Part shown: in pieces, positions 1-22,388 of the stretch
How the letters are laid out: the number at the start of each line of letters is the position of its first letter
Numbering within the stretch: position 1 is the stretch's first letter
Assembly: GCA_045863235.1 (NCBI GenBank)
Contig: BTUM01000111.1
Span: 1 to 22,388 of the forward strand
Reading direction: 5' to 3'
Source of the DNA: Candidatus Xenobia bacterium
GTDB taxonomy: Bacteria > Vulcanimicrobiota > Xenobia > Xenobiales > QWHO01
DNA: 22,388 nucleotides
Made by a program: the position numbers and the translations under genes
Notes under the pieces: model-generated
What the model saw: the letters and a program-made list of their open reading frames with translations, nothing else
Databases searched by the model: none
Told to the model about the DNA's origin: nothing

Positions 1-222
1 CTCGCGGCGTTTAGCTCCGCGGCATCGCTCAGGTTGGGATGCTACCCCTGTCCGTTTCGGCTCGGACAGACCGTCTCCAGCACTTTCCCGGAGATTGCTT
101 CCTTCGGGCTCTCGCGGCGTTTAGCTCCGCGGCATCGCTCAGGTTGGGATGCTACCCCTGTCCATATCGGCTCGGACAGCCCGTCCCCGGTTAGTTTCCC
201 GGAGATTTGCTTCCATTTGTCT
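1..222. repeat. Two ~110-bp tandem units, first 53 bp identical (1-53 = 111-163)
   Basis: Direct comparison: ctcgcggcgtttagctccgcggcatcgctcaggttgggatgctacccctgtcc occurs at 1 and 111; the remainder of the units is similar but diverged. Confidence 0.95.
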
Positions 223-614
223 TCGCGGCGTGAGCTCCGCGGCGTGACTCAGGTTTGCACGCCACCCGGCCGGTCTTTCGATCCTGGCCGTGCCCTTTGC
301 TTACGCGGCCTGGGCCCCGCGGCATCACTCGGTCTGGATGCGACCCCTGTCCGTATCGGTATCCGACAGTCCGCCGGTTCTTTCGCTTCCCGGTGCGCTG
401 ACTTCTTTCGTTTGGTCAGAACGCTGGTCTCTTCGCCGACCAGGGGCAAGCCCGCATGGGCTTGTTCGGTTCCCACCTCTCCGAACGCTCCGAGCTCTTC
501 TGGATTCGCTTCAACGGTGGCTAGCTCACCTCCGCGAGTCGCTGTCGGCTCGGCCCCTCTGAACTTATCGCAGTCAGAGCTTCTGCGGCGTGACTCAGGT
601 CTGCACGCAACCCC
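3..614 (-). repeat. Dispersed ~45-bp two-hairpin module, 5 copies (3-48, 113-158, 224-267, 304-347, 569-614)
   Basis: Minus-strand pattern GGGT-N-[GCATC|GCGTG]-CMRACC(T)GAGY-[GATGC|CACGC]-[CGCGG|CGCAG]-loop-[CCGCG|CTGCG]. Confidence 0.9.
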
Positions 615-752
615 TTCGGAATTCCTCCGAAGCCTCGGTCTTCGCTCTCCGAGTGCGTCCCGAAAAATCCTTTCGGGATTTCGGCTCTCCGCTTGCCGAG
701 TGCGGCGTCTCCGGTTTCCCGGTTCCGCGCCGGCATCGCTGCCGACCGGCGG

Positions 753-781
753 ACTATGCCACCTTTCCGACCGCCTGTCAA
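753..781 (-). promoter_or_regulatory. Sigma70-type promoter with extended -10 and GC-rich discriminator
   Basis: Minus strand: TTGACA (781-776), 17-bp spacer ending in TGG, CATAGT (758-753), then CCGCCG; A/T tracts upstream (786-818). Predicted TSS ~746. Confidence 0.8.
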
Positions 782-873
782 CTCCGAAAATTTGTTCGGT
801 CCTGGAATTTCAAAAAAACAGCCCGCCAAGAGGGTGCAAAGGCGAGCCGACGAGGGATTCCGTATGGGTTCGG

Positions 874-1224
874 TTAGAATCGAGCTTGCTGAAAGAACTT
901 GGCGTAGGGGTTGCCGCTGGGTGCGGCCAGATGGCTCAGGGGAGCCATCACCCTCTGCTTGAGGTTGGCCACCGCGCCCATGACCTGGAGATCGGCCGGA
1001 GCCACATCGGAGCTGAAGTTGCGCAGCCCGGCCGGCAGTCCCCCGATCGCTACCGCGCCCACCGGCAGATTGGCCAGCACCGGACGGGTCAGGGGGCGCG
1101 ACTCGGAGGCGACCCGCACTTCGAATTCTGGAGCCGGAGCCAGTTGCGGCTTGCTCTCGCGGGCGGGCGGGAGATCGAGGCCACTGGCCGCGGGCAGCAT
1201 GAAGGGGATGCTCATTCCGACCAT
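874..1224 (-). CDS. Hypothetical protein, 116 aa, Pro/Ala-rich
   Basis: ATG preceded by a strong SD (AAAGGAG, 1240-1234) and a TATCCT -10-like hexamer (1261-1256); no recognisable domain. Confidence 0.7.
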   Translation of the reverse strand: MVGMSIPFMLPAASGLDLPPARESKPQLAPAPEFEVRVASESRPLTRPVLANLPVGAVAIGGLPAGLRNFSSDVAPADLQVMGAVANLKQRVMAPLSHLAAPSGNPYAKFFQQARF

Positions 1225-1293
1225 TGCGTGGCGCTCCTTTCTCCGGGTTGACTACAGGATATCCCACCGAGTGCTCCGGAGTTCACCGAAAAC

Positions 1294-1320
1294 GTGTTAA
1301 GGGAGTGTAATCAGTGTTAA
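1294..1320. promoter_or_regulatory. Three direct repeats GTGT(T)AA with 10-bp period; probable transcription-factor binding site
   Basis: GTGTTAA 1294-1300, GTGTAA 1305-1310, GTGTTAA 1314-1320 in an AT-rich divergent intergenic region. Confidence 0.6.
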
Positions 1321-1438
1321 CAGATTATGAACTTTCGCGCACGCCAGATGAACCGGCTTTCTGGTAACAAGCGGGCAACCAGCGCCGGCCTCGGTCCGGC
1401 TAGGATCGGGGCAATCCAGCAGACAAGGGGTAGTTTAG

Positions 1439-2266
1439 ATGCAGATCGAGTCCCCCACCCGAGAGCAGGCCGTCACCGCTCTGCGAGCGCGCAGCGCCGA
1501 GCTGATTCGCGAGGGAGACATGCGCGGGGCCGAGCAAGTGCAACGCGACCAGGTGCTGCTCTCCGGAGCCAGAGGAGAGACGCTCTATGACATGCATCGC
1601 CACGCCAGCCAGAAGGCGAGCATCCGGTTCCCCGAGGATGACACTCTGGGTGACGCGCTGACCTGGAATCCGGGTCTCATGCTCGGGACCATCGCCGGTA
1701 CGATCGGTGGGGTCGTCGCCGTCGGCGCGGGGCTGTCCACCGGTAGCCCGGTGGCACTCGGAGTAGGGGTGGCCCTGTTGGCTACCACCGGGGGAGGCAT
1801 TCTCTGGCTCAAAAATCGGATCGACCAGCGCAATCACGGCGAAGACGTGCTGCGAGCCATCGAGAGCAATCAAGAGTATATCCGCGGCTACACACCATCG
1901 GCTGCTCCCCCGGAGGTGCAGATCGACCGCAGGGTCTTTCTGGCCGCTCTCCAGGGCCAGGAGGCAAAGCTGGCTTCGGCTGGCAACTACACCCGCGCTG
2001 GCGAGATGCGCAAAGTGCACGAGTCGCTCTCCAGGCTCGAGGGCAAGACAGTGGAAGAGCTCTTCCAGAGCCTCATCGCCAGCAACAATCGGGAGGTGCT
2101 CGACCTGGTGCAGGGCCGGCTGAGCGGCGACATCGCTCAGAGCATCGAGACCCTGGCCGAGGTCAGCAAGCTGGTGGGACCTCAGGGCCAGGCCCTGGTG
2201 CGCGAAGACAGCGATTCCCTGGTCATCGGCGGTGTGGTCCTGAAGAAACGAGCCGAGGCCGCCTGA
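1439..2266 (+). CDS. Hypothetical protein with central Gly-rich hydrophobic hairpin and C-terminal IGGVV-KR motif
   Basis: 275-aa ORF with GC3-biased codons; SD-like AAGGGG 8 nt upstream; two TM-like segments at 1673-1810; no signal peptide. Confidence 0.85.
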   Translation: MQIESPTREQAVTALRARSAELIREGDMRGAEQVQRDQVLLSGARGETLYDMHRHASQKASIRFPEDDTLGDALTWNPGLMLGTIAGTIGGVVAVGAGLSTGSPVALGVGVALLATTGGGILWLKNRIDQRNHGEDVLRAIESNQEYIRGYTPSAAPPEVQIDRRVFLAALQGQEAKLASAGNYTRAGEMRKVHESLSRLEGKTVEELFQSLIASNNREVLDLVQGRLSGDIAQSIETLAEVSKLVGPQGQALVREDSDSLVIGGVVLKKRAEAA

Positions 2267-3921
2267 GCCGGGTCTTCCTGGTCCTGTTGCTGTTGGCCCG
2301 GGTGGCCCTGGCCCAGCCGGCCGACCTGGTCTTGCGCGACGCGCGCGTTTACCCGCTGGACGGAGCTCCTACCGAGGCCGTGGCCGTGCGTGCAGGGCGC
2401 ATCGTGTATGTGGGCCCCAACTCGGGGGTGGAGGCCCTCACCGGACCCGGGACCCGGGTGCTCAGCCTGCCCGGCCGCATGGTGCTGCCCGCCTTCCACG
2501 ACTGCCATGTCCACCCGCTCGAGGGCGGCGTGGAGTTGGGGCGGCTGTTGTTGGACAGCTCGGCCACCTCCCCCCAGGTCTGGCTCGACCGCCTGGCCGC
2601 CTACGCCCGCGAGCATCCCGAGAAGAGCTGGATCGTGGGCGGGGGCTGGGCCAACCCGCTTTTCCCCGAAGGCAATCCCAGTCGCAAGCTGCTCGACGCC
2701 GTGGTCAGCGACCGTCCGGTCTACCTGGTCACCGCCGATGGCCATTCGGCCTGGCTCAACAGCGCCGCCCTGGCTGCGGCCGGCATTACCCGCGAGACAC
2801 CCGACCCGCCCGGAGGGCGCATCGAGCGCGAGAAGGACGGGGCACCAGCAGGTACACTGCGCGAGAATGCCCTGGCGCTGGTAGCGCCGTTTCTGCCGCC
2901 CACCACCCTCGAAGAGCGCCAGGAGGGGCTGAGGAAGGCGCTGGCCATGGCCCACAGCTTCGGAATCACAACCCTGCACGAGGCCCACGCACGTGACGAG
3001 GCCGACCTGAGTGCCTATGCCGCCCTGGAGGCAGGCGGAGAGCTGAAGGCCCGCATCATCGCCAGCTTGCACACCGAGCCCGGTCAGGGAGCCGGCCAGG
3101 TGGGCCAGCTGATCGCCCTGCGCAAGCGCTATCTGAGCCGCCTCCTGCGCCCCACGGCGGCCAAGATCTTTGCCGATGGTGTCATCGAGTCGCGCACCGC
3201 GGCTCTGCTCCAACCTTACAGCGACAAGACCAGCGGCATGCTCAACTTCCCCCCCGACGAGCTGACCGCGCTGGTGGTGGCCCTGGACCGGGCCGGCTTT
3301 CAGGTCCACGTGCACGCCATCGGCGACCGGGCTGTCAGGCTGACCCTGGATGCCCTGGAACAGGCCCGTCGGGCCAACGGACGACGGGACGCGCGCCACC
3401 ACCTGGCCCACCTCGAGCTGGTCCATCCCGACGACCTGCCGCGCTTTGCCAGCCTGGAGGTGGGAGCCACCGTCCAGCCGCTGTGGGCCCAGCGCGACAG
3501 CTACATCCGCGAGCTGAGCGAGCCCTTTCTGGACGCCGAGCGCAACGCTCGTCTCTATCCCCTGGCCGCCCTTGCGCGCCACGCTCGGCTGGCGGGCGGC
3601 AGCGACTGGTCGGTGAGCAGCATGAATCCCCTTCAGGCCATCGAGGTGGCGGTCACCCGGCGCGGTCCCGACGAGCCCGCCGGACCGCCCTGGCTTCCCG
3701 AGCAGCGGCTCGATCTGGACACGGCCTTGCGCGCTTACACGGTGGGTGGGGCCTATGCCAGCTTCCAGGAGAACGAGACCGGGACGCTCACGGTGGGCAA
3801 GGCCGGCGATTTGATCGTGCTCGAGCGGGACCTGTACCAGATCGAGCCCGGGGAGATCGGCTCGGTCAAAGTGCTGCGCACCTTCTTCGAGGGAGAAGAG
3901 GTCTACACGGCCTCGCCCTGA
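2263..3921 (+). CDS. Amidohydrolase-3 family (YtcJ-like) metal-dependent hydrolase, probably exported
   Basis: Motifs PAFHDCHVH, DGHSAWLNS, KIFADG, VHAIGDRA, HHLAHLEL, GGSDW, YTVGGAYA, GKAGDLIVL. An in-frame CTG at 2263 completes a signal peptide (SRVFLVLLLLARVALA-QP); the ORF track starts at TTG 2287. Confidence 0.92.
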   Translation: MSRVFLVLLLLARVALAQPADLVLRDARVYPLDGAPTEAVAVRAGRIVYVGPNSGVEALTGPGTRVLSLPGRMVLPAFHDCHVHPLEGGVELGRLLLDSSATSPQVWLDRLAAYAREHPEKSWIVGGGWANPLFPEGNPSRKLLDAVVSDRPVYLVTADGHSAWLNSAALAAAGITRETPDPPGGRIEREKDGAPAGTLRENALALVAPFLPPTTLEERQEGLRKALAMAHSFGITTLHEAHARDEADLSAYAALEAGGELKARIIASLHTEPGQGAGQVGQLIALRKRYLSRLLRPTAAKIFADGVIESRTAALLQPYSDKTSGMLNFPPDELTALVVALDRAGFQVHVHAIGDRAVRLTLDALEQARRANGRRDARHHLAHLELVHPDDLPRFASLEVGATVQPLWAQRDSYIRELSEPFLDAERNARLYPLAALARHARLAGGSDWSVSSMNPLQAIEVAVTRRGPDEPAGPPWLPEQRLDLDTALRAYTVGGAYASFQENETGTLTVGKAGDLIVLERDLYQIEPGEIGSVKVLRTFFEGEEVYTASP

Positions 3922-4463
3922 ACGCGGGTCACTTCCTGACGGATGCTCAGCTCTCCCAGGCTGCCCACGATCGTATAGCCCTCGGCGGTAGGCTGGATGG
4001 TCTCGCGCAGTTGCCGCTCCCCCAGTTTGCCTTCCACCGTCAGGCTTCCGTCCTCGAGCGGGGTGATGCGGGCCCGGTAGGCTTCCCCTCCCACCTCGCC
4101 CTCGATCACGGCGTCCTCGTCCTCCTCGCGGGCCAGCAGACGGATCGGGATCGTGCCCACCTGGCCCTGGATGGTCTCGCGCCGATCGTCGGGGTGGATC
4201 TCCAGACGCAGCTCGGGGCCCTCGAGCGTGCGCCGGAAGTGGGGTCCTGGCCGGGAGGTGAGCTGGCCCAGGCTGCTGGATATGTCGTAGGAGTCGGCCC
4301 GGATGCTGTATTCCAGGCTCTCGCCCTCCAAACAGGTACGCACTGTAGCTCCCTGGCGGCGGTTCTCGAGCAGCGAGATAGCCAGGGGGAGGGAGATGAC
4401 ATCGGCGCCGGGTACGAACAGGGCCTCGGCGGGGTGGTCGATTCGGGAGAAGTTGATGCGCAT
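3903..4463 (-). CDS. Hypothetical protein with ~23-aa beta-strand repeats (hxGxhG)
   Basis: 186-aa ORF; recurring IQGQVG, IEGEVG, VEGKLG, IVGSLG; converges on the amidohydrolase with a 19-bp 3' overlap; TAGCCT 6 nt before ATG. Confidence 0.8.
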   Translation of the reverse strand: MRINFSRIDHPAEALFVPGADVISLPLAISLLENRRQGATVRTCLEGESLEYSIRADSYDISSSLGQLTSRPGPHFRRTLEGPELRLEIHPDDRRETIQGQVGTIPIRLLAREEDEDAVIEGEVGGEAYRARITPLEDGSLTVEGKLGERQLRETIQPTAEGYTIVGSLGELSIRQEVTRVQGEAV

Positions 4464-4587
4464 GGCCCCAGGCTAACTCAAGGCGGGCGCTCCCGTCACG
4501 ATCCCGCGAGGATCTAATGCTCTGGCCTTGCACATTGAGGCGTCGCGCCGCTTCAGAGCCGCGCAGGGAATGCCTTGCACTTTCGAA

Positions 4588-4950
4588 TCAGGCCGGCTTG
4601 CGGTTCCCCCCGCGCAAAGCGGCGATCTTGTCTTCGAGCTTCTTGAGGTTCTCGACCCGCTCGGGATCGAGGAAAGAGCCCTTCTTGGCCTCGGCGATGC
4701 GGTTGGCCAGCTCGCCCAGGAAGCCCTTCCCCTGCTGCTCGAGCAGCTCGTCCTCCTCCCACTCGGCGCGGATCTCTTCCACGTTGTGGGCGTAGTAGGT
4801 CAGGGCGGCCTGCACCTCTTCCAGGGTCAGGCCCAGGTTCTCGGCGATCCAGTCGGGCGACTTGCCATAGTCGGCGCAGGCGGCGACGGACGACACGCGC
4901 ACTCCGCGGCCCTTGATCTTGGGTGACTTGACGATGTGGGGAAAGTCCAT
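4588..4950 (-). CDS. DUF433-domain protein (antitoxin-like HTH) with acidic helical C-terminal extension
   Basis: PKIKGRGVRV...GKSPDWIAENLGLTLEEVQAALTYY matches the DUF433 pattern. Confidence 0.85.
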   Translation of the reverse strand: MDFPHIVKSPKIKGRGVRVSSVAACADYGKSPDWIAENLGLTLEEVQAALTYYAHNVEEIRAEWEEDELLEQQGKGFLGELANRIAEAKKGSFLDPERVENLKKLEDKIAALRGGNRKPA

Positions 4951-5030
4951 GGGGCTTTGTAGCTCATGCAGGGCTGCAACTCCTGCCGCCTTTCAGCCCT
5001 CTTTCACGCCGGGCGGTTACCCTGGTAGAC

Positions 5031-8000
5031 GTGAGAATCTCGGACCAGGCCGGCTTCGTGCTGCGGCCTCGCTCCGCTGCGCCCGACCGGGCCGCGGCTG
5101 AGCGGGCTCTGGCGGCCATGCGGCAAGAGCTCGAGCCCTGGAAGGCCGAAGGCAGCTGGGCCTCGCACCGCAGCTTCATGTTCGGTTGGGCCGAGGGCTT
5201 CTCGGACAGCCCGGGCGCCGACTACGAGAATCGCTCCGACAGCTCGCTGACCAGCGCTCCCCTCTCGCTGGCGGGCGTGCGCGAGCCGCGCCTGGAGTTC
5301 AGTGAGCGCCACTCTCTCGAATCGGGCTACGACTACGTGCGCGTCGAGGTACAGAGCCTGGCCGACGGACGCTGGCGTGAGCTCGAGAGCCTGACCGGCC
5401 GTAACCTGCGCAGCAGCCGATCCTACGATCTTTCCCCCTACGTCGGTGCAAGCGTGCGGGTTCGGCTGCGGCTCACCTCTGACGGCTCCAACACCGCTTC
5501 CGGCATCACCACCGGCCCCATTCGCATCGTGGGCAAAGGGGTCAGCTTCACCCCCGCCGAGCACTGCCGCAAGGCCCGCGAACAGCTCGAGCAGCTCGAG
5601 CCGGCTGCGGTTCTGGCGGTGTACGAGCTGGCCCAAAAGGTTCAGGGAGTCGCTCCCGCGCTGGCCCTGTGGGGCGACCTGGCGCCCCACCTGGGACAGC
5701 CCGACTATGCCGCCCGGCGCGACGCCCTGGTGGCCCTGAGCCTGAAGTCCGCTCGCAGCGCCTGGCCGGCCCTGGCCAGCGCCTCCCCGGCCAACCTGCC
5801 CTCCGGACTCTCCCACGTGAGCGAGCTGGTGCGAGAGCTTGGTCCGTCCGGGGCCAGCCTGCTGCCCTCGCTGGGGGCGGCGGCCACCGCCGAGCAGCGC
5901 CAGGGGATCATCGAGCTGGCTCGCCGCGAAGGGGTGGAAGAGGCGGCCCGCGCCTGGCCCGGTCTGCAGCCCCAGCAGCCCGGTCTGCAAGAGCGTCTCG
6001 AGCTGCGCGAGCTGGCCCGCCAGGCCGAATGGGATGCCGGCGAGCTGGCTGCCCGCCAGCTCTCGGCCCGCGAGCGGCAGGCCGTCAAGAGCATCCTCCA
6101 GGCCCCCACCGGCTGGCGTCCCGAGGGCACCTGGGCCCGGACCTGGCGCGGCTGGGACGACAGCCCCGGGGCCGACTACGAGAATCGGGCCAACTCCAGC
6201 CTGGGCCTGCCGGTGCTGGACCTCAACGAGCTGAGCGAGCCGAAGCTGGTCTTCCGCGAGAGCCACAGCCTGGAGAAGGGCTACGACCAGGTGACCCTGG
6301 AGGCCAGCCGGGACGGCAAGAGCTGGGGCGAGCTGGAGAGCTGGACGGGTCGCGCCTGGATGAAGAAGCGCCAGGTGGATCTGTCTGCCTACCAGGGGGG
6401 GGCTCTGCATCTTCGCTTCCGGCTGAGCGCGGACGGATCCAACACCGCCAGCGGCATCCGCATCGGCTCCATGACGCTGGAAGGAAAGCGCGAGGGGGAA
6501 GAGGTCAGCCTGAGCGTGGAAGACCGCTCGCAAGAGGTGAGAAAGCTTCTCTGGCAGGCCCTCATGCAGCCGGTTGGCAGCGCTCGTGAGGAGGGGCTGG
6601 CTCGCCTGGAGCAGGCCACCCGCCAGCTCGGCTCGGCCCGCGAGGCCTTGAGCCTGGGGCCGTCCCCCGAGAGCGAGCTGGTGGGCCTGGCCGGCAAGCT
6701 GGGCAGCCGTGCGGCAGTCGAGGTGTGGCCTTCGGTGGCGGCCCTGAAAGAGCGCCCCCGGGCCCTGGCTTGCCTCGAGGAGCTGCGCCGCCACCACTCC
6801 CCGGCCGACGTGGCCCGGCTCTGGAAGGTGCTCGCGCCGGCCGCCGACTCGCCGGACTTCGACCGTCTGAAGAGCTCGCTGACTGACCTGGCGTCCCAGG
6901 AGGGCGTCAGTGCCGCGGTGCGCCGCTTCAGCGGCTTTGCCCTGACCGGGGTGGCGGCCGTGGAGCGCTCGGTCAAGCTGCACGAGCTGGCCCGGCGGCT
7001 CGAGCCCGGTCGCTCGGAGAAGCTGTGGGAGGAGCTGCAAAAGTCGGGCGCTGACCCGCAGGTGCTGGAGAAGCTCGACCAGCACGTGCGCGACTTTCGT
7101 CCCGAGGGCACCTGGGCCCGCGTGCGGCCGGCCTCCTGGGCCTTCCGCGAGGTGTGGCAGGATAGCCCGGGCGCCGACTACGAGCCGCGCGCCGACAGCT
7201 CTCTGGTGACCCCGCCCATCTCCCTGGGCGGGATGCGCACGGCCAGTGTGCGCTTCTGGTCGGGGTTCTCGCTGGAGAGGGGATATGACAAGGTGGGCGT
7301 GGAGGTCTCGCAGGACGGCGGGCAGCGCTGGAACGAGCTCCAGTCCTACACCGGATGGGGGGGGCGGGCCCGGCGCTCGGTCAACCTGGATGAGTATGCC
7401 GGCAAGACCGTGCAGCTTCGCTTCCGCCTGACCTCGGACGGCAGCAACCAGGCCGGGGGCATCTCGCTGGGTCAGCTTACGGTTCTGGGGGAGGACGAGC
7501 AGGGCCGCACCCTCAAGCGGGTGGTGGATCCAAAGGCGCGCGAGACTCGGGCCGAGCTGGCGCGGCTGGCCTGCCAGGCCCCCGGCGACCTGCCCGAGCT
7601 GGAGCAGGTGGCGGCCCTGGCCGGCGGCACGCGCAATGCGCTTGGCCTCTGGTCGGTGGTGCGGACTGCCGACCCTGTCCGCCGTTCCACGGCCGCCGCC
7701 CTGGCCGCCGAGGTGGGGGTGGAGAGCGCGCTGCGCTCCTGGCCGTCGCTCTCCGCCTGCCCGGAAGCCCAGCTCCCGGGCGTGCTGCAGGCTGCTCGCG
7801 ACTGCAACAAGGGCTGGGAGGCGCTGGCCAGCGACCTCCTGGCCCCCGATCTACCCGAGCGCGCCCTCGCTCTCAACCGCCTGGTCGAGCACCTGGGCGA
7901 GGAAGCTGCCCTGCAGCGCTGGCCGGCCCTGGTGGCCAGCACCCACGGCACGCTGGCCGACCGGGTCGAGGCCGAGGAGCTGGCTGCCCGGCTCGAGGGC

Positions 8001-8885
8001 CGCGTGGCCGGCCGAAGCCGCGAGCAGGTGGCCGCCAGCCTGGCCGACTCTGAGCTTGGTCGCGAAGGGTCCGATTCGCTGCGAGCCCTGGTGGGCGATC
8101 GCCAGGATACCAGCATGCGGACCGAGGACAGCTGGGCCCAGGTGCGCTCGCCCTGGTGGCTGGGTCGCAAGGTCTGGCAGGACAGCCCGGGCGCCGACTA
8201 CAAGCCGCGCGCCGACAGCAGCCTGACCTCGCCCCCGGTCTCGCTGGCCCAGCTCTCCGAGCCGGTGCTGCGCTTCACTGAGCATCACAACCTGGAGAGC
8301 GGTTACGATGCGGTGCGGGTGGAGGTCAGCTCGGACGGCCAGCGCTGGAACGAACTGGAAAGCTACTCGGGCAAGAACATCTTCTCGCGCCGCAAGATCG
8401 ACCTGAGCTCGTATGTGGGGCAGCGGGTGCAGGTGCGCTTCCGGCTGACCTCCGACGGCAGCAACCAGCGCTCGGGCATCAGCCTGGCCAACCCTCGCAT
8501 CGAGGGCACCGACGGCAAGGGCGAGAAGGTCGTGCTGCAGCTCGACGAGCTGCCCCTGGAGGAGGTTACGCCCTACCTCGACCTGGCCGTGGACGGCCAG
8601 CACACGCCGTCGCAGCGCCGCAGCTACCTCGACTTCATGGCCGGGTTGCCCGAGCCGGCCCGCCAGGAGCTGCTGGCCTTCTGCCGCGAGCAGCGCGTCA
8701 GCCTGTCGCGGGCCATCAACGCGCTGCTGCAGGTGCGCCTGACTTCCGACCCGAGCGACAAGGACTGGCTGCGCAAGGCCCTGGCCAGTTTGCCCGGCCT
8801 TCTGACCAGCGAGCAGGCCATCGGCGAGACGGCCGAGCGGGTGACCATCGGGGGAGTGGTGGTCCGTAAGCGCGAGAACGAATAG
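5031..8885 (+). CDS. 1284-aa protein with four InhA-like/MAM-type beta-sandwich domains separated by helical repeats; C-terminal IGGVV-KR motif
   Basis: Four copies of DSPGADY..R.DSSL..P.SL....L.F....SLE.GYD.V.VE.S.DG..W.ELES..G....DL..Y.G..V..RFRL..DGSN...GI at about 5140-5540, 6110-6490, 7095-7490 and 8115-8510. No signal peptide and no protease motif recognised. Confidence 0.88.
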   Translation: MRISDQAGFVLRPRSAAPDRAAAERALAAMRQELEPWKAEGSWASHRSFMFGWAEGFSDSPGADYENRSDSSLTSAPLSLAGVREPRLEFSERHSLESGYDYVRVEVQSLADGRWRELESLTGRNLRSSRSYDLSPYVGASVRVRLRLTSDGSNTASGITTGPIRIVGKGVSFTPAEHCRKAREQLEQLEPAAVLAVYELAQKVQGVAPALALWGDLAPHLGQPDYAARRDALVALSLKSARSAWPALASASPANLPSGLSHVSELVRELGPSGASLLPSLGAAATAEQRQGIIELARREGVEEAARAWPGLQPQQPGLQERLELRELARQAEWDAGELAARQLSARERQAVKSILQAPTGWRPEGTWARTWRGWDDSPGADYENRANSSLGLPVLDLNELSEPKLVFRESHSLEKGYDQVTLEASRDGKSWGELESWTGRAWMKKRQVDLSAYQGGALHLRFRLSADGSNTASGIRIGSMTLEGKREGEEVSLSVEDRSQEVRKLLWQALMQPVGSAREEGLARLEQATRQLGSAREALSLGPSPESELVGLAGKLGSRAAVEVWPSVAALKERPRALACLEELRRHHSPADVARLWKVLAPAADSPDFDRLKSSLTDLASQEGVSAAVRRFSGFALTGVAAVERSVKLHELARRLEPGRSEKLWEELQKSGADPQVLEKLDQHVRDFRPEGTWARVRPASWAFREVWQDSPGADYEPRADSSLVTPPISLGGMRTASVRFWSGFSLERGYDKVGVEVSQDGGQRWNELQSYTGWGGRARRSVNLDEYAGKTVQLRFRLTSDGSNQAGGISLGQLTVLGEDEQGRTLKRVVDPKARETRAELARLACQAPGDLPELEQVAALAGGTRNALGLWSVVRTADPVRRSTAAALAAEVGVESALRSWPSLSACPEAQLPGVLQAARDCNKGWEALASDLLAPDLPERALALNRLVEHLGEEAALQRWPALVASTHGTLADRVEAEELAARLEGRVAGRSREQVAASLADSELGREGSDSLRALVGDRQDTSMRTEDSWAQVRSPWWLGRKVWQDSPGADYKPRADSSLTSPPVSLAQLSEPVLRFTEHHNLESGYDAVRVEVSSDGQRWNELESYSGKNIFSRRKIDLSSYVGQRVQVRFRLTSDGSNQRSGISLANPRIEGTDGKGEKVVLQLDELPLEEVTPYLDLAVDGQHTPSQRRSYLDFMAGLPEPARQELLAFCREQRVSLSRAINALLQVRLTSDPSDKDWLRKALASLPGLLTSEQAIGETAERVTIGGVVVRKRENE

Positions 8886-8995
8886 CTCCTGGCTGGTTGA
8901 ATCTGTGGAGCGCTGATTCGGGATTTCAGCCACTTTCCAAGCCTGAAGCTGAGCCCAGGCCAGGGCAGGCCCGAGCGAGAAGTGTCTTGCCAGGG

Positions 8996-11710
8996 ATGCG
9001 ATGTCAATCCTGTGGCTTTCAACCGGACTCGAGTCACCGCTTCTGCGCCATGTGCGGGCAGCGGCTGGCGGGCGGCGAGCTGGCCGAGCGTCGCTCGCTG
9101 ACCGTCTTGTTCTGCGACCTGGTGGGCTCCACCGCCCTCTCCACCAGGCTCGACCCCGAGGACCTGCGTGAGCTCGTGCGCCAGTACCAGCGGGCCGCAG
9201 CCGCCGTGGTGGAGCGGCTGGAGGGCTACATCGCCCAGTTCCTGGGCGACGGCCTGCTGATCTACTTCGGCTACCCCGTGGCCCACGAAGACGACGCCCA
9301 GCGCGCCGTGCGCTGCGCCCTGGAGCTGCTCGAGAGCGTGCCCACTTCCCTGCAGCTGCGACTGGGGGCTCACACCGGCACCGTGGTGGTGGGCGAGATG
9401 GGCGGCGGCTGGCGACGCGAGCGCCTGGCGATCGGCGACGTGCCCAACCTGGCCGCTCGCCTGCAGAGTCTGGCCGAGCCGGGCACGCTGCTCGTCAGCG
9501 AGGTCACCCGCGATCTGTGCGCCGAGCAGTTTCACACCGAGAGCGTGGGCGAGGTGCTCCTCAAGGGCCTGGCCCGCGAAGTGAGCGTCCATCGGGTGCT
9601 GGGGCGGCGCTCGGCGACGGTGAGGCTGGCTCCCACGTCCTTCGTGGGACGCGGCCGCGAGCTTCAGGTGCTGGAAGCGCTCTGGGAGCAGGTGCAGGCT
9701 GGCGCCTTCCGGCGCGTCAATCTGGTGGGCGAGCCGGGCCTGGGCAAGACCCGCCTGCTGCGCACCTTCTGCCAGCGCTGCCAGGCCCCCATGCTGCTGG
9801 CGCAATGCTCCCCCTATGCCGTGGACCACCCGTTCTTTCCGGTCAAGGAGTGGTTGCGAGCCATCCTGGGCCTGCCCCTCACCCCCACCACCGAGCAGGT
9901 GCGCGCCGCCCTTCCTCCCGGACCGCTGCTGGAGCTTCTTTCGCCCGAGCCCTCCACCCGTTTCGAGCTGGGCGAGATCCTGACCCACCTGACCGGATTT
10001 TTGGACGATTTCTGCCAGCGCCAGCCGACTCTCCTGGTGCTCGAGGACGCTCACTGGATCGACCTGTCCAGCCGCTTGCTGCTCACCCGCCTGGGCGCTC
10101 AGAGGGCCCTTTTGCTGGTCGCCGGGCGCACCTTGCCCGACTCGGACGGGGAGGTCATCCGATTGCAGCCCATGACCGTAGAGCAGATGGAGGTCTTGCT
10201 CCAGACCCTGCTGCCCGACCTGGAGCCGGCCAGTTGCCAGGCGCTCGCCCGACGCTGCGACGGCAACCCGCTCTTTGGCGAAGAACTCGCCCGCTCGAGC
10301 CGGGCCGGGCAGAGCGAGCTGCCCACCTCGCTGCAAGGCCTGTTGCTCTCGCGCCTGGATCAGTTGCCGTCCTCGCGTCGCCTGGCCCAGGTGGCCTCGG
10401 TGATCGGTCGACATTTCCCCCTGGACGTGCTGGGAGCACTGTGCGAGGCCCCGCTGGAGCCGGCCCTGTCCGAGCTGGTGCAAGCGGGGGTGCTGGAGCG
10501 GTGGGGCGAAAGCGCCGGGTTCCGTCACGCCCTGATGCAGGAGGCGGCCTACCAGACCCTGCTGCATAGCGACCGCCAGAAGCTCCATCTGACGCTGGCT
10601 CGCTTGCTGGAGAGCCACTTTCCGGCTCTGGCCCGGACTCGTCCGGAGATGCTGGCTCATCACTATCGTCAGGCCCGCCAGTTGGAGCAGGCCAGCTTGC
10701 TGTGGGAGGAGGCTGCTCGGCAGTCTGTGCGGCGGGGTGCCAATGTCGAGGCCTTGCGGCACCTGGACCGGGCCCTTGAAGGGGTGGGTGAGCCCGAGCG
10801 CGAGCTGATCCTGATCAGCCAGCGCATCGGCCCCCTGATCGGGACCGAAGGTTACGCCAGCGAGGAGGTAGCCGGCATTGCGGCCCGGGCTCAGGAGCTG
10901 AGCCGGGCCCTCGAGCATCCACCTTTTGCCGCCCTGCGCGGTTTGTGGGCCTACCACCTGGTGCGCGCTGAGCTGAAGGACGCCAGCGACCTGGCCGCCC
11001 GTCTGCGAGCCATGGCCGCCGAGGGCCCGCCTGGCTGGGCGGTGGAGGCCGAGCTGGCCAGCGGCATCACGGCCGCACACATGGGCGCAACGGAGCTTTC
11101 TTTGGACCACCTGGAGCGCTCTTTGCGGCTGGGTGGCCGTCTTGATCCCGAGGCCGTGCGCCTCTACGGGCAGGACCCGGTCGTCCTGGGGCGGGCCCAT
11201 CTGGCCTGGCAACTGGCCCTCCAGGGCCAGGCCGAGGAGGCCCGGTTGGAACTGCGCCGTCTCCGCTCGCGCAGCCTCATCCACCCTTTCAGCCACATCA
11301 TTGCCCGGGTCTTCACGGCGACCGTGGCGCACCTGCTCGAGCAACCCCGCACGGCCCTGCGCGCCGCTTCCGAGGCTCGCGAGCTGTGTGCGCGCCACGA
11401 CTCGCGCCACTGGCTTGGCCTGGCTACCGGACTGGAGGGCTGGGGTCGCTCTCGCCTGGGCCAGCCCGAGCGGGGCCTGGAGATGGTTCGTGAGGGCTAC
11501 CGCTACCGGGCCGAGTCCGGGGCGCGGGTCAGCCTGGCCCATCTCAAGCTGCTGGAGGCCGATTGCCTGGTTGTGCTGGGGCTCGCCGGTGAGGCCGTGG
11601 CGGCCGCCCACAGGGGACTTGAGCTGGCCGAGTCGCATGGCGAGCCGGCCTACAGCAGCCGCTTGCGCGAGCTCATTCGATCCGCCGGGGGAGCGGTGGC
11701 TCCGGGCTGA
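8996..11710 (+). CDS. Zinc-ribbon + class III adenylate/guanylate cyclase + STAND (AAA_16-like) ATPase + TPR-like protein
   Basis: Start moved to ATG 8996 (MRCQSC...FCAMCG). Cyclase motifs LFCDLVGST, FLGDG, GAHTG, GDVPNLAARLQ; Walker A GEPGLGKT; Walker B LLVLEDAHW; GNPLF; FRHAL; helical C-terminus. Confidence 0.93.
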   Translation: MRCQSCGFQPDSSHRFCAMCGQRLAGGELAERRSLTVLFCDLVGSTALSTRLDPEDLRELVRQYQRAAAAVVERLEGYIAQFLGDGLLIYFGYPVAHEDDAQRAVRCALELLESVPTSLQLRLGAHTGTVVVGEMGGGWRRERLAIGDVPNLAARLQSLAEPGTLLVSEVTRDLCAEQFHTESVGEVLLKGLAREVSVHRVLGRRSATVRLAPTSFVGRGRELQVLEALWEQVQAGAFRRVNLVGEPGLGKTRLLRTFCQRCQAPMLLAQCSPYAVDHPFFPVKEWLRAILGLPLTPTTEQVRAALPPGPLLELLSPEPSTRFELGEILTHLTGFLDDFCQRQPTLLVLEDAHWIDLSSRLLLTRLGAQRALLLVAGRTLPDSDGEVIRLQPMTVEQMEVLLQTLLPDLEPASCQALARRCDGNPLFGEELARSSRAGQSELPTSLQGLLLSRLDQLPSSRRLAQVASVIGRHFPLDVLGALCEAPLEPALSELVQAGVLERWGESAGFRHALMQEAAYQTLLHSDRQKLHLTLARLLESHFPALARTRPEMLAHHYRQARQLEQASLLWEEAARQSVRRGANVEALRHLDRALEGVGEPERELILISQRIGPLIGTEGYASEEVAGIAARAQELSRALEHPPFAALRGLWAYHLVRAELKDASDLAARLRAMAAEGPPGWAVEAELASGITAAHMGATELSLDHLERSLRLGGRLDPEAVRLYGQDPVVLGRAHLAWQLALQGQAEEARLELRRLRSRSLIHPFSHIIARVFTATVAHLLEQPRTALRAASEARELCARHDSRHWLGLATGLEGWGRSRLGQPERGLEMVREGYRYRAESGARVSLAHLKLLEADCLVVLGLAGEAVAAAHRGLELAESHGEPAYSSRLRELIRSAGGAVAPG

Positions 11711-11725
11711 CCCGCGGCTTCCTGC

Positions 11726-11752
11726 GGGAACCTTTCTCACTCGGGGTCATTG
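11726..11752 (+). promoter_or_regulatory. ECF-sigma promoter upstream of doxX-like gene
   Basis: GGGAACCTT-N11-GTCATTG; identical motif and spacing at 19078-19104 and 22141-22167. Confidence 0.8.
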
Positions 11753-11806
11753 ATTTGAAGTGGAGGGCAATCCCCTCCCCAGAATCAGACTTCGGAGGAT
11801 GTCACC

Positions 11807-12283
11807 ATGCTCAAGACTTTGGACGGTTATCTGCAGTGGCTCAGCTTTGCCCCCCCTTTTCTGGCGCGGATGGTGCTGGGATTTGGATTTTTCCTGACGG
11901 GATCGGGCAAGCTGGCCCACCTGGATCGCTTTAGCGAGTTCCTCTCGTCGCTGGGAGTCCCGTTTGCCTCCTTGCAGGCGCCGCTGATCGCAGGGTTGGA
12001 GTTTGGGGGCGGGATCTTGCTGCTGCTCGGTCTGGCGACCCGGCCGATCGCCTTTCTGCTGAGCGGCACGATGGCGGTGGCCCTGCTGACAGCGGATCGG
12101 ATGCGGTTTGTGGAGTCCTGGTCGCGCTCGAGCGACATCGTGCCCACCGATGTCACCGCTTTCGCCTATCTCTTGCTGCTCAGCTGGCTGGTGGTCTATG
12201 GGGCGGGAGCGGTCAGCCTCGACCGTCTGCTGGCCCGCCAGTGGACCTTTGCGCCGCCCCAGCCCTCATCGGTACTGGGATAG
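11807..12283 (+). CDS. DoxX-family membrane protein
   Basis: SD GGAGG; motifs ARMVLGFGFFLTGSGKL, EFGGGILLLLGLATR, GAGAVSLD; four hydrophobic segments. Confidence 0.92.
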   Translation: MLKTLDGYLQWLSFAPPFLARMVLGFGFFLTGSGKLAHLDRFSEFLSSLGVPFASLQAPLIAGLEFGGGILLLLGLATRPIAFLLSGTMAVALLTADRMRFVESWSRSSDIVPTDVTAFAYLLLLSWLVVYGAGAVSLDRLLARQWTFAPPQPSSVLG

Positions 12284-12284
12284 G

Positions 12285-12545
12285 TCAGGTGGAGGGGTCT
12301 TGCTCGGCTGCCCGCAAGGCAGCCGAGATTTTTTCTTGCAGACCGGGGGGAAGTGCGGCTGGCTTGAGCTTATGGCGCACTTCCTCGAGCAGGCTGCGCT
12401 CGAAGGTATACTCCTCCAGGCAGACGGCGCACTGCTTCAGGTGCTCCTCCATCAAAGCGCTCTCCCGGGCGGTCAGCTCGGAGTCGAGGAAGTCGGCCAG
12501 GCGACGAAAGAACTGCTCGCAGGTGTAGTGGTCGGGAATGGTCAT
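12285..12545 (-). CDS. Zinc-binding (zf-HC2/ZAS, RsrA/RshA-like) soluble anti-sigma factor
   Basis: CEQF...LADFLDSEL...EEHLKQCAVC (HxxxCxxC); ATGA overlap with the sigma stop codon; no TM segment. Confidence 0.92.
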   Translation of the reverse strand: MTIPDHYTCEQFFRRLADFLDSELTARESALMEEHLKQCAVCLEEYTFERSLLEEVRHKLKPAALPPGLQEKISAALRAAEQDPST

Positions 12546-13120
12546 GCGAATCGGCCGCTCCTGTCGTCGCTGAATTCTCCCAGGCGTTGCTGGAGTTGCT
12601 TGCGACCGCGGTGGAGGCGCGAGCGGACCGTTCCGACGGGAACTCCCACCGCGTCGGCAATTTCCTGGTAGCTCATCTCGTTGAGGAAGTAGAGCGTACA
12701 GACCAGACGGAACTCCTCGGCCAGCTCTCCCAGGGCCAGATGCACCTGCTCGTGGCTGAGCCGGGCGAGCACCTCCCGCGCCGGATCCTTGCCCGGTTGC
12801 TGGAAGAGCCCGCTCTCTCGGGCCTTGCTGTAGAGATAGAGGTCGCCTGCCTCCTCCACGCTGACGAGCTCGGGCCGGCGTTTCTGCTGGCGATATTCTT
12901 CCAGATACAGATTGGTCAGGATGCGCAAGAACCAGGCTCGGAAGTTGGTGCCTTCCTGGAAGGTGTGGAAGGAGCGGAAGGCGCGCAGGGAGGCCTCCTG
13001 CACCAGGTTCTCGGCCCGGTCGGGACAGCGGGCCAGGTGGCGGGCAGTGGCGTAGGCGTTGGTCAGAACCGGGATGAGCAGGCGCTCGAAGCGGTCGGCT
13101 GCCGTCAGGGTCTCGCTCAC
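12542..13120 (-). CDS. ECF RNA polymerase sigma factor, SigH/SigR-like
   Basis: Start GTG 13120 (GTGA overlap with upstream stop). Region 2 AENLVQEASLRAFRSFHTFQEGTNFRAWFLRILTN; region 4 MSYQEIADAVGVPVGTVRSRLHRGR. Confidence 0.93.
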   Translation of the reverse strand: MSETLTAADRFERLLIPVLTNAYATARHLARCPDRAENLVQEASLRAFRSFHTFQEGTNFRAWFLRILTNLYLEEYRQQKRRPELVSVEEAGDLYLYSKARESGLFQQPGKDPAREVLARLSHEQVHLALGELAEEFRLVCTLYFLNEMSYQEIADAVGVPVGTVRSRLHRGRKQLQQRLGEFSDDRSGRFA

Positions 13121-13803
13121 GCCGCCCCCCACACCGGTCCGTATAAGGAGCCTTCCGATTCGAGCTGCGAGCGATCCAAATTGAGGCAACCGGCCAGTAC
13201 TGTGCGAGCCAGGATCGCCCCCTGGAACCGGCAACTCGCCAGGTCGGCCCCGTTGAAATTGGCCAGCGTCAGGTCGGAGTCGGAGAGGTCGGCATGGCGC
13301 AGGCGGGCCAGGGTCAGGTCGGCCTCCACCAGCTCGGCCCCCCGCAGCAGGGCACCAGAAAGGTCGGCCCGGGTGAGCCGGGCGGCCCACAGCTGGGCTC
13401 CAGTCAGGTTGGCACCGGGCAATCTGGCCTCGGACAGGTCGGCCCGTTGCAGGTAAGCGCTCTCGAGCGTGGCGCGACTGAAGTCTGCCCAGCGCGCCGC
13501 CACGCCTTCGAGCCGGGCCCCGATCAGTCGGGCTGCGGCCAGCCTCGTGGCCAGCAATACGGCACGGCTCAGGTCGGCCCCCGTGAGGTCGCACCCCCCC
13601 ATCTCCGCGTTGGTCAGCTCGGCGGTCACCAGCCTCGCGGACCGGAGGGTGGCCCCCGTGAGGTCGGCGTTGCCCAGGTCGACGCCCCGAAGGTCGAGAC
13701 CGGAAAGGTCGGCCTGGCGCAGATCGGCATAAGCAAGCGAGGCGCCGGGCTCGAGCAGGCCCAACTCGGCGCCGGTGATGCGATGACGAACCGTCCGCTT
13801 CAT
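13117..13803 (-). CDS. Pentapeptide-repeat protein
   Basis: Continuous A(D/N/E/R)LxG/A pentamers (ADLRQ ADLSG ... ADLTG ATLRS ... ANLTG). Confidence 0.95.
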   Translation of the reverse strand: MKRTVRHRITGAELGLLEPGASLAYADLRQADLSGLDLRGVDLGNADLTGATLRSARLVTAELTNAEMGGCDLTGADLSRAVLLATRLAAARLIGARLEGVAARWADFSRATLESAYLQRADLSEARLPGANLTGAQLWAARLTRADLSGALLRGAELVEADLTLARLRHADLSDSDLTLANFNGADLASCRFQGAILARTVLAGCLNLDRSQLESEGSLYGPVWGAA

Positions 13804-13842
13804 GCTCGCGACGGTTCGCCAACGCCTGCGACCTTCCTGGCG

Positions 13843-16434
13843 TCAGGACACACTCCCCGTAAGCGCGCGCACGCGGGCCACCCGCTCGAGGCACGAGGCC
13901 ACCAGCGCTGTCCAGCCGGTCTGGTGGCTGGCCCCCAGACCGCGTCCGGTATCGCCGTGGAAATACTCATGGAATAAGATCAGGTCACTCCACTCGGCCG
14001 CGTATCGAGAATTCTCCCCATGGCACGGGCGTTTGCCGTCAGGTCCGGGAAGGAATAACTTGCTCAGTCGGCTCCAGAGGTCCACCGCTCGGCTGGCATA
14101 GCCGGCCCGGTAGAACCGGTCCATCCGATCCAGAGCTTCAGCTAGCAGGTAGTTGACTGGAAACCACACGGGGCCGCGCCAGTTGGAGTTCCCGCCGAAC
14201 AGCCCGGTTTGCGATTCCCCGGGCTCATAGTCCACGCGGAACTCGACCCCGCCCAGCTCCACCGCGTAAGGCTGGTGGGCATGGGCTCGCGACAGAGAGC
14301 GGAGGCCATAGGGCGAGAGGAACTCTTCTTCGTCGAACATGCGATCCATGAGCCGGGGCAGCCGCTCGGGAGGAACCAGAGAGAGCAGCAGCTGGTCGTG
14401 GTCCTGGCGGACGTGTCGAGCGAGCTCTCCGGAGTTGCCCAGGAACCATTGCAGACGCTTCCAGAACCCCGGCAGCTTTTCGAGTTCCGAGCGCTTGAGC
14501 ACTTCGACCGCGATCAAAGGCATCAGGCCCACCAGCGAGCGCGCTTTGAGGGGCACGGGTCCTGTCTCGGTGCGGACGACGTCGTAGTAGAAGGCGTCCT
14601 GCTCGTCCCAGACATCCAGCCGATTCATCGCATGGGTGATGGCCACGAAATGTTCGAAGAACTTGGAGGCTATGTCCTCATAACTCTGGTTGGTGCGCGC
14701 GAGCTCCAGAGCGATGGTCAGCATCCTGAGACAGAAAAAGGCCACCCAGCTCGTAGCGTCCGACTGCTCGAGGCGGCCGAGCTCGGTCGGGAAGCGCGAG
14801 CGGTCCAGAACGCCCACGTTGTCCAGACCCAGGAAGCCTCCGCCGAAGATGTTGTTCCCGTCCTGGTCGGTGCGGTTGACCCACCAGGTGAAGTTCAGCA
14901 GGAGCTTGTGAAAGACGCGCTCGAGAAACTCGCGGTCAGGCTCGGGCTGCGAGCGGTAGATCCGGAGGGCTGCCCAGGCGTGCACGGGCGGGTTGACATC
15001 GCTGAAGTTGAACTCATAGGCCGGGATCTGCCCGTTGGGATGCATGTACCACTCGCGCAGGAGCAGCAACAGCTGCTGTTTGGCAAAGTGAGGGTCGACC
15101 CGCGCCAGAGGAACGACCTGGAAGGCCAGGTCCCAGGCGGCGTACCACGGATACTCCCACTTGTCGGGCATGCTGATCACATCGCGGTTGTAGAGGTGGC
15201 CCCACTCGTTATTGCGCCCTGTAAGACGCTCAGCTGGAGGGGAGGGCTCGGTAGGGTCTCCCCCGAGCCATGGCTCCACGGCGTAGTGGTAGAATTGCTT
15301 GGACCAGAGCAGGCCCGCATAGGCCTGCCGTGCAACGTTTCGCTCCTCGGCCGAGAGCCCCGGCGGCAGCCTGCGCTCGTAGAACAGGTCGGCTTCTCGT
15401 TCGCGCTCAAGAAACGCGGACGCGAAAGAGGGGCCGAAGGCCTCGCCCGACTCCCCGATGGTGAGCCGCAATCGGACCTCGGCGCTTCCCCCGGCGGGAA
15501 CGTTCAGCGAGTAGAGAACGGCGGCTTTGGTGCCCTCCTGACGAGGATTGACGGCCTCTTGCTCGCCCCCCACCAGGTAGCGGTGAAAGGCATCCTTGAC
15601 GTAGCTGTGGCGGTTCTTTACTCCCCAGAGGAGCTCGCGGTTGCTCTCGTTCTCCGTAAAAAGCAGCTCGGGAGGCTCGCCCGTGGGAGAGAGGTCGGGC
15701 TCGAGCCGGCCGCTTCCGAGCTCGCCGTGCTCGAAGGCGATGGAGCCGCCCTGGTTCCAGAGCCTGGGCCTGGGTGAGTATCCCTCTCCTTGGCGGCCCC
15801 AGCTCCAGGTATTGCGGAACCACAACTGGGGAAGCAGCCACACCGGCGCTTGCCGCGGCCCGCGATTGTAGACGCGGAACCGGATCAAGAGGTCGTCAGG
15901 CCCGGCCTTGGCATATTCCACGAAAACATCGAAGTAGCGGTTGTCTTGGAAGGCTCCCGTGTCCTCGAGCTCGTGCTCAGGCTCATGGCGGCCCCGGGAG
16001 CGGCTCAGGTCCTGGTAAGGAAACTCTCGCTGCGGATACTTGTAGAGCGCCCGCATGAAGCTGTGGGTTGGCGTTGCGTCGAGGTAGTAATAGCACTCCT
16101 TGACGTCCTCGCCGTGGTTGCCTTCGGGGCCGGTCAGTCCGTAGAGGCGTTCTTTGAGGATCGGGTCGCGTCCGTTCCAAAGCGCCAGTGAGAAACAAAG
16201 TCGGGCCTGGCGGTCGCAAAACCCGAGCAGGCCGTCCTCGCCCCAGCGATAGACCCGAGAGCGGGCGTGGTCGTGGGGGAAGTGGCCCCAGGTATCGCCG
16301 TCGGCAGAGTAGTCCTCGCGCACGGTCGCCCACTGGCGCTCGGCCAGATAGGGCCCCCATCGCTTCCAGTTCAGCTCGCGACGGTGATCTTGCTCCAATC
16401 GGAGCGACTCGCGGTCAGGTCCAGCGAAAGACAT
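13843..16434 (-). CDS. GH63/MGH1-like glycoside hydrolase (glucosidase)
   Basis: Motifs [73 protein letters not shown]. Start set at ATG 16434 behind SD AAGGAGG (ORF track start 16455). Confidence 0.93.
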
Positions 16435-17485
16435 TCTTGATTCCTCCTTTGCCATTGAGCAAGACTTGCCGGTAGTCGGCCACGGGAAACCTTCCCGTGA
16501 TCAGGCTGTCGAGCGCCTCAGGAAAGAGCCGGCGGAACTCGGCCAGGTCGCGCACGGCGTTCTCGAACCCGTCGCGACCCGAGTTGACGGTGCCGAATAC
16601 CACCTGGTTCTTGAGCACGAGTCTGCGCATGAGGTCGCCAGACTCAAGGTTGATCGCGCCCTTGCGTCCAGGCACACCTGTGAAGCAAAAGATCCCGTTG
16701 GGCCCCAGGAGCTCGATAGCCGCAAAGGCCAGCTCGGACGCGCCCACGGCTTCGTAGATGAAGTCGACCTCTTTGATGTCAGCCAGCGGACCCGGGTGAT
16801 AGGTCGCACCCAGGCTTTCGACCAGGCGAGCGCGGGGGCTGCCGGCGGGGTCGCGCGAGTAGACCGTGGTCGCAAAGCCCCGCGCCTGGAATAGCATGGC
16901 CCCAAGCAACCCCACCGGCCCGGCACCCAGAACCAGTGCCCGGAGCGGGCGGTCCGAGGTTTGCCAGGGCAGTCGCTCCTGCACATCGTGCACCTGCAGT
17001 AGAGCCTTCTCTGCGATCGTGAGCGGCTCGACCAGTACTCCCCAGGGCCTGAGCGCCTCGGGAACCCGGATCAGATAACGCTCGTCCTCCACCACCAGCT
17101 CGGTGTTGAACCCGTGCAGCCCTTTGATGCCGCGCTCCGAGAACTCGCCGGTGAAGCAAAAGTCCTGCCTTCCTACTTGACAGGCGGGGCACTCGCTGCG
17201 CTGGCAGGGTCTGCGCACCGTCGGCACGACCAGGTCGCCGAGCCGCAGCGAGGTGACCTGGCTTCCGACCTCGAGCACGCGCGCCAGCGACTCGTGCCCG
17301 ATCACCAGGTATTCCTCGCCGGGCGGCGGGGTGCCGTAGTGAAACTCGCAGATCTCACGATCGGTGCCGCAGATCCCGACTTCCAGGATGCGCAGCTTGA
17401 CCTGCGTGGGGGTTTCCAGGCGGGGTTCGGGTAGCTCGATCAGCTCCACCTGGTGAGCTGATGGCCTGACTGCAAGGGCTTTCAT
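16415..17485 (-). CDS. Zn-dependent glucose 1-dehydrogenase-like MDR oxidoreductase
   Basis: [25 protein letters not shown].....[40 protein letters not shown] overlap with GMC stop. Confidence 0.92.
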
Positions 17486-19047
17486 AGGGCGACCTCCTCA
17501 GGTACGTTGAGTTTGGCGCTGAGCCGCTCGAGCAGGTGGTCGCCCACTCGAAGGGCATTAGCCATGATGGTCAAAGCGGGGTTGGTGGCGGCCGAGGAAG
17601 GGAAGAAGCTTCCATCGACAATGTAGAGATTGTCCACCTCGTGGGCACGGCAGTGCGGGTCCAGAGCCGAGCTTCTGGGATTGGTGCCGAAGCGCACAGT
17701 GCCGCACTGGTGAGCGGTTCCCGCCAGGGGAATCCGCTTGCCGAGATAGAGTTCCATGGGCAAGAGCTCCTCCTGGCAGCCGATAGCTCGCAGAAGCGAC
17801 CTCAGTCGCGCCTCCAGGCGCTGGTGGCCGGCCAGGTTGTTGGGCTGGTAGCTGAGGCGAATCTGTCCGTCTTGCTCCACTGTGACGCGATTGTCCGGGT
17901 CAGGCAGGTCTTCCGAGGTCATCCAGAAGTCCAGGGCGTGCTCGGCCATGACCTCCAGCGCCAGCCCGGGAGCGAAAGCCGGGGCTCCGGCCTCCAGTAT
18001 CTCCTTACTGGACTTGCCCAGCATCTGGATATGGCCCATCGGGTAAGGAAAACCGTCCTCACCGAAGTAGAAGTCGTTCAGTCCGAGAGTCTTCTGAAAG
18101 CGCGTTGGGTTCGGGTGGCGCGAAATGGCCAGGAAGGCGGTGTTGTTGTGGGCCATGTAGTGCCGGCCCACGGTATCCGACCCGTTGGCCAGTCCGCGCG
18201 GATGCCGGTCCGACGACGAGCGAAGCAGAAGAGCAGCCGAATTGATGGCACCCGCTGCCACCACCACCAGGTGAGCCCGGAACACGAGGCGTTCCCCCTG
18301 CCGGGTCACCTCCACGCCGGTGACATCGCGGCCGGAAGGAGAGGTAAGAAGCCGCTCAACCCTGGCACCTGTGAGAAGCTCCACATTAGGATAGGTCAGA
18401 GCCGGGTCGACGCAGGTCACCTGCGCATCAGCCTTCGCGTTCAGCGGGCACGGAAAGCCGTCACAGGCGCCGCAGCGGACGCAGGCGGATTGATGGGGTC
18501 GCGACTCGTCGAGGCGCAGTCCGAGCGGCAGCGGGAAGGGTGACAGGCCGTTGCGCCTGAGGTCCTCGTGCAGGTCAAGGATGCGGGGCTCGTGGCGCAC
18601 GGCGGGAAACGGATAGGGCCCGGAGGCATAGGGCTCGGTTGGGTCGAGGCCGCGTTGGCCGTGAACCTGGTAAAGTTGCTCGGCCTGCAGGTAATAGGGC
18701 TCGAACTCGTCATAGGAGACCGGCCACGCGGGCGACAGGCCGCCGTGGTGTCGCAGCTCGCCGAAGTCCTGGGCCCGGAACCGGAGCAGGGCAGCGCCGT
18801 AGACCTTGGTGTTGCCGCCCACGTAGTAGTGGATGCCCGGGGCAAAACTCCTGCCCTTGCGGTCCAGCCACTTTTCATGGGCCTTATAGCGGTTCTGGAC
18901 GAAGACTTCGCGCGCGTCCCAATTCTCTGTCTCGCGGGGCAGGTAATCGCCGCGCTCGAGCAGCAGGATGCGTTTCCCCGATGGGGCCAGGCGGTGGGCC
19001 AGAGTTCCTCCGCCGGCCCCGGTGCCGATGATGATCACGTCGTGCAT
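17482..19047 (-). CDS. GMC-family flavin oxidoreductase
   Basis: DVIIIGTGAGGG, VGGNTKVYGA, CVRCGACDGFPC, AAGAINS, HQCGT, NPALT. Start ATG 19047 behind GGAGG (the ORF-track TTG at 19080 lies within the promoter). Confidence 0.94.
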   Translation of the reverse strand: MHDVIIIGTGAGGGTLAHRLAPSGKRILLLERGDYLPRETENWDAREVFVQNRYKAHEKWLDRKGRSFAPGIHYYVGGNTKVYGAALLRFRAQDFGELRHHGGLSPAWPVSYDEFEPYYLQAEQLYQVHGQRGLDPTEPYASGPYPFPAVRHEPRILDLHEDLRRNGLSPFPLPLGLRLDESRPHQSACVRCGACDGFPCPLNAKADAQVTCVDPALTYPNVELLTGARVERLLTSPSGRDVTGVEVTRQGERLVFRAHLVVVAAGAINSAALLLRSSSDRHPRGLANGSDTVGRHYMAHNNTAFLAISRHPNPTRFQKTLGLNDFYFGEDGFPYPMGHIQMLGKSSKEILEAGAPAFAPGLALEVMAEHALDFWMTSEDLPDPDNRVTVEQDGQIRLSYQPNNLAGHQRLEARLRSLLRAIGCQEELLPMELYLGKRIPLAGTAHQCGTVRFGTNPRSSALDPHCRAHEVDNLYIVDGSFFPSSAATNPALTIMANALRVGDHLLERLSAKLNVPEEVAL

Positions 19048-19077
19048 GGTTTCCTCCAGGGTGTATTCTGCTCGATC

Positions 19078-19104
19078 CAATGACGCGTGGGGCTCAAGGT
19101 TCCC
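19078..19104 (-). promoter_or_regulatory. ECF-sigma promoter upstream of the GMC-to-anti-sigma operon
   Basis: Minus strand GGGAACCTTGAGCCCCACGCGTCATTG. Confidence 0.82.
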
Positions 19105-19118
19105 AGCAGGAAAGGGTT

Positions 19119-20399
19119 TTATGACCTTTCGGGTCGGCCTATCTCTAGCTGGGAGTTGAATCCACCCACCCCGTCTTCCATTCGGTTGGGGTTGGAGGGG
19201 TCTTCCTCCCAGCGTTGTCCGTCAAGCCGGAATTTGTAGCCGTGGCGCCCCGGTGGGGGGGCTGGCACGGTCGCGCGCCAGATGGCTCCGCTTCGCTTCA
19301 AGGGCTGGAGGCCGGGGAGCCAGTCGGCGAAGAGCTCCACGCTCGAGGCGGCCGGCTCGAGCACAGTGAAAGTACAGCTCTCCAGGCCCACGAGGGGTGA
19401 GGTGATCCGGGGCGCCATCACGTGCTGCAGGGCGGCCGGCGCGTCCACCACGCCGAACCCCTGGCGCAGGCGCGGCTGACCTTCCAAAAAAGTTGCGGTG
19501 GACATCAAGATCTGCTTGATGCCAGCCGGTGTCAGACGCGGATTCAGCTCCAGCATGCGGGCTGCCAGGGACGCCACCAGCGGGGCTGCGAACGAGGTCC
19601 CGTCGACGTGCTGGTAGTGGGCCGATACCAGCTTGCGCGAGCGGAGCTCTTGCTCGATTTCGTGGCGAGGCCGGGGCAACCGGTAATCGGGCAGCGCCAG
19701 CTCGCGAGCGAGGCGCTCGGCTGTGTGCCACTCGTCGCTACCGGGCACCAGGGGAGCGGCGACCCAGATGGCGGGAGCGATGACCTCAGGCTTAAGACCG
19801 TTGTCATCGTAGCTCGAGCAATAGAGCTCGGGGCTCTGGTCGAGCCGGTTGCCGTCATCCGAGCCCCCCACGGTGAGCACCGAGCTGGCCGTAGCCGGGG
19901 GCACGCACCCGGGGTTGCGGGTACACCCGGAGTTGCCGGCCGCGACGACCACCGTGACGCCCTGGTCGACCAGGCGTTCCACAGCACGGTCCACCAGGGG
20001 GTCGTCGGCCCCGAGCGAGATGCTCAGAACACGCACTCCAAGCCGACGGTGGTTGCGCTCGAGCCAGGCCAGTCCCGCCAGCACGCTCTCGTCCGTCACT
20101 TCGCCCACGGCCACCAGGACCAGCTCGGCCTGCCAGGCCAGTCCACGGTACACACCGTCCGAGAGCTTGCCATCGCCGGCCGCCACGACCGAGGTCTGCG
20201 TGCCGTGCCAGGCGTTGCCGGCCGAGCCCACCTGGTGCACCTCGCGTACCCGTCCCTTCAGGTCGGGGTGATCCGACGTGAAGCCGTTATCAATGAAGGC
20301 CATGGTGACCCCTCGAGCCCCCCGGTCGTCCGGCACGCGCAGGCGCTCGGCGGTGGGAATCACTGCGAATCGGTTGAGAATGTGAGGATGTTGGCTCAC
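19119..20399 (-). CDS. S8 subtilisin-like serine protease with C-terminal CBM48/AMPK-beta-type glycogen-binding domain
   Basis: Catalytic motifs FIDNG, HGTQ, AAGNSG, GTSFAAP; C-terminal LFADW...YKFRLDGQRWEEDPSNP...DGVGGFNS; GTGA overlap with upstream stop; no signal peptide. Confidence 0.9.
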   Translation of the reverse strand: MSQHPHILNRFAVIPTAERLRVPDDRGARGVTMAFIDNGFTSDHPDLKGRVREVHQVGSAGNAWHGTQTSVVAAGDGKLSDGVYRGLAWQAELVLVAVGEVTDESVLAGLAWLERNHRRLGVRVLSISLGADDPLVDRAVERLVDQGVTVVVAAGNSGCTRNPGCVPPATASSVLTVGGSDDGNRLDQSPELYCSSYDDNGLKPEVIAPAIWVAAPLVPGSDEWHTAERLARELALPDYRLPRPRHEIEQELRSRKLVSAHYQHVDGTSFAAPLVASLAARMLELNPRLTPAGIKQILMSTATFLEGQPRLRQGFGVVDAPAALQHVMAPRITSPLVGLESCTFTVLEPAASSVELFADWLPGLQPLKRSGAIWRATVPAPPPGRHGYKFRLDGQRWEEDPSNPNRMEDGVGGFNSQLEIGRPERS

Positions 20400-20836
20400 G
20401 GGATGTCTCCTCTCTGAAGTTGCCGCTCCAGATCATGGAGCTTGCGGTGGGTGATGACGGCGATCTCGTAGTCGAGCTCGGCCCTCTTGTCTGAGAAGGC
20501 GCTCTGCCGATTCTGAGAGATGAGGAGCACCCCGGTGATGAAGATCGCCTCTACCGACAAGATGATCCCCAACAGCCCGAACGGAAACGCGTCGAACGGC
20601 CTGGGCAGGAGCGCGTTGAGCGCCACCCAGGCGGCAAACCAGAGCGCGTGAATCACCAGGAACCAGGGCATTCCGATGAAGCCTGCGATGCGGTCGCAGA
20701 GCACCTCGTACCAGCGGCTCTGGGCTCGCAGCTCCTCGAGCACGTAGCGGAAGTCTCCCAGTGCCTTTCCGCAGGCCGGGTTGGCGCAGAAGACGGCATC
20801 GGCGCGGTTTTCGCCATGGCAAACCGGACACGTCAT
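20396..20836 (-). CDS. Zinc-ribbon + DUF1003 membrane protein
   Basis: Start ATG 20836 (ATGA overlap, SD GGAGGAGG). CPVC...FCANPAC, then DRIAGFIG...FDAFPFGLL...EAIF...LISQNRQ...AELDYE. Confidence 0.9.
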   Translation of the reverse strand: MTCPVCHGENRADAVFCANPACGKALGDFRYVLEELRAQSRWYEVLCDRIAGFIGMPWFLVIHALWFAAWVALNALLPRPFDAFPFGLLGIILSVEAIFITGVLLISQNRQSAFSDKRAELDYEIAVITHRKLHDLERQLQRGDIP

Positions 20837-22116
20837 CGCACGGCCTCCTCCTGGAGCAGTGCGCTCCCCGACCGGGTGGTGAGAAACTGCACCAGCTCGC
20901 GCGGAAAGAAGAGGTCCAGAGTCCAATCCAGGGCGACGCGCAGCTTTTTCTCCAGGCGGGGCAGCTTGGAGAGATACAGGGTCCGCCACAACCACCAGGC
21001 TACAAAGCCTCCGAAGCGGAGCCCCAGCACCTGCGCCACGCCGGTGCGTTTACCCAGGGCGCTTAGCTGGCCCAGCATCCTGTAGCGGAAGGCTCGTTTG
21101 GGCTTGCCCTGCAGCTCGGCCAGGATGTTCCCGGCCAGCACCCTGCCCTGACGCACGGCGTGCTGGGCCGTGGGCGGGCAGGGCAGGCCATCGAGCGAGT
21201 TGGGCACCAGGGCGCAGTCACCCAGCGCCCACACGCCAGGCCACTCGCTCAAGGCCATGAATTCGTCGACCACCAGGCGCCCTCGTTCCTTGCGACAGGG
21301 CAGCGCCTCGAGCAAGGCAGGAGCCTTCAGCCCGGCTGTCCAGACCATGGTGCAGGCCGGGATTTCGTCGTGCTCCTTGAGCTGGACCGCCCCACCCGAG
21401 TATCCGGCGACGCGGGTATTGCACAGCACCTCGACACCCTGGCGCTCGAGCTGCTTTCTCGCATAATCGCCCAGCGAGGCGTCCAGCTCGGGCAGGATGC
21501 GGGGGCCGGAATGCACCAGCACCGTGCGTACCATGTCGGCTTTGAGGTTGCGGTACTGGCCCAGCGTCTCGCGCACGCAATCGTTGATGCCGGCCACGGT
21601 CTCGACGCCCGCAAAACCTCCCCCCGCCACGACGAACGTGAGGTTCTGACGACGGTGGGAGGCGGCACACTCCGTGTCGGCCTCCTCCAGCACCCCGATC
21701 ACGTGGTTGCGAAGGCGCAGGGCGTCTCCCAGCGTCTTCATGCGCAGGGCCCGGTCCATGCCGGGCAGCCCGTAGTCGTTGGATACCAGCCCCATAGCCA
21801 GCACCAGGTGGTCGTAGCCGAGCCGATGGGCGTGCATGTCCGAGCCGTGCCGCACAGTGACTTCTCGGGCGGCCAGATCGATCGAATCAACCTCGCCCAC
21901 CACCAGGTCGCATCCGCTGACGAGTCTGCGGACGGGCGAGACGACGTGTCCGAGTTCGAGCTCGCTGGAGGCCACCTCGTGCAGCATCGGGGTGAACAAC
22001 ATGAAGTTGTCCCGGTTGACCAGCGTGATCTCCAGCTGGTGTTTGCGGCGGTGCTTTTGCAGGTGCTCGGCCACCGCAAGACCGGCGAAGCCGGCACCCA
22101 GTATCAAGATTCTCAT
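20833..22116 (-). CDS. Type II NADH dehydrogenase-like FAD-dependent oxidoreductase
   Basis: ILILGAGFAG, FTPMLHEVA, YDHLVLAMG, GGGFAGVE, WTAG, WALGDCA, PPTAQHAVRQG; start ATG 22116 behind GGAGG. Confidence 0.92.
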   Translation of the reverse strand: MRILILGAGFAGLAVAEHLQKHRRKHQLEITLVNRDNFMLFTPMLHEVASSELELGHVVSPVRRLVSGCDLVVGEVDSIDLAAREVTVRHGSDMHAHRLGYDHLVLAMGLVSNDYGLPGMDRALRMKTLGDALRLRNHVIGVLEEADTECAASHRRQNLTFVVAGGGFAGVETVAGINDCVRETLGQYRNLKADMVRTVLVHSGPRILPELDASLGDYARKQLERQGVEVLCNTRVAGYSGGAVQLKEHDEIPACTMVWTAGLKAPALLEALPCRKERGRLVVDEFMALSEWPGVWALGDCALVPNSLDGLPCPPTAQHAVRQGRVLAGNILAELQGKPKRAFRYRMLGQLSALGKRTGVAQVLGLRFGGFVAWWLWRTLYLSKLPRLEKKLRVALDWTLDLFFPRELVQFLTTRSGSALLQEEAVR

Positions 22117-22140
22117 CGTTTCTTCCTCCGTCATCAAGGT

Positions 22141-22167
22141 CAATGACGCAGGGCGTGCAAGGTTCCC
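22141..22167 (-). promoter_or_regulatory. ECF-sigma promoter upstream of the NDH-2 operon
   Basis: Minus strand GGGAACCTTGCACGCCCTGCGTCATTG. Confidence 0.82.
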
Positions 22168-22178
22168 GAGATGGCCGG

Positions 22179-22208
22179 AAAAAAAGTGGGCCCCGACTCG
22201 GGGCCCAC
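22179..22208 (-). terminator. Intrinsic terminator
   Basis: Minus strand GTGGGCCCCG-AGT-CGGGGCCCAC followed by TTTTTTT, ~30 nt after the peptide stop codon. Confidence 0.9.
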
Positions 22209-22236
22209 GGTTGATTCGCAGCAGGTTACCTTATGC

Positions 22237-22388
22237 TCAGTGCTGTTTGCCAGAGCAGCCGTCCTTGCCCGAGCAGGCTGACTTCTCGCCCTGCTTGCCA
22301 GAGCAGCCGTCCTTGCCCGAGCAGGCCGACTTTTCGCCCTGCTTGCCAGAGCAGCCGTCCTTGCCCGAGCAGGCCGACTTTTCGCCCT
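22237..22388 (-). CDS. 3' end of Cys-rich tandem-repeat peptide (GEKSACSGKDGCSGKQ)x>=3 then H-stop; partial
   Basis: Manual translation of the minus strand. Differences between repeat units are synonymous (GAA/GAG, TCG/TCA, AAG/AAA). Stop TGA at 22239-22237, followed by a terminator. Not in the ORF track. Confidence 0.85.
   Translation of the reverse strand, partial: GEKSACSGKDGCSGKQGEKSACSGKDGCSGKQGEKSACSGKDGCSGKQH
22243..22388. repeat. 48-bp coding tandem repeat, >=3 units, runs off the window
   Basis: ctgcttgccagagcagccgtccttgcccgagcaggccgacttttcgcc repeated. Confidence 0.95.

Follow-up and report, generated by a model that had tools for sequence, protein, structure and literature searches.

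Comparative genomic analysis of a probable new family of large, module-built noncoding RNAs in Candidatus Xenobia and related bacteria

Several types of bacterial RNAs are the closest described counterparts of the locus analyzed here. CsrB, CsrC and RsmX, RsmY and RsmZ are stand-alone, strongly transcribed and terminator-ended decoys of the CsrA/RsmA proteins, which contain many small hairpin repeats in numbers that vary between relatives. The OLE, GOLLD, ROOL and raiA RNAs are long, lineage-restricted and highly expressed, possess covarying helices and pseudoknots, and have no adjacent regulated gene. ToxI RNAs are built from units of ~36 nt located directly upstream of a toxin gene on the same strand. 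To our knowledge, large, abundant and structured RNAs are a rarity in bacteria, and new biology has followed from every one discovered to date.

In this work, we studied the 781 nt at the beginning of a window of 22,388 nt, which is contig BTUM01000111.1 of Candidatus Xenobia bacterium assembly GCA_045863235.1 (source genome G000). The lineage is barely studied and known mainly from metagenome-assembled genomes. The evidence supports the assignment of the minus strand of positions 1-781 to a promoter and the 5'-terminal ~746 nt of a stand-alone noncoding RNA; that this is a real, abundant and structured RNA of a new family appears very probable to us.

Promoter, transcript and modular layout

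The predicted features of the locus, in the order of transcription, are as follows.

784..818, minus strand: upstream promoter region, with a T-rich tract at ~806-818 and a palindrome CCGAA-N6-TTCGG at ~784-799 abutting the -35 box
753..781, minus strand: sigma70-type promoter, with -35 TTGACA at 781-776, a 17-nt spacer and TG-extended -10 CATAGT at 758-753
729..747, minus strand: predicted RNA start at ~746 and 5' hairpin with a GCGA loop, as read from the sequence
722-711, minus strand: hairpin CCGG-GAAA-CCGG, part of the 5' hairpin region 634..722
700-681 and 653-634, minus strand: two hairpins with purine-rich AGCGNAGA-type loops
678-658, minus strand: hairpin with a GGAUU loop
464..632, minus strand: complete family module, beginning with an H2-like hairpin (632-614), GGGGU and P2 (614-588)
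587-569, minus strand: P1 of the complete module, the loop of which pairs with 562-557 as a pseudoknot
555-548 with 495-488, minus strand: long-range helix of the complete module
486-464, minus strand: closing hairpin of the complete module
463-448, 443-424 and 419-398, minus strand: three spacer hairpins
395-304, minus strand: first diverged truncated unit, with H1 (395-372), H2 (369-347) and core (347-304)
289-224, minus strand: hairpin (289-268) followed by the second diverged core (267-224)
1..220, minus strand: tandem 110-nt units, each with an H1-like hairpin, H2, GGGGUA, P2 and P1

The near-consensus leftward sigma70 promoter proposed in an earlier note on this DNA was recovered by a consensus scan as the only sigma70-like site in positions 1-1400, against 0.1 expected in shuffled sequences; it matches the consensus at 10 of 12 positions and has TG ahead of the -10 box. 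Across five genomes of the genus the -35 box is invariant and the spacing is kept, with a variable spacer sequence and a -10 box that reads CATAGT or CATTAT. The arms of the palindrome are present in all five orthologues, and the word CGAACA occupies its place in five of the eight paralogue promoters of the source genome; judging from these sequences, the palindrome or the T-rich region may be an UP element or a regulator site. The discriminator between the -10 box and the start reads as G+C-rich. The earlier placement of the start at ~746, on a GCGA hairpin followed by a GAAA hairpin, agrees with the presence of both hairpins (747-729 and 722-711), and the former is homologous to the 5' hairpin of the paralogues (GUCGACG-GCGA-CGUCGAC). 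The exact start is nevertheless a predicted one: RNA contigs from runs X2 and X4, which belong to two studies, break off at 737 and 738 with no loose end, and these ends are a weak hint at the start site rather than a mapped start.

The stretch or a part of it is contained in 20 of the 24 listed sequencing runs. Half or more of its sampled words were present in 16 runs recorded as RNA; the holders come from 13 studies and cover wastewater, sludge, bioreactor, wetland, sediment and aquatic samples. This presence and the contig ends at 737 and 738 fit the suggestion of an abundant RNA. In run X3, the RNA contig has a mean depth of 685 versus 3.9 for a 215-nt contig on the neighbouring gene; the runs are stored as contigs, from which strand, ends and level are not readable, and contig depth reflects expression poorly. 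One contig of run X1 crosses the promoter to position 1002 at a depth of 5, similar to the flanks; runs X2, X3 and X4 have no contig over 790-1279, which is not evidence of silence there. In all four runs (X1-X4), RNA contigs of 508-773 nt cover several units and modules.

The RNA is longer than 1.1 kb and extends beyond the window. It comprises one complete pseudoknotted module of ~170 nt followed by truncated units of 106-110 nt, each with GGGU, a hairpin with an ACC loop and then a CGCGG/CCGCG hairpin. The pseudoknot of the complete module pairs CUCUGA with UCAGAG. Model R1 matched both diverged units (301-347, 57.6 bits; 221-268, 61.6 bits) and both tandem units (110-158, 73.2 bits; 1-48, 62.3 bits). 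Tandem Repeats Finder reports a repeat at 1-255 with a period of 110, 2.3 copies and 87% matches. The loop of the repeated core is CnnACCUGAGn and lacks GGA; GGA loops are confined to two 5' hairpins (678-658 and 632-614). In genome G004, stem 678-658 has two double compensatory changes (pairs 133-149 and 137-145), and pair 422-433 of the middle spacer hairpin is altered on both sides.

The transcript strand is most readily taken to be the minus strand. As the earlier note had said of both stems, hairpin 747-729 has one U-G pair, equivalent to C-A on the plus strand, and stem 94-74 has one G-U pair valid on the minus strand only. Among 31 distinct units, six mismatches become G-U on the minus strand and three on the plus strand, the latter all in one orthologous unit; the helices of the full-module alignment contain 53 G-U cells versus 3 A-C cells, a count that leans to the minus strand because the structure was predicted on that strand. 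The sense strand has 55.5-60.9% purine in nine of nine stretches, and its A/U ratio in the window is 2.26. Minimum-free-energy z-scores (-2.09 for minus, -3.24 for plus) were dropped as a strand discriminator, the minus strand being not better than the plus strand.

There is no credible ORF in the region. One example (1..1251, plus strand, 416 aa) has an open 5' end, and a Pfam search with five ORF translations of the region gave no match. Orthologues of the locus differ by indels of 7 and 49 nt; together with repeat periods of 110 and 106 nt, which are not multiples of three, and of 59-71 nt, these keep no reading frame. The absence of a credible ORF claimed in the earlier note holds, although open frames do exist.

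The window begins at a contig end that lies inside the tandem repeat. The array resumes on the end of contig C13 with 3.3 identical 106-nt copies; the assembly breaks inside the array, and counts of its units refer to the assembled copies. To the left, an intrinsic terminator on the same strand (L001, 9499-9480) is followed by a convergent gene. The complete locus is found on a single contig in genomes G001 and G004 with the same flanking genes, and it is syntenic in five genomes with identity down to 71%. Inspection of the sequence left of the window, proposed earlier as a check, thus revealed further units, the terminator and a gene pointing the other way. Since the array ends at a terminator, beyond which lies a convergent gene, the RNA is not a leader, and the long regulatory leader of a leftward gene that had been offered as an alternative is not upheld. 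Neither rRNA, including the 16S rRNA considered earlier as a downstream gene, nor tRNA nor any Rfam element was found in the 10 kb left of the window, which also speaks against the leader of a stable-RNA operon. The tandem repeat at 1-255, the contig end within it and the paralogous genomic loci are absent from the earlier note.

Conservation, novelty and distribution of the family

Compensatory changes within the modules bear out the idea of a structured RNA composed of repeated modules. In an alignment of 25 units, 99.2% of cells are paired versus 92.4% in shuffles, double changes occur in 5 of 10 pairs, and none of 500 shuffles matched the observed covariation score. The five orthologues have double changes in 14 of 145 predicted pairs, and 17 full modules (that of the window and 16 from other loci) in 18 of 36. 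Pairing of the P1 loop with the downstream strand, which makes the pseudoknot, reaches at least 6 bp in 34 of 53 modules, versus about 7 of 53 with shuffled loops, and is achieved by more than 10 different sequence pairs. The complete module has five covarying helices, the pseudoknot and the long-range helix among them, and invariant unpaired parts such as GACCGCGAGG and the loop UGAGGNUGGAG.

A search with the 4227 models of Rfam 15, as the earlier note had advised, returned no match at the gathering score on the whole window and L001, at E<=5 on window positions 1-1300, or at E<=1 on L009, L011 and five paralogue loci. On seven loci of family f2, three sub-threshold matches were obtained, none on a module; the two with an alignment shown lie on or beside the terminator hairpin. 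The RNA therefore matches no Rfam family, even at permissive thresholds, in line with its earlier description as novel, and no account of such an RNA was found among the titles and abstract openings returned by literature searches.

Model R1 has 24 matches in the source genome, where at least eight loci run from promoter to terminator. The -35 box TTGACA is present at seven of these eight, and a hairpin with a U-tract closes the 3' end of each locus sequence read. Each family locus has a strong promoter of its own and a 5' hairpin, followed by one to five or more modules and by a terminator; at the other loci the units are ~250 nt long and mutually different. Matches were found in 17 of 40 genomes of the order (f1 4/4, f2 12/16, f3 0/19) and in 15 of 151 genomes of a phylum sample; among the genomes sampled, the RNA is confined to two families within the order plus one other in the class (Vulcanimicrobiota/Eremiobacterota). 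An 18-nt pattern scan of genome contigs gave 43 stretches, of which 40 were scored with the model, L039, L046 and L052 being left out for overlap with others; four of the 40 (L044, L061, L065 and L071) were not confirmed. Plasmids gave no match to the pattern; viral sequences gave seven, none of which scored with the model.

The flanking genes differ at every locus and include those for a C11 peptidase, a DinB-type polymerase, a GNAT protein, a 2-phosphosulpholactate phosphatase-family protein (PF04029), an AIR-synthase-like protein and proteins without a Pfam match. Paralogues of flanking proteins were not found at other RNA loci. With different neighbours at each locus, these genes provide no functional clue.

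The paralogue in the window has amplified only the most conserved sub-module, consisting of GGGU, the ACC-loop hairpin and the adjacent hairpin. This sub-module is 45-50 nt long; the 3' half of the module and the strand that pairs with the loop in the pseudoknot are not part of it. Units are 106-110 nt long and include H2 in genomes G000-G003, and are 59-71 nt long without H2 in G004. The 106-110-nt amplification in four genomes and that of ~60-70 nt in the fifth probably arose independently.

Proposed function and alternative explanations

In the proposed mechanism, transcription would start ~7 nt past the -10 box at a protective 5' hairpin, pass one complete pseudoknotted module and then the array of truncated units, and end beyond the window, at an intrinsic terminator that also serves the convergent gene. 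The amplified sub-module would be a putative binding site; the RNA may thereby bind one partner, most likely a protein that binds RNA, in many copies and serve as its multivalent decoy or scaffold. As a whole explanation, we lean somewhat toward a stand-alone paralogue RNA of an undescribed family with a sub-module array acting as a decoy or scaffold. The multivalent decoy or scaffold role as such is plausible at a little short of even chances, and its mechanism is conjectural throughout. A broader proposal is tentative: a new class of bacterial long noncoding RNAs of 0.25 to more than 1.6 kb, encoded by multiple genes and running from promoter to terminator, in which a pseudoknotted module with a core amplifiable like a cassette would allow a global RNA-binding factor to be trapped or scaffolded in a multivalent and tunable manner, the phylum being one without CsrA. 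Points against a decoy include the elaborate fold of the complete modules, which would also suit an RNA with an activity of its own, and the lack of genes for two partner candidates, CsrA in the source genome and Ro60 in the five genomes of the genus. Base-pairing of the P2 loop with the 16S rRNA 5' end was dropped as a clue, the loop word being variable across the family.

An RNA with its own activity, in which each complete module is an aptamer, a ribozyme or a self-assembling block and tandem copies increase the local dose or assemble into a larger body of RNA instead of trapping a protein, is unlikely in our estimate. The five covarying helices and invariant unpaired stretches of the complete module speak for it, such complexity being typical of RNAs with tertiary folds; some large ornate RNAs form RNA-only assemblies, and no protein gene accompanies the loci. 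However, only the 45-50-nt sub-module is amplified here, without the pseudoknot partner and the 3' half, which fits poorly with a requirement for the complete fold, and no known ribozyme or riboswitch model matches. Processing of a precursor into unit-length small RNAs, with the 60-110-nt units as the active molecules, would explain the head-to-tail arrays under a single promoter and a single terminator, as well as unit boundaries at comparable places with purine-rich linkers between them. It is improbable given RNA contigs of 508-773 nt that span several units (these may be joined from fragments), units of ~250 nt unlike one another at the other loci, and the lack of a same-strand nuclease or toxin gene downstream, the next gene being convergent.

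A DNA-level element (REP- or MITE-like, a satellite or an array of DNA-binding-protein sites) with incidental transcription is suggested by the palindrome CCGCGG in the stems and by partial copies at several genomic places. The 'copies', however, are whole genes, each running from promoter to terminator and all in one sense; the locus is syntenic in five genomes at identities down to 71%; the compensatory changes preserve pairing and not sequence, with G-U pairs on one strand; the pseudoknot pairing covaries; the purine skew is strong; and neither plasmids nor the seven viral pattern matches yielded a scored member. We hold this explanation to be highly improbable. For a coding gene with repeats, or for a long 5' leader, one could cite the open frame of 416 codons through the region on the plus strand and the extension of the transcript past the window end, but the terminator and the convergent gene close the transcript, 10 kb to the left are free of rRNA, tRNA and Rfam elements, the repeat periods (110, 106 and 59-71 nt) and indels (7 and 49 nt) keep no frame, and the ORF translations lack a Pfam match; the probability of this explanation is close to nil.

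The build of this RNA is unusual: a complex module occurs 1 to 5 or more times per gene in at least eight genes per genome, and its core is amplified differently in relatives. This offers experimental handles, with the minimal unit as a bait for partners, the single module for structure work and the variation in unit copy number as a natural dose series. RNA databases would gain a family, and abundant metatranscriptome reads that are now unassigned would be explained.

Comparison with known RNA systems

A CRISPR array, with identical short repeats between unique spacers, differs from this RNA, in which the whole 106-110-nt unit repeats, at 100% identity on C13, and the variable part of the unit is only the short self-complementary P1 loop. 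A bacterial Y RNA was rejected because the genus lacks a TROVE protein: Ro60/TROVE (PF05731) gave no match in five genomes of the genus; two of the 40 genomes sampled from the order had one. CrcZ-type decoys, in which Hfq binds repeated A-R-N tracts, resemble the RNA studied here in purine- or A-rich linkers and loops, such as AGAAAGCAAAG between the units of G004 and the GAAGCGAAAGAA loops, but the conserved core here is a folded unit and not an A-rich single strand. Hfq is encoded in the source genome, in three of four other f1 genomes and in all 16 f2 genomes; it is also encoded in 5 of the 19 genomes of f3, a family in which no match to the RNA was obtained. With 25 of 40 genomes across the order positive, including f3 genera without the RNA, co-occurrence with Hfq was dropped as a partner clue for lack of specificity.

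ToxI shares the tandem array of a short pseudoknot-forming unit under one promoter with a terminator after it. Here, in contrast, the units measure 59-110 nt and the downstream gene is convergent; no same-strand toxin gene follows the array at the window's locus or at paralogues L002-L006. The OLE, GOLLD, ROOL and raiA RNAs, whose Rfam models do not match, are likewise long, lineage-restricted, ornate and not tied to an adjacent regulated gene, but the RNA described here strings together one to five or more copies of a single module and comes from at least eight paralogous genes per genome.

With the CsrB and Rsm RNAs this RNA shares the stand-alone, repeat-built design ending at a terminator and the idea of multivalent sequestration. 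The absence of an encoded CsrA led us to reject a CsrA sponge: PF02599 had no match in the source genome (97.6% complete), and the control genomes did give a score. The Rfam CsrB and Rsm models do not match the RNA, and its unit is a 45-50-nt GGGU/ACC pseudoknot candidate with a second hairpin, not a GGA loop. If the broader proposal is true, the family would be a functional counterpart of CsrB or of the decoy RNAs with repeats in eukaryotes, though unrelated in fold and partner.

Promoter, terminator and limits of the RNA gene

A consensus scan of window positions 1-1400 returned a single sigma70-like site, on the minus strand, against 0.1 expected by chance. This is the promoter proposed in the earlier note, and its elements are conserved in the five genomes of the genus: in their alignment the -35 box is invariant, the -10 box is CATAGT (CATTAT in the most distant genome), and the 17-nt spacing is constant while the spacer sequence diverges. 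Such conservation of the elements over a variable spacer is what a working promoter would be expected to show. The gene read from this site has the following parts.

Features of the RNA gene in the window (all on the minus strand)
784-799: palindrome or CGAACA word before the -35 box, also found at the paralogue promoters on contigs C59, C6, C43 and C23
781-753: promoter, -35 TTGACA (781-776), 17-nt spacer, TG before the -10 box, -10 CATAGT (758-753)
747-729: 5' hairpin
722-634: four small hairpins
632-464: one complete module
463-398: three spacer hairpins
395-304: truncated unit
289-224: hairpin and truncated core
204-1: 110-nt tandem units keeping only an H1-like hairpin, hairpin H2, GGGGUA, P2 and P1; the array continues in contig C13

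Of the hairpins named in the earlier note, the one with the GCGA loop lies at 747-729 and the one with the GAAA loop at 722-711; the G.U pairs that the note gave for 747-729 and 94-74 were also seen. Five of the eight family promoters in this genome have, directly before the -35 box, either CGAACA or the palindrome CCGAA-N6-TTCGG, which may represent a shared regulator site. The C23 promoter carries a full palindrome, CGAACA-GTT-TGTTCG, which we take to resemble LexA-type boxes.

The window comprises all of contig C111 in a draft assembly (8.36 Mb, 166 contigs), so that a contig end falls at position 1. Tandem Repeats Finder identified a 110-nt repeat at 1-255 (2.3 copies, 87% matches); partial copies of the unit that have diverged were seen at 301-347 and 566-614. 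Searched with blastn, the same genome showed the array again, in matching orientation, in the last 370 nt of C13, where it has a 106-nt period and 3.3 identical copies; therefore, the assembly was broken within the array, and C13 supplies what lies to the left of the window. The join was confirmed in two other genomes of the genus, G001 and G004, where the left-hand genes, the array and the right-hand gene all lie on a single contig. About 120 nt separate the end of the array on C13 from a minus-strand hairpin with a U-tract (9499-9480 of L001, the end stretch of C13), which doubles as the terminator of a convergent plus-strand gene of 102 codons. The 10 kb left of the window contain no tRNA and no Rfam element. 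Because of this terminator, the convergent gene and the lack of tRNA or Rfam elements in these 10 kb, both the interpretation as a long regulatory leader and that as an rRNA or tRNA leader were rejected.

Several neighboring genes were recorded. A gene for a tyrosine recombinase of the phage integrase family (L001 6512-7750) lies 1.7 kb left of the array, with no tRNA within 10 kb. Just upstream of the promoter, on the same strand, is a 116-codon gene (874-1224) that is conserved in G004 and has neither a Pfam match nor a paralogue in the genome; in one RNA run, X1, a single contig links it with the RNA. The 275-residue protein encoded at 1439-2266 on the plus strand has no Pfam match, and its paralogues on C2, C31, C32 and C71 share 31-70% identity over parts.

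Repeated unit, complete module and strand

The array is built from a unit that reads as follows.

Repeated unit (minus strand, 5' to 3')
GGGU(A)
P2: 5-bp hairpin, 11-nt loop with ACC...AG
P1: 5-bp hairpin CGCGG/CCGCG immediately after P2, loop variable or with an extra stem inserted
Purine-rich linker

Among 25 distinct units from the five genomes, 99.2% of cells are paired, compared with 92.4% in shuffles, and five of the ten unit pairs show double-sided changes (for example, A-U to G-C or C-G to U-A). The observed covariation score was reached by none of 500 shuffles, and sliding the partners by 1-3 columns lowered the pairing to 18-48%. The invariant bases of GGGU and of ACC(U) in the loop can pair with each other, which would give an H-type pseudoknot. 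The complete module was studied in an alignment of 17 copies, including window 422-652, for which RNAalifold predicted 36 pairs, 18 of them with double compensatory changes.

Helices of the full module predicted by RNAalifold
Hairpin H2
P2
P1 loop with the strand just downstream
Long-range helix, GGCCUGG with CCAGG
Closing hairpin, loop UGAGGNUGGAG

The helix between the P1 loop and the downstream strand forms a pseudoknot with P1. In a set of 53 modules deduplicated by shared words, 34 have a complementary run of at least 6 bp at this position, compared with about 7 when the loops were shuffled; many different sequence pairs make the pseudoknot, that of the window being CUCUGA/UCAGAG. The orthologous locus in G004, of about 1.6 kb, carries roughly twelve short units (59-71 nt each), which retain GGGUA, P2, P1 and the purine-rich linker and lack H2. 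Thus, amplification of one core seems to have taken two different routes, and from the unit boundaries the two events were probably independent; on our reading, more copies of the core were favored by selection.

Folding energy does not tell the strands apart (z = -2.09 for minus versus -3.24 for plus). In a wobble test on the two hairpins of the unit, P2 and P1, across 31 distinct units, six mismatches became G.U on the minus strand and three on the plus strand, both kinds of wobble being counted and the three plus-strand cases coming from one orthologous unit with a doubtful P1. These counts alone give modest support to the minus strand, and they agree with the orientation of promoter and terminator, the purine content and the G.U excess of the full module. 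The predicted sense strand in the window is 60.9% purine (A/U 2.26), with 55.5-60.9% across all nine family stretches in the genome, and the covarying helices of the full-module alignment contain 53 G.U and 3 A.C cells, a count biased towards the minus strand, because the structure was predicted on it.

Distribution of the family and presence in RNA runs

The locus was found by DNA similarity in all four other genomes of the genus (92-93% identity in three, 71% in G004). A covariance model of the unit, R1, has 24 matches in the genome under study, covering the C111/C13 array and loci on C59, C6, C43, C23, C79, C35 and C12. Family promoters here have TTGACA at seven of eight loci and a TAnAnT-like -10 box at 17-18 nt; the loci begin about 7 nt past the -10 box with a 5' hairpin with a GCGA loop, carry 1-5 modules of about 230-250 nt, and close with a terminator of the form AAAGCCACC-loop-GGUGGCUUUUGUGUUU. 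At all five paralogue loci for which ORFs were listed, the gene downstream is convergent, and adjoining genes are unrelated between loci. On C59, the paralogue with five modules faces a gene for a DinB/IMS-type translesion polymerase (L002 2864-3922) in convergent orientation, which may be chance. The observation in the earlier note is confirmed; its main reading, an RNA of repeated modules at one locus, is supported and widened to a lineage-specific family.

Across the order, R1 matched 17 of 40 genomes (4/4 in family f1, 12/16 in f2 and 0/19 in f3, whose genomes are small, 1.9-4.7 Mb). In a phylum sample, 15 of 151 genomes matched at E<=1e-4: 4/4 in f1, 9/16 in f2 and one genome of f5, a further family of the class; the remaining families gave 0/111. 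In the species-representative genome collection, an 18-nt core pattern was present in 43 stretches, mostly from records titled Vulcanimicrobiota, Candidatus Xenobia or Candidatus Eremiobacteraeota, and R1 confirmed 36 of the 40 loci scored. The other four (Rhodoferax MAG, Xanthomonas, Desulfogranum and Lewinella MAG) are probably chance matches. Confirmed members in MAGs titled 'uncultured Burkholderiales' or 'Selenomonadaceae' (loci L030, L040, L049, L056, L057, L060, L063 and L067-L070) suggest mislabelled or mixed bins. Plasmids gave no match to the family, and R1 confirmed none of seven viral pattern matches.

Rfam 15 gave no match on the window and L001 at the gathering score, on window 1-1300 even at E<=5, or on the G001 and G004 loci and five paralogue loci at E<=1, in agreement with the novelty proposed earlier. 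Seven f2 loci gave three sub-threshold matches, none on the module, and the two with alignments shown lie on or beside the terminator hairpin. Full-text searches of part of the literature brought up no paper describing such an RNA. These results support the view that the family matches no described RNA family testable here. The f2 RNAs contain the word GAGGAAAGUC (L024 at about 1100-1170, L023 at about 1300-1340), which we take to recall the conserved P4 strand of RNase P RNA; it is probably a chance resemblance, with no Rfam RNase P match on the f2 loci.

When window 250-760 was used as the query of a word search, 24 runs were listed, and 20 of these contain all or part of the stretch; at least half of its words occur in 17 runs, 16 of them recorded as RNA. 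The runs with the stretch derive from 13 studies, whose samples were from wastewater, sludge, bioreactor, wetland, sediment, aquatic and electrolysis-cell sources. Contigs of four RNA runs (X1-X4) were compared with window 230-2300; they show presence, and strand, ends and level are not readable from them. Contigs of X2 (230-737) and X4 (230-738) have no loose end and stop 8-9 nt short of the predicted start, a weak hint of the start site. The X3 contig (230-708) has a mean depth of 685 and then passes into a G001-like variant, and the neighboring genes are represented in X3 by one contig (1321-1535, depth 3.9); paralogous RNAs have contigs at depth 2988 and 2575 in X3 and at depth 125 in X4. 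The X1 contig extends to 1002 at depth 5, like its flanks, and may reflect DNA or read-through. Taken as evidence of presence, the contigs make a good case that the RNA is real and plentiful, as had been supposed.

Possible function of the RNA

It is established that the promoter is strong and conserved, that the RNA has a protective hairpin at its 5' end and a terminator, that its module has a covarying, pseudoknotted fold, and that there are many genes per genome, with one sub-module amplified. A protein-coding gene or a leader is a negligible prospect, given the terminator and convergent gene. Open frames exist, one of them with 416 codons on the plus strand, but Pfam matched none of five ORF translations, the repeat periods (110, 106 and 59-71 nt) do not correspond to multiples of three, and indels of 7 and 49 nt separate the orthologues, which bears out the earlier claim of no credible ORF. 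A repeat acting at the DNA level is very improbable. Cleavage of a precursor into unit RNAs is rather unlikely, and an RNA with an activity of its own, or one that self-assembles, is a minor possibility of slightly greater weight.

As the most likely mechanism, we tentatively propose that the RNA would engage an RNA-binding factor at many sites, as a multivalent decoy or scaffold. This putative role is preferred because a small sub-module of conserved sequence was amplified and the rest of the fold dropped, as a need for additional binding sites would yield. Purine-rich loops and linkers are present in the RNA, and its conserved core is folded. As for known RNA-binding proteins, CsrA was not found in this genome (97.6% complete) and Ro60 was not found in the five genomes of the genus. 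Hfq genes accompany the RNA in this genome, in three of the four other f1 genomes and in 16/16 of f2, and are also present in genera without it.

What the first reader, a model, noticed from the sequence alone, without database searches (positions are those of the whole stretch)
3..614. Five-copy two-hairpin module with compensatory base changes and possible pseudoknots
Seen (minus strand): stem 1 is GCATC/GATGC in copies at 3-48, 113-158 and 304-347 but GCGTG/CACGC at 224-267 and 569-614. Stem 2 is CGCGG/CCGCG in four copies and CGCAG/CTGCG in the fifth. Pairing is kept while sequence changes, and loop 1 (CMRACC(T)GAGY) and the 5' GGGT are conserved. The two stems abut with no linker. Inference: GGGT can pair with ACC(T) in loop 1 (H-type pseudoknot), and loop-1 GAGY can pair with GCT(C) in loop 2 in four of five copies. 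This compact tertiary fold is of the kind seen in aptamers, self-cleaving ribozymes or processing signals.
Basis: partly seen in the sequence, partly recalled or inferred. Interest (0 to 1): 0.8.

Follow-up and report, generated by a model that had tools for sequence, protein, structure and literature searches.

The report
Modular pseudoknot RNA gene of Eremiobacterota
The five repeated hairpin pairs are the conserved cores of folded units repeated within one long, stand-alone non-coding RNA gene; it belongs to an undescribed multi-copy RNA family of large-genome Eremiobacterota whose job is still unknown.

Summary
Five copies of GGGU + hairpin + abutting hairpin lie on the minus strand at 3-47, 113-157, 224-267, 304-346 and 569-613, and both stems keep pairing through compensatory changes.

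They are not free-standing 46-nt elements. Each is the middle of a larger unit. Short units are about 106-110 nt. Full units are about 190 nt and carry three pseudoknots.

The units are strung inside one non-coding RNA gene:
- The promoter is at 781-753 on the minus strand.
- The array runs off the contig start and continues on contig C13, ending at a terminator.
- That gives at least 9 units and at least 1.27 kb.

The genome has eight such genes (25 model matches). Relatives in three families of one class have them too. There is no Rfam match, and no paper turned up in four literature searches. Contigs from RNA libraries cover the locus.

- The GGGU:ACC pseudoknot is supported, with one covarying G:C to A:U pair.
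- The loop-1:loop-2 pairing is not supported; loop 2 pairs with a downstream strand instead.

The function is inferred only. My best guess is a multivalent binding platform for an unknown partner.

This scan noted the same kind of RNA earlier in other Xenobia genomes (e1-6556666, e1-6403541, e1-6403533).

The parts
753..781 (-). Sigma-70-type promoter of the RNA gene: TTGACA, 17 nt, (TG)CATAGT. The inferred start is near 745-747.
   Evidence: the only promoter-like site in 1-1400 (10 of 12 matches, TG extension; shuffles give a mean of 0.1). The same TTGACA-17-TAnAnT layout precedes the paralogous RNAs. The start site is inferred, not mapped.
646..747 (-). 5' leader of the RNA: a string of short hairpins. 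The first, at about 729-746, corresponds to the GUCGACGGCGACGUCGAC hairpin of the paralogues.
   Evidence: compared by eye.
457..645 (-). Unit I, a diverged full unit.
   Evidence: R1 match of 66.7 bits, E 9e-18; sequence read.
385..456 (-). Linker hairpins. The P0 hairpin CCGG-GAAGCGAAAGAA-CCGG (374-393) leads into unit II.
   Evidence: The P0 hairpin recurs before units in the paralogues.
276..384 (-).
   Evidence: R1 match of 55.9 bits, E 1e-14.
195..303 (-). Unit III, short and diverged: an A-like hairpin (268-289), GGGU + B + C (224-267).
   Evidence: R1 match of 25.6 bits, E 3.8e-4.
85..194 (-). Unit IV, short, 110-nt period: hairpin A (158-179), GGGU + B + C (113-157), then the hairpins CCCGAAGG and CUCCGG...CUGGAG.
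   Evidence: R1 match of 44.4 bits, E 2e-11; 95% direct repeat with unit V.
1..84 (-). Unit V, short, cut by the contig end: hairpin A (48-69), GGGU + B + C (3-47). The array goes on at the end of contig C13: 3 more short units, one full unit at C13:123317-123515, and a terminator at C13:123315-123296.
   Evidence: R1 match cut at its 3' end. That the two contig ends adjoin is shown by a contiguous orthologous locus in G001.
812..827 (-). GC stem and U-run ending the upstream protein gene, so the RNA gene has its own promoter behind a terminator. Read by eye; the scan tool did not call it because its loop is too long.
   Evidence: sequence; one search found 0 terminator-like sites under its stricter rule.
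874..1224 (-). Upstream neighbour, not part of the RNA: a 116-aa ORF of no known family with coding-like base composition.
   Evidence: GC by codon position 0.72/0.50/0.79; no Pfam or NCBIfam hit; conserved upstream of the RNA in G001-G003.

Best explanation
SHOWN: Window 1-747 (minus strand) is the 5' two-thirds of a stand-alone gene for a long non-coding RNA. The RNA is at least 1.27 kb and holds at least 9 units; the exact number is lost in an assembly break. The gene has its own promoter, and its terminator lies on contig C13. The RNA is a chain of repeated folded units. A full unit (about 190 nt) is made of: a P0 hairpin; hairpin A, whose loop CCG pairs with the 5' flank CGG; GGGGU; hairpin B, whose loop ACC pairs with the GG of GGGGU; hairpin C, whose loop pairs with a downstream strand; a closing helix around a three-way junction with two GNRA hairpins; and a terminal hairpin with a UGAGGWUGGAG loop. 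The gene is one of eight paralogues in this genome, holding 1 to at least 9 units each. The family is found in large-genome members of one class of Eremiobacterota. INFERRED: the amplified part (A+B with invariant CUG..CAGGGGU..C..AC..AG) is an autonomous pseudoknotted binding module. By carrying many copies, the RNA would act as a multivalent platform or sponge for one partner, most likely a protein still to be identified. Its capacity would be tuned by unit number and gene number.
For: Structure: on 87 distinct units from 37 sources, 92.6% of cells pair against 76.5% in shuffles (0 of 500 shuffles reach it). The covariation score is 0.368 against 0.042-0.056 for slid partners, and 41 of 44 pairs show changes on both sides. 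The three pseudoknot helices were not in the model that made the alignment, so they are free of fitting bias. Loop C with the downstream strand is 89.5% paired, with 6 of 6 pairs doubly changed. G78:C94 gives GC 76 and AU 7. The 5' flank with loop A is 81.7% paired. An independent mutual-information scan ranks the same helices at the top. Many G:U cells fix the strand (for example UG 43 at columns 385/421 and GU 23 at 87/133). Gene anatomy: a single promoter hit at 781-753 and a terminator on C13. The paralogues show the same promoter, 5' hairpin, units and terminator layout. Six of 8 loci are followed by a convergent gene. Contiguity: the G001 orthologue spans both contig ends. Not coding: GC by codon position is flat (0.61/0.66/0.63), and the long + strand ORF is broken by 2-7 stops in three relatives. 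Family: 25 matches in the genome; 19 of 41 relatives; 19 of 151 genomes of the phylum (f1 4/4, f2 13/16, f5 1/1, the other 18 families 0). Unit number varies between orthologues: 5 in G001, about 10 in G004, at least 9 here. RNA libraries: 9 RNA runs of 6 studies hold 0.37-0.76 of the sampled words. In the 4 runs laid, contigs cover 200-646, 200-722 (in pieces), 200-737 and 200-1002 and bridge units I-III. For the platform reading specifically: the short units that were amplified keep exactly the most conserved part, a single-unit gene exists (C35), and the invariant bases sit in loops and junctions.
Against: No partner is known. CsrA, RRM and TROVE proteins were not found in this 97.6%-complete genome, and no gene is consistently next to the eight loci. 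The RNA evidence is contigs only: no strand, no ends, no processing state, and RNA libraries can hold DNA. One run (X2) has a single low-depth contig that runs on into the neighbouring gene. The fold of 1-747 is only moderately better than shuffles (z -2.89 on 20 shuffles). Units are paralogues and orthologues, so shuffle controls overstate independence. The pseudoknot on hairpin B rests on one covarying position plus invariant bases.
Confidence: 0.55

Rival explanations
1. Precursor array: the long transcript is cut, by itself or by an RNase, into unit-length RNAs of about 106-110 or about 190 nt that act singly. This would work as type III antitoxin arrays or tandem ribozyme-bearing repeats do, and is.
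For: The layout is tandem and head-to-tail with a fixed 106-110-nt period. Single-unit genes exist (C35, C12), so one unit can suffice. The units are compact and pseudoknotted.
Against: No hammerhead, twister, HDV, pistol, hatchet or other ribozyme model matches, even at E<=10. RNA-library contigs bridge units I-III, so at least some molecules are uncut. No toxin or nuclease gene follows the arrays.
Confidence: 0.17
2. Architectural RNA: the units pack against each other within one chain or between chains to build a defined RNA-only body. This would be a tandem-encoded counterpart of the homo-oligomers of GOLLD, ROOL and OLE.
For: There are GNRA tetraloops in two hairpins of every full unit, a conserved 12-nt P0 loop, and many repeated identical surfaces. 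The size and ornate fold resemble those RNAs (PMC12286853, abstract seen in the listing).
Against: No covarying inter-unit contact was found in the mutual-information scan, which looks only within units. Unit number varies from 1 to about 10, which fits a fixed body poorly. There is no Rfam relation to those RNAs.
Confidence: 0.12
3. Small-molecule aptamer array: each A+B module binds a metabolite, either as a riboswitch relative or as a metabolite buffer.
For: The pockets are pseudoknotted with invariant loop bases. One single-unit copy (C12) lies, with its terminator, directly 5' of an ECF-transporter S-component gene on the same strand, and this is syntenic within the genus.
Against: The orthologous S-component genes of six g4 genomes that have the RNA family carry no unit upstream; only the three own-genus loci do (3 hits in 29 loci). 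Six of 8 loci are followed by a convergent gene. No riboswitch model matches.
Confidence: 0.08
4. Genomic DNA repeat with no RNA function: REP/BIME-like, MITE-like or CRISPR-like.
For: The element is repeated, palindrome-rich and intergenic, and it breaks assemblies in 3 of 5 genomes of the genus.
Against: There are only 25 matches at 8 loci, always in the same order and orientation between a promoter and a terminator. The loci are syntenic across species. G:U-dependent, strand-specific covariation is present. The 'spacers' are themselves conserved hairpins, not unique sequences. The locus is present in RNA-library contigs.
Confidence: 0.03
5. Protein-coding: the 416-codon open frame on the + strand (1-1251) is a gene.
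For: The frame is open across the whole region.
Against: GC by codon position is flat. The frame is broken by 2-7 stops in three orthologous regions. It overlaps a coding-like gene on the other strand. The 110-nt repeat period is not a multiple of three.
Confidence: 0.01

Closest known systems
Large ornate bacterial RNAs of unknown function: OLE, GOLLD, ROOL, raiA motif RNA
   Same: Stand-alone genes for large, intricately folded RNAs with pseudoknots and GNRA loops. They are restricted to particular lineages, and their function is unknown or only emerging. PMC12286853 reports homo-oligomeric RNA-only complexes; I saw only its abstract, in the listing.
   Different: No Rfam model of these families matches. 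This RNA is a chain of 1 to about 10 copies of one unit, with copy number varying between species, and it forms an eight-gene family in one genome. As far as I recall, those RNAs are single non-repetitive folds.
CsrB/RsmZ-type protein-sponge RNAs (from my own knowledge; no call)
   Same: Non-coding RNAs made of many repeats of one binding module, whose capacity scales with repeat number. They often come as several paralogous genes.
   Different: Those modules are simple GGA hairpins that bind CsrA. Here the modules are 100-190-nt pseudoknotted folds, and CsrA was not found in the genome.
Type III toxin-antitoxin antitoxin arrays such as ToxI (from my own knowledge; no call)
   Same: Tandem direct repeats of a pseudoknotted RNA unit behind one promoter.
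   Different: ToxI units are about 36 nt, are cut out by the toxin, and are followed by a terminator and the toxin gene. Here the units are 3-5 times larger and 6 of 8 loci have no same-strand downstream gene.
Earlier notes of this scan: 'Large modular noncoding RNA of Xenobia' (e1-6556666, e1-6403541, e1-6403533)
   Same: About 1.1-kb stand-alone RNA built of repeated folded modules, multi-copy, in large-genome Xenobia, with no Rfam match and unknown function.
   Different: Those notes concern other genomes. A sequence look-up with this window found no look-alike stretch in the index, so shared descent is likely but was not shown here.

Membership tests
Any Rfam 15 family (4227 models, including all riboswitch and self-cleaving ribozyme classes, OLE, GOLLD, ROOL, raiA, tmRNA, 6S) | Covariance-model score at or above the family's gathering threshold | tested here: not met
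   0 hits in the whole window and 0 in six paralogous loci. At E<=10 only noise appears: the best hits are RNAI at 19.7 bits against a gathering score of 47, lying on the terminator, and a lncRNA fragment.
CsrB/RsmZ-type CsrA sponge | The partner protein CsrA is encoded in the genome | tested here: not met
   PF02599 was not found in the 97.6%-complete genome; the control genomes give hits.
CsrB/RsmZ-type CsrA sponge | Many GGA motifs presented in hairpin loops | tested here: inconclusive
   The terminal hairpin loop UGAGGWUGGAG and ACCAGGAG carry GGA/GGAG in full units. The amplified short units of the window lack that hairpin.
REP/BIME-like dispersed DNA repeats | Hundreds of scattered intergenic copies in either orientation, not organised as transcription units | tested here: not met
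   25 matches at 8 loci, each between a promoter and a terminator in fixed order.
CRISPR array | Near-identical repeats separated by unique spacers | tested here: not met
   The inter-copy segments are themselves repeated (78-nt repeat at 95%) and fold into conserved hairpins. Cas genes were not searched for.
Riboswitch / cis-regulatory leader | Lies in the 5' leader of the gene it controls, and the association is conserved across lineages | tested here: not met
   Six of 8 loci are followed by a convergent gene. The one ECF S-component association is confined to the genus.
Type III TA antitoxin array | Array followed by a terminator and a toxin endoribonuclease gene on the same strand | tested here: not met
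   No same-strand gene within 300 nt at 6 of 8 loci. The neighbours are unrelated housekeeping genes.
Self-cleaving ribozyme | Site-specific self-scission | not testable with these tools
   Only contigs of RNA libraries were available. They bridge unit junctions, which shows that uncut molecules exist but not that cleavage never occurs.
Xenobia modular ncRNA noted earlier by this scan | Sequence or structure homology of the repeated module | not testable with these tools
   The notes give no sequences, and the look-up by sequence returned nothing. The description, the lineage and the multi-copy, modular, Rfam-negative nature agree.

The most novel reading that the evidence does not exclude
The A+B double-pseudoknot module is a high-affinity receptor for a protein or a small molecule. 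On this reading, these bacteria make RNAs carrying up to ten or more receptors per chain from eight genes. That would be a tunable, high-capacity RNA buffer or assembly scaffold with no described bacterial counterpart, possibly folding into a defined multi-unit body like a tandem-encoded version of the ROOL/GOLLD cages.
Probability: 0.2. Interest if true: 0.85.

Novelty: new variant of a known kind. Interest (0 to 1): 0.62.

Why it matters
Large, well-folded bacterial RNAs without a known job are rare, and each one so far has opened new biology. This family has a unit with three covariation-supported pseudoknots, tandem amplification with species-specific copy number, eight genes per genome, and presence in RNA libraries of several wastewater and bioreactor studies. 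It comes from a phylum with almost no cultured members. The short 106-110-nt unit is small enough for immediate probing, binding and structural work. A partner found for it would assign a function to the whole family. Practically, these arrays break assemblies in 3 of 5 genomes of the genus. They would also be mis-annotated as ORFs: a 416-codon false frame lies over this one.

Tried and rejected
- **Rfam:** the gathering threshold gave nothing for the window or six other loci. The E<=10 setting gave only noise on the window 5' region and on two paralogues.
- **CsrA sponge:** rejected, because CsrA was not found.
- **RRM and TROVE/Ro60 partners:** not found. Hfq is present, but nothing links it to the RNA.
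- **Conserved neighbours:** Pfam on 19 window ORFs and on 28 ORFs around the eight loci shows unrelated genes.
- **Riboswitch for an ECF S-component (C12 copy):** the association is confined to the genus. TPP riboswitches seen near the orthologues in the small-genome family point at other genes.
- **Coding frame on the + strand:** rejected.
- **Degenerate 18-mer scan of genome contigs:** Of the 80 loci fetched, only 17 are true model hits. The other 63 (Nocardia, Streptomyces and others) are chance matches.
- **Read laying, parts without cover:** 755-940 has no cover in X5, X11 and X14. The RNA-part contigs carry far higher word depths (X5 2353-4305, X11 803.6) than the contigs on the neighbouring gene (2.5, 2.7). 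The tool states that uncovered parts prove nothing and that contig depth cannot rank genes, so I do not count this as evidence.
- **Read laying, contig ends:** the contigs end at 646, 722 and 737, which are not one place. No DNA run was laid for comparison, so the ends give no start site.
- **Read laying, X2:** its single depth-5 contig (200-1002) may be DNA or read-through.
- **Earlier-findings look-up by sequence:** nothing.
- **RNAalifold's long-range helix GCGG/CCGC:** not kept. It has no double change and two A-C cells. The rival 2-bp GNRA mini-hairpin covaries instead (CG 52, UA 5).

Full report
**1. The observation**

On the minus strand the window starts inside an array of repeats. The element GGGU + hairpin B + abutting hairpin C lies at 3-47, 113-157, 224-267, 304-346 and 569-613.
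- Stem B is GCAUC/GAUGC in three copies and GCGUG/CACGC in two.
- Stem C is CGCGG/CCGCG in four copies and CGCAG/CUGCG in one.
- Loop B is CMRACC(U)GAGY.

A strict pattern finds 8 matches in the 8.36-Mb genome. All are in one orientation: 5 in the window and 3 at the end of contig C13. The reversed control pattern finds none.

**2. What the copies belong to**

The window is the whole of contig C111, and the array runs off its start. The end of contig C13, read on its minus strand, holds three more near-identical 106-nt units. These are followed by a longer diverged unit and an intrinsic terminator (C13:123315-123296).

In the related genome G001 one contiguous locus aligns both to window 1300-1 and to the C13 end. 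The two contig ends therefore adjoin, and the assembly broke inside the tandem array. The contigs of G002 and G003 break there too.

Upstream, the only sigma-70-like site in 1-1400 is TTGACA-17-(TG)CATAGT at 781-753 on the minus strand. It lies just behind the stem and U-run that ends a 116-aa gene (874-1224).

The region 747-1, together with the C13 end, is thus one transcription unit of at least 1.27 kb with no credible ORF:
- The 416-codon frame on the + strand has flat GC by codon position (0.61/0.66/0.63). Real genes nearby show about 0.72/0.48/0.80.
- That frame is broken by 2-7 stops in three orthologous regions.

**3. The repeating unit**

nhmmer and a covariance model (R1, built from 14 full units) find 25 matches in the genome. 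They lie at eight loci.

| Locus | Units |
|---|---|
| Window + C13 | at least 9 |
| C59 | 5 |
| C43 | 3 |
| C23 | 3 |
| C6 | 3 |
| C79 | 2 |
| C35 | 1 |
| C12 | 1 |

Each locus has the same layout: a TTGACA-17-TAnAnT promoter, a 5' hairpin, the units, and a terminator.

A full unit is about 190 nt. A short unit keeps only hairpins A, B and C. The window holds one diverged full unit (645-457) and four short units (384-276, 303-195, 194-85, 84-1). Hairpin A, just upstream of each GGGU, was overlooked.

**4. Structure and covariation**

89 matches from 37 sources were aligned to the model. The sources are this genome and genomes of two families.

On the 87 distinct rows:
- 92.6% of cells pair, against 76.5% in shuffles (0 of 500 shuffles reach it).
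- The covariation score is 0.368, against 0.042-0.056 with slid partners.
- 41 of 44 pairs show changes on both sides.

The nested helices were part of the model, so the alignment leans towards them. The three pseudoknot helices were not, and they hold:
- (a) Loop C pairs with a strand 10-20 nt downstream: 89.5% paired, with 6 of 6 pairs doubly changed.
- (b) The first G of GGGU pairs with the last C of loop-B ACC: G:C 76, A:U 7, G:U 1, other 2. The next pair is an invariant G:C.
- (c) The 5' flank CGG pairs with CCG of loop A: 81.7% paired, with 2 of 3 pairs doubly changed.

The seven A:U units come from five loci and have different A and B stems. Close sister units carry G:C (by eye), so more than one event is likely.

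A separate mutual-information scan ranks the same helices at the top. Frequent G:U cells fix the minus strand as the folded one.

- Its columns are 38-90% pairable.
- Only 22 of 75 units have a 3-nt complement.
- In unit I of the window, the GCUCUGA of loop C faces a downstream UCAGAG.

Bases conserved at 90% or more are CUG..CAGGGGU..C...C..AC...AG in the 5' domain and CG.GAGG in the 3' domain. The whole 747-nt stretch folds at -309.6 kcal/mol, with z = -2.89 on 20 shuffles.

**5. Distribution**

R1 hits 19 of 41 relatives. By family: own genus 4/4 with 15-21 matches each, f2 14/16, the small-genome family f3 0/19, and f4 0/1.

In a sample of the phylum it hits 19 of 151 genomes. By family: f1 4/4, f2 13/16, f5 1/1, and the other 18 families 0, including f15 0/71. 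These are samples, and "not found" does not mean absent.

Among 80 loci fetched by a degenerate 18-mer from named genomes, 17 are true R1 hits. All 17 are in assemblies titled Eremiobacteraeota or Vulcanimicrobiota, in an unnamed "bacterium", or in two bins titled uncultured Burkholderiales. Earlier notes of this scan also place the genome in Eremiobacterota.

Orthologous RNAs differ in unit number: 5 in G001, about 10 in G004, at least 9 here.

**6. Expression**

Nine RNA runs of six studies hold 0.37-0.76 of the sampled words of window 200-1300. Four were laid, and all are contigs:
- X11 covers 200-646.
- X5 covers 200-722, in pieces.
- X14 covers 200-737.
- X2 covers 200-1002.

These contigs bridge units I-III. 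Loose ends at 353/364 and 398/400 show that paralogues sharing the P0 region are present in the same runs.

Contigs give no strand, ends or level, and an RNA library can contain DNA. This is consistent with a transcribed gene but is not proof. The depth contrast and the uncovered stretch are listed only under Tried and rejected, as the tool requires.

**7. What it is not**

- **A known RNA family:** no Rfam 15 family matches.
- **A REP-like repeat, CRISPR array or antitoxin array:** see the membership rows.
- **A leader:** 6 of 8 loci face a convergent gene.
- **A riboswitch:** the C12 copy sits 5' of an ECF S-component gene, but only within the genus.
- **Linked to a neighbouring gene:** the neighbours are unrelated.
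- **A CsrA, RRM or Ro60 partner RNA:** CsrA, RRM and TROVE proteins were not found; Hfq is present.

**8. Mechanism (inferred)**

Three observations guide the inference:
- What was amplified in the window's RNA is exactly the most conserved part: two consecutive H-type pseudoknots, A and B, with invariant loop and junction bases.
- One unit can stand alone as a gene.
- Unit number drifts between species while the unit's fold is kept.

This pattern fits an autonomous binding module displayed many times, that is, a multivalent platform or sponge for one partner. I give about 0.55 to the whole statement. The RNA-gene and fold parts are well above 0.9. The platform function is perhaps 0.35-0.4.

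Rivals are a precursor cut into unit RNAs (0.17), an architectural RNA-only body (0.12) and a metabolite aptamer array (0.08).

**9. Literature and novelty**

Four full-text searches found no description of this RNA:
- Eremiobacterota + noncoding RNA.
- Xenobia + Eremiobacterota.
- Structured noncoding RNA + tandem + pseudoknot + metatranscriptome + bacteria.
- GOLLD/ROOL/OLE since 2022.

I saw only listings and the starts of abstracts; no paper was read in full. This scan noted the same kind of RNA before in other Xenobia genomes. I did not rely on those notes.

I class it as a new variant of a known kind: large stand-alone structured RNAs and multivalent repeat RNAs.

Noticed in passing
G000 contig C12:51126-51304 (locus L185 about 3527-3830), next to L185:3831-4499: A reduced single unit with its own promoter-like site and terminator lies between a SpoU/TrmH-like methyltransferase gene (function recognised by eye from its sequence, not searched) and, on the same strand, an ECF-transporter S-component gene with a weak folate-family hit. 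The arrangement is syntenic in G001 and G004 but not in the other family.
   Followed up: yes
G000 contig C35:68310-68600 (locus L184 3511-3801): A single-unit member of the family (about 290 nt, 122.6 bits) lies downstream of a queuine tRNA-ribosyltransferase gene and a 116-aa ORF of no family. Orthologous single-unit genes occur in all four genus relatives (115-122 bits).
   Followed up: partly
window 1-1251, + strand: A 416-codon open frame overlies the RNA gene and the 116-aa gene. Its composition is flat and it is broken in relatives, so gene callers may annotate it falsely.
   Followed up: yes
window 874-1224, - strand: A 116-aa ORF with coding-like GC3 (0.79) and no Pfam or NCBIfam family, conserved directly upstream of the RNA gene in G001-G003.
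   Followed up: partly
G000 contig C13, locus L183 1829-3067 and 3307-4326: A tyrosine-integrase gene and a 339-aa ORF of no family lie 0.5-3 kb beyond the 3' end of the RNA gene. Whether the RNA gene's end serves as an integration site was not examined.
   Followed up: no
window 8897-11710 (+), 5031-8885 (+), 12542-13894 (-): Other window genes: a 937-aa adenylate/guanylate cyclase + AAA_16 protein, a 1284-aa InhA-like MAM-domain protein with a weak F5/8 type C hit (below Pfam's cut-off), and a 450-aa sigma-70-family protein with a long N-terminal extension.
   Followed up: no
loci L204-L209, L212, L216 (small-genome family f3): TPP riboswitches (59-77 bits) lie 1-2 kb from the orthologues of the ECF S-component gene, but in the one locus whose geometry I checked (L205) the riboswitch is not in that gene's leader.
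   Followed up: partly
L174, L175, L176, L177 (G001-G004 orthologues of the window's RNA): Unit number differs between species (5, about 10, and two cut by contig ends). The tandem arrays end contigs in three of five genomes of the genus.
   Followed up: yes
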